From: Cyclobacteriaceae bacterium
Lineage (GTDB): Bacteria > Bacteroidota > Bacteroidia > Cytophagales > Cyclobacteriaceae
DNA length: 64,000 nucleotides
Direction: 5' to 3'
Assembly: GCA_013141055.1 (NCBI GenBank)
Contig: JABFRS010000001.1
Span: forward strand, 2,967,319 to 3,031,318
Below, one piece after another: positions 1 to 64,000 of this stretch. The position numbers were made by a program, and so were the translations under genes. The notes beneath the pieces are model-generated. The model was not told the DNA's origin and made no database searches. It saw nothing but the letters and a program-made list of their open reading frames with translations. How positions within the stretch are numbered: position 1 is the first letter of the stretch; each line of letters begins with the position of its first letter.

Positions 1-144
1 TCCGCTTCGAACCGCTTCCTCCCACTGATATGGTTTGCTTATCTTATATGACCAGTTGGTTTCAATGAATCTAAACACCAGAAAGAGGAAAAAGATGATT
101 AGAATTCCGTTGGTAAGCTGAAGAAGGCTAAAGGCCAAAAGCAT
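1..144 (-). CDS. Partial CDS running off the window start; N-terminally membrane-anchored hypothetical protein
   Basis: Not in the ORF track. ATG at 144 on the minus strand opens a frame that stays open to base 1: MLLAFSLLQLTNGILIIFFLFLVFRFIETNWSYKISKPYQWEEAVRSG, with a hydrophobic N-terminal helix. Confidence 0.6.
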   Translation of the reverse strand, partial: MLLAFSLLQLTNGILIIFFLFLVFRFIETNWSYKISKPYQWEEAVRSG

Positions 145-220
145 GAGAAGAGGTTTTGCTGTAAAGGTAGCAATGATTCATACTTGCATGGAATACTTTC
201 TTCAATATGAACTTACTGGT

Positions 221-730
221 TTAAATGATGCTGATCTCAAAGAGACTGAGACTTGCATTTTGATAATGCTTCGGAAGATCTTCAGTAATCCCCATTTGAG
301 TGATTCCTAGAAATTTGAAGCCACATTGAGTATAGTAGTCGATAAGCTTTTGATTATCTCCCCAGGTATCCATCCGGATGAATTCTTTTCCGTTCTCTCT
401 ACAGAATATCCTGGCCCAGGCAATAATGTCTTTGACAAAATACTGACCCCGGAAAGATGGATTAGTTACGATTCTATGAATATAAACTGATGGATCTTTG
501 TCCTTCTCTTTCCATATCATCGGATCATTGTGAGTTATTGCAAAAATGCATGCAACCTCATCATTTATTATTATTTTCCACTGCCGATTTTCAAGGATTT
601 CTTTTTCCACCATTCTACGATCGAAAGGAAGCCAATGCTTATTGAATACTTTCTTTTGATGCTCAATCGCTGCAGTATATAAATCAAAAATTGTGTCGAT
701 ATCCTGAAGAGTACTGTTCTTTATCTGCAT
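221..730 (-). CDS. GNAT family N-acetyltransferase
   Basis: 169 aa; acetyl-CoA-binding segment YIHRIVTNPSFRGQ and C-terminal LIDYYTQCGF. Confidence 0.85.
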   Translation of the reverse strand: MQIKNSTLQDIDTIFDLYTAAIEHQKKVFNKHWLPFDRRMVEKEILENRQWKIIINDEVACIFAITHNDPMIWKEKDKDPSVYIHRIVTNPSFRGQYFVKDIIAWARIFCRENGKEFIRMDTWGDNQKLIDYYTQCGFKFLGITQMGITEDLPKHYQNASLSLFEISII

Positions 731-800
731 GAAGAATTTGTTTTTGCAGTAAGTTACTGATCGGATTTAATATTTCTTTTTCTCAGTATCCTTTTTCAGA

Positions 801-2267
801 CTAAGCAACAGCAAAACACTCTAAGACTTTTTTGACTGTGTCGGTATTATCAGCCATGATTAGCAAGTGGTCCATCGGTTGAATAATGGTATCACCATCA
901 GCGGTGAGATATTTGTCCTCGCGATGAATGAGAACAATGAGTGCGGTCTTGGGAAGTTTTAGTTGTACGACAGCCTTGCCAACAGCTGGTGAATCTTCAG
1001 GAATGTCCAGCTCAATAAGCTCCGAACGTGAATCATCCTTTAACTCAATATCCAACGGAAATTTTCTTTTCAACTTTGGAGGTACGCTCACATGAAGCCA
1101 TTTTGCCATAAGAGGCAAAGTAGTCCCCTGCAGAAGCACCGAGGAAAGAGAAATGAAAAAGACAAGATTGAAGATCATGTCTGCATAATGAATATGTGCG
1201 AGCAGGGGATAAGTTGCAAATACGATAGGGGCAGCCCCCCTTAATCCTACCCACGAAATGAAAAGTTTTTTCCTGAAGTTCAGATCATGAGCAAAGGATA
1301 ATGCTATAAAGACTGACAGCGGTCTGGCGACCAAAATAAGAAAGAGAGAGATCAGTAAGCCCTGTGGAATAATTGGAACGATCTGCAATGGAAATACAAG
1401 TAGACCCAGCGTAAGGAACATAACGATTTGCATAAGCCAGGCTTGCCCATCATAAAACTTCATCATACTTTTTTTATGAATAAAGTTGCTGTTCCCAAGA
1501 ATGATCGCTGAGATGTAAACAGCAAGGAATCCATTTCCCCCAATAGTATCTGTAAATGAGAATGTGAAGAATACAAGAGAAAGAATTAATACAGGATAAA
1601 GGCCGACAATATCAAGTTTGATCTTGTTAACAACCCAGATCATAACTCTTCCGAAAAAGTATCCGCTGGCAGCACCTAGTATCATCCCTGTAAAGAATTT
1701 TGGAATCAGACTTACAATGGATGCATCCTGCTCCTGGACGAGATAAATGAAGCTGATGGTAAGAAAATAAGCCATTGCGTCATTGCTTCCACTTTCAAAT
1801 TCGAGCAAGGGTCGTATGGTCCCTTTTAATCCAATACTTCGTGATCTTAGAATGGAAAAAACTGCCGCGGCATCTGTCGAGGATACAATGGCACCAAGAA
1901 GAAGACCCTCCGGAACTGTAAAGTTTAACAAGTACGAACAAAATAGACCGACCGAGACGGTCGTAATAAAAACTCCGATGGTGGATAATGAAATTCCATT
2001 TCGTAAGACGGGCTTTACACTTTCCCACTTAGTATCAAGTCCGCCGGAAAAGAGAATGAAAGTAAGTGCTACAACCCCAAGGAATTGAGCAATTTTCGGA
2101 TCATTAAAATAAATTCCTCCGGGACCATCCGATCCGGCCAGCATTCCTACTATGAGAAAAAGAATAAGTGTTGGTATTCCAAATTTGAATGACGTCTTGC
2201 TTGCAATAACACTGATGAACAAGAGGACAGATCCAAAGAGTAATACATTTTCAACAGATAATTTCAT
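801..2267 (-). CDS. cvrA: Potassium/proton antiporter (CPA1, CvrA/NhaP2 type) with C-terminal TrkA-C (RCK_C) domain
   Basis: 488 aa, many TM helices; motifs LFSGGLDT, SSTDAAAVFSILR, LEFESGSND, WVGLRGAAPIV; soluble C-terminal RCK_C-like tail. Confidence 0.9.
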   Translation of the reverse strand: MKLSVENVLLFGSVLLFISVIASKTSFKFGIPTLILFLIVGMLAGSDGPGGIYFNDPKIAQFLGVVALTFILFSGGLDTKWESVKPVLRNGISLSTIGVFITTVSVGLFCSYLLNFTVPEGLLLGAIVSSTDAAAVFSILRSRSIGLKGTIRPLLEFESGSNDAMAYFLTISFIYLVQEQDASIVSLIPKFFTGMILGAASGYFFGRVMIWVVNKIKLDIVGLYPVLILSLVFFTFSFTDTIGGNGFLAVYISAIILGNSNFIHKKSMMKFYDGQAWLMQIVMFLTLGLLVFPLQIVPIIPQGLLISLFLILVARPLSVFIALSFAHDLNFRKKLFISWVGLRGAAPIVFATYPLLAHIHYADMIFNLVFFISLSSVLLQGTTLPLMAKWLHVSVPPKLKRKFPLDIELKDDSRSELIELDIPEDSPAVGKAVVQLKLPKTALIVLIHREDKYLTADGDTIIQPMDHLLIMADNTDTVKKVLECFAVA

Positions 2268-2284
2268 TGAGTTCTTTAAAATTT

Positions 2285-2315
2285 AAAAAAAGCAGGCGAG
2301 ACATAATCCCGCCTG
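2285..2315 (-). terminator. Rho-independent terminator between the 30-aa ORF and the antiporter
   Basis: Minus strand CAGGCGGGA-TTATG-TCTCGCCTG (9-bp stem, one G-U) followed by C and a run of 7 T. Confidence 0.75.
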
Positions 2316-2330
2316 AGAATATAGTCATTT

Positions 2331-2423
2331 TTATCGTGACATGGCGATGTAGAGCAGTACCGTCATTCCAAGAATTGCTATTACGAACCAAAGTCTTTTG
2401 ATTAAATCAATGATGTTCTTCAT
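2331..2423 (-). CDS. Small single-TM protein, 30 aa (not in ORF track)
   Basis: ATG 2423 to TAA 2331: MKNIIDLIKRLWFVIAILGMTVLLYIAMSR; AT-rich initiation region (CATAATTCAACTTTT-ATG); followed by a terminator. Confidence 0.65.
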   Translation of the reverse strand: MKNIIDLIKRLWFVIAILGMTVLLYIAMSR

Positions 2424-2555
2424 AAAAGTTGAATTATGAGTTACGAAGACTGAAATAGGATGATGTTTTATGACACCCTTAAGTCAGAAGTCCTTTCGTA
2501 ACCCGGATTAGAAATAAATTAGAAAATTGTACTCCGTAAATTTTGCACGAAAACG

Positions 2556-2906
2556 CTAAGGTGCGTTGATGTTCACCACTGTATAAAACGTGTGGTGGAG
2601 GAAGCGTGAGACATTCAATCCGTCATTAGTGAATAACGCAGCGCTAAAAGCATCGAAGGTTGAGAGTTCGTTAGCTTTTGGAACAAAGGAGACTTTGGAG
2701 AGTTCAGTTAGGGAAATTGAATGATCACTCAATTCGATGAATTGAATTGGATTTCCGCACTCGGTGTATTGAATTTGTGTGGAATAATTAATTGAATTGC
2801 CCGGTGCTGCTGCAGCGTTTGTCGCATAGAATCCAATAAAAGAAATGGCCATTGTTGCAAAGAGAATGGCTGTGACTTTTCTAATATGATGGAAGGGAAT
2901 GGTCAA
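2556..2906 (-). CDS. Hypothetical exported protein
   Basis: 116 aa, TTG start; signal-peptide-like N-terminus (KVTAILFATMAISFIGFYATNAAAA); ends FYTVVNINAP. Confidence 0.6.
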   Translation of the reverse strand: MTIPFHHIRKVTAILFATMAISFIGFYATNAAAAPGNSINYSTQIQYTECGNPIQFIELSDHSISLTELSKVSFVPKANELSTFDAFSAALFTNDGLNVSRFLHHTFYTVVNINAP

Positions 2907-3023
2907 AATGAAGAAGATTATGATTAAATATAAATAAAAAAAGGCCTTTTGTAAAAGCTCATGCTGATCCTTAAGAATACGTTTAACTTGAATTAACTTT
3001 CGGAATCAAATAATCTTACAGCT

Positions 3024-3653
3024 GTGCAGGATATCACTACCATTACCCAATACTTCCCATATCTTACAGAACAACAACGTAATCAATTTGAAAAACTGGG
3101 ACCTCTGTATAAGGAATGGAATGAAAAAATTAATGTCATATCCCGGAAGGACATTGAAAACCTGTATGTAAATCATGTACTGCACTCATTAGGGATTGCA
3201 AAAGTGATTTCCTTTTTACCGGAAGCAAATGTTCTTGATGTCGGAACAGGTGGCGGATTTCCAGGCATACCACTAGCAATTCTTTTCCCACATACACAGT
3301 TTCATCTGGTCGATTCTATCGGGAAAAAAATAACGGTTGTAAAAGAAGTTGCTCAGGGATTAGGCCTGACAAATGTTATCGCAGAACAGAATCGCGCAGA
3401 GCAACTCAAGTTAAAGTATGATTTTATTGTGAGTCGTGCAGTGACCCAGATGCAGGAATTTTATGGTTGGGTCAATAACAAGATCAAACCGAAATCCCTT
3501 CATACAATTGATAATGGAATATTGTACTTAAAGGGTGGAGATCTTGATGAAGAGATGGATAAACTGAAGCGACCCTATAGTCTTTACGACCTTCCAACAT
3601 TCTTTAAGGAGGATTTTTTCGAGACTAAAAAGGTCGTTTACATGCCATTGTAG
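3024..3653 (+). CDS. rsmG: 16S rRNA (guanine(527)-N7)-methyltransferase RsmG/GidB
   Basis: EWNEKINVISR, HVLHSL, LDVGTGGGFPGIPLAI, VDSIGKK and SRAV motifs; GTG start. Confidence 0.95.
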   Translation: MQDITTITQYFPYLTEQQRNQFEKLGPLYKEWNEKINVISRKDIENLYVNHVLHSLGIAKVISFLPEANVLDVGTGGGFPGIPLAILFPHTQFHLVDSIGKKITVVKEVAQGLGLTNVIAEQNRAEQLKLKYDFIVSRAVTQMQEFYGWVNNKIKPKSLHTIDNGILYLKGGDLDEEMDKLKRPYSLYDLPTFFKEDFFETKKVVYMPL

Positions 3654-3730
3654 CCTTTTTTAGCTTTTAAACAGCATATTTTTAATCAACTTGTTGCATC
3701 AGCATTGAAATTTTCCTTATCCTTGCGGTG

Positions 3731-4264
3731 ATGAGAAAAGCAATTGCCCTCTTCTTTCTCTTTATTATCACGCTAAACATAGCGGGATATTACCTCGTTT
3801 TCGAGGGCTGGAAATATCATAACTCCATCAGCTCCGTTGACGATGAGAGATCCAATTCACAGGAACTAATCATCGAAATACCCATCAGTGTCCCATACGT
3901 TACTCAGGAGAAAGAATGGGAAAAGGCTGACGGCCAGTTTGAATATCAAGGTGAGCTGTACAAAATTGTTAAGCAGAAAATTGGTCTTGATGCCGTTTTG
4001 ATTGCCTGTGTCAAAGATCACGAAGGCAATAGGATTAATCAGCAACAGGAAGAACTTGCTCAGGCATTTTCAGATAAACCCGTAGATGCGAAACAGAATG
4101 TTAAGACAGTTCCGGGTTTCATTAAGGAATACATTTCAAATATTGTATCAGTTAAATCTTCTGTGGTTGGCTGGTCTTTAGAAGTTGCTTACATCTCAGC
4201 ACTTCAATCTCTCGTACCAACATTTTCTCCTTCGATCGTTCATCCTCCTGAACGCATCGCTTAA
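3731..4264 (+). CDS. Hypothetical signal-anchored protein ending in HPP; candidate regulatory upstream ORF
   Basis: N-terminal TM (AIALFFLFIITLNIAGYYLVF), single Cys (IACVKD), C-terminus PSIVHPPERIA. GTG at 3728 is an alternative start. Confidence 0.75.
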   Translation: MRKAIALFFLFIITLNIAGYYLVFEGWKYHNSISSVDDERSNSQELIIEIPISVPYVTQEKEWEKADGQFEYQGELYKIVKQKIGLDAVLIACVKDHEGNRINQQQEELAQAFSDKPVDAKQNVKTVPGFIKEYISNIVSVKSSVVGWSLEVAYISALQSLVPTFSPSIVHPPERIA

Positions 4265-4418
4265 TCGAACATCAGCTTCTTAATTGGTTTTCCTGGTTGA
4301 CAGGGAAATGTATTAAGTCCTCCTGAATGTTCTGGACAACTTTTGTTGTCACCTCTGATCATCAATGCATAATTCAATTGATCGATCGGAATTCCCCGAA
4401 ACCCATTTTTTAACACAT

Positions 4419-5348
4419 ATGAAGAGAGTCTACGTAATTATTTTTTCACTTTTTGCGGTCGGTGCACAAGCACAATCGCTAACCGATGGCTTGCTGATGC
4501 CAAAGGGTGCCTTTTGCACAGGATTTCTATACACCCATGACCAGTGGAAAGACTATTGGGAAGGTGGATTGAAGCGTGATAACGCAAACATCGGAACGAT
4601 CACAACGCAGAGTATTACCTGGATGGGTAACTATGGTGTGACTGAAAAGATGAACATCATTGCGATGGTGCCATTTGTGAAAACACATGCAAGCCAGGGT
4701 ACATTGACAGATATGCAAGGGATTCAGGATTTATCATTGTCCGTGAAGTACAGGTTTTTTGCAAAAGATTTTGCATCCAGCGGATTTCGTGCTTTTGCAG
4801 TAGGAACAGCATCAACGCCACTGACAAACTATACACCGGATCTTTTACCGCTTTCAATAGGAATGGCAAGCACAAATTTCACGGCGCGTGTTACTGGTAA
4901 CTACCATCTTAACAGTGGATGGTATATCAATGCAAGCACAGGTTATACTCTTAGAAGCAACGTTAAGCTTGACAGACCATCCTACTACAGCGATGGCCAG
5001 TTGTATTTTACTGATCAGGTAAAAATGAACGATGTGTACGACTTCACAACTATGCTGGGTTACTATAAAAATGGTATCCAGGCGGAAGCTTTCTATTCAC
5101 AGCAAAATACTTTGGGTGGTGGTGACATCCGTCGTCAGGATATGCCTTTCGTTTCGAATAGAATGAACTATTCAAAAGTTGGTGCATTGCTGATGTACTA
5201 TCTTCCAAAACCTAAGAATCTTGCCGTACGTGCCTCTTTCAGCTATACAGTTGATGGCCGCAACGTTGGTCAGGCCACCACACTGATGGGCGGCTTGCTT
5301 TATACCTTTCATTTCTCTTCTAAAAACGAAACTGTTCCACAGCCATGA
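4419..5348 (+). CDS. Putative outer-membrane beta-barrel (transporter-like)
   Basis: Signal peptide MKRVYVIIFSLFAVGAQAQ, alternating amphipathic strands rich in Y/F/G. ATG 4419 preferred over 4365. Stop overlaps the next start (ATGA). Confidence 0.7.
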   Translation: MKRVYVIIFSLFAVGAQAQSLTDGLLMPKGAFCTGFLYTHDQWKDYWEGGLKRDNANIGTITTQSITWMGNYGVTEKMNIIAMVPFVKTHASQGTLTDMQGIQDLSLSVKYRFFAKDFASSGFRAFAVGTASTPLTNYTPDLLPLSIGMASTNFTARVTGNYHLNSGWYINASTGYTLRSNVKLDRPSYYSDGQLYFTDQVKMNDVYDFTTMLGYYKNGIQAEAFYSQQNTLGGGDIRRQDMPFVSNRMNYSKVGALLMYYLPKPKNLAVRASFSYTVDGRNVGQATTLMGGLLYTFHFSSKNETVPQP

Positions 5349-6913
5349 GATCAATTCATTTTTCAAAAATCGCAGTTCTTTTTTTCGCAGTTGTATTGCT
5401 GCCGATCAGCTGCAAGGACATTGACAACAGTGAGCATTTAGTAGCACAGGCTCCGCTTAGCATTGATGCAAATGCAGGAACATGGGCTCCTGTGTTTTTG
5501 AATCCAATCAATCAGATTGCTGTACCAGCACCGACACTTGTAGGATCAGCTGCTTATCTCGCTGAGCTTGCAACGATCAAAGATCTTCAGAGCAAACTGA
5601 CGCCAGCGCAAAAGAAATCTATTGAGTACTGGAGTGTAGGAGGAATTCTTCGTTGGAATCAAATCTTCCGTGCTTTAGTAGCACGTTACAACCTTCCTCC
5701 AGCACCAAATCCAGATGGAAGCTATCCTGGGCCTGATGCTGAGAATCCATTTGCTGATCCGGGATTTCCTTTTTCAAATCCTCCCTATGCCGCAAGAGCT
5801 TATAGCTACGCATCGGTAGCACAGTATGATGCGTTGAAAGCAGCATGGTATTATAAATATCAATATAACAGACCTGCACCTTACAATGTAGATCCGGCGA
5901 TCCAATCATTGATGCCAAAAACCGACCTGCCTTCATATCCATCAGAAGATGCAGTAATGTCAGGAGCAGCTGCAGATATTTTGAAATCATTATTTCCAGC
6001 TGCTATTGAAGAAATTACATTGAAAGCAGGCGAGCAACGTAGTGCTGCTCTTTGGGCTGGTAAAGCAACACCAAGCGATATTACCGCTGGACTTAACCTT
6101 GGAAAAGCAGTTGCCGCCGTATTCATTGCCCGCGCTGGTGGCGACGGAATGAGAAATGCAATTGGTTCGAAACCATTATGGGATGGCTTGAAAGCAAATG
6201 CTGAGAGCAGACAGGATGTTGCCTGGTTGAGCCAGGACTTGCCTCCTCGTCCTCCGATGCTTCCCTTCTTTGGTTTAAATGGAGTAAATGGAGCTTCGGT
6301 AAAATGCTGGAGCATGACAACTCAGAATATTATCGATGTTCGACCAGTTCCTCCACCAGTTGCAGGTTCCTCTGAAATGGCAAAGGAACTTGCTGAAGTA
6401 AAATTCTATGCTGATAATCTTGACAGAGGTAGACTTGCTATTGTACATAAGTGGGCTGACGGAGTTGGAACTTACTCTCCTCCAGGACACTGGAATGATA
6501 TTGCTGAGGAATACATCCGTGACGCGCGTTTTAGTGAGGTGAGAGCAGCTCGTGCCTTTGCATTGCTCAACATGTCAATGCATGACGCGGTTGTTGCTTG
6601 CTGGGACACAAAGTACTTTTATTTCAATGCAAGACCAGCACAATTGGATCCTACAATCAAGACCAGCACAGGTTTGCCAAACTTTCCATCATATGTTTCA
6701 GGACACTCAACATTTTCAGCTTCAGCGGCAACGGTGTTAAGTTATCTTTTCCCTGCAGGGGCAAAGGATTTTAATACCATGTCTGAAGAAGCTGCTATGT
6801 CAAGATTGTATAGCGCAATTCACTATCGTACGGATTGTGTAGCAGGAACTGAATTAGGAACTAAAGTTGCAGGGTTCACAGTTGCATTTGCTAACGGTGA
6901 CGGTGCTAATTAA
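5345..6913 (+). CDS. Lipoprotein of the vanadium-dependent haloperoxidase / PAP2 superfamily with tandem domains
   Basis: Lipobox LPIS-C. C-terminal domain has KYFYFNARP, FPSYVSGH and SRLYSAIHYRTD; N-terminal domain has degenerate copies of the same motifs. Confidence 0.85.
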   Translation: MRSIHFSKIAVLFFAVVLLPISCKDIDNSEHLVAQAPLSIDANAGTWAPVFLNPINQIAVPAPTLVGSAAYLAELATIKDLQSKLTPAQKKSIEYWSVGGILRWNQIFRALVARYNLPPAPNPDGSYPGPDAENPFADPGFPFSNPPYAARAYSYASVAQYDALKAAWYYKYQYNRPAPYNVDPAIQSLMPKTDLPSYPSEDAVMSGAAADILKSLFPAAIEEITLKAGEQRSAALWAGKATPSDITAGLNLGKAVAAVFIARAGGDGMRNAIGSKPLWDGLKANAESRQDVAWLSQDLPPRPPMLPFFGLNGVNGASVKCWSMTTQNIIDVRPVPPPVAGSSEMAKELAEVKFYADNLDRGRLAIVHKWADGVGTYSPPGHWNDIAEEYIRDARFSEVRAARAFALLNMSMHDAVVACWDTKYFYFNARPAQLDPTIKTSTGLPNFPSYVSGHSTFSASAATVLSYLFPAGAKDFNTMSEEAAMSRLYSAIHYRTDCVAGTELGTKVAGFTVAFANGDGAN

Positions 6914-6990
6914 GATAATAAAGATATCCTGACCGCTGGACACGGGCAGGTACATAATTAAATACAGATGTAGTTAATTATTAATTGGGT

Positions 6991-7024
6991 AAAGCGGAGG
7001 GAGGGGGCTCTCTCCGCTTTTTTT
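6991..7024 (+). terminator. Rho-independent terminator immediately upstream of the TonB receptor start
   Basis: AAAGCGGAGGGAG-GGGG-CTCTCTCCGCTTT followed by further T residues; ends 14 nt before ATG 7039. Confidence 0.8.
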
Positions 7025-7038
7025 AAAAGAAATTCTAA

Positions 7039-9207
7039 ATGAAAAAACTTTTCATATTAATATTTTTTACTGCCTTCGCTTTTCAGGTATTCTCACAGGA
7101 TTCTCTTGTTACCAAAAAACTGGATCCTGTAGTAATCAAAGGAAAGATATGGTCGGATATCATGCGATTGCCGGCTGAACAAGGAACCAATATTTGGGCG
7201 GGGAAGAAAAGTGAAGTGATCAATCTTCAAAATATCAATGCCAATATTGCTGAAAAGACAGGGCGCCAGATCTTTGCAAAGATCCCGGGAGTGTTTGTTT
7301 ATGATATGGATGGAACGGGTAATCAAACCAACATTTCAACCAGAGGACTCGATCCTCACCGTGGATGGGAATATAATATCCGCAGAAATGGAACGATTAC
7401 AAATTCAGACATCTATGGTTATCCGGCAAGTCATTACAGCATGCCGATGGAAGCAATTGAACGAATAGAATTAGTTCGTGGCACTGGTTCACTTCAGTAT
7501 GGTGCACAGTTTGGCGGTATGCTGAACTATATAACTAAAGCTCCTGATACAACAAGGAGATTGGGTTTTGAAAGTGTTAATTCCGTCGGCTCCTTTGGTT
7601 TGATGAGCACATACAACGCCGTTAGTGGTAAGATCGGGAAATTTCAATACAGGGCTTATTACACGAAGCGTATCTCGAAGGGTTACCGCAATAATAGCGA
7701 TACTGACTATGATGCCCAATCTTTATTAGTAAGCTATTCACCTTCCAATAGATTAAAATTTACAATGGAGGTAGGTCGTTCAAACTATGTCTATCACATT
7801 CCAGGGCCACTAACCGATAGCATGTTTAATGCAAACCCAAAACAATCGATACGTTCAAGAAATTATTTTAATCCGGAGATCTATGTTCCTTCATTGAAAA
7901 TGGAGTGGAGTCCTTCTGCAGGAACGAAAGTTCTATTAACAACCTCAGCGGTGCTGGGATACCGCAACAGCGTACAGTTTGACAGACCTGCTGATATTGT
8001 AGATGCAATCAATCCCGCTACTCTGACATATGCAGCCAGACAGGTCGATATTGATAATTTTAATAGTTATACCTCCGAGTTGAGGATTTTACATTCTTAT
8101 TCTTTTATGAATGTAAATAATACCATTGCCGCCGGGGTTCAGTATGTAAATAATGATCTTCACCGTCAGCAGTTAGGTAAAGGAACTACCGGTACTGGTT
8201 TTGATTTAACGTTGACAGAGCCTGCCTTTGGCCGGGATATGCATTTAAAGTCAACGAACGTTGCTTTTTTTGCAGAGAATAAAATTCAGGTTTTGCCAAA
8301 CCTGGTATTGAATCCTGGTGTGAGACTGGAATCAGGAGAATCCGTATTTTCAGGTGTGATCAATTATTATGATCCGGGTCAAATCCCTAACACCATCAAG
8401 CATCAATTCCCGCTTTTTGGAATTAACTGTGAATATAACCTTAAGCAAATAGGTTCTTTTTATGCAGGATTTGCCCAAGCGTACCGTCCAGTGATTTTAA
8501 AGGAGATTATAGCTTCTTCTATTTACGAACGTGTTGATAAAAATTTGAAGGATGCTGCAGGATACAATCTTGAAGCGGGTTTTCGTGGGAATACCTCAAA
8601 CTTCAAATGGGATGTAGGAGTTTTCAGACTGGTATACAACAATCGTCTTGGAAGTCAGTCCGTGCTGGAAGATGGAGTATTCTATCTGTACCGTACTAAC
8701 ATTGGAAATTCAGTTACGGAGGGAGCAGAGATTTTTCTTGAGTATGGAGTGGATTTTGCAAAGGATGCGAAGATTTCATTCTTTACGTCTACTGCATTGT
8801 TTAACGGACGATATACAGATGCTCAGATTAAAGTAGGAGACACAAATGTTTCTGTTAATGGAAATAAACTTGAAAGTGTTCCTGACATTATTACACGTAA
8901 CGGTGTTACTATCCGTAGGTCAGGAGCAAGCGTTTCATTTCTCTACAGTTACACTGGTGAGACCTTTGCGGATGCCCTGAATACACGGAAGCCATCAGCA
9001 AATGGTTCTGTTGGTTTAGTGCCATCCTACGGTATACTGGATATAAATTCTTCATTCAGGGTTTCAAGTCAGCTCATGTTCAGAATCAACGTGAACAATG
9101 TGCTGGATCAGCAGTACTTTACAAAGAGACCAACATTTTACCCAGGTCCTGGAGTCTGGTCTTCTGATGGAAGATCGATCAGCTTTACAGTAGGGTTTAC
9201 ACTTTAA
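7039..9207 (+). CDS. TonB-dependent receptor (FecA-like)
   Basis: 722 aa, signal peptide, plug motifs ISTRGLDP and IERIELVRGTGSLQYG, C-terminal NVNNVLDQQY...GRSISFTVGFTL. Confidence 0.92.
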   Translation: MKKLFILIFFTAFAFQVFSQDSLVTKKLDPVVIKGKIWSDIMRLPAEQGTNIWAGKKSEVINLQNINANIAEKTGRQIFAKIPGVFVYDMDGTGNQTNISTRGLDPHRGWEYNIRRNGTITNSDIYGYPASHYSMPMEAIERIELVRGTGSLQYGAQFGGMLNYITKAPDTTRRLGFESVNSVGSFGLMSTYNAVSGKIGKFQYRAYYTKRISKGYRNNSDTDYDAQSLLVSYSPSNRLKFTMEVGRSNYVYHIPGPLTDSMFNANPKQSIRSRNYFNPEIYVPSLKMEWSPSAGTKVLLTTSAVLGYRNSVQFDRPADIVDAINPATLTYAARQVDIDNFNSYTSELRILHSYSFMNVNNTIAAGVQYVNNDLHRQQLGKGTTGTGFDLTLTEPAFGRDMHLKSTNVAFFAENKIQVLPNLVLNPGVRLESGESVFSGVINYYDPGQIPNTIKHQFPLFGINCEYNLKQIGSFYAGFAQAYRPVILKEIIASSIYERVDKNLKDAAGYNLEAGFRGNTSNFKWDVGVFRLVYNNRLGSQSVLEDGVFYLYRTNIGNSVTEGAEIFLEYGVDFAKDAKISFFTSTALFNGRYTDAQIKVGDTNVSVNGNKLESVPDIITRNGVTIRRSGASVSFLYSYTGETFADALNTRKPSANGSVGLVPSYGILDINSSFRVSSQLMFRINVNNVLDQQYFTKRPTFYPGPGVWSSDGRSISFTVGFTL

Positions 9208-9218
9208 AATTCAATTGT

Positions 9219-9250
9219 TATGGGGGGAGCGCTGCAACGCTTCTCCTATA
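9219..9250. terminator. Stem-loop between convergent genes (probable terminator)
   Basis: TATGGGGGGAGCG-CTGCAA-CGCTTCTCCTATA, 13-bp stem with three G-U pairs on the plus strand. Confidence 0.6.
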
Positions 9251-9302
9251 ATAATTCTTAAAAAAGATAGCTAATAAACAATTGTGGACCGGATATCCAT
9301 TG

Positions 9303-10040
9303 CTATGAATGTTGAGTGATTACCTCACTCATTTGATTGATTACTTTTTCTTTTAAAGCCTGGACATCTGAAAGCAGTAATCCTTCTGTTGAGATTTCTG
9401 GTAATATAAATATCTTGATCTTTCCAGGCTTGATCGTGAATTCCTTGGGTGGCATCAGTTTCCCCGCGTTGAGAATGATCATTGGCAGCAGTGGTTGCTG
9501 AGTTTCAATAGCAATGCGGAACGCGCCGTCATAGAATGGCTTCAATGGTTCTGGTCCGCGATTTTGAGTTCCTTCCGGAAAAATCAAAATCGATATTCCT
9601 CTTTTCAGAACATCCTTCAGGTGATCCATGCTCTTTCTGCGACTTTCATTGCTGGATCTGTCTACGATAATGGTGGCGTTCTTTGCAATCCATCCAAATA
9701 CCGGAATCTTCTTTAGTTCTTTTTTTGCAAGAGGCCGTATCTGGGTCGGCACCGTGAGACAAACTCCCGGGATATCCAGAGAGGAGGTATGATTGCTTAC
9801 ATAGACATACGACTTACCAGGATGGATATTTTCTTTCCCTTTAATTTCATATGGAATAAAATTCAACTTGCTGAAAGTCCACGACCATAACTTTAGGAAT
9901 TGATAGCTGATCGTTCCATATCGTTCGCCAAAAAGAAAGGGAAGGAGAATCCCCGGAAGATAGAGGATCATGAAAAAGGTGAAAACGAATACCACCCATG
10001 CGATGTACAACTTTTCAAATATGATACGAATGAATCCCAA
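9303..10040 (-). CDS. 1-acyl-sn-glycerol-3-phosphate acyltransferase family (PlsC-like)
   Basis: NHTSSLD (HX4D), FPEGT and FYDGAFRIA motifs. Confidence 0.9.
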   Translation of the reverse strand: MGFIRIIFEKLYIAWVVFVFTFFMILYLPGILLPFLFGERYGTISYQFLKLWSWTFSKLNFIPYEIKGKENIHPGKSYVYVSNHTSSLDIPGVCLTVPTQIRPLAKKELKKIPVFGWIAKNATIIVDRSSNESRRKSMDHLKDVLKRGISILIFPEGTQNRGPEPLKPFYDGAFRIAIETQQPLLPMIILNAGKLMPPKEFTIKPGKIKIFILPEISTEGLLLSDVQALKEKVINQMSEVITQHS

Positions 10041-10134
10041 GCAGTCTGAATTTACCGCAAGATCGGGAAAAAACGTTAATTGATTACCGGTTAAATGTTA
10101 AACGGTTGTTGCTGTTTGGAAACTTTCGGATAGA

Positions 10135-10746
10135 TTATTTAAGATATTTCCAATGCCTGATTTTTCCTTCTGCCATCCATTCAATCGCTGTATTCAATCT
10201 CTTTTCACGGGTGGCATCTGTTTTAGCTTCCGTGATCCACTCTATATATTCTTTCCTGTTGGTATAATTAAAGGATTCAAAAGTTTTTCGGGCCTCACTA
10301 TTTTTAAGAAGCTCTGACTTCAGATCTGTCGGTACTTTAAGCGCTTGCTTAATCTGAGGTGTTGGTTTCTTTACCACCTTGATATCTTCGTCATTAAGTC
10401 TCATCGCTTCCTCAATGTATTTTTTGAGGATACTATCAGATGGAAGATCTTTCAAAGTCTTCAGTTGTCCGAAATGCCCCATGGCTGTTTTATTGCCAAC
10501 AGACAGAAGCTTATCATAATCTTCCATAAGACGAGCTTTCCAGAATCCAAAGGCACAATGCTGATTGAAAGCCGCCATGGAGCAAAGCATTCCCTTGTAT
10601 TGAAAGTGAGGACTGCTCCATTTCATGGTTTCCTCTACCTCCGGGCAGCATGCATGCACAACTTTTCTCAAGTGATTAAGAATAGGTTTTGCGAAAGCTG
10701 CCGACTTTTCAATGTAGGCGTCAAAACGTTTGTCTTTCTTACCCAT
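10135..10746 (-). CDS. YdeI/OmpD-associated family protein (DUF1801 plus OmdA-like C-terminus)
   Basis: EETMKWSSPHF, FKQH-like AFNQHCAFGFW, RKEYIEWITEAKTDATREKR. Start trimmed to ATG 10746 (MGKKDKRFDAY) because the longer ORF overlaps the upstream gene. Confidence 0.88.
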   Translation of the reverse strand: MGKKDKRFDAYIEKSAAFAKPILNHLRKVVHACCPEVEETMKWSSPHFQYKGMLCSMAAFNQHCAFGFWKARLMEDYDKLLSVGNKTAMGHFGQLKTLKDLPSDSILKKYIEEAMRLNDEDIKVVKKPTPQIKQALKVPTDLKSELLKNSEARKTFESFNYTNRKEYIEWITEAKTDATREKRLNTAIEWMAEGKIRHWKYLK

Positions 10747-10756
10747 AGCTGCTGAA

Positions 10757-11164
10757 TTATTTTTGTACAAGACTAAACCAGTTCCCGGAGTCGTCTTTAA
10801 ACAAAGCTTCAAGTCCGTAGAATTCCTCTTTTGGAGCTTTCTTAAATTCTATGCCTTTTGCCTTGAGCTCTTCATACGTTGCATAGATGTCCTTACATTG
10901 AAACACTCCGAAGCCAAAGGTTCCTTTGCTCACGAGATTTCTCATTTGTTCCGCAGTTTCTTTATTAAACATCATCCCCGCTTCAATGGCCATCAATGTA
11001 ATTTCGAGTTCAGGTTGCTCTGGTGGAGTAACCGTTAGCCACCGTGCACCCGGCCCCATAGGTGCATCTGTATGGACCTTAAAGCCTAGTTTATTAACAT
11101 AAAAATCATAGGCGCTGTCCTGATTGAGGACAAACACACTTACGTGCGATAATCTTGTTACCAT
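10757..11164 (-). CDS. VOC / glyoxalase-like protein
   Basis: HVSVFVLNQDSAYDFYVNKLGF; C-terminal EALFKDDSGNWFSL. Confidence 0.9.
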   Translation of the reverse strand: MVTRLSHVSVFVLNQDSAYDFYVNKLGFKVHTDAPMGPGARWLTVTPPEQPELEITLMAIEAGMMFNKETAEQMRNLVSKGTFGFGVFQCKDIYATYEELKAKGIEFKKAPKEEFYGLEALFKDDSGNWFSLVQK

Positions 11165-11204
11165 AATCAGTGTTTGTTTTTCTGAACAAATATGAGAGAA
11201 TAGT

Positions 11205-11657
11205 TCAATTTATGACTTCTTGAAAATTGCTTTTTTTGGTCCAACCCTTCGCTTCCGCGAAACAATTAGGAACAAACTTGAGTGGAGCTTTCTGTACATC
11301 AGTCTTTATCTGAAGCTGACGTTGCTGATAAAGAGACGGTGTTATCCCCACAATTTTCTTAAATAATCCTGTAAAAGAACTTACGCTTTCAAATCCGACG
11401 GCATGGCAAACATCAATTGCCGACTTCCCTGATTGCAATAACAAGGATGCATGGTGAATCCGGACGGAAGTGAGGTAGTGATGAGGTGTTTTTCCGTAAG
11501 ATTTTTTAAACAGGCGTATAAAATGATATTTTGAGAAGAAGGCTTCATCAGCAATGTTATCCAGGTTAATGCTTTCTGCATAGTGACTATCGATGAATAG
11601 CTTAGCCTGAACAATGCGACGGTACAAGTAGATTTTTGGATAAGAAATGCCGTCCAT
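11205..11657 (-). CDS. AraC-family transcriptional regulator (DNA-binding domain only)
   Basis: 150 aa; IADEAFFSKYHFIRLFKKSYGKTP and VCHAVGFESVSSFTGLFKKIVGITP helix-turn-helix motifs. Confidence 0.92.
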   Translation of the reverse strand: MDGISYPKIYLYRRIVQAKLFIDSHYAESINLDNIADEAFFSKYHFIRLFKKSYGKTPHHYLTSVRIHHASLLLQSGKSAIDVCHAVGFESVSSFTGLFKKIVGITPSLYQQRQLQIKTDVQKAPLKFVPNCFAEAKGWTKKSNFQEVIN

Positions 11658-11753
11658 ATTGAATTGATGATCAGGAAAGATATTCTGATTGCAGGCATTT
11701 TAAAATCAAAGGCAATAAATTTTTTACTGAGGAGTAGTGATGCGAATTGTAAT

Positions 11754-11761
11754 TATCTTTG
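11754..11761 (+). promoter_or_regulatory. Bacteroidota -7 promoter box
   Basis: TATCTTTG matches TAnnTTTG exactly and ends 3 nt before ATG 11765. Confidence 0.6.
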
Positions 11762-11764
11762 AGA

Positions 11765-13318
11765 ATGCCATCCAGAATCCTTTATCTCATCCTCTTTTCA
11801 GCGATTTTGCGAATAGTTGTTGGGGCATCCCTTGAACTCAGCAACGATGAGGTTTATTACTTTCTATATGCTCTGGATCTTCAGCCAAATTACTTTGATC
11901 ACCCACCCGGCGTCGGAATTCTGATTCGATTTTTTACGGGCAACTTATTATTTACCAGTGAATTATTTGTCAGGCTCGGAGCCATAGTGGGCGCAGCACT
12001 TGGTACTTACATTTCTTTCAAATTAGGAAGTCTTCTTAAGAATGAGAGAACAGGTTGGTTCGCTGCTATTCTGTACAACACCAGCATCTATACATCTGTT
12101 ATTGCAGGAACCTTCATCATTCCCGACAGCCCTCAGGTGATTTTCTGGCTCGCATCATTATGGATAGGATATCAGATCATTTTGAATGCTCATCAGCAGC
12201 AATCATCATCATTTATCCATTGGATATTATTTGGCCTCCTGTCAGGTTTAGCTATTCTTTGCAAAGTTCATGGCGTCTTTATCTGGTTTGGATTTGGAAT
12301 GTATATTCTGCTTTATAAAAGAAGTCTTCTTGCAAAGCCAGGACTCTATGCAGCGGCTCTCATTACAGCATTGGTTGTTAGCCCCATTCTCATCTGGAAT
12401 ATTCAAAACGATTTCATCACTTATAAATTTCATAGTGAACGTGTAGCAGTACGGGAGTCGCTTATTCATCTCGACTATTTTATTCAAACGGTCGGAGGTC
12501 AGATTCTGTATAATAATCCTGTCAATGTTGTTCTTATTTTTATCGGTTTGTGGAAAGTAAGAAGTCTTAAATTCATGGATAGTATTGCATTGCGATTTGT
12601 CTTATGGAACGGCCTTCCAATGATATTAGTTGTCACGGGAATGTCGTTGTTCAATTCCATTCTTCCACATTGGAGTGGCCCGGGATTTATGGTAATGGCC
12701 TTGCTTGCTGCTGCCTATCTCGACGAAAAATCCAAAGGCAGCTCATATTCACTTCCGTTAATTTTGAAATCAAGTGCTTATCTCATCGTCACCGCATTTG
12801 TCGCGGCTGCCATCCTGATAAATTTCTATCCAGGCACTTTGGGATATCGGGATAAGCCGAGATACGGTGAGGGTGACTTCACATTGGATATGTATGGTTG
12901 GAAACAGTTTGCTGATCAATTCAGTCCCTGGCTTGTCTCACAGAAAAAGTCAGGAAATCTGGATAATAATATTAAGATTGTTTCTCATAAATGGTTTCCT
13001 GCTGCGCACCTTGATTATTATGTGGCACTTCCCCATAACATCTCCCTGGTAGGGGTTGGTAGGGTAACGGACCTTCATCAGTATTTCTGGTTGAACAATG
13101 ATCGTCCTACTCTTATGAAAGGAGAGGATGCCTTGTGTGTTGTCCCGAGCAACTATTCTATCAATCTCGATGAAGCTTTTCTTCCATATTTCTCCTCCCT
13201 GGAGCTACTGGAAACTTTTGAAAACTCCAGAAGCGGAGAAGTTGTGAGATATTTTTCGGTTTACAAACTGAAGGATTATCAGATGACGGATGAAATGCAT
13301 GCTGCGAAGGGGAAATGA
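11765..13318 (+). CDS. GT-C glycosyltransferase, family 39 / ArnT-like
   Basis: LSNDEVYY, YFDHPPG, PDSP, LCKVHG, PILIWNIQND motifs; about 11 TM helices and a periplasmic C-terminus. ATG 11765 preferred over TTG 11759. Confidence 0.85.
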   Translation: MPSRILYLILFSAILRIVVGASLELSNDEVYYFLYALDLQPNYFDHPPGVGILIRFFTGNLLFTSELFVRLGAIVGAALGTYISFKLGSLLKNERTGWFAAILYNTSIYTSVIAGTFIIPDSPQVIFWLASLWIGYQIILNAHQQQSSSFIHWILFGLLSGLAILCKVHGVFIWFGFGMYILLYKRSLLAKPGLYAAALITALVVSPILIWNIQNDFITYKFHSERVAVRESLIHLDYFIQTVGGQILYNNPVNVVLIFIGLWKVRSLKFMDSIALRFVLWNGLPMILVVTGMSLFNSILPHWSGPGFMVMALLAAAYLDEKSKGSSYSLPLILKSSAYLIVTAFVAAAILINFYPGTLGYRDKPRYGEGDFTLDMYGWKQFADQFSPWLVSQKKSGNLDNNIKIVSHKWFPAAHLDYYVALPHNISLVGVGRVTDLHQYFWLNNDRPTLMKGEDALCVVPSNYSINLDEAFLPYFSSLELLETFENSRSGEVVRYFSVYKLKDYQMTDEMHAAKGK

Positions 13319-13379
13319 TGTGGTTGAAACTTCTTTCACCGTAAAATCTAAATACCCCACTATCATCGTATATCATTTG

Positions 13380-14360
13380 ATGATCTGTCGAGTTCTGTTG
13401 ATCCTGCTTATTTTGCCTTCCGCGTCTCTTTTGAGCTATGGACAGGCTGTAGAAAACATGTCAAGTTTTCGAATGATTGATTCAAAAAGATATATCAGAT
13501 TTAACTACGAGAACGACTACTTCACCGCTACTGATTACTATTTCACACAAGGGATGAATCTTGAAGTGGTGGCTCCATCTTATAGTAAGTTTCCTATCAG
13601 TAAGGCATTATTTACACCCCGAAGCTCTGGTAGTCAGTATGGGATTTCGATTGAGCATAACGGCTATACTCCAACGAGTATTGAAAGTAATACCATTTTA
13701 TATGGAGACCGGCCGTTTGCCGCAGCCTTGATGTTGAAGACATTCGCCTTAAGTGTGGATTCAGTTCGTCACATTCGTACAACATCTTCATTAACATTAG
13801 GCGTCATTGGGCCAGCTGCTGGTGGATATGAAATGCAAAAAGCCATTCACTCATGGATAAAAGGTCAGGAGCCTTTTGGCTGGCAGTACCAAATTCAGAA
13901 TGATGTAGTTGTTAATTATGAAGTTGGCCTGGAGAAGAATATTCTTTCATCAGGAAATAATTTTATTGTCAATGGTTTTGCGAGTGCAAGAGTAGGTACT
14001 CTTAATACAAAGATCTCAACCGGTGCTGTTGTGATGCTGGGTCGACTCAATGGGGCAATTGCTTCCGTTTTTTCCCGTGAAAAAGCATCGTCAGGAAAGT
14101 TGAAATTTCATTTATACGTACAACCAGTTGTGAATGTGGTCGCCTATGACGCAACGCTTCAGGGAGGGTTATTTAATAGCTCAAGCCCCTATACGATTTC
14201 TTCTGGTGATGTCTCTCATGTTACATTTCAGGCTAATTATGGAGGAGTGCTCAGCTTTGGGTCTATTCATCTTGACTATTTCAAAACCATTATCAGTAAG
14301 GAATTTGAATCAGGGATGTATCACCGATGGGGTGGGATCCGTGTGGGTGTGAATTTGTGA
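13380..14360 (+). CDS. Lipid A deacylase LpxR family outer-membrane protein (copy 1)
   Basis: YENDYFTATDYYFTQG, GDRPFAA, GWQYQIQND motifs; C-terminal beta signal WGGIRVGVNL. Start trimmed to ATG 13380, which gives a signal peptide. Confidence 0.8.
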   Translation: MICRVLLILLILPSASLLSYGQAVENMSSFRMIDSKRYIRFNYENDYFTATDYYFTQGMNLEVVAPSYSKFPISKALFTPRSSGSQYGISIEHNGYTPTSIESNTILYGDRPFAAALMLKTFALSVDSVRHIRTTSSLTLGVIGPAAGGYEMQKAIHSWIKGQEPFGWQYQIQNDVVVNYEVGLEKNILSSGNNFIVNGFASARVGTLNTKISTGAVVMLGRLNGAIASVFSREKASSGKLKFHLYVQPVVNVVAYDATLQGGLFNSSSPYTISSGDVSHVTFQANYGGVLSFGSIHLDYFKTIISKEFESGMYHRWGGIRVGVNL

Positions 14361-14451
14361 TAAAATTCCATAAATAATTTCAGGGATCACGGATTTTCAG
14401 CCCCGTGGAACGAAAATTGAATAGGGAGAGCATCCTAAAACGGATTTTGAT

Positions 14452-15462
14452 ATGCTTTCCTCTCAAACCAGCAGCCGGCTTAAATTCTCTTTTCTCATTT
14501 CTTTTTTCTGGATCATTGCCAATCTCTCTTCCGGGCAGACAATTGACAACATGGCGAGTTTCCGCATGGTGGATGGTAATCGCTACATAAGACTCAATGT
14601 TGACAATGATTACTTCACTGCCACTGACGACTATTATACTGCGGGAATTAATCTTGAGATGGTTCACCCGCTTTTCAGGAAATTTCCTCTCACCAAAATA
14701 CTGGTGGCGCCACAGCGATATAAGACCCGATCAGGCATCTCACTTGAGCAGAATGGATATACTCCAAAAAGTATTGAGCATGATGATATTTTATACGGAG
14801 ATCGTCCCTTTGCTGCCACGCTGCAGCTCAAGACATTTTCTATGAGTGTGGATTCCATGCGGCATCAGAGAATTACTTCTTCTCTTTCTCTTGGGATCAT
14901 TGGCCAGGGTGCCGGAGGTTACGGTGTGCAGAAGGCCCTTCATGAATTGATTCATTATACGATCCCACGAGGATGGCAAAATCAGATTCACAACGACATT
15001 ATAATAAACTATGAGTTCGCCTTTGAAAAGAATCTTGTTCATCTCAACAATAAATTTTTAATCAATGGTATGATGCAGGCGAGAGCAGGAACCTTAAACA
15101 CGCGACTCTCTTCTGGATTTGTTATGATGATTGGAAAATTAAATCCCAGTATCACGCGGGCATTTTCTGAAAGTGGAATATCTGCCATCCCGACAAAGAA
15201 GTTCAGATTTCATGTCTATCTGCAGCCTTTGATGAACATCGTTGGATATGATGCGACCTTGCAAGGTGGTTTTTTCAATAGAGACAGTCCTTATACCATA
15301 TCACAAAATGATCTTACCCGTATAACATTTCAGGCTAATTACGGGTTTGTTCTCTCTTTCAAGTCCATCTATCTCGAGTATTTCAAGTCCATCATCAGCA
15401 AGGAATTTGTTGAAGGAGATTTTCACAGATGGGGTGGAGTAAGGATCGGAGTGAAGTGGTAG
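14452..15462 (+). CDS. Lipid A deacylase LpxR family outer-membrane protein (copy 2)
   Basis: VDNDYFTATDDYYTAG, GDRPFAA, GWQNQIHND; ends WGGVRIGVKW; colinear with copy 1. Confidence 0.8.
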   Translation: MLSSQTSSRLKFSFLISFFWIIANLSSGQTIDNMASFRMVDGNRYIRLNVDNDYFTATDDYYTAGINLEMVHPLFRKFPLTKILVAPQRYKTRSGISLEQNGYTPKSIEHDDILYGDRPFAATLQLKTFSMSVDSMRHQRITSSLSLGIIGQGAGGYGVQKALHELIHYTIPRGWQNQIHNDIIINYEFAFEKNLVHLNNKFLINGMMQARAGTLNTRLSSGFVMMIGKLNPSITRAFSESGISAIPTKKFRFHVYLQPLMNIVGYDATLQGGFFNRDSPYTISQNDLTRITFQANYGFVLSFKSIYLEYFKSIISKEFVEGDFHRWGGVRIGVKW

Positions 15463-15469
15463 TAAGAAT

Positions 15470-16480
15470 TTATTCTACCTCTTCGGACTTGTTAACGATA
15501 TTTCGAATAACGTGATCCAGCTCATTGGCTGAAGCCAGGAGATAGCTCATCAGTTCACTTTTGTTTTGCTGATCCTCCGGATGCTGAAGGATATTAATAA
15601 GTCCCAGGATTCTGGCAAGCGGACCCCGGACCCCATGGGACTGAAGCCAGGCGATGTCTCTCAATTTGGTATTCTGTTCTTTGATGGCCTGTTCCGCTAA
15701 TTTTTTTTCAGTAACATCCTGAACAAGCGACATGATGGTTATAACTTCTCCATTTCGGTTTTTGAGAACAGAATTATGCCATTCGCACCAGATAACCCTG
15801 CCATCTTTGGTAATGTTCCTTTGTTGGGTAGAATTCCTTTCGATTGCTCCGCTGATCAGCTCGTCCGCAATTTTTCTAACCATCTCTCTGTCCTCTTCAT
15901 GCACCTGACTTAATTCATTGATCTCTCCTTTCAGCCATTCTTTAGGTTTCCATCCAAAGATCTCTTCTGCTCTTTTGGAGAGCAATTGTATGTGGAGATT
16001 AGTATCCCACTCAATAAACCCGAGGGGTGTATTTTCAATATGAAACAGAAGTCTCTCATGCGCTACAATCAACTCTTTTTCCGTGTCATGAAGAGAGCTT
16101 TGAATTAACTTCTTATCGATCGCCTGAATGATTGCCGTTGGCAGACGTTTCAGATTATTTTTTAATACATAATCATCAGCACCTGCCTTGATGATGGAAG
16201 CTGCAAACTCTTCCGAAACGGCACCTGTCACAAGAATGAATGGAGTAAGGGGAGACGTCTGCTTGCAAATTGAAAGCGCTTCCATTGAATTGAATTGTGG
16301 AAGCTGATGATCGCTAAGGATCAGATCCGGCAGAAAAGATTGAAGAGCGTCAATAAAGTCGTTGCGGGTGAAAACGATTTTTGTGTCAAGGATAAGGCCA
16401 GCGCGATGGAGTGTTTTGAGGATAAAGCCAGCATCTTCCTCGCTATCTTCCAGCATGATCACTTTAATCCTCTTTTCCAT
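15470..16480 (-). CDS. Response regulator receiver + PAS + HisKA-like helix, lacking an ATPase domain
   Basis: REC domain (LEDSEED, LILSDHQLP, ADDYVLK), PAS (EWDTNL...N..AEEIFGW), H-box QSHGVRGP near the C-terminus. Confidence 0.85.
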   Translation of the reverse strand: MEKRIKVIMLEDSEEDAGFILKTLHRAGLILDTKIVFTRNDFIDALQSFLPDLILSDHQLPQFNSMEALSICKQTSPLTPFILVTGAVSEEFAASIIKAGADDYVLKNNLKRLPTAIIQAIDKKLIQSSLHDTEKELIVAHERLLFHIENTPLGFIEWDTNLHIQLLSKRAEEIFGWKPKEWLKGEINELSQVHEEDREMVRKIADELISGAIERNSTQQRNITKDGRVIWCEWHNSVLKNRNGEVITIMSLVQDVTEKKLAEQAIKEQNTKLRDIAWLQSHGVRGPLARILGLINILQHPEDQQNKSELMSYLLASANELDHVIRNIVNKSEEVE

Positions 16481-16547
16481 GGTAGATAGAAGTTAATTAA
16501 TAATAATTAATTCTCTTACCTAAGGAAAGGTGAAGTTGGTTTGGCTC

Positions 16548-19361
16548 TTAAGAAGGCAGATTAAAGTAGAAAACTGCCCCTTCAAGTGGCTTTCCTTCTG
16601 CCCATACGGTGCCTCCGTGACGGGCAATGATTCTTTGAACCAACGCGAGACCTACTCCCGTTCCTGAAAATTCCGACTCTTTGTGCAGACGTTGAAATAC
16701 GCCAAACAATTTTGAATAGTACTGCATGTCAAATCCGTTACCGTTGTCTTTAACGTAGTACACAGTCTTGTCGTCTTGCTTAAGCGAACCGACTTCAATC
16801 ATGGGCTGATCTTTCTTTCCGGAATACTTGATGGCGTTAGAGAGAAGATTGATCCAGACTTGTTTTAATAAATTGAAATCACCTTTTGCGGGAGGCAACT
16901 TAAGCAATTTGAATTTTTCAGGAATCATGGTTCCGCCGACAACAAGTTCTTCTACCACTTCTTTTACCAGATTATTCATATTGACTTCTGATATTGTAAG
17001 CTCGGCTCGTCCCAGACGCGAGAAGTTAAGGAGATCATCAATCAACTGCCCCATCCGCTTGGCATTTCTCATGATCCTGCCCAGGATAACCTGACCTTCG
17101 CTGTCAAACTGATGTGAATAGTCTTCAAGAAGGATCTGCCCAAAGCCGTTCATGATCCGCAATGGAGCACGGAGATCATGCGATATTGAATATGTGAATG
17201 CTTCGAGTTCCTGATTTAGTTCCTGAAGCTGCTTGGTCCTAACGGTGACGCGGTTTTCAAGTTCATTGTTGAGATTGAGAATCTCTTCTTCAGATTCTTT
17301 TCTTTGACTAACATCACGATAGTTGGCAACATAAGCCCGAACAGTAGGATCGTTCATAAGATTTGTGACGACCCCCTCCAGCCAGATGTAATTTCCGTTC
17401 TTATGAAGGAACCGGTATTGAAATGGCAATGGTAATCCAGGTTGTAGTTTTAGCTTGCGATAGAGTTCCAGGAAATCCTCTTTGTTCTCAGGATGAACAT
17501 ATTCAAGGACCGGCCGGCTTATTCTTTCTTCAAGCGTGTATCCCAGGATCCTTGTTACGGACGGACTCTGATAAAGAATATTGGAATCTTCATCATTGAG
17601 GACAATGGCGTCGACAATATTTTCAATCAACACACGAAAACGCTGCTCATTACTGGCAAGTTTCTCTTCAAAATTCTTTCTGTCAGTAATATCTCTGTAA
17701 GTAAACGTAATTCCATTAACATTTTTATCATTCATCAAATTAGTCACAACACCTTCTATCCAGATGCCATGACCTTTTCGGTGCTGTACTCGTACCTGAA
17801 AGGGAAATGCCTTACCCGGTTCCTTAAAAACAGAATCTACTACGTCTTTTAAAAGATGAGCATCTTCAGGATGTATAAAACGTTGATCAGGATGAGCCAA
17901 TCTGTACTCTAAAGAAATACCAGTCAGTCGTTCTACAGCTGGGTTTTGATATTTAGTTCGTAGATTCTCGTCAGTGATAGCGATGGCATCCGCACTGCTG
18001 TCAAGAATGGATCGTAACCTCTGCTCACTTTCTGTTTGTCGGACCTCTGCCTCTTTTCTTTCGGTGATGTTGCGATAGTTGATGATGATAGCCTGGACAT
18101 CCCGATCATCCAGAAGATTTGAAGCAATCCCTTCCACCCAGACATGATTTCCGTTTTTGTGAAGAGACCGGTATTGAAAATTGAAAGACTTACCCGGATT
18201 CTCCAGTAAGGTTGCAAAAAGTCTTTGCGCATCCTCACGGTCATCCGGATGAACAGAGTCAAGTCCACTCATTAATCTTCTTTCTTCGAACGTATATCCT
18301 GTGATGGAAAATACCCCCGGGCTTTGATAGGTAGGAACCAGCTTCCTATCAAAAAGTGAGATCCCTTCCGCACTGTTTTCAATAAGAGACCGGTAGCGTC
18401 GTTCATTTCTGTAGATCTCTTCTGTACGATCCAGAATTTTTTGTTCCAGACTTAAGTTGAGAAGTGCCAGCTTGTCTTCAATTTTCTTCTGTTCAATGTC
18501 TTTATTATTAATGATGAAGGCTGCCTGAAGAATAATAAGAAAGAACAGAATGATAAATGCGACGATTACTACTGATACTCCCAACTCATCGGTGATGGGC
18601 GACTTGGCTTGTCCGATCAGCTTCAAGTATCCCAGAATGACAGGAGAGACGATTGCTGCGGGGATGAGTAGTCTTGCAATCGTTCCGCCCGAGTAAGAGC
18701 TTGAGATCACAGACATAAAACCACGCTCTGTATTGGTAAAAAGTATAGCCGTTGCAACGAGTAAGAATGTAATAGCAGATTGTAACGCCATCGGTACATA
18801 GTACAGCAAACCGAAAGATTCCTTAACAGAATACAAATATCCTATAATGGCAAAAAGCGCAACAAGAATGGCAAGGAGTACGGCCAGATTTGCAATCCGT
18901 TTTGCAAAATCATTTGATAAACTGGTTAGAAGGACTGCGGAGGCAAGAATAGAAAAGTTAAAGGCCGTATTGGGGGCCATTCTATTGGAAATAACTCCAG
19001 GTAATTCTGATTGTAATTCGCCTGGGAAAAGAAATCCATCAATACCAAAGTGAGTTCCTAATAGGAAATCCGCTAGTCTCAGAAGTCCTACAATGATCAC
19101 TGCAATTGATAATGAACAGGCAAAGACATATCCATTTCTGGAAGTTGAGTGAATGATGAGAAAGGAGACCGCTAGCAAAATGAAACACACCGCTGAGGTG
19201 GGATTCATGGTGGGTGTATTGGAAAAGGAGTGCTTTATGAAAGCGATGTCAAAAGCCCAACCTAGCAGAATCAGTGCGCCGATTAGTATGGCGACTCCCA
19301 TCAGTAATTTTGAATAGTGCTTGAAACGATATTTCAATGCAAAATCGTGGGCAGAATTCAA
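16548..19361 (-). CDS. Membrane-bound multi-PAS sensor histidine kinase
   Basis: About 8 N-terminal TM helices, three PAS repeats, H-box SISHDLRAP, N-box NLLSNAIKY, G-boxes DNGNGF and GTGVGL. Confidence 0.92.
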   Translation of the reverse strand: MNSAHDFALKYRFKHYSKLLMGVAILIGALILLGWAFDIAFIKHSFSNTPTMNPTSAVCFILLAVSFLIIHSTSRNGYVFACSLSIAVIIVGLLRLADFLLGTHFGIDGFLFPGELQSELPGVISNRMAPNTAFNFSILASAVLLTSLSNDFAKRIANLAVLLAILVALFAIIGYLYSVKESFGLLYYVPMALQSAITFLLVATAILFTNTERGFMSVISSSYSGGTIARLLIPAAIVSPVILGYLKLIGQAKSPITDELGVSVVIVAFIILFFLIILQAAFIINNKDIEQKKIEDKLALLNLSLEQKILDRTEEIYRNERRYRSLIENSAEGISLFDRKLVPTYQSPGVFSITGYTFEERRLMSGLDSVHPDDREDAQRLFATLLENPGKSFNFQYRSLHKNGNHVWVEGIASNLLDDRDVQAIIINYRNITERKEAEVRQTESEQRLRSILDSSADAIAITDENLRTKYQNPAVERLTGISLEYRLAHPDQRFIHPEDAHLLKDVVDSVFKEPGKAFPFQVRVQHRKGHGIWIEGVVTNLMNDKNVNGITFTYRDITDRKNFEEKLASNEQRFRVLIENIVDAIVLNDEDSNILYQSPSVTRILGYTLEERISRPVLEYVHPENKEDFLELYRKLKLQPGLPLPFQYRFLHKNGNYIWLEGVVTNLMNDPTVRAYVANYRDVSQRKESEEEILNLNNELENRVTVRTKQLQELNQELEAFTYSISHDLRAPLRIMNGFGQILLEDYSHQFDSEGQVILGRIMRNAKRMGQLIDDLLNFSRLGRAELTISEVNMNNLVKEVVEELVVGGTMIPEKFKLLKLPPAKGDFNLLKQVWINLLSNAIKYSGKKDQPMIEVGSLKQDDKTVYYVKDNGNGFDMQYYSKLFGVFQRLHKESEFSGTGVGLALVQRIIARHGGTVWAEGKPLEGAVFYFNLPS

Positions 19362-19479
19362 GGTGAGGAAGCTTTAAGATTATTGAAAATAGCCCTGGGG
19401 TTCGGGCAATCACAATATAATTTTACAAAAATCCCGGGTCATAAATAAGTAATCCCTGAATTAAATGCGATTTTAACCT

Positions 19480-22344
19480 TTATTGAGATATAGGGAAGTA
19501 CATATCAAAGGTGGCGCCCTTGTTTACTTCACCATTCGCGAGAATTATTCCATTATGATTTTCGATAATTTTCTTCACGATCGACAGGCCGATTCCTGTA
19601 CCCTTGTATTCGTCCCTTCCGTGAAGGCGCTGAAAGACTTCAAAGATTCTATCCTTGTACTCAGCATCAAATCCAATTCCGTTATCTGAAATGGAAAGAT
19701 GATAATATGTTTTATCAGGTAAGAGATTCGAAGGTGCCCCTGAAGAATTGCCTTTCATAGTATTGCCCTTGATCCTGATATGAGGAGTAATACCCTCTCT
19801 TGAAAATTTCAAAGAATTCCCAATGAGATTATGAATCAATTGTCTGAATTGAAATGGAATGATGTAAGCTTTTGATAGCTTGTCTGATTCTATCACTGCG
19901 TTCTTCTGGGCAATATCTTCCCTGAGATCCGTTTTCACCTGTTCAATGATCAGATTCAGATCCGTATTCTCAAAGTTTCTCTCTACGGTGCTGGTCCTGG
20001 AATATGCCAGCAAATCTTCAATAAGCGTTTGCATACGCTTGGCAGCATTTTGCATTCTCAGAAAATAATCTTTCGCATTGTCTGAAAGGCTGGCATACTC
20101 TTTTTCAAGGATATGTGAAGCAAAGGTCCGGATCTTCCGCAAAGGCTCCTGTAAATCGTGACTGGATACATAAGCGAAAGACTGTAATTCCGTATTCATC
20201 TTTTCCAGTTCCTTATTCTTCTGCTCGAGTTCAGCGGTTCGTTCGCGAACCTGTCTTTCCAGACTTTGTTCACTAGCTTCCAGCATCAGACGGTTCTTCC
20301 GTTCTTCTGTAATATCTCCTAGCGTTCCTATAATCCTTACCGGTGTCTTATCTTTATCATAGAAAACTGTTCCGCGGGTTCTTATCCAACCGATATCTTT
20401 GTTGGGTTTAATAATCCGGGCTTCATAAGAATATACTCCCGATCTCATGGCCTCATCAAAAGACTTCTCAACAAAGGCTATATCTTCCGGATGAATCTGC
20501 CCGCGCATCTGCTGATGAAGTAATACCACTGATTTGTCGTGGCCAAAAATCTCTGACAGTCTTGAGGTATGAATGATCGATCGGTTAACAAGATCAAGTT
20601 CCCATGTCGCAAGTCCCGATGCCTCACTGGCAAGTCGCAGGCGTTGTTCTGCATTCTCAACTTTTTGTCTTGCCTCTACTTTCTCCGTTACATCATTGAC
20701 AGTAATAATAATGCCGGCCACTTTTCCGTCCGTTCCAAAAAGAGGAGCATACTCAAAGTCGAGATAGAATTTGCTCATCCCGTCATCCCCCTGTACATAA
20801 GCAACGGACTCCAGCTCCCTGTGGGTCTTACCAGAGTTATAAACCTCTTTTAGTAGCTCTGGATATTTCTGATCTTTTAATTCAGGAAAGACGTCTAAAG
20901 CTTTTTTGCCTATTACGTCACTTTCTTTTTTTCGCCAGATGTTTTCAAACATGATCACATTGGCCATCTCGATCACATGATCTTCTCCCATGAAAATAGT
21001 CATCGGAATAGGAGATTGCATGACCAGATTCCTGAACTGCTTTTCACTTTCAGTCAGTGCGTGCTTTGCGTTAACCGATGCTGTTACTTCTGTTGCAACA
21101 ACAATGATCCCTGAAATATCTCCGGTTTCTTCTCTTAGCGGATGGTATACAAAATTGAAATAGGTCTGTTCATTTTTTCCATACCGATTCAGGATGACGG
21201 GAAATTCAAATCCATGATAAGGCACTCCTGTCGTCATTACGGAGGTTAACAATGCGCCTACAGCTTCTTTTACTTCCGGCAGCCATTCGAAAAGAGGTTT
21301 GCCGATAAAAGAAGTTCCTGTTCTTCCCACCAGCTCGAGATAGGTCTGATTTGCCATTTCCACAATGAACTCAGGTCCACGTAAAATGGTAATACCAAGA
21401 GGAGCCTGATCTACTGTATTGCGAAAGCGCTTCTCACTTTCTTCAATCTGCCTGAATGCATTCTGTTGTGAGGTGATATCCTGAAGGGTACCACTGAATC
21501 GTTCTGCAATATTCTTTTCGTTGTAGGTTGCCTTTCCTTTTGCCAGTACTCTTCGCTGTTGTCCGGTAAGAGGATTAGTAATGGTGTATGATATTTCATA
21601 ATTGCCATCAGAACCAGGCCTTAACGCTTCTGAAATAGAATCAATTACTTTTTGACGGTCGTCATCTGCAATGTTGCCAAGCGCCAGAGGCAATTCAATT
21701 TCCTGATGCGGCGTAAGTCCAAACCAATCTTTTAACCGATCATTACCAATGAATTTATTAGTGGAAGGATTTAAATCCCATGTTCCAAGTTCGGCAGCTT
21801 CTATTGTGAAGCTAAGCAGATCTTCACGCTGCTTGATTTCTTTCAATGCGTTGATCTTCCCTGTGGTCTCACTGCAGGTGACCAGCACACCAGCTTCTTT
21901 TCCTGATTCGTCTTTAACGGGACTGTAGCTAAAGGTCCAGTAGACATCCTCAATTTTTCCGTTTCGATAGATGGGTATCAACTGATCTTCGCTAAAGGTA
22001 GCTACTCCTGTATTCAGCACCTGATCGATCAATGGTTTTATAATGTCCCAAATTTCCGCCCATGATTCTTTTGCAGGTTGTCCAAGAATGGAAGGATGTT
22101 TTCCATTTTGCCCCAGGCTTGGCCGGTAAGCATCGTTATAAAAACAAATTAACTCTGGTCCCCACCATAGAAACATGGGGAACTTGGAATTAAGAATAAT
22201 GCTAAGCGTTGTGCGAAGACTTTGTGGCCAGGTTTCAGGAGGTCCAAGAGATGTTTTAGTCCAGTCTTTTGCGCGTGTGAGCGCACCCATTTCTCCACCA
22301 CCTGAAATGAATTGAGAATTCAAATCAGCCTTACTGCTTTTCAC
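19480..22344 (-). CDS. Cytoplasmic multi-PAS sensor histidine kinase
   Basis: No TM; N-terminal GGEMG...DWTKTSLGPPETWPQSL block, several PAS repeats, SSHDLQEPLRKI, NLIGNSLKF, DNGIGF, GTGIGL; GTG start. Confidence 0.92.
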   Translation of the reverse strand: MKSSKADLNSQFISGGGEMGALTRAKDWTKTSLGPPETWPQSLRTTLSIILNSKFPMFLWWGPELICFYNDAYRPSLGQNGKHPSILGQPAKESWAEIWDIIKPLIDQVLNTGVATFSEDQLIPIYRNGKIEDVYWTFSYSPVKDESGKEAGVLVTCSETTGKINALKEIKQREDLLSFTIEAAELGTWDLNPSTNKFIGNDRLKDWFGLTPHQEIELPLALGNIADDDRQKVIDSISEALRPGSDGNYEISYTITNPLTGQQRRVLAKGKATYNEKNIAERFSGTLQDITSQQNAFRQIEESEKRFRNTVDQAPLGITILRGPEFIVEMANQTYLELVGRTGTSFIGKPLFEWLPEVKEAVGALLTSVMTTGVPYHGFEFPVILNRYGKNEQTYFNFVYHPLREETGDISGIIVVATEVTASVNAKHALTESEKQFRNLVMQSPIPMTIFMGEDHVIEMANVIMFENIWRKKESDVIGKKALDVFPELKDQKYPELLKEVYNSGKTHRELESVAYVQGDDGMSKFYLDFEYAPLFGTDGKVAGIIITVNDVTEKVEARQKVENAEQRLRLASEASGLATWELDLVNRSIIHTSRLSEIFGHDKSVVLLHQQMRGQIHPEDIAFVEKSFDEAMRSGVYSYEARIIKPNKDIGWIRTRGTVFYDKDKTPVRIIGTLGDITEERKNRLMLEASEQSLERQVRERTAELEQKNKELEKMNTELQSFAYVSSHDLQEPLRKIRTFASHILEKEYASLSDNAKDYFLRMQNAAKRMQTLIEDLLAYSRTSTVERNFENTDLNLIIEQVKTDLREDIAQKNAVIESDKLSKAYIIPFQFRQLIHNLIGNSLKFSREGITPHIRIKGNTMKGNSSGAPSNLLPDKTYYHLSISDNGIGFDAEYKDRIFEVFQRLHGRDEYKGTGIGLSIVKKIIENHNGIILANGEVNKGATFDMYFPISQ

Positions 22345-22527
22345 CTGTTGGAAGATTAAGATTGCCGTTGACTAAGACCATTCAAAAAAGAAATTGGATT
22401 GTAATTTATAGTAGAATGGAACTCAAGCAAAATGTAAACTTCTTTATTTGAGAATTATTCAGTTTACTGTCGCTGAAAACTACAATACAAAAGGTGTGCC
22501 GTGAGAGAAAGAAAAGCAAATGAAGAT

Positions 22528-23727
22528 TTACCTGGATATTCTCTTCATACGGGCCATATAGAATCCGTCAAAGCCTTCACTAGGCATAATGCTCTTCTGC
22601 TCCTGAAGCTCAAATTTTCCTTCATGGTTTTTCATGAATTGTTCAACCTGACCTTCATTTTCACTTGGCAGAATGCTGCAGGTAGAGTAAACCATAAGTC
22701 CACCAACCTTCAGCATAGTGCTGTAATCATTCAGAATAGTTTGCTGCTGAACCTTTACTTTTTCAATGAACTCGGATGAGAGTTTCCACTTGGCGTCAGG
22801 GTTACGCCGGATTACTCCAAGTCCCGAACAGGGAACATCCAACAAGACTCTGTCTGCAGAATTTTCAAGTCGCTTGATAACCTTGGAAGAATCAATGGCT
22901 CTTGTCTCGATCGTATCGCTGGCACCTGCACGTCTTGCCCGTTTCTTCAGTTCTTCCAGCTTAAATCCTTCAGTATCCATCGCAATGATCCTGCCTTTAT
23001 TATTAAGGAGTGATGCAAGATGAAGAGTTTTTCCACCCGCTCCGGCACACGCATCAATAACACGTTGCCCCGGACTTACCTGCAGGAAAGGAGCGATCAT
23101 CTGAGAACCGGCATCCTGAACTTCAAAAAGTCCGTCTTTAAATTGTTGTCGTGTGAAAATATTCTGACGTTCATCAAGGATCAATGCATCCGGAAATTCT
23201 TTAGGTGCATTGGTTTCAATCTGCTCTTCTTCCAGTTGTTTTTGCAGATCATGTCTTTGAATTTTTAATGTATTGACACGCAGAACAACTTTAGCCTGTT
23301 CATTCAATGCCTGGATCTCGCCATCCCAGGTGCGCCCTATTTCTTTCCTGCCAAGATCATCGAGCCAATCAGGAATTGATTCACGTATTTTGGTTGTGTT
23401 CTTTATTTTATCATATCGTTCAAAGAACTTGCCCTTGTCGACGGGAGGAAACTCTTCCCAATCCGGCATGGTAATTTTATTCCATACACACCACGCCTGC
23501 AGAAGTCTCCAGAAATCTTCAGGATCACAATCAATCAGATATGAGAACAGGCGATGCCATCTCACAATATCATACGTAGTCTCTGCTATGAAGCGACGGT
23601 CGCGCGCACCCCATTTGGGATTTTGTTTCAGGACCTTTTCTATGACCTTGTCAGCGTACCGGTTTTCGACAAATATTTCGTGGAGAGATTCAACGACTGC
23701 TTGAGAAAGATTGTGGAAGAGTTTCAA
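22528..23727 (-). CDS. RsmB/NOP/Sun family RNA cytosine-C5 methyltransferase
   Basis: FEVQDAGSQ, DACAGAGGKT, DVPCSGLG, YSTCS motifs. Confidence 0.93.
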   Translation of the reverse strand: MKLFHNLSQAVVESLHEIFVENRYADKVIEKVLKQNPKWGARDRRFIAETTYDIVRWHRLFSYLIDCDPEDFWRLLQAWCVWNKITMPDWEEFPPVDKGKFFERYDKIKNTTKIRESIPDWLDDLGRKEIGRTWDGEIQALNEQAKVVLRVNTLKIQRHDLQKQLEEEQIETNAPKEFPDALILDERQNIFTRQQFKDGLFEVQDAGSQMIAPFLQVSPGQRVIDACAGAGGKTLHLASLLNNKGRIIAMDTEGFKLEELKKRARRAGASDTIETRAIDSSKVIKRLENSADRVLLDVPCSGLGVIRRNPDAKWKLSSEFIEKVKVQQQTILNDYSTMLKVGGLMVYSTCSILPSENEGQVEQFMKNHEGKFELQEQKSIMPSEGFDGFYMARMKRISR

Positions 23728-23940
23728 AATGATAAGTGTTTTTAGCCAGGCTACGTAAAACGCTTAAAAATGCATGTATACTGCCTTATTTGCCCGAAAG
23801 TTAGAGGATATTCATGGATACTTTATAACTTCAAAATTGTACTACCCAAAACATAATGCCTTTCGCTAAAAGTGCCTCGTTGAATAATTAAAGCTGATTG
23901 GCGATTTTTGAAACGTTTATTAAAACTAACACCCAACATC

Positions 23941-26730
23941 ATGAGATCAATTGTTTTTTTACTAGTGCTTTTTGTATCCGCCCAGGCTATGGCTCAGGAT
24001 TGGGGAGGCCTTTTAAAAGGAGTAAAGAAAGAAGTCGGTAATGCAGGTGCCAAGAAGAAAGCACAGCTTGATTCTATTGATTTTCAGTTGGCGATGTCAG
24101 TGAATGAGAATGCAGGATTCTTTGATGTTGATAATAAAGGAGAAGGCGGCGCGACAGCCATGTACATGTTGAAAGAGCGCTCTGAAAAAACAGACTCTGA
24201 AATAGCAAGAGATACACTGGCGTGGGCGACATTCTATTATAACCGCAGATGGTTTCAGCCTGCACAACTTGCCCTTGACAATGCGAGGAGCTACATGATT
24301 AATAAAGGACTGCAAAGAGATATCAGTTATCTGAAGTCCGAAACCATGCTGGGAGTCGTTTATCTTTTGCAGGGCCGTACCGAAAAAGCTGACAGCATCA
24401 TTACAGTTTCACTTGAAAACACCCAATCAATATTGGGAGAGAAGAGTGTGGGCTATGCTGCTAACCTGAACAGCAGAGCCAAGCTTGAGGAAATGTCAGG
24501 GAAGTACAACGATGCTGAAAGGGATTTTGAAACTTCCGCACAGATATTAAAAGGGATCTTCAAGGAGAATAGCATGCAATACGCGGTGCTGCAGAATAAT
24601 AAGGCAATGCTTTATCAGACACTGGGAAGATATCCGCAAGCCGTTGAATTAATGAAAGAGGCGATCAAAAATTCTGAAGTAAAGAAGGATGATAAATCAT
24701 TCGATACAAGAAGATTTCAATCCAATCTTGCTTATCTCTATCAACTCTCGGGTGATTATGTCCAGGCCGAATCAATTCTATTAACGATCAAGAAGACATT
24801 TGAAAACCGCCTCCAAACGGTTGGACCTGAATATGCGGCATTGCTGAATCAGCTGGGGGTGCTTTATATCCAGACTAACAAGTATGATCAGTCAGAACCA
24901 TTGCTTAAGAAGTCAGCGGAACTTTATAAAAAGAAATTTACAGAAGAAAGCCCATCCTTTGCGAAAGTGCAGAATGACCTTGGAACTCTTTATAGAGTTC
25001 AGGGTAAGTTCCCGGAAGCAGAGGCTGCGTTTCTGCGATCGATAGCAATCCGAAAGAGTGTACTGGGAGAGAATCATCCTGACTATGTGAAGTCAGTGGA
25101 TAACCTGGGGATCCTGTATTGGAAGAAAGGAGATCTTACCAATGCCTATACCTACTTTAGTGAAGCGATGACAAAGTCTCTTGACTTTATCAATCAGTAT
25201 TTCCCTCCTATGAGTGAGGTGGAGAAGACAAAGTACTGGGATATTTTACAACCACGCTTCCAGCGTTTCTATGGTTATGCAGTGGAAGCCAGTGTCAGCA
25301 AGCCTGAGATATTAAAAGATGTCATGGACTATCAGATTACTACCAAGGCGCTGCTTTTGAATTCAACCAACAAGATCAAAAAGGCAATCCTTGAAAGTAA
25401 GGATAAGCAATTGATTGAAGATTATTTATCATGGATTGGTCAGAAGGAAGCTCTGGCTAAATACTATTCTCTTTCAAAATCAGAGCTGAACGACCAGAAG
25501 ATTGATATCAAGGCTCTTGAGCAGCAGGCCAACGCTTCTGAGAAAGCTTTGTCGCAACGCTCCGGCGATTTTTCCAAAGCATATTCCAGTGAGAAGATCA
25601 GCTATAAGAAAGTAGCGGGATTGCTGGGTGAAACGGAGGCACTGGTGGAGATCATTCGCGTGAGATCGTTTGACAAGGACTTCACGGATCAGTCGCGCTA
25701 CGTTGCACTTATTCTGACAAAAGGACTTGATATCCCTAAGATGGTAGTGCTTGACAATGGCAGTCAGATGGAGACAAAGTTTGCCAAGTATTATAAAAAC
25801 GCGATCATTCAGCGGATAGCGGATCAGTATTCCTATGAGCAGTATTGGTCAAAGATTGATCCATTGCTGGTGGGCAAGAAGATGATCTACTTTTCTCCTG
25901 ATGGAGTTTACAATCAGATGAATATCAATACCCTGAAGAAGACGGATGGCGACTATGTTGGAAATCGTTTTGATGTTGTGACCATTGGTAATTCCAAGGA
26001 CATCATTGCATTAAAGAGTAAGAAGGCTATTCTGAAAAAGACTGCTTTTGTGTTGGGGTTCCCCGACTATGGTGGTGCAGCAGTGGCATTGCCAGGAACA
26101 AAGGCTGAAGTAGAGAACCTTGCAAAGATCCTGAAGCTAGCGGGCTATACGGTCAGTCTGAGTGAACAGAAAGAAGCTAATGAAGCAAAGATCAAAGCAG
26201 TTAAAGGACCTGCTCTTATGCATATTGCAACACACGGATATTTTCTGGCAGATACGGATATTGGTACAGGCAATGCAATGGGCATCGATGCTGAGAATGC
26301 AAAGAACAATCCTTTGTTAAGGTCAGGACTAATTTTGTCTGGTGCACCGGATCCTGGCAAGCAGCAGGAATCTTCTGATCTTCAAAGCAACGACAACGGA
26401 ATTCTTACGGCATATGAAGCGATGAATCTTTCTCTGGAAGGAACGGATCTTATTGTTTTAAGCGCATGTGAAACAGGATTAGGAGATGTGAGGGCGGGGG
26501 AGGGAGTGTATGGATTGCAGCGCGCATTTTTAGTGGCAGGCGCCAATGCGTTGATCATGAGCTTGTGGAAAGTGGATGATGCAGCGACACAGATGCTGAT
26601 GACGAACTTCTATAATAACTGGACCAAGAGCGGTAATAAGTTAAAGGCTTTCAAGCTGGCTCAGACGCAGTTGATGGTGAAATATAAGGATCCGTATTAT
26701 TGGGGAGCGTTTGTGATGATGGGGATGTGA
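23941..26730 (+). CDS. Exported TPR-repeat + CHAT (caspase-like) domain protein
   Basis: Signal peptide from ATG 23941, TPR repeats (YAALLNQLGVLY, HPDYVKSVDNLGILY), CHAT motifs HIATHG, LSACETG, SLWKV and PYYWGAF. Confidence 0.9.
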   Translation: MRSIVFLLVLFVSAQAMAQDWGGLLKGVKKEVGNAGAKKKAQLDSIDFQLAMSVNENAGFFDVDNKGEGGATAMYMLKERSEKTDSEIARDTLAWATFYYNRRWFQPAQLALDNARSYMINKGLQRDISYLKSETMLGVVYLLQGRTEKADSIITVSLENTQSILGEKSVGYAANLNSRAKLEEMSGKYNDAERDFETSAQILKGIFKENSMQYAVLQNNKAMLYQTLGRYPQAVELMKEAIKNSEVKKDDKSFDTRRFQSNLAYLYQLSGDYVQAESILLTIKKTFENRLQTVGPEYAALLNQLGVLYIQTNKYDQSEPLLKKSAELYKKKFTEESPSFAKVQNDLGTLYRVQGKFPEAEAAFLRSIAIRKSVLGENHPDYVKSVDNLGILYWKKGDLTNAYTYFSEAMTKSLDFINQYFPPMSEVEKTKYWDILQPRFQRFYGYAVEASVSKPEILKDVMDYQITTKALLLNSTNKIKKAILESKDKQLIEDYLSWIGQKEALAKYYSLSKSELNDQKIDIKALEQQANASEKALSQRSGDFSKAYSSEKISYKKVAGLLGETEALVEIIRVRSFDKDFTDQSRYVALILTKGLDIPKMVVLDNGSQMETKFAKYYKNAIIQRIADQYSYEQYWSKIDPLLVGKKMIYFSPDGVYNQMNINTLKKTDGDYVGNRFDVVTIGNSKDIIALKSKKAILKKTAFVLGFPDYGGAAVALPGTKAEVENLAKILKLAGYTVSLSEQKEANEAKIKAVKGPALMHIATHGYFLADTDIGTGNAMGIDAENAKNNPLLRSGLILSGAPDPGKQQESSDLQSNDNGILTAYEAMNLSLEGTDLIVLSACETGLGDVRAGEGVYGLQRAFLVAGANALIMSLWKVDDAATQMLMTNFYNNWTKSGNKLKAFKLAQTQLMVKYKDPYYWGAFVMMGM

Positions 26731-26843
26731 GGTACGGACGGATAAGAAATAATAGCTTTTGAATCGAAGAAAAATGCATGACCACAGATGAAGCATAACT
26801 AAGTGCGTTTGCTTTTAAACTCAAATAGAATCGTTCATCATGT

Positions 26844-27068
26844 TGTTGCGTACCTACGGCACGCTGGTCGAACTAAACATAATCTTTCTACAAAGATTGG
26901 GTCCCGCTGGGACCAGTATCCACAAACATGTCCTATTGGGTTATTTAATGGTCGTGTATCAAAATCACCTATGACATCTCTCATTGCCGTTAGTTAACGG
27001 TCCCGGAGGGACCCAATATTTGTAGTCAACATCATCAGAATTTACACCGGTGCCGTAGGTACGCAACA
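26844..27068. repeat. Nested inverted REP-like palindromes (four elements)
   Basis: Perfect 19-bp inverted repeat TGTTGCGTACCTACGGCAC (26844-26862) / GTGCCGTAGGTACGCAACA (27050-27068) enclosing a 27-bp inverted pair CTACAAAGATTGGGTCCCGCTGGGACC / GGTCCCGGAGGGACCCAATATTTGTAG (3 mismatches). Confidence 0.85.
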
Positions 27069-27102
27069 TTTTTTTATGAAGACATTGTAGCCGATGAATA
27101 GG

Positions 27103-27250
27103 ATAACCCATTGTTTTAACCGTGGGTTATAAATTGATATCAATGCCGGTAACCATTTCAATGGTTTTCTAAACGCAGATTAATTTTGAAACCATTAAAA
27201 TGGTGGAATGAAAATATCCTATCATCATCCCACGGTTAAAACCGTGGGCT
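27103..27250. repeat. Second family of nested palindromes (CCCACGGTT..AACCGTGGG and AACCATT..AATGGTT)
   Basis: Perfect hairpin CCCACGGTT-AA-AACCGTGGG at 27229-27248, a degenerate inverted copy at 27103-27130, and an inner pair AACCATT-TC-AATGGTT (27151-27166) / ACCATT-AA-AATGGT (27191-27204). Confidence 0.8.
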
Positions 27251-27260
27251 TATAGAACCC

Positions 27261-27607
27261 ATCAGCGAAGCTGATCATCCGTGTCAATCTGCATCCTTTC
27301 TCAAGCAAAAGCTGTATTGCTTTTTTATCTGTAAATCCGTGATTACTGTTCCTGTCTAAGTTTTTCATATGCCGTTTGTTTTGCCATGCCCCAAATATGC
27401 AACCGCCGCAAAACCAAAATGTCACGAACTGTTAGAAACTGTTACGAAACTACACGAACACTCACGATCTGTTACAAACTGTTAAGAACTGTCACGAACT
27501 GTTAAGAACTGTTAGAAACTGTTAAGAAACTGACCGCCTCGTCCGGAAGCGGGCGACAAACGCCCCAAAAACTTAGAGATTTTTAGTACCTCATCAGCGA
27601 AGCTGAT
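27261..27607 (+). repeat. Two direct copies of the hairpin ATCAGC-GAA-GCTGAT
   Basis: Exact 15-nt copies at about 27261-27275 and 27593-27607, each followed by an ATCC(G/T)GTCAATC-like tract. Confidence 0.8.
27421..27531 (+). repeat. Tandem array of about 11 degenerate 10-bp units (GTYANRAACT)
   Basis: GTCACGAACT GTTAGAAACT GTTACGAAACT ... GTTACAAACT GTTAAGAACT GTCACGAACT GTTAAGAACT GTTAGAAACT GTTAAGAAACT. Confidence 0.9.
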
Positions 27608-27920
27608 AAATCCTGTCAATCCAGTATCTGCCGGATGGCTTTTTTTACCTTTTAATCCATGAATCCGTGTTTACGGTACGCCATATAGCCTTCTAGTGCT
27701 ATATGGTTCCGTTTTAGGCTTTTCAGATGTAGATTGATATTGGGCCATACCAGACTCAACCCCAAAAACCTCCAAATCACCCCAAAATCGCCACTTTTGA
27801 CTCCTCAACTCCAAACTTACACCTCCTTTTCTTCGTTTTTAGCCCATTTTGAGGGTTTTTAGGGGTGTTTCAGCTACGTTCCTCGGACGTTCCTCGTACT
27901 TTTCAGCTACCATTGCATGC

Positions 27921-28126
27921 TTTCTCTGATGTTTCTCTGATCGCTCTCTGATGTTTCCCCTATAAAAACGCTGCTTTCTCTGATAAATCTCTGATTCGTC
28001 TCTGATCACTTCCCTATAAAACGCCGTATTTCCCTATCTATTCCCTGATTCTTCTCTGATTCGCCTCTGATTGCTCTCTGATGTTTCTCTGATTCATGTC
28101 GGATCCATCTCCTTCGACTCTCTGAT
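27921..28126 (+). repeat. 11-bp-period pyrimidine-rich array with TCTCTGAT core
   Basis: Exact TCTCTGAT at 27923, 27934, 27945, 27977, 27988, 27999, 28053, 28075, 28086 and 28119, plus single-mismatch copies at 28042 and 28064. Confidence 0.9.
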
Positions 28127-28243
28127 CCTTCCCCAAGCTTATGCGGAGTCTATTCAGTCTCTACCCAGTCTCTACTCGGAGCTTATTCAGATCTTACCCA
28201 ATCTCTTGCCTGTTGACATCATGAAACTGACAACGAAGAGATG

Positions 28244-28942
28244 CTATTTTCTCTTTCCAAAGATCCTTAACAGATACAGGAATAGATTTATAAAATCAAG
28301 GTAAAGTGTAAGAGCTCCCATGATCGCTTCTTTTCGGTCTTCATCGGTGCCTTCATTGCCGATGATGTTCATATTCTTGATCTTCTGTGTATCATAAGCA
28401 GTAAGACCAACAAAGATCAAAACACCGAGATAGGTAGTGATCCAGTAGATCATTTCACTTTTCATAAAGATGTTGGCAATCGATGCGATCACTAATCCCA
28501 TCAATCCCATGAACAAAAGATTCTTCATTTTAGAAAGATCCGCATTAGTGGTGTACCCATAAATGCTCATGACTCCAAACGTACCGGCCGTTATGAAAAA
28601 TGTCGAGGCGAGAGATTCAGTTGTGTAGACCAGAAAAATTCCCGAAAGGGTTAATCCGTTTAATGCTGAATATAAAATAAAGATGAGTGTAGCCGTCGTT
28701 GCAGACATTTTGCTGACCCAGCCCGCCAATGCGCCTACGATGATGAACTGCACAACAATAATTCCAATGAATGTGATCGTGTTGCCAAAAACCATTTCCA
28801 GCAATGATGGTGAAGATGCGATGTACATGGCAACAAATCCGGTGATAATCAATGCAAATGACATCCATCCGTAGACTTTTGTCATGAACCGTTGGGTTTC
28901 TGCGATCGCTTCTTCAGCGCTCATGAGGGGTTGTTCGTTCAT
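28244..28942 (-). CDS. Bax inhibitor-1 / YccA family membrane protein
   Basis: FMTKVYGWMSFAL, FVGLTAYDTQKIK, ALTLYLDFINLFLYLLR; 7 TM helices. Confidence 0.93.
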   Translation of the reverse strand: MNEQPLMSAEEAIAETQRFMTKVYGWMSFALIITGFVAMYIASSPSLLEMVFGNTITFIGIIVVQFIIVGALAGWVSKMSATTATLIFILYSALNGLTLSGIFLVYTTESLASTFFITAGTFGVMSIYGYTTNADLSKMKNLLFMGLMGLVIASIANIFMKSEMIYWITTYLGVLIFVGLTAYDTQKIKNMNIIGNEGTDEDRKEAIMGALTLYLDFINLFLYLLRIFGKRK

Positions 28943-28966
28943 ATAGGTTTTAGGTTAGGTCAGCAA

Positions 28967-31363
28967 TCAGTTAGGTTTGAGGATCAAAATATTTTTCCAC
29001 TCTTCTTTCCCGGTCAGTTTCATGATCATACGTCTGAATTTTCCGGTAGCAAACATTTCTGCCTGATCGGAATAATGATCACTCATCACATTTCCAGACT
29101 GTCCGGTGGGAGAGACGGTTATGCCCTCATTGACGTTTGCAAAATCCGTGATCTTACGGAGAGCGGGTCCGCCATTCACAGGGTAGTATCCGGTTGTGTC
29201 CAGATCAAAATGCAAATTGTTGATCACTTCACTTCCACCCGGAACTTCAAATGGCCCTACACCGAAGAATTTGTCCAGAGGTTTCACAGATGACAATGCA
29301 TGTTTGTGTGTAAGCGTGTGAATCTTGTTCCAGGTCCAGCAGGTTGTACATTCTCCACTGGTCTCTTTTAATATTTTAAGTGTCTTAATCGCTGACTGCT
29401 CAATAATATCCTGCCTCTCTTCCACAACATCTTTTGTTCTCACATCATCCCACCATGGAGATAAATTATTCTTAATAAATGTCTCGTAAGAATTTTTTGG
29501 AATGGACGATTTCATAATCGCATCAAAGGCATCCGAACCCAGCTCATCCTCCATGGATCGCACCATGATCTGTGAAAGCATATTGTAATAAACGGATGGA
29601 GCAACGTCATTCAGCTGGTGATCACCATCCCAGTCCTTAAGAACCTTTGCCATCTCCTTGAATTCCGGTTTGCCTGTGAAGTCCAGTATCGAAGCGATCT
29701 CTTTTGCAATGGCAGGATGCATATTGGAAACAACGTCAAGGTTTATTGCCTTCATGTCATCTACGGTCCACTTTCTCTCTTTACTGAGAAGTTCAACAAT
29801 TCTTCCAGAGCGGGCACGGGGATAATAATATCCGGGATACAAAACTCCATCCACCGTATCAGGCTGATTGTTTGCAGAATAGACATATCCCCACGGAGGA
29901 TTGATGGCCTGTGGATTTTTTGAGAAGTCGTAGAACCCGATGTATTCATCTTTTCCATACGCCCCATCGAGGAATATCTTGGAGTTTACATGAGTGGGTC
30001 GGACCGGTAATTTGGCTACTGCCCACCATGCGATATTCCCGGCAACATCAGCATACATAACATTCAATCCCGGAGAAGAGAATAGTTCGGCGGCTTTGGC
30101 TGCATCTGCAAAGCTGGTTGCATGATTTAACTGATAAGCGGCCTGCAGTGATTCATTACTAAGATGATTGAGCATCCACGAAAGTGAAACAACGGTAGTA
30201 GCAGGCACTGTCTTTTCCATAATGCCGTTAATGATCGGGCCGTGACGCGTTGATTTGATTGCGAGTGTCAGATCTTTTTCACCTTTGATCTTTATTATTT
30301 CATCGCGGGTAGTGATGGCTTCCCACTGACCATTAAACATCACCTGATCAGGATTCTTCGGATCGATTGTTTCCGTAAAGAAATCGGTATCATCATTTTC
30401 AAACATGGTCAATCCCCAGCCGCAGAATTCATTATTGCCAAGCAAGGCAAAGGGAACTCCTGCGAGATGATGTCCATAAAAATTGAAACCCGGATAAGAC
30501 AGCGATGCTTCATACCATACTGCTGGTTGTGAGAATCCGATGTGCGTGTCGTTTGCCAGAATGGGAAATCCTGACTTGGTATGTTCACCTGAAACCACCC
30601 AGCCATTGCTTCCCGACCAAAGAGGTATTGGAATTTTTTGTAAAGCTTCCGAAAGAGCCGCTATAAGAGAATCTTTCTCGAGTGTTTTTACCGGGCCTTT
30701 AAAACTTTTGATTCTGACTGCATCTCCGGGAGTCTGAATGGCAAGATCTTTTAAATAACTTTCACCCAGTTCAGTCTTAATTTTATTGATGACAGGATCG
30801 GCTCTGATTCCTTCGGCGAAACCAAATGACATGAAACCGATGGCCAGATAAATATCTTCCGGTACAAATTCAGTTTTGGGGATTCCCATGATCATGAATT
30901 CAAGGGGAGTCTTTCCGGTCCGCACGAATTCGTTCACACCTTTCTGATAAGACAGGGCAGCCTTCTGAAATGCTGATGAATCCTTACTGAGATATTTTTG
31001 AGCGTGAGTAGCAGCAAACTTATTGATGCCGAGTGTTCTGAAAAGCTTGTCTACAGGAAGCAGATCTTTTCCAAGAACTTCTGAAAGTCTTCCACCGGCA
31101 GCTCTTCGGATCATTTCCATTTGAAACAAACGATCCTGAGCATGAATATAACCCAGAGCAAAATAGGCATCTTCTGCTGTTTGTGCTGAGATATGAGGAA
31201 CGCCGTATTCATCGTAACCAACACTGACTTCTGCTGTCAATCCCTTTAAGGTTACTTCACCGGAATATTTGGGAGAAGTAGTTCGCAGATAGATATAAAC
31301 TCCCAGGACAAATACGGCAAGCAGGATAACAATGCCGATTAGAATTCTTTTCAGTATTTTCAT
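28967..31363 (-). CDS. Penicillin acylase family Ntn hydrolase (S45)
   Basis: GYIHAQDRLFQME, catalytic GSNGW...ILANDTH, HYSDQAEMF; N-terminal membrane anchor. Confidence 0.92.
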   Translation of the reverse strand: MKILKRILIGIVILLAVFVLGVYIYLRTTSPKYSGEVTLKGLTAEVSVGYDEYGVPHISAQTAEDAYFALGYIHAQDRLFQMEMIRRAAGGRLSEVLGKDLLPVDKLFRTLGINKFAATHAQKYLSKDSSAFQKAALSYQKGVNEFVRTGKTPLEFMIMGIPKTEFVPEDIYLAIGFMSFGFAEGIRADPVINKIKTELGESYLKDLAIQTPGDAVRIKSFKGPVKTLEKDSLIAALSEALQKIPIPLWSGSNGWVVSGEHTKSGFPILANDTHIGFSQPAVWYEASLSYPGFNFYGHHLAGVPFALLGNNEFCGWGLTMFENDDTDFFTETIDPKNPDQVMFNGQWEAITTRDEIIKIKGEKDLTLAIKSTRHGPIINGIMEKTVPATTVVSLSWMLNHLSNESLQAAYQLNHATSFADAAKAAELFSSPGLNVMYADVAGNIAWWAVAKLPVRPTHVNSKIFLDGAYGKDEYIGFYDFSKNPQAINPPWGYVYSANNQPDTVDGVLYPGYYYPRARSGRIVELLSKERKWTVDDMKAINLDVVSNMHPAIAKEIASILDFTGKPEFKEMAKVLKDWDGDHQLNDVAPSVYYNMLSQIMVRSMEDELGSDAFDAIMKSSIPKNSYETFIKNNLSPWWDDVRTKDVVEERQDIIEQSAIKTLKILKETSGECTTCWTWNKIHTLTHKHALSSVKPLDKFFGVGPFEVPGGSEVINNLHFDLDTTGYYPVNGGPALRKITDFANVNEGITVSPTGQSGNVMSDHYSDQAEMFATGKFRRMIMKLTGKEEWKNILILKPN

Positions 31364-31448
31364 TCGTGAATAAATTTGATCAGGTTAGTGACCCCACTTT
31401 TAAAGCAGGAGTGTAATTGGACGGAGAGTTTTATTACTCATTAAAAAT

Positions 31449-32123
31449 ATGAAAAGATCATTGATAATTTTACTTTTTCTTCCCCTGCTAAGCATCGCTC
31501 AGAATAAATATGGGCTTAAACCAACGAATTATCAGCAGTATAATGAGTCCGTGAAAACCAATCCTGACAAAGAGCTGGTTGATCTCGAAAAATTTATTCC
31601 GGATCTGGTGATGGACATCCGGTATGCAACCGCCAACAATTTTACAGGGCAGAAAATTTACACACTCGCAAAAGCGTATGCCCGCAAGCCGGTGGCGGAA
31701 GCTTTAAAGAAAGCACAGGCGGATTTTAAGAAGCTGGGTGTTAAAGTAAAAATGCATGATGCGTATCGCCCGTATGCTGCAACGGTCAAGTTTTATGAGG
31801 AGTATCACGACACAACGTATGTTGCTTCTCCATACAAAGGTTCGCGGCATAACCGGGGATGTGCACTGGACATGACCATCGTTGATATTAAAACCGGTGA
31901 AGAGCTGAAGATGCCAACCGAATACGATTCTTTCAGCAAAGACGCCTGGCCTTCAACTCCTGTCAAAGATCCCGTTATCAGAAAAAACAGGGAGCTGATC
32001 ATATCCGTAATGGAGAAAAATGGATTCAAGGTGAATGGTTCTGAATGGTGGCACTTTGATTTTATCGGGTGGAAGAATTATGAAGTGATGGATATTAATT
32101 TTGAGGAACTTGAAAAGAAGTAA
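31449..32123 (+). CDS. ddpX: D-alanyl-D-alanine dipeptidase (M15D, VanX/DdpX family)
   Basis: DIRYATANNF, DAYRP, SRHNRGCALD, EWWHF; signal peptide. Confidence 0.88.
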   Translation: MKRSLIILLFLPLLSIAQNKYGLKPTNYQQYNESVKTNPDKELVDLEKFIPDLVMDIRYATANNFTGQKIYTLAKAYARKPVAEALKKAQADFKKLGVKVKMHDAYRPYAATVKFYEEYHDTTYVASPYKGSRHNRGCALDMTIVDIKTGEELKMPTEYDSFSKDAWPSTPVKDPVIRKNRELIISVMEKNGFKVNGSEWWHFDFIGWKNYEVMDINFEELEKK

Positions 32124-32125
32124 TT

Positions 32126-32452
32126 ATGACATTAGATGAATCGCAGAAGCTGGTAGACACATGGATCAAGGCGCATGGTGTCCGCTATTTTAATGAGCTT
32201 ACTAATACCGCTCTCCTGACGGAAGAAGTAGGAGAGGTAGCCAGGATCATGGCCAGACGATATGGTGAGCAATCTGAAAAAGAAGCTGACAAAGGAAAAG
32301 ATCTTGGAGAGGAGATGGCTGATGTATTGTGGGTATTGATCTGTCTTGCGAATCAGACGGGTGTTAATTTAACAGAGTCCTTCAAAAAGAACATTGAAAA
32401 GAAAACGATCCGGGATAAAGACCGGCATCATCAGAATCCCAAATTGCATTAA
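32126..32452 (+). CDS. MazG-like nucleotide pyrophosphohydrolase
   Basis: LTEEVGEVAR and EEMADVLWVL acidic motifs; 108 aa. Confidence 0.9.
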   Translation: MTLDESQKLVDTWIKAHGVRYFNELTNTALLTEEVGEVARIMARRYGEQSEKEADKGKDLGEEMADVLWVLICLANQTGVNLTESFKKNIEKKTIRDKDRHHQNPKLH

Positions 32453-32472
32453 CCGTTATCTGTTATTAAATG

Positions 32473-32507
32473 AAAAAAGCTGCCCCGGTTTCCCGAGACA
32501 GCTTTTT
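32473..32507 (-). terminator. Rho-independent terminator between convergent genes
   Basis: Minus strand GCTGTCTCGG-GAAA-CCGGGGCAGC plus T6; a T5 run on the plus strand suggests it is bidirectional. Confidence 0.8.
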
Positions 32508-32520
32508 GATTTTAGTCTGA

Positions 32521-35500
32521 TTAGTTTTTTCTCACTCTTACCGGATAAGGAGGCCTGACAGGATCCGCCTGCGGATTCTCTTTCAATTGTTTCAATGCAA
32601 TCTCAATTGCCTTCTCCAGTTGCGGATCGTTTCCTTTGATCACTTCAGAAGGTGTTTGCTCGATTTCGATATCGGGTGGTATACCAACATTCTCAACGAT
32701 GAATCCGTCTTTCGTCCAGATTCCAACATTGGGTGCTGTTACGCTACCACCGTCAATGAACTCAGGAAAGCCGAGAACACCAACGAGTCCTCCCCAGGTG
32801 CGTTTTCCTACCAGCGTTCCAACATTGAATTTTCTGAACATCCATGGAAGCATGTCGCCACCGGAACCAGCAGTTTCATCAATGATCATCACTTTCGGAC
32901 CCTGGATCGAACCGTTAGGGGATTTCAAGTCTTTACCATAACGCATGTTCCAGTGTGCCTGATAAGGTCTTAGTAAGTTATCGATATAATAATCGGCAAG
33001 CTGACCACCACCATTAAAGCGTTCATCCACGATGACTGCTTTTTTATTTGCCTGCGGATAGAAGTAGCGCTTGAAATATTCGTGCCCTAATCCTGCGGTG
33101 TTAGGAACGTAAACGTATGCTACCTGTCCGTTGGTAGCCTCATTCACCTTCTTGAGATTTCCTTCAACCCAGTCGCGGTTGCGTAGTGCATTTTCATTGT
33201 CGACCGGTACGACTTTTACAGTACGTGAACCAGCACCCGTTGCATTCGCACTCAATGTAAGCTCGACGATCTTGCCGGCAGTTGCTTCAAAGAATTTAAA
33301 GATGTTTTCAGATGAAGGAACATCTTTTCCATTCACAGCTATAATATAGTCGCCAACATTCGCATTCACTCCTGGTTCAGTCAACGGAGAACGAAGATTT
33401 GGATTGAAATTCAAACCACCATAGATCTTTTTGATCTGATAGCGACCGTTTGCTACAGTATAATCAGCTCCCAATAGTCCGCCGGAAACGGTAGCCGGAT
33501 TATTCAGCTTCTCTCCGGGTGCGGTAATGCGATGGTGACCTACGCCAAGTTCGCTGCACATCCACTGGATGACAGTATTCAGATCACTGCGACATGATAA
33601 GTCGGTAAGGAATACAGTATATTTCTTTTTCATGGCTGCCCAGTCAGCACCATGCATGCCGGGGTCATAGAAGTAGTCGCGGTTTACTCTCCATGCTTCA
33701 TTGAAAATGTTTGGCCATTCAGCTATCGGATCGATCTTAACCTGAATATCGGCGACATTCAGAATTCCTTTTCCGGCTTCCGGTTTTTCACCCACGTTGG
33801 TAATTCCCCATGTTCTGGAGTTGTTATTATAATACAGCATCTTCTTGCCGTCAGAAGAGATTGAATAGTCATCCAGGTCCATAACATCTGTGTCCTTGCG
33901 TTTCTTCATATCATATTTGTGAAGAACACCGCTTCCGTTTTCTTTACGAGCAACATAAAGGAGTTCATTGTCTTTCCCCATCCCCAATCCGTAATAGTTG
34001 CCGGCAGCAATCGGGAAGTCAACAATCCTTGTTTCAATACCTGCCCAGTCTACGCGGAAGGAATCATTTTTCTTTTCGGCAGCGGGAGCCGGTGTCTTGT
34101 CTGATTTTACTTCGGGTTTTGTTTCTGGTTTGTCGCCTTTCACTTCTTCTTCATCACTTTCTTTTGAGAATGGAGAAAGAGTTTCCTTCTGAAGCGTCAG
34201 GAGATAAATTGAATTCGTTGATCTCATATCGTTGTTGGACTGATCAAACCAGTTGACAACAGGACCTGCATTCGTGGATGCAAAGAAGAAAAGATATTTT
34301 CCTGCAGGATCGAATACGGGATTTGAAGCATCCACCAATCCGTCCGTTACGGGAAATGTTTTATCCTGATCAACAGAATACATCATGATCTTTTTGAAGT
34401 TGGTACCCATGGCCTTGGTGTAGACAATCCATCTGGAGTCATTAGACCAATCGCCAAATAACTCCCTGAAGATGCCGGGTGAATAGATCTCATCGCCATC
34501 AACTTTCTTGCTGACACCAGATGCTACATCGAGAACATATAGATTTCTGCCGTTGTCGACATAAGCGATCCTCTTGCTATCGGGCGACCATTTTGGATAA
34601 GCATAGAATCCTGTTCCGATAGGTTTAAATGCTTTAGCGGGATTTTTTCCATCCTGCGTACGGATGTGAAGTTCATATTCACCGCTGGCATCAGAGAAGT
34701 ATGCAATTGATTTGCCGTCGGGTGACCATGCTGGAAATTTTTCATGGACTCCGGTAGTTTGAGTAAGATTTCTTGGATCACCTTTTTCAGCAGGGATGGT
34801 GAAGATGTCTCCTCTGAAATCAAGAACCACGCGTGAGCCGGTAGCGGAGATCTGTCCATCACGGATGTACTGAGGACCTTTTACAAATCTTGGACGAAGT
34901 TCCTGAAGATCTGCGGCGATACCTACTGTTATCTTTTTTGAAGATGCTGTTGCGGGATCGAACGAATGAAGATAGCCAGCCTGTTCGAAAATGATTTTGC
35001 CGCTTCCGACCGACATATTGATGATTGGAAAGTCGTTAAAGGTTGTCAGTTGTTTTATTTCTTTGGAAGAAACATCGTATGAGTATAAGTTGAATTCACC
35101 GTTGCGATCACTTCTGAAGTAGATCTTGTTGCCCAGCCACATTGGGCCAACATCATTGCTGCCTGCCTGTGCTGTTGGAATTTTTACTGCTGATTTATCT
35201 CCGAACGAGAATATCCAGATGGTAGAGAAGCTTCCTCCGCGATAATTTTTCCATTGCTTGAAAGCATCGTTGAGGGGAGTATAGGCTATTGATTTTGCAT
35301 CCGGTGAATAAGAAGCGTGTGCTGCATTCGGAACTTCAAGCTGAGTGGGATAAGCACCGGTTACAGGTACAGTAAATAATTGTGAATAGCGATTATTGAA
35401 CATGGCACGCTGGGAAGTGAACAAGACACTTTTACCATCAGGTGTGAATCCTTTGGCGTTGTCGACTCCGGGATGCCAGGTAAGACGTGTTGGAATTCCA

Positions 35501-35790
35501 CCTTCAACAGGAATGATGAAGACATCTGTGTTACCATCATATTGTGCGCTGAAGGCAATCCATTTTCCATCGGGAGAGAACATTGGATTTGATTCAACGC
35601 CTTCATCTACTGTAAGGCGGCGAGGTTGTGAGCCATCGGGATTGGCAATCCAGAGATCCTCGGCATAGATAAATGCAATGTTGTTTGCGCTTACTGCCGG
35701 TTGGGATAAGAGTCGGGTATCTGTTGTATTAGTGCCAAAGGTTGCCGAGCAGACAAACAACAGCAGGATGATGAAGCTTGATATTTTCAT
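32521..35790 (-). CDS. Tricorn protease homolog (S41) with PD40 propellers and PDZ domain
   Basis: 1089 aa, signal peptide, FSPDGK repeats, VDERFNGGG, catalytic AGSGGD, GKRTWGG, DPQLEKAIE. Confidence 0.93.
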   Translation of the reverse strand: MKISSFIILLLFVCSATFGTNTTDTRLLSQPAVSANNIAFIYAEDLWIANPDGSQPRRLTVDEGVESNPMFSPDGKWIAFSAQYDGNTDVFIIPVEGGIPTRLTWHPGVDNAKGFTPDGKSVLFTSQRAMFNNRYSQLFTVPVTGAYPTQLEVPNAAHASYSPDAKSIAYTPLNDAFKQWKNYRGGSFSTIWIFSFGDKSAVKIPTAQAGSNDVGPMWLGNKIYFRSDRNGEFNLYSYDVSSKEIKQLTTFNDFPIINMSVGSGKIIFEQAGYLHSFDPATASSKKITVGIAADLQELRPRFVKGPQYIRDGQISATGSRVVLDFRGDIFTIPAEKGDPRNLTQTTGVHEKFPAWSPDGKSIAYFSDASGEYELHIRTQDGKNPAKAFKPIGTGFYAYPKWSPDSKRIAYVDNGRNLYVLDVASGVSKKVDGDEIYSPGIFRELFGDWSNDSRWIVYTKAMGTNFKKIMMYSVDQDKTFPVTDGLVDASNPVFDPAGKYLFFFASTNAGPVVNWFDQSNNDMRSTNSIYLLTLQKETLSPFSKESDEEEVKGDKPETKPEVKSDKTPAPAAEKKNDSFRVDWAGIETRIVDFPIAAGNYYGLGMGKDNELLYVARKENGSGVLHKYDMKKRKDTDVMDLDDYSISSDGKKMLYYNNNSRTWGITNVGEKPEAGKGILNVADIQVKIDPIAEWPNIFNEAWRVNRDYFYDPGMHGADWAAMKKKYTVFLTDLSCRSDLNTVIQWMCSELGVGHHRITAPGEKLNNPATVSGGLLGADYTVANGRYQIKKIYGGLNFNPNLRSPLTEPGVNANVGDYIIAVNGKDVPSSENIFKFFEATAGKIVELTLSANATGAGSRTVKVVPVDNENALRNRDWVEGNLKKVNEATNGQVAYVYVPNTAGLGHEYFKRYFYPQANKKAVIVDERFNGGGQLADYYIDNLLRPYQAHWNMRYGKDLKSPNGSIQGPKVMIIDETAGSGGDMLPWMFRKFNVGTLVGKRTWGGLVGVLGFPEFIDGGSVTAPNVGIWTKDGFIVENVGIPPDIEIEQTPSEVIKGNDPQLEKAIEIALKQLKENPQADPVRPPYPVRVRKN

Positions 35791-36041
35791 GTTTAAAATG
35801 GATTTGGAAATAGAATGTTAAAATAATGATTATTAGGTTATTGAGTAGGATTTTTTGTATGAATGGGGATGGATTAGAGACGATGCTGGCTCTGTCCGGA
35901 CCGGGAATGGTATGAAAGGATGAATGGATGCACGTTCAGGTGCGAAGGATCATGCACCTTTGGAATAGTTGCATGCAAGCGTTCCAAATTTCAGTGTTAT
36001 TACCATTCGCAATTAATGTAACAGGAAAGGCGGAGACAACC

Positions 36042-36239
36042 AGCCCCGTTAGGGGCGACCTGTTTGTAGAAAAGTAATTCTAAGTGATGGTCAAGCTCCG
36101 TAGGAGCGGCCTGTTGCTTTGCATATTTTTTGATAAGAAAGTTTGAGCTGTTTTTTTTAATTTAATAACAGGTCGCTCCTACGGAGCTATGTCCTGTCTC
36201 AGAAGAACCTTACTACAAACAGGGCGCTCCTATGGAGCT
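36042..36239. repeat. Cluster of four REP-like palindromes in nested inverted arrangement
   Basis: AGCCCCGTTAGGGGCGACCTGTTTGTAG (36042), AGCTCCGTAGGAGCGGCCTGTT (36094), AACAGGTCGCTCCTACGGAGCT (36167), CTACAAACAGGGCGCTCCTATGGAGCT (36213). Confidence 0.85.
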
Positions 36240-36259
36240 ATGACTCGTAAGATTATTTT

Positions 36260-36964
36260 TTATCCGATGGTAAGCTTCCCCTCATTCATAACCGGTACGA
36301 TGGAGTACTGATCAGGAGTCAGGCAGAATTCAATGTCTTTGTGAATGTTAAGTCTGTTAAGACGTTTAACGTGCGATGAGTTGTTGAGGAACTTGACCAT
36401 ATCATCTTTTGCAAGATTATAAAGATGCTGCGCTACGAGTGGAGCATCGCAGTCGGGCTCGATGTGATTTCTTAATTTTTCCATGATCGCTCCGGCGAAG
36501 AGCGTGTCTTCAAGATTGACCTTTCCTTTCCATCCTGCGCAGATGATCAGCACACTGTTTTCTCCGAAGAGGAGATATTTTACAACAGAGGAAAGATTAA
36601 GGAAAGAACCAATGATAATTTTCTTAGCGCCAAAAGCTTTTTCAATGGCTTGCGTTCCATTGGTGGTGGTGAAGGCGATTTTCTTTTCCTTGATGTCGGC
36701 ACCCATGTACTCAAAAGGAGAGTTGCCTCTGTCGAAGCCATCAACTTTTTTTCCATCACGTTCACCTGAAGTGATATATCCTTTTTCTTTCATTGCCTGG
36801 CAGGCGGAAAGATCAGCGAAGGGTGTGATGCTTTCAACACCGTGTGCGAATGCTGTGACCATGCAGGAAGTAGCGCGGAGAATATCAACCACCACAACCG
36901 TACGGTCTTTCACATCATACAAGTGCATTAACTCAGGACTGAGACAGACATCAATTGATTTCAT
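36260..36964 (-). CDS. comB: 2-phosphosulfolactate phosphatase family
   Basis: VVVDILRATS, SGERDG, GNSP, TTTNGT, NLEDTLFAG. Confidence 0.9.
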   Translation of the reverse strand: MKSIDVCLSPELMHLYDVKDRTVVVVDILRATSCMVTAFAHGVESITPFADLSACQAMKEKGYITSGERDGKKVDGFDRGNSPFEYMGADIKEKKIAFTTTNGTQAIEKAFGAKKIIIGSFLNLSSVVKYLLFGENSVLIICAGWKGKVNLEDTLFAGAIMEKLRNHIEPDCDAPLVAQHLYNLAKDDMVKFLNNSSHVKRLNRLNIHKDIEFCLTPDQYSIVPVMNEGKLTIG

Positions 36965-37581
36965 TTTGTGCAGGGGTGTTGTTGACAGTTCTTTTCAACT
37001 TGTTTTTTTGACATCTCACTACCAAGGCTTGATGCCAGACACCAGTCTTCGCAAGCTTTTTTTTTGTTGCCTAATTTGGAAAGAGCGTTTCCCCGATTAT
37101 GCAATGAGCTCAGATGGTTCGGATTTAAGCGGATAGATGCATCCAGATCACTTACAGCTTTGGAATATAATCCCTGCTTTAAATAAAAAGTACCACGTTG
37201 AGAATAGTATTGATAATCTTCCTGGGTTAATGAAATGGCTTTTGAGTAATACCATTCTGCTGAATCAGGTTTTTCAATTTTTTCGAAAAGAGCTCCTGCC
37301 TGGAAATAATACTCAGGTTCATCTGAAAGTTGTTGCGCCAGAATTTTGTAGTCGGCAAGGGCTTCGTTGTACTTTAGGAGATAAGAATAAGACAGTGCCC
37401 TGTGATAACGATAGGTGGAGTATCTTGGGTATTTATCGACGAGAAAACTGAAAATAGAGATAGCTTCTTCGTACTTTTTCTCCTCCATTAACTTTAATGC
37501 ATTATTTGATTCAACCAGATATTCTTGTTGTTGAGCAACGGCTGCATTGGCCAGGAAAATCAGAAAGAGAAGAAACTTCAT
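36961..37581 (-). CDS. Exported TPR-repeat protein
   Basis: Signal peptide; repeats such as YYSQRGTFYLKQGLYSKAVSDLDASIRLNP; start and stop overlap the neighbouring genes. Confidence 0.85.
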   Translation of the reverse strand: MKFLLFLIFLANAAVAQQQEYLVESNNALKLMEEKKYEEAISIFSFLVDKYPRYSTYRYHRALSYSYLLKYNEALADYKILAQQLSDEPEYYFQAGALFEKIEKPDSAEWYYSKAISLTQEDYQYYSQRGTFYLKQGLYSKAVSDLDASIRLNPNHLSSLHNRGNALSKLGNKKKACEDWCLASSLGSEMSKKQVEKNCQQHPCTK

Positions 37582-37582
37582 T

Positions 37583-38665
37583 TTAGATCATTGGAAGTTT
37601 GGCAACGCTGGCCTTCAAACCTTTTCCGCGGACATCAATAAAAATTTCTGAGCCCACTTTAGAGTTTTCGATAGTAACGTAACCAAGCCCTACTCCAATC
37701 CCCAATACCGGAGAGATCGTCCCCGATGTAACTTTTCCGATGACATTTCCTGTTGCATCCTTGATGGGATAATCGTGACGGGGAATGCCCTTGTCAATCA
37801 TTTTGAATCCAACCAGCTTGCGCGTGACGCCTTCCTCTTTTTGTTTCTTTAATGCAGAGGAGTTGGTGAAGTCTTTCGTGAATTTCGTGATCCATCCAAG
37901 ACCACCTTCCAATGGAGAGGTTGTATCATCAATATCATTTCCGTAAAGGCAGAAGCCCATCTCCAGGCGAAGGGTATCACGGGCGCCTAATCCAATCGGT
38001 TTGATGTTTTCATTTTTACCGGCTTCAAAGATTGCGTTCCAGATCTTTACGCCATCGGCAGCCTTGCAATAGATCTCAAAACCACCGGCACCGGTGTAGC
38101 CTGTATTGCTGATAACAACATTAGAGAGTCCCGCAAATTCACCAATAGCAAAATGATAGTATGGAATTTTGGATAGGTCAGTCTTTGTCAATGCCTGCAA
38201 AACAGCTGAGGCTTTTGGTCCCTGTACAGCAAAAAGACATGTATCATCTGATACATTTTTCATCTCTGCTTTTTTGGTATTGAATTTTGAGATCCAGTTC
38301 CAGTCCTTGTCGATGTTTGAAGCATTGACCACCAGCATGTAATCATTGTCATGGATCTTATAAACGATAAGGTCATCCACGATACCGCCGTCTTCATTCG
38401 GGAGACAGGAGTATTGCGCCTGGCCATCTATTAGTTTGCTTGCATCGTTGCTGGTAACTCTCTGTATAAGGTCCAGTGCATCCGGGCCTTTCACGGTAAA
38501 CTCTCCCATGTGCGACACATCAAATACCCCCACACCGTTACGTACGGTCATGTGTTCTTCAAGATCAGATGAGTAGCGGACCGGCATATTGAATCCGGCA
38601 AACGGAACCATCTTGGCGCCAAGCGCTTCGTGAATATCATTGAGGGGTACTTTCTTTAATTCCAT
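37583..38665 (-). CDS. gcvT: Glycine cleavage system aminomethyltransferase T
   Basis: [44 protein letters not shown]. Confidence 0.97.
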
Positions 38666-38686
38666 GTGATTTTATAATGAGGTGGG

Positions 38687-38694
38687 CAAAGGTA
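38687..38694 (-). promoter_or_regulatory. Bacteroidota -7 promoter box upstream of gcvT
   Basis: Minus strand TACCTTTG (exact TAnnTTTG), 21 nt before the ATG. Confidence 0.6.
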
Positions 38695-38749
38695 ACGGGA
38701 AGAACTGAAAGAAGCGAAAGGAGATAAGAAGGATTTTGGCGTAAATCCG

Positions 38750-41728
38750 TTATTGAATCACCAATGAGGATAGCTGATTCCGGGAAACAAATTTCTGAAA
38801 GGCAGCAGGAGAGATGAGACCCTTCAGAGTCTGAAGTGCGCTGGCAGCATAATCATCATACTCATTCGCCTGAGCGATTGGAATGTAAGCCTTGAGAATT
38901 TTAACGGAGTTGGGATTTACCTGCAGCGCCTCTGAGAGGATGGTGTAGGATCTTCTCTTTGAACTTCTTTTGAAGAAATCGGAAGCTGCCACAACTCCTT
39001 CATCAAACATATAATTGTTTTTCGCGAGCCAGTTAAAGTTCTTTGAAGCAGAGAGGGTATCATTGGTATTCAGATTTCGCAATGCTTCATAGTAAACGCG
39101 TTCAGTTTCGCGATAAGCTCCAAACGATACTCCCTTTTTAATTTGTTCATCAATCAATTGCCAGTAATTCTGGGCGGCAAACATTCGCAATTCGTAGTAT
39201 TTGATCTTTGCAAAGAGTTCGATATCGGTGAGATGAAGTCCCTGAAGTCGTTTATAGGTGTATGCTGCTTTGGAAACCTCGTCAAGGGAGAACCATTTTT
39301 TTGAACGATCAAGAATAGCTTTTGCTTTAAGATCTTCATTGATGATCTGATTGACCAGTGAATTGAAAGATATAGAATCATAGATTGAAACGCGGTGGCG
39401 CAGGTATTGATACTTTTCTTTATCGCTGAAGCCCTGGTACCACGAAGCATCTCCTGCCAGTACTCTTTTCATACTTTCCGCGATGGAGCGAATCACGGTA
39501 TCCTTTTTATAATGAAGCGTATCCCACGCGATGATCGCTTCATTGATCCTGCCAACTTCTGTGATCGTTACCGCATTCACAAGGGAAGTTTGTGGCGATG
39601 TGTACATGGCATAATGCAGAAATGCGGATGCAAGATCCGGTTTGTCATGATCCAAAGACCACAAGGCCATGGTGATATTGTGAATTCCAGGATTGGAGGA
39701 AGTCGACATGACTTCTTGTAAGAGTTCAAAGGCACGGTTTACCAATCCTGCTGCATAGTATGCCCGTGCTGCCGGAATAAGTACCAGCTCACTGTAATCC
39801 TTGTTTTGTTTTTTGCGGGCAACTGCTGCAGAGCTGGCAACAAATGCTGTATCAATTATGCCGATGTGATTGGTGATATAATTTCCAATCATCGTCGCCG
39901 TGAAAAGATTAAGAGTCGAATCTTTGGGGAGATCCATTTTAATATCCATCACTTTCCCCTGGTGGTTGGCGATGGCAATGATGTTGCTTTTGATTTTTGG
40001 TGGCTCTGATTCTGAAGCTTTGTAAAGGGAATCAGCATTGACCTTTGTATCATAACTAGCCATCAGTCCGAAGAAATTCATTTCAGCGGAAGGACGTGTC
40101 AGATTATTTTTCTGAGCTTCTTCAAAATAGTGAGAAGCAGAATCGGTCATTCCCAGTTTTGAAAACGAGATCGCAAGATTGTTTTTGATAGCGCCGCTTT
40201 TTGGCTGGAGCTTATAGGCTTCCTGAAGCACGATCAGCTCTTCCAGACTATTCCCTGAAAAGGTGGCAGCATTATTAAGGAGCGTAAACTCGGTAGGCCG
40301 GTATGAGTTTGCGCCGTTAAGATATTTTCTTTGATTAAGGGTATTGCTTTTCAGTGCTTCATTCTTTGCCAGGGCAGTAGCAGCGTGTTGATTATACGGT
40401 GCATAAAAATAGGCACGTTTGTAGTAGCCGGTGCTGAGTGTTTCATCCTGCTGAGTGAACAGATCACCAAGTGAAGTATAGTACCCGGAAATAAAATGAT
40501 TAACAGGAGCCATCCAGTTGTTATAGAAAACAAAAGCCAGCGTGAAGATCAGTCCCGCCAGACGGTAAGAGATGTACGGCATGGCCGTTGGCTTATAAAG
40601 TACCCGCGACACCTTATAGTTGGCGATGAGCATGGGCATGAAATTGGAAATGACATAGAGGAAGAAGATCATCCCATATCCAATGTGAGCATAAAGAATG
40701 AGGTCACTTAAAGAAAGCACAACGAGATCATTTGCGGAGGCAATAAAATAGCCGAGGGTGCCGAATGATAAAACTGCTAATGATCCGATGAGATAAACTG
40801 CGAATGGATCCGCTGTGAGAATGTTTTCATATACAGGCTCTCGTTGACGGATTCCCCACAGCGCAAGAATTCCGGATATCACCAGCAACAAGACAGGTGG
40901 AATGGTAAAGGCCCACTCGATGTAGTTTATTCTATCGAGGTACGTGAACCACAGATTGACGAGATAGAATAAGCTGATAATGACATAGTGCCGGAGAGTT
41001 TTTGAATTCTGCGTTCCTTTCCCTACCAATGAAACAAAAGATGCCATGATCTCATGTGCAACAAGCACAATAAAAAGAATGGTGATCACGAGGGAGGATG
41101 AGAGTGTGTTTACTGCGAGGTAGCGAAGTGGATGTTGTGCTGTTGAAAAATTAGAAATGATAAGTCCTGTTATGATCGTTGCGATGAGGAATCCCCCTAT
41201 CCGGTATAAAAGGGATGCTGATTTATTCAGGAATTGAAAGTAAAGAGCTGTGCCGATCAATATGATCATGATCCCGATGGTAGGGATCTTGTTGTACAGG
41301 CCAAAGATCTCCAATGTCTCCAGCTGGAAACTTGAAATCATGAACACTGCCGCGCCGGCACCCACCAGGAACCAGAATCTGGGAAGAGCAGAAATGATGG
41401 CAAGGATCATTACCATTGCCGCTGCAAACAAAAATAAGTAGATGTCCAGGGCAGAGAGATCAATCTGCATTGGCTTTCCTGCCCAGCGTTCAAAGAGAAT
41501 ATAATTTTCCGTCAGGACGGGAATGTTAATTCCGCCGACCTCTATATTATAGACAGGAATTTCCTGGCGTTTGAGATCCTGAAATTGCTCCCATGCAAAT
41601 ACGGGAGCTGGATGTTTTGCAAATGAAAAAACCAGGATACCAACGGATGCAGTAAAGGTGATCAATACAATCCACCACAGACGTTGATAAACAGGTGGCC
41701 AGCTTTTCCAGAATTGTAGGATGTACAT
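38750..41728 (-). CDS. Large hypothetical membrane protein: polytopic N-terminus plus TPR-like C-terminus
   Basis: 992 aa; a dozen or so hydrophobic helices in the first ~400 aa, then a helical Ala/Tyr-rich region (KNNLAISFSKLGMTDSASHYFEEA). Confidence 0.8.
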   Translation of the reverse strand: MYILQFWKSWPPVYQRLWWIVLITFTASVGILVFSFAKHPAPVFAWEQFQDLKRQEIPVYNIEVGGINIPVLTENYILFERWAGKPMQIDLSALDIYLFLFAAAMVMILAIISALPRFWFLVGAGAAVFMISSFQLETLEIFGLYNKIPTIGIMIILIGTALYFQFLNKSASLLYRIGGFLIATIITGLIISNFSTAQHPLRYLAVNTLSSSLVITILFIVLVAHEIMASFVSLVGKGTQNSKTLRHYVIISLFYLVNLWFTYLDRINYIEWAFTIPPVLLLVISGILALWGIRQREPVYENILTADPFAVYLIGSLAVLSFGTLGYFIASANDLVVLSLSDLILYAHIGYGMIFFLYVISNFMPMLIANYKVSRVLYKPTAMPYISYRLAGLIFTLAFVFYNNWMAPVNHFISGYYTSLGDLFTQQDETLSTGYYKRAYFYAPYNQHAATALAKNEALKSNTLNQRKYLNGANSYRPTEFTLLNNAATFSGNSLEELIVLQEAYKLQPKSGAIKNNLAISFSKLGMTDSASHYFEEAQKNNLTRPSAEMNFFGLMASYDTKVNADSLYKASESEPPKIKSNIIAIANHQGKVMDIKMDLPKDSTLNLFTATMIGNYITNHIGIIDTAFVASSAAVARKKQNKDYSELVLIPAARAYYAAGLVNRAFELLQEVMSTSSNPGIHNITMALWSLDHDKPDLASAFLHYAMYTSPQTSLVNAVTITEVGRINEAIIAWDTLHYKKDTVIRSIAESMKRVLAGDASWYQGFSDKEKYQYLRHRVSIYDSISFNSLVNQIINEDLKAKAILDRSKKWFSLDEVSKAAYTYKRLQGLHLTDIELFAKIKYYELRMFAAQNYWQLIDEQIKKGVSFGAYRETERVYYEALRNLNTNDTLSASKNFNWLAKNNYMFDEGVVAASDFFKRSSKRRSYTILSEALQVNPNSVKILKAYIPIAQANEYDDYAASALQTLKGLISPAAFQKFVSRNQLSSLVIQ

Positions 41729-41743
41729 GTTCGTCCGTTGTGT

Positions 41744-42031
41744 TTACTCCAGGACTTTTGGTACACGAAAATAATCAGCGTCTTTTTTAGGAGCGTTCAG
41801 CAGGGCCTGATCATGAGGCAGGTGAGGTTTCACTTCATCCTCTCTTAACGCGTTCACCTCATGACTCATCGTAGTGAGAGGTTCAACTCCCTCGGTATTG
41901 ACTTCATTCAACTGTTCTACCCATGTTACAATGGCCGACATCTCTTTCATCACCTTCTCAGCATCTTTCTCTTCAAACTCAAGTCGGGAGAGGTGAGCAA
42001 TTTTATCCAGTAAGGTCCTGTCAATTTTCAT
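41744..42031 (-). CDS. gatC: Asp-tRNA(Asn)/Glu-tRNA(Gln) amidotransferase subunit C
   Basis: KIAHLSRLEF, LREDEV, NAP, YFRVPKV; 95 aa. Confidence 0.95.
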   Translation of the reverse strand: MKIDRTLLDKIAHLSRLEFEEKDAEKVMKEMSAIVTWVEQLNEVNTEGVEPLTTMSHEVNALREDEVKPHLPHDQALLNAPKKDADYFRVPKVLE

Positions 42032-42753
42032 TTCTTATACTTACAAATCTCGTCTTCAATGATGGTGAATACCTTTTGTTTTAGAGTATCCACATCTGCC
42101 AATGTCATGTTGTTAGTTTCGATGGGCTCGTGAAATATTACTTTGACATTTCCCTGCCTCAACAAAAACTCATCGGGTGGCAAAATTATCCAATTATAAG
42201 GAATGGTGACGGGCACGATCGGGATTTGTTTTTCAATGGCCAACCGGAAGGCGCCATCTTTGAATCTGACCATTGCGGGTGCATTCTCTGTAAAAATTCC
42301 ACCTTCAGGATACAGGACAAGACTTTTTCCATCATCAATGGCCTGGCCTGACTTAATAAATGTTTCATACTTACTTCTCAGGCGATTCCGGTCAACGGTG
42401 ATGTGAAGCTTCCCATACATGAATCCGAAGAACGGAACCTTCTCCATATCATTCTTCCCAACGAATATGGTATTGATGGGATTGAGTCCCATGGTTGGAA
42501 TATCGAGATAGGAGAAATGATTGGGACAGAATATGTATTGCTTTCCCGGATCGAGCTTTGATCTGCTCTCCACTTTATAGGGAAGCACCACAAACGTGAA
42601 AAGAAGTTTTGCCCACAGCCGGTTAATAATTCCAACCCAGGAGAATTTCTTTGGGAAGGCAATGGGAATCAGAAGGGGAAAGAAAAAGATTATAAAAAGA
42701 ATGAGGAATACAAACGAACCATAGGCAGTGTGTATTCCTCTCAATATCCTCAT
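42028..42753 (-). CDS. Lysophospholipid acyltransferase family (PlsC-like)
   Basis: NHFSYLD (HX4D), YPEGG, FKDGAFRLA. Confidence 0.9.
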   Translation of the reverse strand: MRILRGIHTAYGSFVFLILFIIFFFPLLIPIAFPKKFSWVGIINRLWAKLLFTFVVLPYKVESRSKLDPGKQYIFCPNHFSYLDIPTMGLNPINTIFVGKNDMEKVPFFGFMYGKLHITVDRNRLRSKYETFIKSGQAIDDGKSLVLYPEGGIFTENAPAMVRFKDGAFRLAIEKQIPIVPVTIPYNWIILPPDEFLLRQGNVKVIFHEPIETNNMTLADVDTLKQKVFTIIEDEICKYKK

Positions 42754-42792
42754 GAAGTGTTAAAAAATTTAATCCTTCACGCGGTAAATAAA

Positions 42793-44115
42793 TTACTTCG
42801 CGTTCGGAATAGGTTTAGGTATAAGTATCAGTTCTGTTTGCCGGCCATCAATATAGCGAAAACCTGTCTCATCAAAGTATCCATCTTCCTCTAATTGTAC
42901 ACGCACGTCTTTTTTCCATTCGGGAATATTTACGGAACAATTTAGTTCAATGGAGTATGCTGTTTTATAATGTTGGGGATAATCACCAGTGTTGGGAACT
43001 CCACCTTGCATGTCCCACTGTCCGATGGTAGTGCCGGCTGCGTGACCATGAAATCCTATCGGGTGTGTGTAGATGGATGGAGTGATTCCTTCCGCGATGG
43101 CTTGCTTACGTGAGTCAGCAAGTATCTGGTTTCCTGTTTTACCTTCTTTGAAATTGGAGGTGAGGATATCCTGAAGTCTGTTTCCCTTCTTCAATGCATT
43201 GCGCAAAAATTCAGGAGCTTCCGTTTCGCCTGGCTTTAGAACATAAGCATGTTGTTGAGTGTCGGTGTTCAATCTTAAATATTTAATTCCAAAGTCAACC
43301 CATAAGAAATCACCGGGTAAGATGAGCAATGGGTTTGCGCGTTTGAGTGTGACGGCTTCGGGTTCATTCCGCTGAATGGCAACGGAAGGATGGAACCAGG
43401 TGTCGAGCTTGAGTTCTTTGATCTTTTCGCGATACCACCAGACAACATCTTCTGTGGTAGTTACGCCCGGCTGAATCACCTTATCTGTAAATCCTTCTGC
43501 AATGATGTTGTGAGCGATCCGGCAGATCTGCTGATAGATGATCATTTCTTTTTCTGTACGTGATTCGAGCCACGCAACGGAAAGTTTTTCAGCGGATACA
43601 ACTTTAGGCTGCAATGCTTTTGGAAGCACACTGATTAGTTTATCAAAATCATTGGATGTTAATCCATCAGAGTGTCCCCAGGAAGGAGCTTTGTTCACAC
43701 CGATCTTTTTTGGATTGCGGTCGGCTATTATTTTTCCAAGCTGTGCCCATTGATCAGGGTTTGCATCGGGTTCCCATGCGCGCTTAAAAACTTTACCAAC
43801 ATCATAGCGTGCGACAGCGAGATATTCCATTTCAGTTCCTTTGTCAAAAGCAACGAGCATTGTTGTGCGTCGTGCTGCCATCCAGGTTGCAGGAAGTAAC
43901 GTTTCGATAACGGGGTCTTCATTGTATTCACGGGAGACGACTACCCACATATCAAAACCCTCACGACGCATGAGTGCTGGTAAAAGAGTACGAAGACGAT
44001 CATCAAGAAGTTCGTCAATGACTTTGGCCTGATCGCGTTGGGTAAGCACGAGCGGGTATTGCGCGAAGCTGCTTCCCAGTACAAAGACAAGGAGAAGCGT
44101 TAGAAATGATTTCAT
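42793..44115 (-). CDS. M24 family (Xaa-Pro aminopeptidase-like) metallopeptidase
   Basis: Signal peptide; metal-ligand motifs VDFG, TDTQ, HPIGFHGH, SIE and LEED. Confidence 0.85.
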   Translation of the reverse strand: MKSFLTLLLVFVLGSSFAQYPLVLTQRDQAKVIDELLDDRLRTLLPALMRREGFDMWVVVSREYNEDPVIETLLPATWMAARRTTMLVAFDKGTEMEYLAVARYDVGKVFKRAWEPDANPDQWAQLGKIIADRNPKKIGVNKAPSWGHSDGLTSNDFDKLISVLPKALQPKVVSAEKLSVAWLESRTEKEMIIYQQICRIAHNIIAEGFTDKVIQPGVTTTEDVVWWYREKIKELKLDTWFHPSVAIQRNEPEAVTLKRANPLLILPGDFLWVDFGIKYLRLNTDTQQHAYVLKPGETEAPEFLRNALKKGNRLQDILTSNFKEGKTGNQILADSRKQAIAEGITPSIYTHPIGFHGHAAGTTIGQWDMQGGVPNTGDYPQHYKTAYSIELNCSVNIPEWKKDVRVQLEEDGYFDETGFRYIDGRQTELILIPKPIPNAK

Positions 44116-44226
44116 AGGTTTTTAGTTTTGGGTCTTTCGAGAAGCCTTGACGTAAGGCTTAACGGTTGTTGGGAAGATATTACTAAAATTCTGTTTCGGG
44201 GAGAAAAAAAGTGCTGACCGGTAATC

Positions 44227-44790
44227 TCAGGCAAATTTTAAAATACATCGTTCATCTTTTAAGAGCGCGCCTGCATTTTCGACATCGATTCCTGAGCGTG
44301 CATCATCCATTTGTTCTTTCATCGCTGCCTTGATCTCGCGGACACGCATGGCTTCGATAAATCTTTTCACATCTTCTTTATTTTCCAGGATCAATTTGGG
44401 AACGATTGCGGGTTTTTCATCTTCACCCTTTGCTACCATGGTAAAGAAAGATGAGTTGGTATGCTTGACTATTCCGGTCTTGACATTGAGAGCTTCAACC
44501 CTGATGCCTACCACGAGAGAAGTTCTTCCTACATAATTGACGGAACCATGCATGGAAACCAGTTCACCCACTTCCACAGGCTGTAGAAACTCAACTTTAT
44601 CAACTGAAACTGTTACACAATATTCTCCTGCATGTTTGCTCGCGCATGCGTAAGCTAATTTATCCATGAGCGAGAGAAGCGTGCCGCCGTGGATCTTGCC
44701 ACCAAAGTTGGCATACGAAGGAACCATCAGTTCAGTGATCGTGGTCTGGGAATTTCTAACGGGCTTGGCGGAGTCTTTCATAAAGAACAT
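44227..44790 (-). CDS. Acyl-CoA thioesterase (hotdog fold)
   Basis: ANFGGKIHGGTLLSLMD, VTVSVDKVEFLQPVEVG, GRTSLVVG. Confidence 0.92.
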   Translation of the reverse strand: MFFMKDSAKPVRNSQTTITELMVPSYANFGGKIHGGTLLSLMDKLAYACASKHAGEYCVTVSVDKVEFLQPVEVGELVSMHGSVNYVGRTSLVVGIRVEALNVKTGIVKHTNSSFFTMVAKGEDEKPAIVPKLILENKEDVKRFIEAMRVREIKAAMKEQMDDARSGIDVENAGALLKDERCILKFA

Positions 44791-44895
44791 GTGGAGATGG
44801 TGAAGGTAAAATTTTAAGTGGAAAGTTTAAAGCTGGATACCCAACAGTTTTCAATAGCTCAAAAAACCTTACTTTTAGCCCACAATAAAATTTAT

Positions 44896-45168
44896 ATGCC
44901 TCAATTCAATCCAAAGCAAGTAGAAGAGATCAACGGTATCATTGAAACGATAAAGAAGTCAGTGAAGAAGGGTAGTGAGATCGGTGCCCGCGAAAAGACA
45001 ACGCTGTCAGCGCTTTTGAGAGCAAATAAAATTGAGAAGAAAGCAAAGCATTTCCCTTGCATCAGAGAGTATTCAAGCGCTATTGTATCCCATTTTGTAA
45101 AAGAGGAAGGGTTGAAGCTGAATAAGTTCAGCATGAATCTTCAGACATCAATCTATCTGATTGATTAG
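44896..45168 (+). CDS. Small basic hypothetical protein (90 aa)
   Basis: ATG 44896 preceded by an AT-rich region; fills the gap between a divergent and a convergent gene; no recognised motif. Confidence 0.6.
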   Translation: MPQFNPKQVEEINGIIETIKKSVKKGSEIGAREKTTLSALLRANKIEKKAKHFPCIREYSSAIVSHFVKEEGLKLNKFSMNLQTSIYLID

Positions 45169-45178
45169 TGTCCTGGAA

Positions 45179-46549
45179 TTACTGAGCGATATCAATCTGT
45201 TTTCTGGTTTCTGACTTTAGCTTTAAGCTTAAGTAATTGAATCTCCATACCATGGCGGTGGCTGTTAGTGTCAGCCCCACGAGTAATCCAGTCCATATGC
45301 CGACGGGTCCAAGTCCTGCCTGAAATCCCAGCCAGTATCCAAGCGGTAATCCAATGATCCAGTAGGAGATAAAAATAAAGACGGATGGAATTTTAACGTC
45401 TTGTAACCCACGCAGCGCACCGATGATCACTACCTGCATTCCGTCTGACAATTGAAATAATCCGGCAATGATAATGAGAGGTCCGGCAACACGGATCACT
45501 TCAAGATCTTCAACATAAAGTTGTGGAAGGAAATTTTTTCCAACGACAAAGAAGATTCCCCAGGCAGTCATGAGGGACAATGCCATTCCTAACAGAACGA
45601 ATGCGGCTTTGCGCAATGCTGTGATGTCGCCTTTTCCAAGTTCATGACTTACGCGGATAGCGGCTGCAGCGGCAAGTCCGGAGGTAGTCATATAACTTAC
45701 TGTGGCGAGATTGATGGCGATCTGATGAGCTGCCAGTGCACTCGTTCCCATCCAGCCCATCATGACAAGAGAGAAATCGAAAGCAGCAACTTCAAAGATG
45801 AATTGTAACCCTGCAGGCAAACCGATGTTGAGCATTTTGCTGAAAAGAGCACGGGAATACTTTCCGAATGCGAATCCCGGGCGATATTGCCTGAAGCGCG
45901 GAGCATAATAAATGAAGGCAGCAAGCGAGCAACCCATTACGATGCGTGATATGAATGTTGCCCATCCTGCACCATTGAGGCCCAGAGCCGGAAAACCAGC
46001 ATGACCATATATTAATATATAGTTGAGGAGGATATTCAGCACGTTACAGGCCAGCACGATGATCATGGGTATCCAGGTGTTGGAAAGGCCTTCCGAAAAT
46101 TGGCGGTACGTCTGGAAGATGAGCATCGGAATGATCGAGAAGGTGATGATCTCCAGGTAGGGAATTGACAATGCGATCACTTCGGCTGGCTGGTCGATGT
46201 GGTAAAGTAAATTCTTTGCAAAGAAAACAATCGTTACCAGTACAAGGCTCGTCACAACGTTGATCACAAGGCCATGACGAAGCGTTTCATTGATGTTAAA
46301 AATATTTTTCTCGCCATCGGCTGTGGCAACCAACGGTGTGATGGCGTAGGAAACTCCAATTCCAAAAAGCATCAATACATTAAAGGCAACGTTTGCCAGA
46401 CCGGAGGCTGCAAGTTCTTCGGCCCCGAGATGGCCGACCATTACGTTGTCAGAAACTCCCATCATCACATGACCCAGCTGACTTAACATCACCGGGTATG
46501 CAAGAAGAAAACTTGTTTTTATTTCGGAACGATAGGAAGAGAGTTTCAT
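45179..46549 (-). CDS. MATE family efflux transporter (NorM-like)
   Basis: LAYPVMLSQLG, NILLNYILIYG, LAAHQIAIN, FQLSDGMQ, GALRGLQD; 12 TM helices. Confidence 0.93.
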   Translation of the reverse strand: MKLSSYRSEIKTSFLLAYPVMLSQLGHVMMGVSDNVMVGHLGAEELAASGLANVAFNVLMLFGIGVSYAITPLVATADGEKNIFNINETLRHGLVINVVTSLVLVTIVFFAKNLLYHIDQPAEVIALSIPYLEIITFSIIPMLIFQTYRQFSEGLSNTWIPMIIVLACNVLNILLNYILIYGHAGFPALGLNGAGWATFISRIVMGCSLAAFIYYAPRFRQYRPGFAFGKYSRALFSKMLNIGLPAGLQFIFEVAAFDFSLVMMGWMGTSALAAHQIAINLATVSYMTTSGLAAAAAIRVSHELGKGDITALRKAAFVLLGMALSLMTAWGIFFVVGKNFLPQLYVEDLEVIRVAGPLIIIAGLFQLSDGMQVVIIGALRGLQDVKIPSVFIFISYWIIGLPLGYWLGFQAGLGPVGIWTGLLVGLTLTATAMVWRFNYLSLKLKSETRKQIDIAQ

Positions 46550-46560
46550 CTATTATGAAC

Positions 46561-47115
46561 TTACAGGCTCTTCATCCTCGCCACTTTTAATATTCCTATC
46601 ATGCTCAGGCTATCGGTTATTTTTCCATCCAGCACCATCTTCAATGCTTCCGCGAATGGAAGTTTCTGAAGTTTCATATCGGCTTCGCTATCTTCTAGTT
46701 CTTTGGTTCCATGAGTCAGGCCTTCTGCCAGGAATACAAATCCTTCTTCATCAGAAACGGAATTGGATAAATGTGTTCGTATGATTTGAGTCCAACGGGT
46801 TGCTGTGAGACCAGTCTCTTCTTTCAATTCACGTTTTGCTGATTCCAAGACATCACCTGTAACGGGTCCGCCGCCTTCCGGTATTTCCCATGACCATTCA
46901 TTTAATGGATACCGGTGTTGTCCCACAAGCCAGATGTTGTCCTGTTCATCCAGAGCAATGATGCCGATCGCTTTATTTTTGAAATGGACTTTCCCATAAA
47001 TCCCAGGTTTTCCTCCAGGCGTGATTACCTGAAACTCAGTGACGCTGATCCAGGCATTGTCATATTTCTCGGCCGACGAAAGTGTCTGCCATGAGTTTTT
47101 TGAGTCTGCGTTCAT
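46561..47115 (-). CDS. NUDIX hydrolase (ADP-ribose pyrophosphatase-like)
   Basis: Nudix box WEIPEGGG...SAKRELKEETGL. Confidence 0.92.
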   Translation of the reverse strand: MNADSKNSWQTLSSAEKYDNAWISVTEFQVITPGGKPGIYGKVHFKNKAIGIIALDEQDNIWLVGQHRYPLNEWSWEIPEGGGPVTGDVLESAKRELKEETGLTATRWTQIIRTHLSNSVSDEEGFVFLAEGLTHGTKELEDSEADMKLQKLPFAEALKMVLDGKITDSLSMIGILKVARMKSL

Positions 47116-47198
47116 GGTATGTCTTTTTTAAGCCTTTAATATTGTGATATTCCTGTCAAAAAACGACATTAACACACTGAAGTAAAAACATTTAAAGA

Positions 47199-47801
47199 TT
47201 GCTCAAGAGCTCATTTACAAAAGATCTGATTGAAGCCGGCTGTGATGAGGTGGGGCGGGGCTGTCTGGCGGGTCCGGTGGTTGCTGCGGCTGTAATACTT
47301 CCCAAGAAGTACAAACATAAATTACTGAATGACTCCAAGCAGCTTTCAAAGGAAAACAGGGAAGAGCTGAGGGATGTGATCATGCGCGATGCATTGGCGT
47401 GGGCGGTGGCGGAAGTAAGTCACACTGAGATTGATGAGATCAATATTCTGAATGCGTCTTTTAAGGCAATGCATATTGCGTTGGACCAATTGAAAGTTTT
47501 GCCTCAGCTTTTATTGATCGATGGCAACCGGTTTACTACCTATCGCGATGTTCGTCACGAATGTATTATTAAAGGAGATGGGAAGTATCTGTCTATTGCC
47601 GCCGCTTCTGTACTGGCGAAAACGTATCGTGATAATCTGATGAGTCAGTGGGCGATAGAATTTCCTGGATATGGATGGGAGACAAATGTTGGGTATCCTA
47701 CCCTGGAGCACAGGGATGGGATCAGAGCGTTGGGTATTACGCCTTATCATAGAAGGTCATTTCAACTATTGCCATCTCAGTTGGAACTGTTTGAGGAATA
47801 A
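47199..47801 (+). CDS. rnhB: Ribonuclease HII
   Basis: GCDEVGRGCLAGPVVAAA, DSKQL, IDGN, SIAAASVLAK, HRRSF; TTG start. Confidence 0.97.
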   Translation: MLKSSFTKDLIEAGCDEVGRGCLAGPVVAAAVILPKKYKHKLLNDSKQLSKENREELRDVIMRDALAWAVAEVSHTEIDEINILNASFKAMHIALDQLKVLPQLLLIDGNRFTTYRDVRHECIIKGDGKYLSIAAASVLAKTYRDNLMSQWAIEFPGYGWETNVGYPTLEHRDGIRALGITPYHRRSFQLLPSQLELFEE

Positions 47802-47818
47802 TTGTATAAATTAGTCTT

Positions 47819-48703
47819 ATGCCTTTCTCACTATTTAAAAGAAAAGAAGACACATTCAATTTAGAAGTAGTTCATACCTGCAAGACTTGTCATTTCGAGT
47901 TTAAAGGAAGGTACTGTGGCAAATGTGGTGAGAAGGTTATGGAGGAAAATGAACGTTCCATCCAAAGCTTCCTTGCCGGACTTCTGAACGCGTTTACTTT
48001 TCTTGATGGTAAATTTATCCGGACACTCAAGCTTCTGTTGACAAAGCCGGGACAGCTGTCGAGGAATATTACGGACGGGATCAGAATGCCTTACATGAGT
48101 CTGATATCCTTATTCTTTGTTGCTAACTTTTTTTATTTTCTTTTTCCGCTGTGGGATTCCTTTAACTCAAGTCTCTATTCACAGATGAATGTTTTGCCGT
48201 ATCATGAACGTGCGGCCAGGATGGTGAATGAGAAAATTGAAAAAGAGAAGATAACCCTGGAGCTATTCACTGAAAAGTACACGGCACAATCCACCAATCT
48301 CTCCAAGCTGTTGCTGATACTTGTGGTGATCATGTTCTCTTTTGCTTTGTTTGCAGTCAATTTTTCAAAGAAGGCTTATTTTTTCGACCATCTTCTTTTC
48401 TCACTGGAGTTCAATACGTTTCATATTCTGTTTAATCTTATCATTTTCCCGACGATTCTTATTGGGCTTATAAAATTTGTACACCTCTTTGGAGTTGACT
48501 GGGGTGTTATTCTGAATGACAATGTCTATTTCATCATTGTCGCCTCGTTTCTGGCTTGCTTCCTGTTTTTTGGACAGATCAATTTTTACAAGCAAAAATG
48601 GTATTGGGGATTGTTGAGAGTAGCTCCGTTATTTTTTCTTTTCACGCTAATCATCGGCCTGTATCGGGCCATGCTCTTTTATTTTACAATGTGGACAATA
48701 TGA
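47819..48703 (+). CDS. DUF3667-like membrane protein with N-terminal zinc ribbon
   Basis: CKTC...YCGKCGEK ribbon, LLTKPGQL...G.R..Y motif, several C-terminal TM helices. Confidence 0.75.
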   Translation: MPFSLFKRKEDTFNLEVVHTCKTCHFEFKGRYCGKCGEKVMEENERSIQSFLAGLLNAFTFLDGKFIRTLKLLLTKPGQLSRNITDGIRMPYMSLISLFFVANFFYFLFPLWDSFNSSLYSQMNVLPYHERAARMVNEKIEKEKITLELFTEKYTAQSTNLSKLLLILVVIMFSFALFAVNFSKKAYFFDHLLFSLEFNTFHILFNLIIFPTILIGLIKFVHLFGVDWGVILNDNVYFIIVASFLACFLFFGQINFYKQKWYWGLLRVAPLFFLFTLIIGLYRAMLFYFTMWTI

Positions 48704-48711
48704 TACCTTTG
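48704..48711 (+). promoter_or_regulatory. Bacteroidota -7 promoter box upstream of the NRDE gene
   Basis: TACCTTTG directly after the previous stop codon, 24 nt before ATG 48736. Confidence 0.55.
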
Positions 48712-48735
48712 TGCGCATTGTAAATCTGTTTTTTC

Positions 48736-49503
48736 ATGTGTTTGATCTTTCTTTCCGTTCAGGACCATCCTGTTTATAAGCTGATCATTGCTGCCAATCG
48801 TGATGAGTTCTATCGTCGCCAAACAGCGGCTGCCGGCTATTGGAAAGATTATCCTTCTATTCTGGGTGGCCGCGACCTTGAAGCCCAGGGCACATGGATG
48901 GCAATGACGAAGTCGGGAAAAATAAGTCTGCTGACCAATTACAGAGATCCTCAAAATATAGATCCCAGGGCCCCTTCACGCGGGCAGCTTGTTTCTGATT
49001 ATCTGGAGAGTGAAATCAATGCACAGGACTATCTGAGAAAAATCGAGTCTTCCGGTAAGATGTATAATGGTTTTAATCTCATTGTCGGTACGCTGGAGGA
49101 TCTTTGGTACTATTCAAATTATTCATCAGGAATAAAAAAGATAACTCCTGGATTGCATGGTCTCAGTAATCATTTGCTGGATACACCGTGGCCCAAGGTG
49201 GAGAGAGGGAAAGCGAATCTTAAGCTCATCTTAAAAAAGGAAAAGATCGAACCTGCTGAATTGTTTGAATTTCTCTACGACAGTGAGCCGGCTAAAGATG
49301 CTCAGCTTCCTGATACAGGCGTTGGTCTTGAGCGTGAGCGGATGCTATCATCAATGTTTATCAAGTCGCCTGATTATGGCTCACGATGTTCCACCGTGGT
49401 GTTGGTGGATAAAAACAATAAAGTCACTTTCGCTGAGAGAGTGTATGATCTGAAGACATTTGAATTCCAGCAGCAGGTTTTTGATTTAACTGCTGACGCA
49501 TAA
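48736..49503 (+). CDS. NRDE / TANGO2 family protein
   Basis: N-terminal MCLIF, AANRDEFY, GGRDL..GTW, LSNHLLDTPWPKV, YGSRCSTV. Confidence 0.92.
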   Translation: MCLIFLSVQDHPVYKLIIAANRDEFYRRQTAAAGYWKDYPSILGGRDLEAQGTWMAMTKSGKISLLTNYRDPQNIDPRAPSRGQLVSDYLESEINAQDYLRKIESSGKMYNGFNLIVGTLEDLWYYSNYSSGIKKITPGLHGLSNHLLDTPWPKVERGKANLKLILKKEKIEPAELFEFLYDSEPAKDAQLPDTGVGLERERMLSSMFIKSPDYGSRCSTVVLVDKNNKVTFAERVYDLKTFEFQQQVFDLTADA

Positions 49504-50361
49504 ATGAAAAAGAAAAGGAATAATGTTCCATTCATATTAACAGCGACCCGCTGGCTGTATCCTAAGCTGGAGAAATTTGCTCCCTTCATTGCTCAACGAA
49601 TTTTCAGATTCGTGTTTTATGTTCCGATACGATATAAGGTTCCTGAAAAGGAAAAAGAGTTAAGTAGAAAAGCGGAACTCACCACTATTGTTGTGGAAGG
49701 AAAATCAGTTCAATGCTATTCATGGGGAGATAAGGCTCTTCCATATGTATTGCTGGTTCATGGATGGGCAGGAAGAGCAACACAATTCAGAAAATTTGTA
49801 CAGCCATTGGAGGCTGCGGGATATCGTATTATTGGATTCGATGGTCCTGCTCATGGAAAGTCGGAGGGGAGACATACCTCTATCCTCCAGTTTGAAAAAA
49901 CACTGCATGAGATCTTTAAGAAATTCGGGGAGCCGGTAGCATTGATCACGCATTCTTTTGGAGGTGCAGCTTCCTTGTATTCAGCATCACACGGTTTGCC
50001 CATTCGCAAACTCATCAACATTGCGTCTCCCACCATAGCGGACGAGATATTAAGTACTTATCTGCGGGCAATCAATGGGACCTGGCCATCCGTTACAAGA
50101 TTCAGGAAGTTTGTGATAGAGAAGACGGGAAAGTCTTTTGAGGAGTTTACCTCTATGCATGCGATTAAAAATCTGCCTCATCCTATTGACCTGATGCTGG
50201 TACATGATGAAGAAGATCAGGACGTTTATATTATTAATGCGGAGGAATTGATAAAAGCATATCCTTCGGCGAAGCTTTTCAAAACCCGGGGTCTGGGTCA
50301 TACAAGAATCCTGAAGGATGATGATGTTATCAGAGAGTGTGTCGGATTTATCAAACTGTAA
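49504..50361 (+). CDS. Alpha/beta hydrolase
   Basis: LVHGWAG oxyanion motif, FDGPAHG, THSFG nucleophile elbow, HDEED, GLGH. Confidence 0.9.
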   Translation: MKKKRNNVPFILTATRWLYPKLEKFAPFIAQRIFRFVFYVPIRYKVPEKEKELSRKAELTTIVVEGKSVQCYSWGDKALPYVLLVHGWAGRATQFRKFVQPLEAAGYRIIGFDGPAHGKSEGRHTSILQFEKTLHEIFKKFGEPVALITHSFGGAASLYSASHGLPIRKLINIASPTIADEILSTYLRAINGTWPSVTRFRKFVIEKTGKSFEEFTSMHAIKNLPHPIDLMLVHDEEDQDVYIINAEELIKAYPSAKLFKTRGLGHTRILKDDDVIRECVGFIKL

Positions 50362-50532
50362 CATTTAAACACCGGGGTCGTCTCAAATTCATTGGAATGA
50401 GGGCTGAAAGGCTTTAAATTTTGAGTAATTTTGGCTTTTAGAATTTATTTTTCAGCAATTTGACCTAAAATTGAAACTCAATCATCTATAATGAGTTGAA
50501 GCATAGGGACTCTCTTAAATTAATATCAGGAT

Positions 50533-51258
50533 ATGGCGAAAATCATCGAAACGAATAAAATTTCAAAGGTTTATAAGATGGGTGACAACATCGTAAACGC
50601 TTTGCAGTCTGTATCCATTACGATTAATAAAGGAGAGTATGTTGCTTTCATGGGTCCTTCCGGATCGGGAAAATCAACATTGATGAATATCGTTGGTTGT
50701 CTTGACTCACCTACTGACGGAACATACGAGCTAAATGGTCAGATGGTAAGTGAGATGACAGAGAACGAGCTTGCTACGGTTCGCAATAAAGAAATCGGAT
50801 TCGTATTCCAGACATTCAATCTTTTGCCACGCGCGAGTGCATTAGAGAATGTGGCACTTCCACTGATCTACGCAGGGTATGGAAAAAGTGAACGCAATGA
50901 GATAGCGATGGCTTCACTGGAAAGTGTCAACCTTGCAGATCGTTATCATCATAAGCCCAATGAACTTTCCGGAGGTCAGCGTCAGCGTGTGGCCATTGCA
51001 CGTGCATTGGTAAACAAGCCTTCGATCATTCTTGCCGATGAGCCTACTGGTAATCTTGACTCAAAAACATCTTACGGAATCATGGCTCTTTTTCAGGAGC
51101 TTCATGATAAAGGCAATACTATCATTATGGTAACGCACGAAGATGATATCGCCCATTATTCACATCGTATCATCCGTCTTCGTGATGGATTGGTAGAGTG
51201 GGATAAGGTCAATGATAATGTGACCAGAGGAATTCCTGAAGTAGAAGCAGAGCATTAA
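50533..51258 (+). CDS. ABC transporter ATP-binding protein (MacB/LolD type)
   Basis: Walker [39 protein letters not shown]. Confidence 0.95.
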
Positions 51259-51382
51259 TCCATTCATTTATTTCGGAATGTGCTGATTTCGCAATCAGAG
51301 TTCTGAATGAATGAGCAGTTTTTTTGCTTAAAGAGATGCAAGTCCCTTTTGCTTATTGCCCTCTCTTTTCCCAAATTACAGT

Positions 51383-51931
51383 ATGAAGATCTATACCAGG
51401 ACGGGAGACAAGGGAACCACTGCGCTCTTTGGCGGAAAGCGGGTTTCCAAAGCTGATCTGAGAATTAATACCTATGGTACGATTGATGAACTAAACTCCT
51501 GGATTGGAGTGCTCCGTGATCAACCAGTAAATCAACACCGTGCGGATGAACTCATCGAAATTCAGGACAGACTGTTTACGGTAGGGGCTATTCTTGCAAC
51601 AGAACCCGGCAACACTAAAGTGAAGATCCCTCATCTCGCTGAAGCAGATATTACCTTTCTTGAAAAGAAAATCGATACCATGGATGCTGTGCTGGAACCT
51701 ATGAAAGTATTTGTTCTTCCGGGAGGCCATCAATCTGTTTCGTTCGGACATGTGGCCCGGACTGTTTGTCGTCGTGGTGAAAGGTTGGTCATTGAACTGG
51801 ACGAACAGGAAAAGGTTGATATCCTCGTCGTTCAGTACCTCAATCGTCTGTCTGATTACTTGTTTGTCTTGTGCAGGATGATGACACTTGAACTAAAGGC
51901 TGTGGAGGTTCCATGGAAACCTAAGATGTAA
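51383..51931 (+). CDS. pduO: Cob(I)alamin adenosyltransferase, PduO/MMAB type
   Basis: MKIYTRTGDKG, YGTIDELNS, FVLPGG, RTVCRRGER, YLNRLSDYLF; ATG 51383. Confidence 0.92.
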   Translation: MKIYTRTGDKGTTALFGGKRVSKADLRINTYGTIDELNSWIGVLRDQPVNQHRADELIEIQDRLFTVGAILATEPGNTKVKIPHLAEADITFLEKKIDTMDAVLEPMKVFVLPGGHQSVSFGHVARTVCRRGERLVIELDEQEKVDILVVQYLNRLSDYLFVLCRMMTLELKAVEVPWKPKM

Positions 51932-51992
51932 TTGATGAAGATTGAAGATCAGTTCTTGAGTATCGTTTTAATTTCTCTTTAAAAAACAAATT

Positions 51993-53816
51993 ATGAAATC
52001 CCCCCTCTATCCGCGCCTTCTTATGGTCCTCATGTTAGTGAGCGTTACGGGTTGTCATTTTTTCACTAAAGTGGATCGTGAGACAGAGGTCAAAGATTTT
52101 ATAAACGACTTTGCCGCAAGCCTTAATGGTCCGGACTCTTTGATCCTTGATCATTTTAATGCTTCTCAGAATAAAGATGCCATCATGGCGGGAATAGCAG
52201 TTTTGCAGAATAAATATTCCCGTACGGCGTGGTGTGATGCGAGATTCAATGAAGCGGTCATCACATTGGATAATACGGCGGTAACAGTAAGTATCCCCAT
52301 TTTTGCTTATCAGGATAGCACGATGCAAACCGGCGTAGAGCTAAGTAATCGCCTTATCCTTTGGCTGGAACGCACTGATAATAAATTCCTCATTACGAAA
52401 TTTGATGGTCAGGAATTTTATACGGAATTCAGCAACTTCAGAAATTCTATTGAGGCAGAGGCGATGAATGATGAATTGATGGCGGATCGTGGAGCTTATT
52501 ATGAAAAAGCAAAAGAGCTTCAGAAGAAGTATGATTCAATTATCTGGTACACAAACTATCAGGGTAAAGATTATTTCTATGCAGTGAATGGTGGAGGCTG
52601 GGTCAATTACTTCCTTGATAACGAAGCGAGCCGTTCAACCGGTTATAAGATGGGTCTTGTGGATGGCGATGGTGTTGAAGTTGTGCCTGTTTCATTTGAT
52701 CTTGTTGGAACACCAGGAATGGCGATGAATGATGTGGTGGAGGTGAAAAAGGACGACAAGGTTGGGTATTATCAGCTCAGTGATGCCAAAATGATTGTTC
52801 CTGTGGAGTACGAGTGGATCATACCGGTTTCAGAAACATCAGATTTTGTTCTTGTAAAAAAGGACAGTTTAAATGGCTGGCTTGACAAAGAGTATCAGTT
52901 TCATGCGGGGTTCCCAAATGAAAAGTCGAGAGCCTACGTTTCAAATTTTGAATTTCTTCCCGATGATCTGACTATTGATGACACTCATCAAAGCATGTGT
53001 GAAATTCCATTGATAGATCATGCTTCAAAGGGAATTATTATTCCGCCAAGCTTCATGACTTCTTTTGGTGTTTGTAAAGAGATTCTTCATGGCTTCACCA
53101 TTGGAGAATCCTACAGCGGTGGTTGGCTGGTATACATAAAATCCAAGAGTGAATTTCTGGAAAACGTATCAGGTAAGATCAGTACCCTCATCACCACTTT
53201 TACAGAGCGCTATCTTGACGGCAGAGAAGAATTTTATGTCAAGAAGCAGGTAGCATTTATGGATGAAAAGAGAGAAGTGTTGGGATCCGGAGATATTTAT
53301 GGCTATGGTGAAGTAGTTGTCAATAGAATTGACAGCATGTTGCTGGAAGTAAAAGTTTCACCCTCCGGTGAGGAGGCTCAGGACTATATGAGTGATGACC
53401 CCGAGGAGGAATATAATTTTCCATCTTACCGCTACTTCGCCATTGATGTGGATAGGTCTGTGAATGCTGTCAAGTCGAATCGTAACTATATTTTTAGTGA
53501 ACTGGTAAAAATGGATAGCAGCTATCTGAAGGGAGATTTTGTCCGGTATGACGAAGAGACTCAGGGAACCAAGCATTATGATTTTGCTTCAGATAAAACA
53601 ATAAAGGAAATAAGGAATGAGATCCTGGCGATCTATGGATATACTTTCTCAGATCCTTCTCTTTCTGAAAGATTCGGGTACAACAAGTGGTATCAGCCTA
53701 AGTATAATTCGTATTCGGAAATAATGGAAAGGATGACGCCCATTGACAAACATAATCTGATCTTTCTTGAAAGGATTGTCGGAAGTCTTGATCCTTCCTA
53801 TTCGGCTTCTCTTTAA
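51993..53816 (+). CDS. Lipoprotein with WG-like repeats and a C-terminal YARHG-like domain
   Basis: Lipobox VTG-C; repeats KMGLVDGDGVEVVPVSFD and KVGYYQLSDAKMIVPVEYE; RNEILAIYGYTF...WYQP...IDKHNLIF. Confidence 0.75.
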   Translation: MKSPLYPRLLMVLMLVSVTGCHFFTKVDRETEVKDFINDFAASLNGPDSLILDHFNASQNKDAIMAGIAVLQNKYSRTAWCDARFNEAVITLDNTAVTVSIPIFAYQDSTMQTGVELSNRLILWLERTDNKFLITKFDGQEFYTEFSNFRNSIEAEAMNDELMADRGAYYEKAKELQKKYDSIIWYTNYQGKDYFYAVNGGGWVNYFLDNEASRSTGYKMGLVDGDGVEVVPVSFDLVGTPGMAMNDVVEVKKDDKVGYYQLSDAKMIVPVEYEWIIPVSETSDFVLVKKDSLNGWLDKEYQFHAGFPNEKSRAYVSNFEFLPDDLTIDDTHQSMCEIPLIDHASKGIIIPPSFMTSFGVCKEILHGFTIGESYSGGWLVYIKSKSEFLENVSGKISTLITTFTERYLDGREEFYVKKQVAFMDEKREVLGSGDIYGYGEVVVNRIDSMLLEVKVSPSGEEAQDYMSDDPEEEYNFPSYRYFAIDVDRSVNAVKSNRNYIFSELVKMDSSYLKGDFVRYDEETQGTKHYDFASDKTIKEIRNEILAIYGYTFSDPSLSERFGYNKWYQPKYNSYSEIMERMTPIDKHNLIFLERIVGSLDPSYSASL

Positions 53817-53819
53817 AGA

Positions 53820-54449
53820 ATGAGTGCGTTCGGTTTACGGTCGAGGAAAGTTGGCATTGCACTCCTTTTTTTTCTGGCCGTTGCTCTTTCGTTGAACGCG
53901 TTTACATACTTCAATTTTGACGGGAATTATGGTTTCCTTCGTTTAAAGCGAGAGGCCATTGCCACTGGATGGTATCTCCCGGCATTCTATTCTCATGTGC
54001 TGATAGCAGGGATGGTGCTGGTAATAGGATTTTTTCAATTCAGCACTTCTCTCCGGCATCGCTCTCCGGGACTTCACCGGACACTGGGGAAGATTTATGT
54101 ATTCGGTATCTTGTTTTTTTCTGCTCCGGGAGGTTTTGTGATGAGTCTGTTCATCAACAGGGGAAGTCTTGTTCTCTTAAGTTTCTTTGTACAGTGCACG
54201 TTATGGTTCTGGTTTACCTATCTGGCATATCACAAGATTCGCAAGAGAGATATAACCAGTCATCGTGAATGGATGATCCGAAGTTTTGCATTGACATTGG
54301 CGGCAATAACGTTGCGCGTTTATGTTTTTGCTTCTTCATGGTCATTTGACCTTTCCCAACCTGCTGCATATGCAACCATTGCGTGGCTCAGCTGGCTTCC
54401 AAACCTTATTCTTGCTGAACTTTATATCCGTAAAGTCCGAGTTGAATAA
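53820..54449 (+). CDS. DUF2306 family membrane protein
   Basis: FYSHVLIAG, HRTLGKIYV, HREWMIRSFALTLAAITLR, WLSWLPNL. Confidence 0.85.
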   Translation: MSAFGLRSRKVGIALLFFLAVALSLNAFTYFNFDGNYGFLRLKREAIATGWYLPAFYSHVLIAGMVLVIGFFQFSTSLRHRSPGLHRTLGKIYVFGILFFSAPGGFVMSLFINRGSLVLLSFFVQCTLWFWFTYLAYHKIRKRDITSHREWMIRSFALTLAAITLRVYVFASSWSFDLSQPAAYATIAWLSWLPNLILAELYIRKVRVE

Positions 54450-54511
54450 TTTTTTTTGCCTTTTTTTTCCTGGGTAGCTTTAAAAAAAACATACATTTCC
54501 CGGATTCGCAC

Positions 54512-54551
54512 ACCTGAGAACTTGTGGTGATATGACTGAGTGTTCTCAGGT
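54512..54551. promoter_or_regulatory. Perfect 10-bp inverted repeat upstream of padR (candidate operator or hairpin)
   Basis: ACCTGAGAAC (54512-54521) - 20 nt - GTTCTCAGGT (54542-54551). Confidence 0.5.
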
Positions 54552-54593
54552 TCATAACTATTTTACATACATTTACGTAATTAATACTTGGCT

Positions 54594-54926
54594 ATGAAGG
54601 GAACAAACCTTGGTGAATTTGAAGAGCTGGTTTTATTAACCATTGCGGCACTGGTAAATGATGCTTACAGTGTTGCCATCAGTGATGAATTAGAACGACA
54701 TACTGGAAGAGCGGCCAAGCTTGGAGTTGTTCACGCTGTATTGAATCGGTTGGAGGAGAAAGGATTTGTAAAGAGCAAGCTGGGAGAAGCAACCAACACA
54801 CGAGGCGGAAAAAGGAAGCGCTATTACATTATTACTAATACAGGGAAGTCGGCGTTGATAAAATCGAAGGATCTTCGTGACCAACTATGGAGCATCATTC
54901 CATCCATGACGTTGAAAAGAATCTAA
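54594..54926 (+). CDS. PadR-family transcriptional regulator
   Basis: LGEFEELVLL, AYSVAI, LNRLEEKG, RGGKRKRYY; stop overlaps the next start (TAATG). Confidence 0.92.
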   Translation: MKGTNLGEFEELVLLTIAALVNDAYSVAISDELERHTGRAAKLGVVHAVLNRLEEKGFVKSKLGEATNTRGGKRKRYYIITNTGKSALIKSKDLRDQLWSIIPSMTLKRI

Positions 54927-57556
54927 TGGAAGATGAGAGAAAAATATCTCCACCGAAATGGGCAACGCGTTTGCTGTCATGGTATTGTCGTCCGGAATTG
55001 CTGGAGGATCTTGAAGGAGACCTCAATGAATATTTTGATCGCAATGTAAAATCAAAATCGATTCGTAAAGCAAAGCTGATTTATGTCATTGATGTATTTA
55101 AGTTCTTCAGATTCTATACCATACGTAAACCTGAAATTGTCAACCTTTTAATCAGCTGGATTATGCTTGGGAGCTATATCAAAACATCAGGCCGTAACAT
55201 TGTTCGCAATAAGCTTTTCTCAGCCATTAATATTTTTGGATTATCTGTTAGTATGGCGGTTGGCTTACTTGTCATTTCGTTTGCATCCGACCTTCTTTCC
55301 TTTGATGATTTTTTTGAAAAGAAGGAGAGGATCTACCGCGTCAATTCGGTTTTTCAGGATCAGAATTATCCATCATTTGAACTTGCTTCAAATTCTGTAA
55401 AGGCTGGAAAGAAAATTCAGGAGACCATTTCCGGAGTTGAAGAGCTGACCATTTTAAGAAATGGGTTCGGTGGAGATGCTCACATTGGAGAGAATATCAT
55501 TCCAATTGAAGGTCTGTATGCCGACAAGTCTTTCTTTAAAGTATTCAGCTTTTCAGTGATTCAGGGGAATTCTGCAACAGCTTTGAAAGAACCTCATTCA
55601 ATTGTTGTAACTGAATCCTCAGCGAAAAAATTATTCGGAAAGACCGATGTATTGGGAAAGCCGGTAAGATTTGACAGTCTCGATTACATTGTCACTGCCG
55701 TAATAAAGGATGTTCCAAAGCTATGTCATTTAAGATTTGAGGTCCTGATCTCTTTTTCTACTGCTGAACTTGAAATGCCTTTGAAAGACAAAGGGTTTAA
55801 TAACTGGGATAATGTATGGTCCAACTACGTTTATGTAGTCCTTCCAGAGAATGGTAGTGCTTCAGCCTTTCAGGCGAATCTCGATAAGTTGAGCAAAGAG
55901 GAGAACAAGGCTTTCCAACACAAGAAAATAGAACTACTTCTTCAGCCCCTGAAAGAAATTGCTTTGGGCAGGAGGATCAACAATAATATTGGAGCGAATA
56001 TGATGCCTTTGGTAGTATGGATACTCGGAGGTCTCGCTTTTGTGGTGATTCTTTCGGCATGCTTTAACTATACCAACTTATCCATTGCCAGATCATTACG
56101 GCGCACCCGTGAGGTCGGGATCCGTAAAGTAATTGGGGCTTTGAAAAGTCATGTCCTTTCTCAATTCATGGCAGAAGCTATTATCATTTCATTGATTGCT
56201 TTGATCATCTCATTCCCGCTGTTCTTATTTCTGCGTGTTCAATTTTTGTCACTTGACAAGTTTATCAGTGATCTCGTTTCCCTTGATTTGTCTCCGGGAC
56301 TGGTTCTATCCTTTATAGGATTAGCTCTATTGGTTGGTGTGTTGGCGGGTTTTCTCCCTGCTATTTTCTTTTCAAAGATCAACGCTATTCAGGTTTTGAA
56401 AAATGCTTCTTCGGTGAAAGTGTTTAAGCGTCTGAATATGCGTAAAGCATTGATTGTTGTTCAGTATACATTCTCGCTGATTTTTATTACTGGCACCGTC
56501 ATAGGATACAATCAATACAAAGGCTTCCTCACATTCGATCTGGGATATAAGACAGAGAATATCCTCAACATAAAACTTCAGGGAAATAAAGGTGATCTGG
56601 TCGTTAAGGAACTTGAATCTATCCCGGCCGTGAATGAAATATCCCGCTCATTGATGATCACAAGCATTGGTAGTGTTCATGGCACTCACATGAAATATTC
56701 GGATCCGAAGGATTCTGTTCTGGTTTGGTTAAATCTTGTAGACGAACATTATCTGCCTATTCACGATCATCAGATCCTTGCGGGAGGCAATTTCCTGTTA
56801 CGTCCGAAAAAAGGTGAGGAGAGTGAGGTAATTGTAAACGAACAGGTTCTGAAGCATTTCAATATTGCGAAAGGAGATCCTGCAAAAGCAATCGGAGAGG
56901 AAGTAGTTGTTGATCGGAAAAAGCTTTCCATTGTTGGGGTAATCAAAGACTTTCATTACGGGACATTGCAGAATAAGATTGATCCTGTCATTTTCAGATA
57001 TTCAGCAGATGAGCCGTGGGGATATCTCAATCTGAAAGTTATTTCCAGCAATCTCCCTGAAACACTTACTGCCATTGACGCTGCATGGAAGAAAGTTGAC
57101 AAGGTCCATCCTTTGAATGCCGTATTTTATGATGATCAGATTGAAAAGGCTTACAGTCAGTTTTCGGTAATGCTTAAAGTAATTGGCTTGCTTGCCTTCC
57201 TGGCGATCTGCATTGCGTCGATGGGTTTGTTTGGAATGGTGGTCTTTACTACAGAGACCCGCCTCAAAGAGATCAGCATCCGAAAAGTTTTAGGTGCAAG
57301 TGAAAGAAAGCTTGTCTATCTGCTCGGAAAGGGATTCTTATCACTACTGATTGCCTCGGCATTGGTTGCCATTCCGGTCACCTATTTATTTTTCGATAAG
57401 GTCGTTTTGGTTGAATTTCCATATCATCAACCGATCACGGTGATTGAATTATTGATTGGAGTTTTATCCGTGATGATTCTGGCATTTTTAATGATCGGCT
57501 CTCAAACGTTAAAGGCAGCAAGATCAAATCCTGCAGAGGTTTTAAAGAGTGAATAG
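54926..57556 (+). CDS. ABC transporter permease (MacB/FtsX type) with N-terminal prefix domain, copy 1
   Basis: PPKWATRLLSWYCRPELLEDLEGDL prefix; two MacB-PCD/FtsX halves (REVGIRKVIGA, KEISIRKVLGA); ends NPAEVLKSE. Confidence 0.92.
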   Translation: MEDERKISPPKWATRLLSWYCRPELLEDLEGDLNEYFDRNVKSKSIRKAKLIYVIDVFKFFRFYTIRKPEIVNLLISWIMLGSYIKTSGRNIVRNKLFSAINIFGLSVSMAVGLLVISFASDLLSFDDFFEKKERIYRVNSVFQDQNYPSFELASNSVKAGKKIQETISGVEELTILRNGFGGDAHIGENIIPIEGLYADKSFFKVFSFSVIQGNSATALKEPHSIVVTESSAKKLFGKTDVLGKPVRFDSLDYIVTAVIKDVPKLCHLRFEVLISFSTAELEMPLKDKGFNNWDNVWSNYVYVVLPENGSASAFQANLDKLSKEENKAFQHKKIELLLQPLKEIALGRRINNNIGANMMPLVVWILGGLAFVVILSACFNYTNLSIARSLRRTREVGIRKVIGALKSHVLSQFMAEAIIISLIALIISFPLFLFLRVQFLSLDKFISDLVSLDLSPGLVLSFIGLALLVGVLAGFLPAIFFSKINAIQVLKNASSVKVFKRLNMRKALIVVQYTFSLIFITGTVIGYNQYKGFLTFDLGYKTENILNIKLQGNKGDLVVKELESIPAVNEISRSLMITSIGSVHGTHMKYSDPKDSVLVWLNLVDEHYLPIHDHQILAGGNFLLRPKKGEESEVIVNEQVLKHFNIAKGDPAKAIGEEVVVDRKKLSIVGVIKDFHYGTLQNKIDPVIFRYSADEPWGYLNLKVISSNLPETLTAIDAAWKKVDKVHPLNAVFYDDQIEKAYSQFSVMLKVIGLLAFLAICIASMGLFGMVVFTTETRLKEISIRKVLGASERKLVYLLGKGFLSLLIASALVAIPVTYLFFDKVVLVEFPYHQPITVIELLIGVLSVMILAFLMIGSQTLKAARSNPAEVLKSE

Positions 57557-57557
57557 T

Positions 57558-60194
57558 ATGAAGCAACCTCAGAACATAATACCACCGAGATGGGCAACGC
57601 GTTTGCTCTCATGGTATTGTCGTCCGGAGTTGCTGGAAGATCTTGAAGGTGATTTGAATGAATATTTTAATAGAAATGTAAAAGAGAAATCATTGAGGAG
57701 AGCAAGACTTATCTACATCATTGATGTGTTTAAGTTCTTCAGATCCTATACTGTTCGTAAACCTGAATTTATAAATCTTTTAATCAACTGGATTATGCTG
57801 GGCAGCTACATTAAAACATCGGGACGCAATATTGTCCGGAATAAACTTTTCTCCACAATCAACATTGCAGGACTTGCGATCAGCATGTCAGTGGGATTAC
57901 TTACTATCGGAGTTCTTACCGATTTGTTTTCTTATGACAAGTTCCATACAAATCACTCGCGCATCTATCGGGTCATCAGCAAGTATCAGTTTCTTGATAA
58001 TCAGGATGATCATTTCATGGCCACAACATCAGTGAAAGCAGCTTTGGAAATCAATGAGAGCTTTAAAATGCCTGAAGCTGTTGCTTTTTTCAGGGCCGGT
58101 TTTCAGGGTGACATGAAAGCAAATGAGAAAACAATTCCGGTCAACGGTTATTGGGCCAATGAAAAATTGTTTAGCGTTTTCTCTTTTCAATTGCTGAGAG
58201 GAAACGCAGAAACAGCATTGAAGGAACCATTCTCCATGGTGCTGACAGAACAAACAGCGAGAAAATTCTTTGGTGATCAGGATGCGATGGGAAAAACAAT
58301 AACGGACCAGGGAAGAGATTACACGGTTACGGGAATTATTAAGGACATCCCTACTTTTTCCAACATCAAATTTGATATGCTGGGATCTTTTAGCTCAAGG
58401 ACTATTCTCACGGAAGAGGAAAAAAGAGAAATGGCATGGGATAATATCTGGGGAACATGGGTGTATCTGCTGCTTCCTGAGGATGCAAACCTTGAAACCT
58501 TACAGGCAAATCTTAATCAGCTGTCTGTAAAATTTGATCCAACGGTAAAAGACACTCATATCGAGCTTTCGATTCAGCCCTTTGACAGCATCATGATGAC
58601 TGATAATCAAAGTAATGAAATCGGTCCGGTGATGGGAAGCAGTGCGATGTGGATTTTCGGAGGACTTTCATTTGTTGTTATTCTTTCAGCTTGCTTCAAT
58701 TATGCGAATCTTTCTATAGCTAGATCTTTAAGAAGAAGCAGGGAAGTGGGTATCCGAAAAGTTGTTGGGGCATTGAAGAGTCAGGTATTAAGCCAGTTTG
58801 TAATAGAGGCTGTTCTTATTTCGCTGATAGGGCTTGTGTTTGCATTCGTAATCTTCCTTATCCTAAGAGGTTATTTTTTAGGGATCGATCCTGGGTTCAG
58901 TAGAATGCTGACGTTAAACTTATCATTGGAGATGGTGCTTTGGTTTATATTATTTGCGGTTCTTGTAGGAGTAGGAGCGGGATTTCTACCGGCCTTATTC
59001 TTTGCTAAAGTGAATGCGGCACAAGCCTTGAAGAATTTATCATCTGTTCTGAGCTTTAAGAAGCAAACTCTGAGGAGGGCATTAATTGTATTTCAATACA
59101 CGATATCCATCATCTTTATCACTTGTACGATCGTCATATTCTCGCAATACAAGCATTTCATGGCGTTTGATCTTGGATTTAAAACAGAAAATATTTTTAA
59201 CATTGAACTCAAAGGCAATAACGCGGAGCTACTGAAGAAGGACTTAAGTGAATTGCCTGAAGTAAAGGCGATATCCATATCAAGGATTATTCCAAGCGTA
59301 GGCAACTACTGGACAACACGTGTAAAGTACCATGCCAATCCAGATGATTCTGCATCAGTAAATTATAATGCCATTGATGAGAATTATCTTCCGCTTCATG
59401 AGCATAAACTTTTGGCAGGTAGAAACTTCACAACCAGAGGAGAGGACTTTATTGAAAGTGAAGTGATCGTGAATGAACAGCTTCTGAAGAGATTCAATAT
59501 CGCTGAGCAGAATCCTGCCAATGCAATCGATGAGATCCTGCGCGTTGAAGGAAAGGATATGAAGATCATCGGGGTGATGAAAAACTTTCAGTATGGAAGG
59601 GCTAATGATAAAGCGGAGGCAAGGGAAGTGGTGATGCGATATTCCCACAAGAGAATGAACTGGATAAACCTTAAAATTGGATCAACGGATCTGATTGCCA
59701 CTCATGATAAAATTGAAGCAATCTGGAAGAAGCATGATAATGTGCATCCTATGGAAGGGATGTTCTATGATGAACAACTTGAGGAAGCCTTTAGTGGATT
59801 GCAGGCCGCTGTGAAGATGGCAGGATTTCTTGCCATGTTGGCGGTTTGTATCGCCTCCATGGGATTACTTGGAATGGTAGTATTCACCACTGAAACACGT
59901 TTAAAAGAAATTAGTATTCGCAAAGTAATGGGGGCAAGTGAAATAGGTCTGTTATATCTTTTAGGAAAAGGATTTATCACGTTGCTTCTGATTGCTACTC
60001 TTATCGGATTGCCAGTCACTATCATATTCTTTGAACAATTATTGCTTCCTGAAATTGCTAATCATGCACCCCTTTCTCTTATTGAAATGTTTGCCGGGGT
60101 GTTAGGTATTCTCTTCATTGCTTTGCTTATGATAGGCTCCCAGACAATAAAAGTTACAAGAACCAATCCTGCAGACGTTCTCAAGCAAGAATAG
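57558..60194 (+). CDS. ABC transporter permease (MacB/FtsX type) with N-terminal prefix domain, copy 2
   Basis: Same architecture (REVGIRKVVGA, KEISIRKVMGA, NPADVLKQE); ATG 57558. Confidence 0.92.
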   Translation: MKQPQNIIPPRWATRLLSWYCRPELLEDLEGDLNEYFNRNVKEKSLRRARLIYIIDVFKFFRSYTVRKPEFINLLINWIMLGSYIKTSGRNIVRNKLFSTINIAGLAISMSVGLLTIGVLTDLFSYDKFHTNHSRIYRVISKYQFLDNQDDHFMATTSVKAALEINESFKMPEAVAFFRAGFQGDMKANEKTIPVNGYWANEKLFSVFSFQLLRGNAETALKEPFSMVLTEQTARKFFGDQDAMGKTITDQGRDYTVTGIIKDIPTFSNIKFDMLGSFSSRTILTEEEKREMAWDNIWGTWVYLLLPEDANLETLQANLNQLSVKFDPTVKDTHIELSIQPFDSIMMTDNQSNEIGPVMGSSAMWIFGGLSFVVILSACFNYANLSIARSLRRSREVGIRKVVGALKSQVLSQFVIEAVLISLIGLVFAFVIFLILRGYFLGIDPGFSRMLTLNLSLEMVLWFILFAVLVGVGAGFLPALFFAKVNAAQALKNLSSVLSFKKQTLRRALIVFQYTISIIFITCTIVIFSQYKHFMAFDLGFKTENIFNIELKGNNAELLKKDLSELPEVKAISISRIIPSVGNYWTTRVKYHANPDDSASVNYNAIDENYLPLHEHKLLAGRNFTTRGEDFIESEVIVNEQLLKRFNIAEQNPANAIDEILRVEGKDMKIIGVMKNFQYGRANDKAEAREVVMRYSHKRMNWINLKIGSTDLIATHDKIEAIWKKHDNVHPMEGMFYDEQLEEAFSGLQAAVKMAGFLAMLAVCIASMGLLGMVVFTTETRLKEISIRKVMGASEIGLLYLLGKGFITLLLIATLIGLPVTIIFFEQLLLPEIANHAPLSLIEMFAGVLGILFIALLMIGSQTIKVTRTNPADVLKQE

Positions 60195-60216
60195 ATTCCG
60201 ATTAATTTTTCTCATC

Positions 60217-60259
60217 TCCTGAATTTCCGGTGTTTTTACATCTGAGATTCGGGATTTTT
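60217..60259 (+). terminator. Long stem-loop terminator after the permease operon
   Basis: TCCTGAATTTCCGGTGT-TTTT-ACATCTGAGATTCGGGA: 17-position stem with G-U pairs and one mismatch, then TTTTT. Confidence 0.7.
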
Positions 60260-60299
60260 GCTTTAGGATTTTCCGTACTTTCATTCCTAAACTGATAGC

Positions 60300-61451
60300 A
60301 TGTATTACATTTTCTGCTTTTTGCCTTTTTTAATGATCTTCAACTGCTCTGATAAGAAAGAGCCAATACAAGTGAGTAAATTCCGATTGATTGGCGAACA
60401 GCAACTCGATGTAGCTACAACTTTCCAGGGTACACAGGTGGGAGGCATTTCAGGAATCGATATGAATCCCGATGGAACTTTTTATCTGCTTTCTGATGAT
60501 GGAAGTGAAATTAATCCAGCTCGCTTTTATACAGCGGAACTGAATTATGATGCATCCATTTTCTCCTCTATTAATCTGAAAACAGTAGTGAGTTTAAAAA
60601 CACCTGCTGGCAACAACTATCCTTCGTATAATGATTATTTCGGATCCTCGACGACCATTAACTATACAGATCCTGAATCTATCCGATATGATCCCTTCAC
60701 GGGAACTTTGTTATATGCCAGTGAAGGATCTGACTTAAACATTAACATCGCGCCAGTTCAACCCTTCATTCATCAAATAGATCTTCAAGGGACATTTATA
60801 AAGGAAATTCCAACACCATCACAGTTCCGGTACGTACGGCCGCCCAATACTACAGGGCTCATCACCAATGCTACTTTTGAATCGATGTGTCTTATTCCGA
60901 ATAGCGATGACCTCTGGGTTGCCATTGAGGCTCCACTTTTGCAGGACGGGCCTCGTGCTACCTTTTCACAAGGTGGATCGCCAATTCGTATAGCGCGTGT
61001 CAATTGGAAGACGAATACACAAGTTGCACAGTATGCTTATATCCCTGAAAAAAATCCAAAGAATCCGATTCCAGCTAATGGTTCCAGCAACAATGGAGTT
61101 TGTGAGGTTCTTTCCATAGATGAAAACAGATTGCTTGTTTTAGAAAGGGCCTTTTCAGCTGGCTATCCTACTGCTACGGGCAATACGATCAGGATTTATG
61201 AGGTTGACTTTAGTGGTGCGACGGATGTGTCAAATGTCACCTCACTTGTAAATGCTTCCTATAAACCATTAGTCAAAACGTTGGTTCTTGATTTCAGCAA
61301 TATCGGTATAAGAGACACAGATAACATTGAGACTTTTGCCTGGGGAAAGACGCTGCCGAACGGAAACAGAACAATGGTTTTTGTTACGGATAATAATTTC
61401 AGTGCTACCCAGATTTTTAAATTCTATGTTTTTGAAATTACCAATCTTTAA
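60300..61451 (+). CDS. Esterase-like activity of phytase family protein (probable lipoprotein)
   Basis: GGISGID, FYLLSDDG, DPESIR, FESM, LVLERAF, DNIET, FVTDNNF; possible lipobox IFN-C. Confidence 0.85.
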   Translation: MYYIFCFLPFLMIFNCSDKKEPIQVSKFRLIGEQQLDVATTFQGTQVGGISGIDMNPDGTFYLLSDDGSEINPARFYTAELNYDASIFSSINLKTVVSLKTPAGNNYPSYNDYFGSSTTINYTDPESIRYDPFTGTLLYASEGSDLNINIAPVQPFIHQIDLQGTFIKEIPTPSQFRYVRPPNTTGLITNATFESMCLIPNSDDLWVAIEAPLLQDGPRATFSQGGSPIRIARVNWKTNTQVAQYAYIPEKNPKNPIPANGSSNNGVCEVLSIDENRLLVLERAFSAGYPTATGNTIRIYEVDFSGATDVSNVTSLVNASYKPLVKTLVLDFSNIGIRDTDNIETFAWGKTLPNGNRTMVFVTDNNFSATQIFKFYVFEITNL

Positions 61452-61464
61452 TTCATAACTGATT

Positions 61465-62136
61465 ATGAGAGTTTTTTCCTGGACGATGATGATCATGTTT
61501 ATTGTGGCAAGTTCTTTTACTTTCTTGCAAAAGAAGAGAGTTGTTTTCTTTGGTGATTCCATCACCCAGGCCGGAGCAAGTTCAGGAGGTTATATTCTTA
61601 AGATCGGAGATCTGGCTGTGGCTGATGGAAAGGCAAGTCAATTTGAATTTATGGGCGCCGGTATTGGGGGAAATAAAATATATGATCTGTTTCTTAGGAT
61701 GGAGGATGATGTTCTGGTGAAAAATCCTGATGTAGTTGTCATCTACATTGGAGTGAATGACGTCTGGCACAAGCGATCCTTTGGTACGGGCACGGATCCT
61801 GATAAGTTTGAAAAATTCTACACAGCAATCATCAATAAATTAAAGGCAAAAAATATAGCGGTAATTCTTTGTACTCCAGGGGTGATTGGAGAGCGTACGG
61901 ATTTCAGCAATGAATTGGACGGTGATCTTAATCGTTACAGCACGATCATCCGTTCTTTAGCAACAAAGAATGGCCTTCAGCTGATTGATTTGAGAAAGGC
62001 TTTTCTTGAGTATAATATAAAGTCGAACCCTGAAAATAAAGAGTCTGGAATTCTTACTACGGATCGTGTTCACCTGAATGAGAAAGGGAATCAACTGGTG
62101 GCAGAACAAATGTGGAAGGTGATCAAGTCGCTTTAG
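61465..62136 (+). CDS. SGNH/GDSL hydrolase
   Basis: FFGDSIT, GIGGN, GVND, DRVHLN blocks. Confidence 0.92.
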   Translation: MRVFSWTMMIMFIVASSFTFLQKKRVVFFGDSITQAGASSGGYILKIGDLAVADGKASQFEFMGAGIGGNKIYDLFLRMEDDVLVKNPDVVVIYIGVNDVWHKRSFGTGTDPDKFEKFYTAIINKLKAKNIAVILCTPGVIGERTDFSNELDGDLNRYSTIIRSLATKNGLQLIDLRKAFLEYNIKSNPENKESGILTTDRVHLNEKGNQLVAEQMWKVIKSL

Positions 62137-62146
62137 ATCTTTGTTT

Positions 62147-62620
62147 ATGACAGAAGAGATCCTCAGAACAGATTCCTCTCATCCGGATTTTATTTCATTG
62201 GTGGTTGAGCTTGATAAGGATCTTGCCGGTCGTTATGGCGACAGTCAGAAATTCTTCAACCAATTCAATAAGCTCGATAAGATCAGGCATGTTGTGATCG
62301 TCTACCGGGATGGCAGACCCGTTGGCTGCGGAGCCATGAAGAAATACGATGATACCACCATGGAGATTAAGAGAATGTTTGTTTCAGCAGAGCATCGTTC
62401 GCAAGGAATTGCCGGACGCATTATGGATGCTCTTGAGACCTGGGCAATGGAATTAAACCTTTTGTCATGCATTTTGGAAACTGCTAAGAAGCAGCCGGAA
62501 GCAATGCATCTCTATGAAAAATCCGGGTACTTTATCATTCCTAATTATGATCAATATATCGGGGTTGAGATCAGTGTTTGCATGCGTAAGAACTTACTTC
62601 AGGGATGTCCTAAAAATTAG
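62147..62620 (+). CDS. GNAT family N-acetyltransferase
   Basis: VGCGAMK, EIKRMFV, RSQGIA, LETAKKQPEAMHLYEKSGY. Confidence 0.9.
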   Translation: MTEEILRTDSSHPDFISLVVELDKDLAGRYGDSQKFFNQFNKLDKIRHVVIVYRDGRPVGCGAMKKYDDTTMEIKRMFVSAEHRSQGIAGRIMDALETWAMELNLLSCILETAKKQPEAMHLYEKSGYFIIPNYDQYIGVEISVCMRKNLLQGCPKN

Positions 62621-62718
62621 ATTATTGTTAAACAAACGCGGTTTTTCAAGATTTGCTAACATCCGTTAGCCGAGGTCTGAAATATCCATTAAATTGCCGC
62701 TCTAAAATTTATTCTGAC

Positions 62719-63783
62719 ATGGTAGAAACGTTGAAAATTGATGTTACGAAGACTGAGAAATCCCGTGTGAAAGAAGTTGACTTTAATGATCTTCCTTTCG
62801 GGAAAGTGTTTGCGGATCACATGTTCCTTGCTGATTTCCGTAAAGGTGATTGGGGCAATTTGCGCGTGGTACCTTATGGTCACATGCTGGTGAGTCCTGC
62901 AACCCCGGCGATTCATTATGGCCAGTCTATTTTCGAAGGATTGAAAGCATACAGAAACGATCAGGGTGAAGCTTTGATCTTCCGTCCGCTGGACAACTGG
63001 AAGCGTATGAATATTTCGGCTGATAGAATGTGTATGCCATATCTGCCAGAAGATATTTTTATGGAAGGAATTCATTCTTTAATGGAAATTGATCGTGAGT
63101 GGATTCCGAAAACTGAAGGCAGCTCATTTTATATCCGTCCCTTTATGTTCTCTGCGGATGAGTATATCGGTATCCGGCCTTCTCTCGACTTTACTTTCAT
63201 GATTATCAATTCACCGGTTGGTCCTTACTATTCAACTCCTGTGAAGGTTAAGATTGAAACACATTATACAAGAGCTGTAGAAGGCGGAACTGGTTTTGCA
63301 AAAGCCGGAGGGAATTATGGAAGTTCATTGTATCCTGCCAAGCTTGCCCAGGATCAGGGTTATCACCAATTGATATGGACGGATGGAAGGGAGCACAAAT
63401 ACATTGAAGAGTCAGGAACAATGAATGTCATGTTTGTATTTGATGACACCATCGTAACTCCTGAGCTTGGAGATTCAATTTTGAAAGGTATTACGCGCGA
63501 TAGTGTATTGGCATTGGCCAGGCACTGGGGGATGAAAGTGGAAGAAAGAAAGATTTCTGTTAAAGAGCTTGTCGACGGTCTTGAAAGCGGAAGAGTGAAA
63601 GAAGCTTTTGGTGCCGGTACTGCCGCTACCATCGCCCACATTGAATTGATCGGTTACGAGGGAAAGAATCATTATTTGCCTCCTGTTGAGACAAGGAAAT
63701 TTTCAAATAAGGTTTTGGCTGAACTTGATGCCATCAAACGTGGACTGAAACCCGATCCATTTGGTTGGATGTACTCCTTCTGA
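62719..63783 (+). CDS. ilvE: Branched-chain amino acid aminotransferase
   Basis: HYGQSIFEGLKAY, YIRPFMF, AKAGGNY (PLP lysine), EESGTMN, ILKGITR, GAGTAA; ATG 62719. Confidence 0.96.
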   Translation: MVETLKIDVTKTEKSRVKEVDFNDLPFGKVFADHMFLADFRKGDWGNLRVVPYGHMLVSPATPAIHYGQSIFEGLKAYRNDQGEALIFRPLDNWKRMNISADRMCMPYLPEDIFMEGIHSLMEIDREWIPKTEGSSFYIRPFMFSADEYIGIRPSLDFTFMIINSPVGPYYSTPVKVKIETHYTRAVEGGTGFAKAGGNYGSSLYPAKLAQDQGYHQLIWTDGREHKYIEESGTMNVMFVFDDTIVTPELGDSILKGITRDSVLALARHWGMKVEERKISVKELVDGLESGRVKEAFGAGTAATIAHIELIGYEGKNHYLPPVETRKFSNKVLAELDAIKRGLKPDPFGWMYSF

Positions 63784-63789
63784 TTTCAT

Positions 63790-63886
63790 TAAACCGCACA
63801 TAGGCGCACAGATTCTGTATTTTTTTAAGAACTTAATATGAGTTCTGTGCGTCTATTCTTCTGTAGCTTTACAGGAACGCGGTTAA
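63790..63886. other. Multi-stem intergenic palindrome after ilvE
   Basis: AACCGC/GCGGTT outer stem, ATAGGCGCACAGA/TCTGTGCGTCTAT stem, and CTGTA-GCTT-TACAG hairpin. Confidence 0.55.
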
Positions 63887-63889
63887 AGA

Positions 63890-64000
63890 ATGATTAGAAT
63901 CCTCCTGAGTCTTATTATCTTAACGATAGCACTGAATGGAACGGCTCAGCAAAAGGCGCTGGTGCTTATTAAAAAAAATTCAGTAATAGCACGTTTCACG
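63890..64000 (+). CDS. Partial CDS running off the window end; exported hypothetical protein
   Basis: ATG 63890: MIRILLSLIILTIALNGTAQQKALVLIKKNSVIARFT, with a signal peptide ending TAQ; no stop before the window end. Confidence 0.65.
   Translation, partial: MIRILLSLIILTIALNGTAQQKALVLIKKNSVIARFT

Follow-up and report, generated by a model that had tools for sequence, protein, structure and literature searches.

Bacterial vanadium haloperoxidases (VHPOs) that are secreted or made as lipoproteins, and that act on exogenous hydrophobic signals, have been documented (PMC11312541). Hydrophobic molecules, trichlorophenol included, are taken up by channels of the COG4313 family, whose characterized members, such as TcpY for trichlorophenol and SphA for sphingosine, conduct solutes through a barrel whose lumen is plugged (PMC4493636). 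Regulation of envelope genes by arrest leaders has also been described: CutF of Rhodobacter and CruR of Bordetella are copper-sensing leaders of Proteobacteria, and arrest peptides of the RAPP/RGPP type are found upstream of TonB receptors (PMC9426467; 10.1101/2025.02.05.636593; PMC12992588).

The locus described here lies in the window, a stretch of 64,000 nucleotides from a soil Cytophagales bacterium. As the original prediction had it, open reading frames for four genes, all on the + strand, occupy positions 3731–9207: an upstream protein of 177 aa, here termed P1 (3731–4264); an outer-membrane beta-barrel of 309 aa including its signal peptide (4419–5348); a 522-aa lipoprotein folded, as modeled, like a vanadium haloperoxidase (5345–6913); and a TonB-dependent receptor of 722 aa (7039–9207). 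The ATGA stop/start overlap that had been claimed for the barrel and lipoprotein genes is read directly at 5345–5348. Together, the genes form a conserved outer-membrane operon that matches no characterized system, in agreement with the original prediction; a literature search found nothing joining a barrel, a VHPO-fold lipoprotein, a TonB receptor, and P1.

Conservation of the module

Gene neighborhoods were counted at about 100 non-redundant orthologous loci, drawn from Bacteroidota plus 13 from Acidobacteriota, Vicinamibacteria, and Rhodanobacteraceae. The hosts of the module are soil and acid-soil bacteria. Synteny in other genomes, on which the original prediction had staked itself, is kept for the barrel and lipoprotein genes, which adjoin at 98 of 101 loci (86/88 in Bacteroidota, 12/13 elsewhere) and are separated by −4 to about +20 nt at nearly all orthologous loci, Acidobacteriota included. 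P1 stands upstream at 80 of 85 Bacteroidota loci and at none of the 13 outside the phylum, where regulators take its place, either two-component (a Reg_prop/Y_Y_Y kinase plus a LuxR regulator) or of the ECF sigma type. A receptor orthologue, 45–75% identical, directly follows the lipoprotein gene (3′) at 28 of 78 Bacteroidota loci (36%); it is missing from the other 64% and from every non-Bacteroidota locus of the survey.

The invariant core across these loci consists of the barrel and lipoprotein only, which are near-obligate partners in four lineages, Bacteroidota, Acidobacteriota, and a gammaproteobacterium among them. Because of the adjacency counts for the barrel, P1, and receptor, the four-gene arrangement exceeds chance, and a recurrent, functionally linked envelope module is supported. 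We tentatively favor an operon built around an enzyme, with a lipoprotein of haloperoxidase type, a channel-forming barrel, an add-on receptor, and P1 as a regulator in cis. The lipoprotein would be an active haloperoxidase-type enzyme rather than a plain acid phosphatase; its substrate, at the outer membrane or beneath it, would be a small hydrophobic molecule, and the barrel would pass this molecule in or out in the manner of the characterized COG4313 channels. The receptor may be a lineage-specific addition that imports either a requirement or a product of the enzyme, the most plausible cargo being the enzyme's metal/oxyanion cofactor in chelated form.

The lipoprotein and its partner barrel

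The haloperoxidase-like character originally ascribed to the lipoprotein is borne out by a PAP2 match above the Pfam cut-off (PF01569, E = 1.9e-19) and by the two-bundle VHPO fold of its predicted structure. A signal peptide and lipobox (LLPIS-C23-KDID; codon of the lipid Cys at 5411–5413) precede a pair of bundles, the N-terminal one PAP2-like but degenerate and the C-terminal one a catalytic PAP2 bundle, and a lipobox Cys stands at the equivalent site in almost every full-length orthologue. The PAP2 motifs KX6RP, SGH, and SRX5HX3D are all present, as K423-x6-R430-P431, S452-G453-H454, and S486-R487-x5-H493-x3-D497. Thirty orthologues from four lineages are invariant at C419, W420, K423, R430, F447, S452-G453-H454, S486-R487, H493, and D497; the predicted active-site residues, 419–497, correspond to nt 6599–6835. 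With the AF2 model (pLDDT 86, pTM 0.87; low confidence at residues 120–142), Foldseek returned 4USZ/4CIT at the top, over the full length (411–415 columns, E about 3e-11), and then NapH1, NapH3, XhnO11, and the fungal VCPO (1VNC); 4CIT, the Zobellia iodoperoxidase, is also the best PDB sequence match. As modeled, the lipoprotein has the two-bundle bacterial VHPO fold and a fully conserved oxyanion (vanadate/phosphate) site. The same genome encodes a second haloperoxidase-like lipoprotein, which has no adjoining barrel gene.

The closest described relative is Zg-VIPO1 (PDB 4CIT/4USZ), with which, as with NapH1 (3W36), NapH3 (8CXL), and XhnO11 (9L8X), the lipoprotein has the two-helical-bundle fold in common over its full length. 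Both are exported Bacteroidota proteins with the vanadate ligands K, R, S-G-H, R, and H, a Cys-Trp before the Lys, and the Phe. However, their identity is just 21–22%, and the lipoprotein, known here from sequence and model, is about 70 aa longer, carries extra loops, and has a gene for an outer-membrane barrel as its obligate partner. The Asp after the His (HYRxD) is invariant in the lipoprotein family, as in phosphatases, whereas Zg-VIPO has Ala. Class A acid phosphatases (PhoN, PhoC, E. blattae NSAP) have KX6RP, SGH, SRX5HX3D, and the catalytic four-helix bundle in common with the lipoprotein, but they lack the N-terminal pseudo-PAP2 bundle and the Trp/Phe pocket residues, and acid phosphatases align with its C-terminal half only (residues about 390–505). 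Their architecture, a single domain of about 230 aa in a periplasmic enzyme, was rejected for this protein of 522 aa and two bundles. A Trp three residues before the Lys and a Phe five before the SGH Ser are second-shell pocket residues of VHPOs (W350/F397 in CiVCPO, W321/F353 in Zg-VIPO). W420 and F447 align with those of Zg-VIPO; in the acid phosphatase 7F17, Met/Pro and Gly occupy these positions.

Since PAP2 phosphatases and haloperoxidases share catalytic residues, the choice between the two chemistries is left unsettled by sequence. Phosphorus scavenging is weighed as a serious though unlikely alternative, in which the lipoprotein would act as an acid phosphatase in the periplasm or at the surface, the barrel would admit small organophosphates or pass phosphate, and the receptor would import larger phosphorylated compounds. 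It accords with three intact PAP2 phosphatase motifs, HxxxD included, with the match of class A enzymes to the catalytic half, with the soil and acid-soil hosts, and with the hydrolysis of phosphate esters by apo-haloperoxidases announced in the title of PDB entry 3BB0. The length of 522 aa in two bundles and the invariant Cys-Trp and Phe of the pocket nevertheless resemble haloperoxidases, not phosphatases. PhoBR is not what neighbors the pair in other phyla, and the receptor, unlike SusC, belongs to the small metal/chelate type; moreover, the low-phosphate regulon published for Flavobacterium johnsoniae names no PAP2 protein (PMC8115612).

The barrel reading frame spans 4365–5348, and a signal peptide predicted from 4419 (MKRVY...) ends in AQA, before QS; 4419 is most likely the true start, because orthologue alignments begin there. 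Channels of the COG4313/PF13557 type are 12-stranded barrels with an N-terminal segment within the lumen. The window barrel resembles them in size (about 290 aa when mature) and in its signal peptide, and appears to be a divergent subfamily member below Pfam significance. It has no Pfam match at E<=0.01, and a profile search against PDB sequences gave no match; among its 3,809 homologues, many carry PF13557 or the name "transporter", PF13557 occurs in many of those at 58–80% identity, and 6 of 21 orthologues match it (best E 1.5e-9). Pairing with a PAP2/VHPO-fold lipoprotein is undescribed for the family, represented by the Pput2725 structure, TcpY, and SphA (PMC4493636).

The original prediction had cast the barrel as the means by which the enzyme is exported or anchored. 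On this view the barrel would not conduct solutes but would be a dedicated partner bringing the lipoprotein to the cell surface or keeping it in place, a role that now seems improbable. Strict pairing and translational coupling across phyla would suit such a role, as would the two haloperoxidase-like lipoprotein types of Chitinophagales, each beside its own barrel type (PAP2-441 with barrel2, PAP2-515 with barrel). The C-x-K-D/E sequence after the lipid Cys, conserved in several phyla and present as C-x-K-D in Acidobacteriota orthologues too, also points this way, but C-K-D-I-D fits the Bacteroidota surface-export (LES) signal, of K-(D/E)2 type, only partly. Plugged solute channels are what the characterized COG4313 barrels have proved to be (PMC4493636), and the second haloperoxidase-like lipoprotein of the genome does without an adjacent barrel.

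The TonB-dependent receptor

A domain search identified Plug (PF07715, 2.3e-11) and TonB_dep_Rec barrel (PF00593, 5e-23) domains in the receptor, which upholds its assignment as TonB-dependent; the further label "FecA-like" fits only loosely. A FecA-type signaling receptor was rejected (no STN domain; 96 bits with the FecA model vs. a cut-off of 1100), as was a SusC-like one (no CarboxypepD_reg domain, no SusD partner). All NCBIfam scores are far under their cut-offs, and PDB matches are weak (E 3e-7 to 2e-5). In its Plug and 22-strand-type barrel of about 720 aa, devoid of an N-terminal extension, the receptor is like PirA (5FP2) and YncD/PqqU (6V81/9C4O), small non-SusC transporters of siderophores and cofactors; its genomic link to haloperoxidase-like genes is new.

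The original prediction counted the receptor as a member of the module. This holds insofar as the receptor and lipoprotein genes, where adjacent, often overlap (gaps of −79 to +23), but membership is facultative: the enzyme does not need the receptor, because the latter is lacking at 64% of Bacteroidota loci and at every locus outside the phylum. Five same-genus genomes with no receptor at the site contain no orthologue, only paralogues of 37–39% identity or no match. In a sample of 401 genomes of the phylum, 6 of 10 receptor orthologues adjoin haloperoxidase-like genes, one further orthologue and one relative of 44% identity directly follow a P1 of their own, and three orthologues stand alone; in one genome, a P1–receptor pair is followed by an MFS permease. 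The haloperoxidase-like genes that the orthologues track belong to two subfamilies and occur in both gene orders.

Within the 125-nt gap before the receptor gene, a G-rich, terminator-like or attenuator-like hairpin with a stem of 6 bp or more, followed by T7, lies at 6996–7024 (originally placed at 6991–7024), its end 15 nt short of the receptor ATG. The same G-rich hairpin and T-run recurs, with an altered stem, in the closest relatives (L107 and L073); in the remaining relatives, either another hairpin precedes the receptor or the genes overlap. Because the hairpin is conserved in the closest relatives, separate or attenuated receptor expression, as had been anticipated, is possible in the source genome.

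We consider it rather improbable that the unit comprises the barrel and lipoprotein only, with an independently transcribed receptor for an unrelated substrate and a P1 that is a structural envelope protein: the hairpin with T7, the many loci that lack the receptor, the three solitary orthologues, and the conserved, folded beta domain of the 177-aa P1 agree with this, as do the non-significant MCE-domain matches of P1. On the other hand, a promoter could not fit into the 15 nt after the hairpin, the receptor and enzyme genes overlap in many genomes, receptor orthologues track two subfamilies of haloperoxidase-like genes in both orders, P1 shows no relation to MlaD of this genome, and a structural role leaves the sole invariant feature of P1, a Pro-Pro near the stop, unexplained.

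The upstream protein and the spacer RNA

P1 has alternative starts at GTG 3728 and ATG 3731, the latter being adopted because homologues begin at MRK. The protein matches no Pfam or NCBIfam family and belongs to an unannotated Bacteroidota family, with 55 close homologues and 2,607 cluster representatives in a deep profile search. Members occur in 55 of 401 Bacteroidota genomes sampled, often in multiple copies, directly 5′ of outer-membrane genes of several kinds (TonB receptors, barrels, lipoproteins). The AF2 model comprises a transmembrane helix that would serve as the N-terminal membrane anchor (residues 2–37), a small beta domain (45–95), a helix (98–113), and a disordered C-terminal 60 aa. 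The top fold matches in a structure search, MCE domains, were non-significant, and comparison with MlaD of the same genome detected no relation (hhalign probability 0.3%).

The C-terminus of P1 reads SIVHPPERIA, and its final segment (4233–4264, + strand) places the His-Pro-Pro codons (4241–4249) in the loop of a hairpin with arms at 4233–4241 and 4249–4258, ahead of the stop codon at 4262–4264. Two prolines are the sole invariant columns among 32 family members (12–31% identity), and an xPP motif, of the form xPP(E/D/K/Q), is found 2–8 codons before the stop in all but one of 42 listed members; the reading frame of the single exception runs off its locus. The "HPP leader" of the original prediction is correct as to motif and upstream position, but it is a 177-aa member of a large family, not a short peptide.

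Like CutF, CruR, and the RAPP/RGPP peptides, P1 is an upstream reading frame that begins with an export or membrane signal and has a conserved proline motif shortly ahead of its stop; a structured spacer comes next, and then genes for envelope proteins or TonB receptors. It differs in its xPP(E/D/K/Q) motif, RAPP/RGPP and PPP being absent; in having one conserved Cys (C93) and no CxxxC metal site; in its 177-aa length and conserved beta domain; in its restriction to Bacteroidota; and in a lack of detectable DUF2946 homology (0 of 32 family members matching, even at E<=1). Arrest by P1 is putative. The invariant Pro-Pro near the stop and the many different outer-membrane operons downstream suggest a CutF/CruR-like arrest leader and, within the favored enzyme operon, P1 would probably be its regulatory leader, acting in cis. 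P1 would insert into the inner membrane during translation, pausing would occur at the Pro-Pro shortly ahead of the stop, and the paused ribosome could remodel the spacer RNA and so set translation of the downstream envelope genes, as with CutF and CruR.

The 154 nt that separate P1 from the barrel gene (4265–4418) form a spacer that is structured by RNA folding and by the consensus fold of relatives, and its region matches no family in Rfam. In leaders of the CutF/CruR kind, a stem-loop in the mRNA conceals the downstream start until the stalled ribosome opens it. Family-wide, pairing of the P1 3′ end with the downstream start is weak (−7.34 vs. −6.76±0.21 for permuted pairs) and not distinguishable from an upstream-ORF control (p=0.18), its preferred position being variable; over 100 P1-to-next-gene junctions, the mean folding z is −1.77. 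At the locus itself, the region 4225–4445 folds at −60.9 kcal/mol (z=−4.7), and the consensus fold of eight relatives retains two helices, GAACATC/GATGTTC and a long-range one that joins P1 codons (4228–4233) to the first codons of the barrel gene. The hairpin around the HPP codons is retained in 8/8 close relatives and, in the HPPE subfamily, exceeds synonymous-codon controls in stability (mean z −1.8, n=15).

Conservation of the four-gene locus

All four open reading frames lie co-oriented on the + strand of the window, as originally predicted, and the ATGA overlap between the barrel stop and the lipoprotein start is real, being read directly from the sequence at 5345–5348. The first gene (3731–4264) encodes a 177-aa product, P1; its start is placed at the ATG at 3731, not at the GTG just before it at 3728, because homologues begin MRK. 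The open reading frame of the 309-aa outer-membrane barrel spans 4365–5348, with the real start placed at 4419 from the way its orthologues align and from the presence of a good signal peptide (MKRVYVIIFSLFAVGAQA, followed by QS). A 522-aa lipoprotein (5345–6913; Pfam PAP2, E=1.9e-19) and a 722-aa TonB-dependent receptor (7039–9207; Pfam Plug and TonB barrel) complete the set, after which an acyltransferase gene (9303–10040) follows on the opposite strand. Neither P1 nor the window's own barrel has a match in Pfam.

To place this arrangement among its relatives, about 140 related loci were gathered by four routes: the neighborhoods of lipoprotein orthologues in 40 relatives, those of P1 homologues across 401 sampled genomes of the phylum, named genomes reached through the lipoprotein, and the neighborhoods of receptor orthologues. 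Close homologues come from Cyclobacteriaceae, Chryseolinea, and Ohtaekwangia, which are soil and freshwater Cytophagales. Counted over non-redundant lipoprotein orthologues, and descriptive rather than independent trials because the sampled genomes share kinship, the barrel gene sits directly upstream of the lipoprotein in 86 of 88 Bacteroidota and 12 of 13 non-Bacteroidota loci (Granulicella, Edaphobacter, Tunturibacter, one Vicinamibacteria MAG, and one Rhodanobacteraceae MAG). P1 lies upstream on the same strand in 80/85 and 0/13, respectively, and a receptor orthologue directly downstream in 28/78 and 0/12. The expected co-occurrence of all four families thus holds firmly for the adjoining barrel and lipoprotein genes, but the complete set is found in only 27/75 Bacteroidota loci and 0/12 elsewhere. 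Given these adjacency counts and a gap of −4 to about +20 nt between the two genes, the true core of the module is the barrel plus the lipoprotein.

What surrounds this core varies with lineage. Outside Bacteroidota, the place of P1 ahead of the pair is taken by regulators: a Reg_prop/Y_Y_Y histidine kinase together with a response regulator of the LuxR type, or else an ECF sigma factor with DUF6596. Chitinophagales and Sphingobacteriales carry a longer operon composed of a GH65 enzyme, P1, a 441-aa haloperoxidase-like protein, a second barrel type (barrel2), the barrel, a 515-aa lipoprotein, and often the receptor. A trio of circularly permuted ATP-grasp, Alpha-E, and transglutaminase-like proteins lies 3′ of the receptor or lipoprotein at several loci (L014, L024–L027, L085, L099, and L110); it is a separate known unit, absent from the window, and was rejected as a part of the module.

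The Acidobacteriaceae pair (within loci L103–L120, the named Acidobacteriota, Vicinamibacteria, and Rhodanobacteraceae contigs) shares 56–59% identity with the window's lipoprotein, while a second clade within the window's own genus reaches only 42–46% and is therefore more distant than the Acidobacteriaceae copies. A quick tree groups all 13 non-Bacteroidota rows into a single clade alongside those of the Cytophagales and nests the Rhodanobacteraceae copy next to one from Granulicella. The cross-phylum identities and this single clade suggest that the pair moved horizontally between soil phyla, in a direction left unsettled by a root that rests on one long outgroup branch.

The haloperoxidase-like lipoprotein and its barrel

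A signal peptide and lipobox cysteine, usually followed by x-K-D/E, are present in nearly all full-length lipoprotein orthologues of every lineage. The C-terminal half carries the motifs KX6RP, SGH, and SRX5HX3D, and twelve residues in it (C419, W420, K423, R430, F447, S452, G453, H454, S486, R487, H493, and D497) are invariant in an alignment of 30 orthologues spanning four lineages. The catalytic bundle recurs in degenerate form in the N-terminal half, where K171 and R176 are kept and YPSED replaces PSGH. The AlphaFold model (pLDDT 86, pTM 0.87) finds its top structural match, over the full length, in the Zobellia vanadium iodoperoxidase (E ~3e-11), followed by Streptomyces NapH1 and NapH3, XhnO11, and fungal chloroperoxidase, whereas class A acid phosphatases match the catalytic half only. 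A profile alignment places the Cys-Trp that precedes the catalytic Lys, and the Phe located five residues ahead of SGH, on matching residues of the Zobellia enzyme, whereas an acid phosphatase has other residues at the Trp and Phe positions. These are the halide-pocket positions of haloperoxidases. Because the pocket residues align with the Zobellia enzyme and not with acid phosphatase, a haloperoxidase-type chemistry is tentatively rated somewhat above that of a plain phosphatase. A link to the low-phosphate regulon was dropped, as PAP2 proteins go unmentioned in the F. johnsoniae study (PMC8115612).

Beyond the window, the same genome (G000) has a gene for a second haloperoxidase-like lipoprotein, 440 aa long (C1:35320–36642; 8320–9642 of locus L156, − strand). 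Upstream of it are an exported protein of 675 aa, which matches the GH65 enzymes of related loci in size, and two long open reading frames of 1121 and 647 aa; neither P1 nor a barrel is found at this locus.

By sequence, the barrel classes as a divergent COG4313-type protein. Its homologues number in the thousands, many labelled PF13557 or "transporter"; the Pfam model picks up 6 of 21 orthologues, and a profile search for a relative in the PDB found none. The COG4313 member whose structure is solved has 12 strands and a plug and is thought to let hydrophobic molecules through, and characterized relatives take part in the uptake of trichlorophenol and sphingosine (PMC4493636). Haloperoxidases that bacteria export, among them a lipoprotein form, are known to have exogenous hydrophobic signals as substrates (PMC11312541). 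With these precedents, we infer a division of labor in which the barrel would pass a hydrophobic molecule and the lipoprotein enzyme would act on it. The original prediction had instead cast the barrel as anchor or exporter of the enzyme, a role with which the strict pairing of the two genes agrees, as does the barrel type specific to each enzyme type in Chitinophagales loci; the second haloperoxidase-like lipoprotein of the same genome, however, has no adjacent barrel. Among the barrels themselves, Cys33 is nearly invariant in the window's type, and the mature sequence of barrel2 (L040, L049, and L057) starts with Q-G-C-V-A, a Cys-containing N-terminus.

In soil environments, organic matter is known to be chlorinated enzymatically, but to our knowledge few of the bacteria and genes behind this have been identified. 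Soil-dwelling Bacteroidota and Acidobacteriota commonly carry the barrel–enzyme pair, which places it where such chlorination occurs.

The facultative receptor

The receptor had been described as FecA-like. It has neither an STN nor a CarbopepD_reg domain and falls far under every NCBIfam cut-off; it is therefore a generic small type and not FecA proper. Orthologues at 45–75% identity to the window's receptor often overlap or abut the lipoprotein gene where present (the gap in many loci ranging from −79 to +23 nt), which argues for a single operon in those genomes. In the window, the 125-nt gap before the receptor gene contains a terminator-like, G-rich hairpin with a T7 run after it (6996–7024, + strand), which the two closest relatives share with this genome, with differences in the stem. 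Since the hairpin ends 15 nt before the receptor ATG and leaves no space for a promoter between them, read-through with attenuation seems likelier than transcription of the receptor on its own.

A strong receptor match occurs in just 12 of the 401 phylum genomes. Of the 10 orthologues at ≥52% identity in this sample, six adjoin a haloperoxidase-like gene (of the 520-aa or 450-aa type, in either gene order), one directly follows its own P1 and precedes an MFS permease, and three stand alone; an extra match at 44% identity also directly follows its own P1. Five same-genus genomes lack the receptor at the site: four have paralogues of 37–39% identity elsewhere and one has no match, so that in these the orthologue is at the lipoprotein site or nowhere. 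From this distribution and these absences, the receptor–enzyme link is real but facultative. At L025 (G012:C5, 3821–5992), the orthologue beside the lipoprotein is broken into open reading frames of 121, 312, and 287 aa and is probably a frameshifted pseudogene, which fits a dispensable receptor.

We know of no molecular basis for bacterial vanadium uptake, a process that a 2026 review treats as poorly understood (PMC13102585). A receptor tracking haloperoxidase-like genes would be a concrete candidate for it; our literature search for a haloperoxidase linked with a TonB receptor, or with Bacteroidetes, found none.

P1 and its junction RNA

No Pfam or NCBIfam model covers the P1 family. A deep profile search nonetheless recovered 2,607 cluster representatives, nearly all of about 180 aa, and members occur in 55 of the 401 phylum genomes in up to four copies each. 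They lie immediately upstream of several kinds of outer-membrane gene: small and SusC-like TonB receptors, a CMD–receptor–MFS cluster, haloperoxidase-like lipoproteins, and both barrel types. At L031, L038, and L022, from other Bacteroidota, P1 heads a CMD/AhpD-like protein, a ~925-aa SusC-like TonB receptor, and an MFS permease, with two further CMD proteins after the cluster at L031. Across 32 members of 12–31% identity, two prolines in the C-terminal region are the only invariant columns, and the Pro-Pro always stands 2–8 codons ahead of the stop. In the predicted model, a membrane helix is followed by a small beta domain and a single further helix, and the C-terminal 60 residues are disordered; the fold has no significant structural neighbor.

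The gap from P1 to the next gene is long, typically 100–200 nt, in operons otherwise tight, and the junction RNA shows more structure than shuffled sequences do (z=−4.7 in the window; mean −1.77 over 100 loci). A 9-bp hairpin at 4233–4258 (+ strand; arms GATCGTTCA...TGAACGCATC) presents the His-Pro-Pro codons in its loop, with the two Pro codons at 4244–4249. In the window's subfamily, it is kept in 8/8 relatives, where the synonymous positions of its Ile, Val, His, Glu, and Ile codons are identical while flanking wobble positions vary. Measured against synonymous-codon controls, the hairpin has added stability in the HPPE subfamily (mean z −1.8, n=15) and shows a weak effect over the family as a whole (mean z −0.5). 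In the window's subfamily, the P1 codons at 4228–4233 also pair in a helix with the first codons of the barrel gene, at 4421–4428; the observation is restricted to this subfamily, as a fixed family-wide anti-start pairing gave a weak signal of inconstant position. Spacers compared with Rfam at E≤1 gave nothing near its gathering score for a riboswitch or known RNA.

The anatomy of P1 follows the logic of the CutF, CruR, and RAPP-type arrest leaders found upstream of TonB receptors (PMC9426467; 10.1101/2025.02.05.636593; PMC12992588), but its motif differs and homology is undetectable; by analogy, P1 is plausibly an arrest leader. An MCE/MlaD-like lipid-transfer protein was considered and abandoned, the top fold matches being insignificant (E 0.07, TM 0.2–0.3) and the hhalign probability against the genome's own MlaD homologue being 0.3%. 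Membership of DUF2946 or another Pfam family gave no match.

Each part of the locus is of a known kind (PAP2/VHPO, or vanadium haloperoxidase, fold; COG4313-like barrel; TonB receptor; proline-motif leader), and the searchable literature holds no description of the combination, above all of the obligate barrel–enzyme pair and the P1 family. We consider it improbable that the most ambitious joint reading holds in full, namely, that P1 is the founding member of a class of membrane-inserted Pro-Pro arrest leaders spread throughout Bacteroidota (~2,600 clusters, with no sequence relation to DUF2946) gating translation of many outer-membrane operons, and that barrel, haloperoxidase-like lipoprotein, and receptor form the first dedicated envelope system for vanadium acquisition and extracytoplasmic halogenation of hydrophobic compounds. 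Translation initiation in Bacteroidota is unusual, and the P1 family may widen arrest-peptide regulation to this phylum; P1, if an arrest leader, would serve as a marker for locating regulated outer-membrane operons.

Elsewhere in the window, a 116-aa open reading frame (2556–2906, − strand) between the Na+/H+ exchanger gene and rsmG has a signal-anchor-like N-terminus, no Pfam match, and 46% identity in the closest relative.

Follow-up and report, generated by a model that had tools for sequence, protein, structure and literature searches.

The 1.5-kb island at positions 26731-28243 of the window, by which we mean the whole 64,000-nucleotide stretch that was analysed (C1:2967319-3031318), is on balance probably one copy of a pre-assembled mosaic. 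As read from its sequence, this mosaic would combine REPIN-like hairpins with an orphan divergent control region, the tandem arrays of which are candidate phased protein sites. The genome consists of two contigs or replicons, C1 and C2 (3.26 and 1.38 Mb, 42% G+C), and the island is bounded by a CHAT/TPR gene and a convergent Bax1-I (YccA-like) gene (Table 1). The original prediction, that no credible ORF lies between these two convergent genes, was borne out: the longest ORFs inside 26731-28243 encode 42–77 aa and none of them has a Pfam family. A search of 25500-29500 with the covariance models of Rfam 15 gave no match at E<=1, and hits of a sigma-70 promoter scan of the gap, made with a model not built for Bacteroidota promoters, were no commoner than in shuffles. 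Taken alone, the island is a BIME-like repeat pile and as such nothing unfamiliar. Its novelty lies in the apparent origin of its two arrays in the conserved control region of an operon whose main family has no Pfam, NCBIfam or PHROG model.

The repeat blocks that had been announced for this gap were all located, and in the order claimed: blocks A and B, the C hairpin modules, the 10-bp array D and the 11-bp array F. These blocks are far beyond chance, because each of them recurs many times in the same genome. In block A the outer inverted repeat matches at 19/19 positions and the inner one, of 27 nt, at 89%; as single-stranded DNA this block folds with -49.8 kcal/mol (z = -8.0 versus shuffles). 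Block B has 20-nt arms, each itself palindromic, and an inner inverted repeat of 16 nt (fold z = -4.9). The folds of the small hairpins reach significance as well. Modules C1 and C2 are direct repeats with a common layout, i.e. a CATCAGC-GAA-GCTGAT hairpin, ATCC(G)TGTCAATC, a T-run hairpin and ATCCGTG. The single strand of the D array is unstructured (z = +0.65), and no secondary structure is found for the F array (MFE -0.9 kcal/mol over 150 nt, z = +1.46). The latter array is present as foreseen but is longer than had been supposed, and its unit drifts along the array, from ACGTTTCTCGG through TTCTCTGATnn to TAnnCnG-type units. As for the further inverted repeats expected before F, the E-box pair is indeed there, but it is weak and folds like shuffles (z = -0.9). 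Given this value and a search for covariation that supported no fold, E was rejected as a conserved RNA or DNA hairpin.

Table 1. Features of the intergenic island and of its two flanking genes, in positions of the window.
Feature	Position	Strand	Description
CHAT plus TPR gene	23908-26730	+	940 aa; left flank of island
Left linker	26754-26843		similarity to two other full mosaic copies begins at 26754, 24 nt past the CHAT stop codon
Block A, REPIN-like double-nested palindrome	26844-27068		outer arms 26844-26862 / 27050-27068; inner arms 26888-26914 / 26999-27025
Block B, second REPIN-like doublet	27103-27253		arms 27107-27126 / 27229-27248; inner inverted repeat 27152-27167 / 27189-27204
Module C1	27260-27345	+	GCGAAGC-type mini-hairpin 27260-27275, ATCCGTGTCAATC, T-run hairpin 27303-27326, ATCCGTG
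Box CATATTTG	27392-27399	-	fixed 23-24 nt from D array; left-pointing candidate for a Bacteroidota -7 promoter element
D array	27416-27535	-	period 10 bp, ~11.5 units, AACTGTTAnn on plus strand
Post-D segment	27536-27590		91% identical to the matching segment upstream of X4 (55 nt, E = 2e-15)
Module C2, second C copy	27592-27677	+	direct-repeat families shared with C1
Small REP-like hairpin CATATAGC...GCTATATGG	27682-27706		z = -4.9; related to the GTAGC...GCTAC hairpin family
E leader of E-F element	27745-27864	+	E-box CCCCAAAAACCTCC 27760-27773; inverse 27851-27865; motif 27836-27858
F array	27865-28205	+	~31 units of 11 bp; 11 exact CTCTGAT cores
Unique spacer	28206-28243		runs to the Bax1-I stop codon; single-copy; inter-copy similarity ends near 28205
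Bax1-I (YccA-like) gene	28244-28942	-	232 aa; right flank of island

Every block of the island is multicopy in this genome, the only exception being the last 38 nt. There are 13 loci with the E-F element, five of them on C1 and the remaining eight on C2, and six with D, while about 12 doublets of block A and about 13 of block B are found genome-wide. The CATCAGC/GCTGATG stem has about 19 genomic copies, with a loop that varies (GAA, GTA, GCA, AAA), and the GTAGC...GCTAC hairpin family about 25. Judged by copy number, the blocks are dispersed non-coding repeat families, in agreement with the non-autonomous elements that had been suggested. The full A-B-C1-D-C2-E-F order, linkers included, is also present at C2:644042-645421 and C2:1268327-1269723 with 84–86% identity, so that the complete mosaic stands at three loci including the window; C-D-C-E-F is colinear at five loci. 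No transposase, integrase or conserved neighbour gene was found beside the 13 E-F copies. The same order and linkers at three loci mean that the mosaic was copied as a block, in whichever mode this copying may have proceeded, and was not built here by separate insertions. The proposal of a landing site where elements accumulate is thus not upheld. At the CHAT-YccA junction of two syntenic relatives, four genes lie in between, including a 392-aa aminotransferase gene and a 291-aa gene read as a putative inositol oxygenase; all four are absent from this site in the present genome. E-F itself is absent from 176 same-genus genomes, save a motif of 26–45 nt, and had no exact match in JGI metagenomes. 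Ten further genomes of the genus contain the motif at 27836-27858, in surroundings that differ. Searches of GTDB genomes and metagenomes with the array patterns yielded only unrelated short arrays, and GC-skew profiles displayed no clear origin or terminus.

A search for Y1/RAYT genes, as had been advised, revealed four Y1_Tnp genes in the genome (R1 to R4). R1 (C1:294318-294662) is single-copy, and three tandem 216-bp units with A arms are located 200–700 bp upstream of it. R2 (C1:2780941-2781279), also single-copy, is flanked on both sides by B arms, four in total. R3 and R4 represent a 745-bp IS200-like element that is present in two copies of 99% identity, with terminal inverted repeats of 28 bp and, close to the left end, a GCGAAGC hairpin. 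C-like modules and GTAGC hairpins adjoin these copies, and two C-like modules abut the right end of R4. R1 and R2 pass the NCBIfam IS200 model (78.5 and 66.7 bits, cut-off 55) and remain below the cut-off of 80 bits for the RAYT model NF047646 (27 and 31 bits), and so do not classify as RAYT-family proteins. For this reason, blocks A and B are called REPIN-like here and are not assigned to a RAYT system. A check for the GT[AG]G tetranucleotide, expected at the 5' foot of a REP hairpin, detected GTAGG in the outer arm of A, GTAGC in the small hairpins and no GTAG in the B arms.

REP, BIME and REPIN elements and RAYT (TnpA-REP) genes together form the so-called REPtrons (Nunvar 2010; Bertels & Rainey 2011, PMC3116915; Quentin et al. 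2018, PMC6006769). By analogy, the organisation of A and B with R1 and R2 appears REPtron-like: both blocks are inverted hairpin doublets, intergenic and multicopy, and each family is found beside its own single-copy Y1 HUH gene. As a mosaic of several hairpin families, the island also resembles a BIME. Unlike in REPtrons, the copy number is low here (about 12–13 doublets), the doublets are long (150–225 bp) and the Y1 proteins are of the IS200 family, below the RAYT cut-off. Y1 transposases classed as IS200-type and yet organised like those of REPtrons are of interest in their own right. The long tandem arrays of the mosaic are another difference, as REP/BIME systems are without them.

The right part of the island has an intact counterpart at C2:325240-327521. 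There, the minus-strand genes for an amidase, X5 and X4 are followed by D, a C2-like segment, E, a shortened F and the plus-strand gene Y. D-E-F occupies the space between the divergently oriented X4 and Y, and the D-family array (C2:326635-326831) is located 190 bp upstream of X4. Y is a protein of 195 aa with an HTH N-terminus and a weak match to DUF4248; its hydrophobic C-terminal part is read as predicted membrane segments. The island from 27392 to 28205 is homologous to the X4/Y intergenic region over the D array, the 55 nt that follow it, the hairpin region 27678-27721 and E-F. In the window copy, a box nAnnTTTG at 23–24 nt from the 10-bp array matches the arrangement upstream of X4. Array and box are kept, without the conserved leader ACCCAAGCA and without an X gene or other genes of the operon. 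This homology makes the right part of the island (27392-28205) a paralogue, devoid of genes, of a genuine divergent control region.

The box CATATTTG is invariant in 6/6 D loci, and in X4-type loci (this genome, G007, G056 and a metagenome contig) it extends as TTTGAC(C/T)CAAG. We infer that it may be a promoter element on the minus strand; it departs from the TAnnTTTG consensus at the first base, and inspection by eye revealed no good -33 element. In the genomes G007 and G056, a Y homologue (30–35% identical, E = 1e-15 and 1e-24) is divergent from an X-X operon, the third gene of which is confirmed as an amidase gene in G007 and is a 210-aa ORF in G056. The proximal 10-bp arrays of these genomes lie 177–201 bp upstream of X and are made of unrelated units, TTTCGCGGAG and TTTTGGAACA, and G007 has a further 11-bp array between the 10-bp array and Y. 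The layout of Y, 10-bp array, TTTGACyCAAG box and X-X operon is therefore kept in both genomes despite wholly different units. This change of unit between species in orthologous arrays suggests that phasing rather than sequence could matter. No pairing of Y with X1 or X3 was found.

The gene family X was met by tracing the CTAGGTTC array family into the two closest relatives, where X adjoins the arrays. X proteins have about 187 aa and form 3,618 clusters at 50% identity in a profile search, and no family model of Pfam, NCBIfam or PHROG matched them. The AlphaFold model (pLDDT 83.6) predicts a basic N-terminus that is disordered, three helices and a sandwich of Ig-like type; in structural comparison it gave generic Ig-like matches only and no recognisable DNA-binding fold. 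The present genome has five X genes at four loci, and at 4/4 of these loci a 10- or 11-bp array is located 150–230 bp upstream. The units of the four arrays are all different: TAATTAGGTTC, CACGGTCAmCC, CTAGGTTCnnn and AACTGTTAnn, the last being that of the D family. Besides F, multi-locus 11-bp families were found in a genome-wide tandem-repeat scan, namely CTAGGTTCnnn (about 15 loci), CCTTATCGAGA (about 8) and CACGGTCAmCC (about 8).

The association of X with arrays extends to other genomes. When a 10/11-bp array, or one with a multiple of this period, at 94–230 bp upstream is scored as positive, for which the background is about 0.7% per 400 bp, upstream arrays are present in 6/6 X homologues sampled first and at 9/12 same-genus X loci, with 3–10 copies of X per genome. 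Among 20 X loci from another family of the order, a single one has an upstream array, and five have an 11-bp array 50–90 bp downstream. As the arrays in this other family are mostly not upstream, the upstream position is not a general rule. Contig ends beside X genes and arrays are frequent in draft genomes of relatives. No X remnants were found beside F arrays, and the likeness of the E-box to the upstream regions of X1 and X2 (10–15 nt, E = 0.4–1.6) is only suggestive.

From these comparisons the following picture of the mosaic can be proposed. The left 0.6 kb would consist of REP/REPIN-type single-strand-DNA hairpins (A, B, the small C hairpins and the GTAGC hairpins), and their partners may be the Y1 HUH transposases of the genome, i.e. 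the two single-copy REPtron-like genes and the two-copy IS200-like insertion sequence. In the right 0.8 kb, a 10-bp array would stand directly upstream of a left-pointing promoter-like box, with an 11-bp array pointing to the right. Both arrays could offer helically phased sites, one per DNA turn on one helix face, to a sequence-specific DNA-binding protein, for which Y, or X itself, would be the most obvious candidate. Orphan copies, including that of the window, may then be amplified control modules, decoy sites or portable promoters. Relative to their neighbouring genes, the 13 E-F copies point both ways, 7 to 6, so that a plain role as promoter of the adjacent gene does not account for them.

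A more far-reaching version of this picture is put forward only tentatively. The 10/11-bp arrays may be the cis partner of the large X family, with one unit per paralogue, and serve as landing pads for X or Y, one such region having been amplified to 13 decoys or portable promoters. In the literature searched we found no description of a protein/iteron system of this X/Y-array kind. With a defined locus, two candidate binders and 13 orphan copies with constrained cores, the system makes the short-period tandem arrays of intergenic DNA in Bacteroidota concretely accessible to testing.

It could also be argued, although we consider this unlikely, that E-F and the mosaic are a selfish MITE-like element with an internal minisatellite, mobilised in trans by a putative transposase. 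The conserved cores would then be transposase binding sites, and the resemblance to the X operon would result from one copy landing there. The 13 E-F copies suit such an element in being intergenic and species-restricted and in falling into subfamilies ({a,b}, {e,f,i} and {d,j,l}). Their right end is constant while their left ends vary, and their neighbours are unrelated genes (DUF892, esterase, PorP/SprF, aconitase, TonB receptor and others). A precedent is BrickBuilt, a MITE of Porphyromonas gingivalis with about 19 copies, which is likewise intergenic and species-restricted, is composed of a leader, a spacer-less tandem repeat and a tail, and has reported promoter elements (Klein et al. 2015, PMC4596501). 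E-F is similar in layout, intergenic position and species restriction, and it also belongs to Bacteroidota. However, the unit of BrickBuilt is 23 nt long and its ends are small inverted repeats (PMC4596501), whereas each unit here, of 10 or 11 bp, has a core that is conserved and a spacer that varies, and E-F is paralogous to a gene-linked control region. In the copy alignments, neither terminal inverted repeats nor target-site duplications were apparent where the mosaic or E-F terminates, which also speaks against a MITE. The same holds for the divergence of the copies, which are 82–97% identical without any near-identical pair. Finally, the array-upstream-of-X layout is kept across species with different units, and this is hard to square with a chance landing.

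Conservation within E-F is not uniform: among the 13 copies it reaches 90–99% over 27826-28007 and falls toward both ends. In the columns of F, the diversity of the CTCTGAT cores is 0.053 versus 0.239 elsewhere (mean pairwise, permutation p < 5e-5), and the tail units keep TAnnCnG. A core diversity so far below that of the spacers indicates that the cores, and not the period alone, are constrained. This constraint acts either in the present copies or in the lineage from which they arose.

A function at the RNA level seems improbable to us. The island or E-F would in this case be transcribed, and the pyrimidine-rich F repeat (UCUCUGAU every 11 nt) would be a protein sponge or a Rho-loading (rut-like) tract; in the rut-like variant, F would block read-through from one convergent gene into the other. 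On its plus strand, F has 69% pyrimidine and about twice as much C as G and is essentially structure-free; this composition, the plus-strand T-run hairpins upstream of F and the position in a gap between convergent genes are all consistent with such a role. The lack of an Rfam family and of a covariation-supported fold in E argues against it, as does the orientation relative to the upstream gene, which is inconsistent across the 13 copies.

Equally doubtful is a role as sequence-independent structural DNA, in which the 10- and 11-bp helical phasing matters, by curvature or writhe upstream of promoters or in nucleoid organisation, and no core is specific. That the X operons of three species keep the 10-bp period and its position with unrelated unit sequences would fit this idea, and so would the several unrelated 11-bp unit families in this genome. 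On the other hand, the 7-bp cores are strongly kept among the 13 diverged copies while the 3–4-nt spacers drift, which points to sequence recognition. An assembly artefact, i.e. collapsed or chimeric repeats misjoined at this locus, is hardly credible even for a region wholly made of repeats and with draft contigs of relatives so often ending at X genes or arrays, since the assembly consists of two large contigs, the paralogous copies differ by 3–18% and are hence distinguishable, and the same block order occurs at three loci with different flanks.

For the arrays of the mosaic, regarded as candidate protein sites, comparable arrangements are known. ParR binds ten 11-bp iterons of plasmid R1 parC, and the pho boxes of the PhoB/OmpR family consist of a 7-bp core and a 4-bp spacer. 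The D unit CTGTTAn resembles CTGTCAT, which we take to be the pho-box core. Like these sites, the present units have a short core and a short spacer, are placed head to tail, once per helical turn, and would be situated directly upstream of a promoter. The present arrays differ in having far more units (11–31) and many orphan copies. A further comparison can be made with cyanobacterial STRR-type heptamers, in which short tandem-repeat arms surround small gene cassettes, and with the cassettes of 23S rRNA intervening-sequence proteins. These cassettes share with the X loci small uncharacterised genes with short-period arrays, as well as many gene-less arrays. Their arrays have a 7–8-bp period and form inverted arms, whereas the direct arrays described here repeat every 10/11 bp and are confined to a single side of the X genes, the upstream one. 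The single 23S_rRNA_IVP gene of the present genome is bracketed by inverted 8-bp arrays.

At the intact locus (see table), X4, a member of the ~187-aa protein family X, is followed by a 10-bp array of 20 units, then by the leader E, a shortened 11-bp array and finally Y, a 195-aa gene with an HTH N-terminus and a predicted membrane part. The related genomes G007 (L121) and G056 (L129) share this gene set; the repeat units differ. Near-identical ORFs of 111, 111 and 75 aa, spaced 550 bp, are located 3' of Y (extracted locus L006:7765-9095) and are a tandem duplication.

Clustered at 50% identity, the public members of family X (entries P0001-P0162) form 3,618 clusters, and a model for the family is absent from Pfam, NCBIfam and PHROG. 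Close relatives carry 3-10 X copies per genome, frequently at contig ends, and stop codons are present in some of the copies.

Coordinates of the features on the two contigs (C1, C2) of genome G000
Feature	Position	Remark
Intact locus	C2:325240-327521 (L006:3886-7521)	Amidase_3, X5, X4 on minus strand
X1	C1:299459-300019	
X2	C1:553954-554499	
X3	C2:276105-276671	
IS200-like element, 745 bp, copy 1	C2:65283-66027	L025, L027 (both copies)
IS200-like element, 745 bp, copy 2	C1:552652-553396	
Three head-to-tail 216-bp units	C1:293605-294114 (L024)	directly upstream of Y1 gene R1
Further 11-bp array families (examples)	C2:275810-275959	
	C2:466002-466186	
	C1:1023788-1023843	
	C1:977730-977774	
23S_rRNA_IVP (four-helix-bundle) gene	C2:501373-501681	only one in genome

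Genome-wide, 11-bp arrays of the CTAGGTTCnnn type occur at ~15 loci, several of them at 100-300 bp from A-type REPINs, and the CCTTATCGAGA and CACGGTCAmCC families at ~8 loci each; just a few of all these arrays adjoin X genes. Array position varies between lineages, since in a genus with high G+C content from the same order (L081, L083, L101, L102, L106) 11-bp arrays are located 50-90 bp downstream of X, where they are followed by the conserved motif GGAAATATyCACTTTCC.

The two copies of the IS200-like element are 99% identical; the terminal inverted repeats of the element measure 28 bp, and it also has a GCGAAGC hairpin. Two 133-bp modules in tandem, resembling the hairpin block C of the island, follow the C1 copy, and the distance between this copy and X2 is 560 bp. 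Upstream of R1, a single-copy Y1 transposase gene, every 216-bp unit contains a single outer A arm and a single inner one.

In two relatives, G056 (L037:6126-9154) and G014 (L038:7214-8389), extra genes separate the YccA-like gene from CHAT, namely an aminotransferase gene, a small ORF, a 291-aa gene read as a putative inositol oxygenase and a 219-aa gene. The G000 junction is devoid of these four. Ten further genomes of the genus carry the TTTTTAGCCCATTTTGAGGGTTT motif of the leader E (window 27836-27858; L041-L049) at 83-93% identity. Its surroundings there are unrelated: it sits immediately 5' of start codons, next to an integrase gene and close to an ssb gene. The 23S_rRNA_IVP gene lies between two arms in inverted orientation, each made of 8-bp tandem repeats of the ACGTGTAG type (L050:1405-1437 and 1929-2002).
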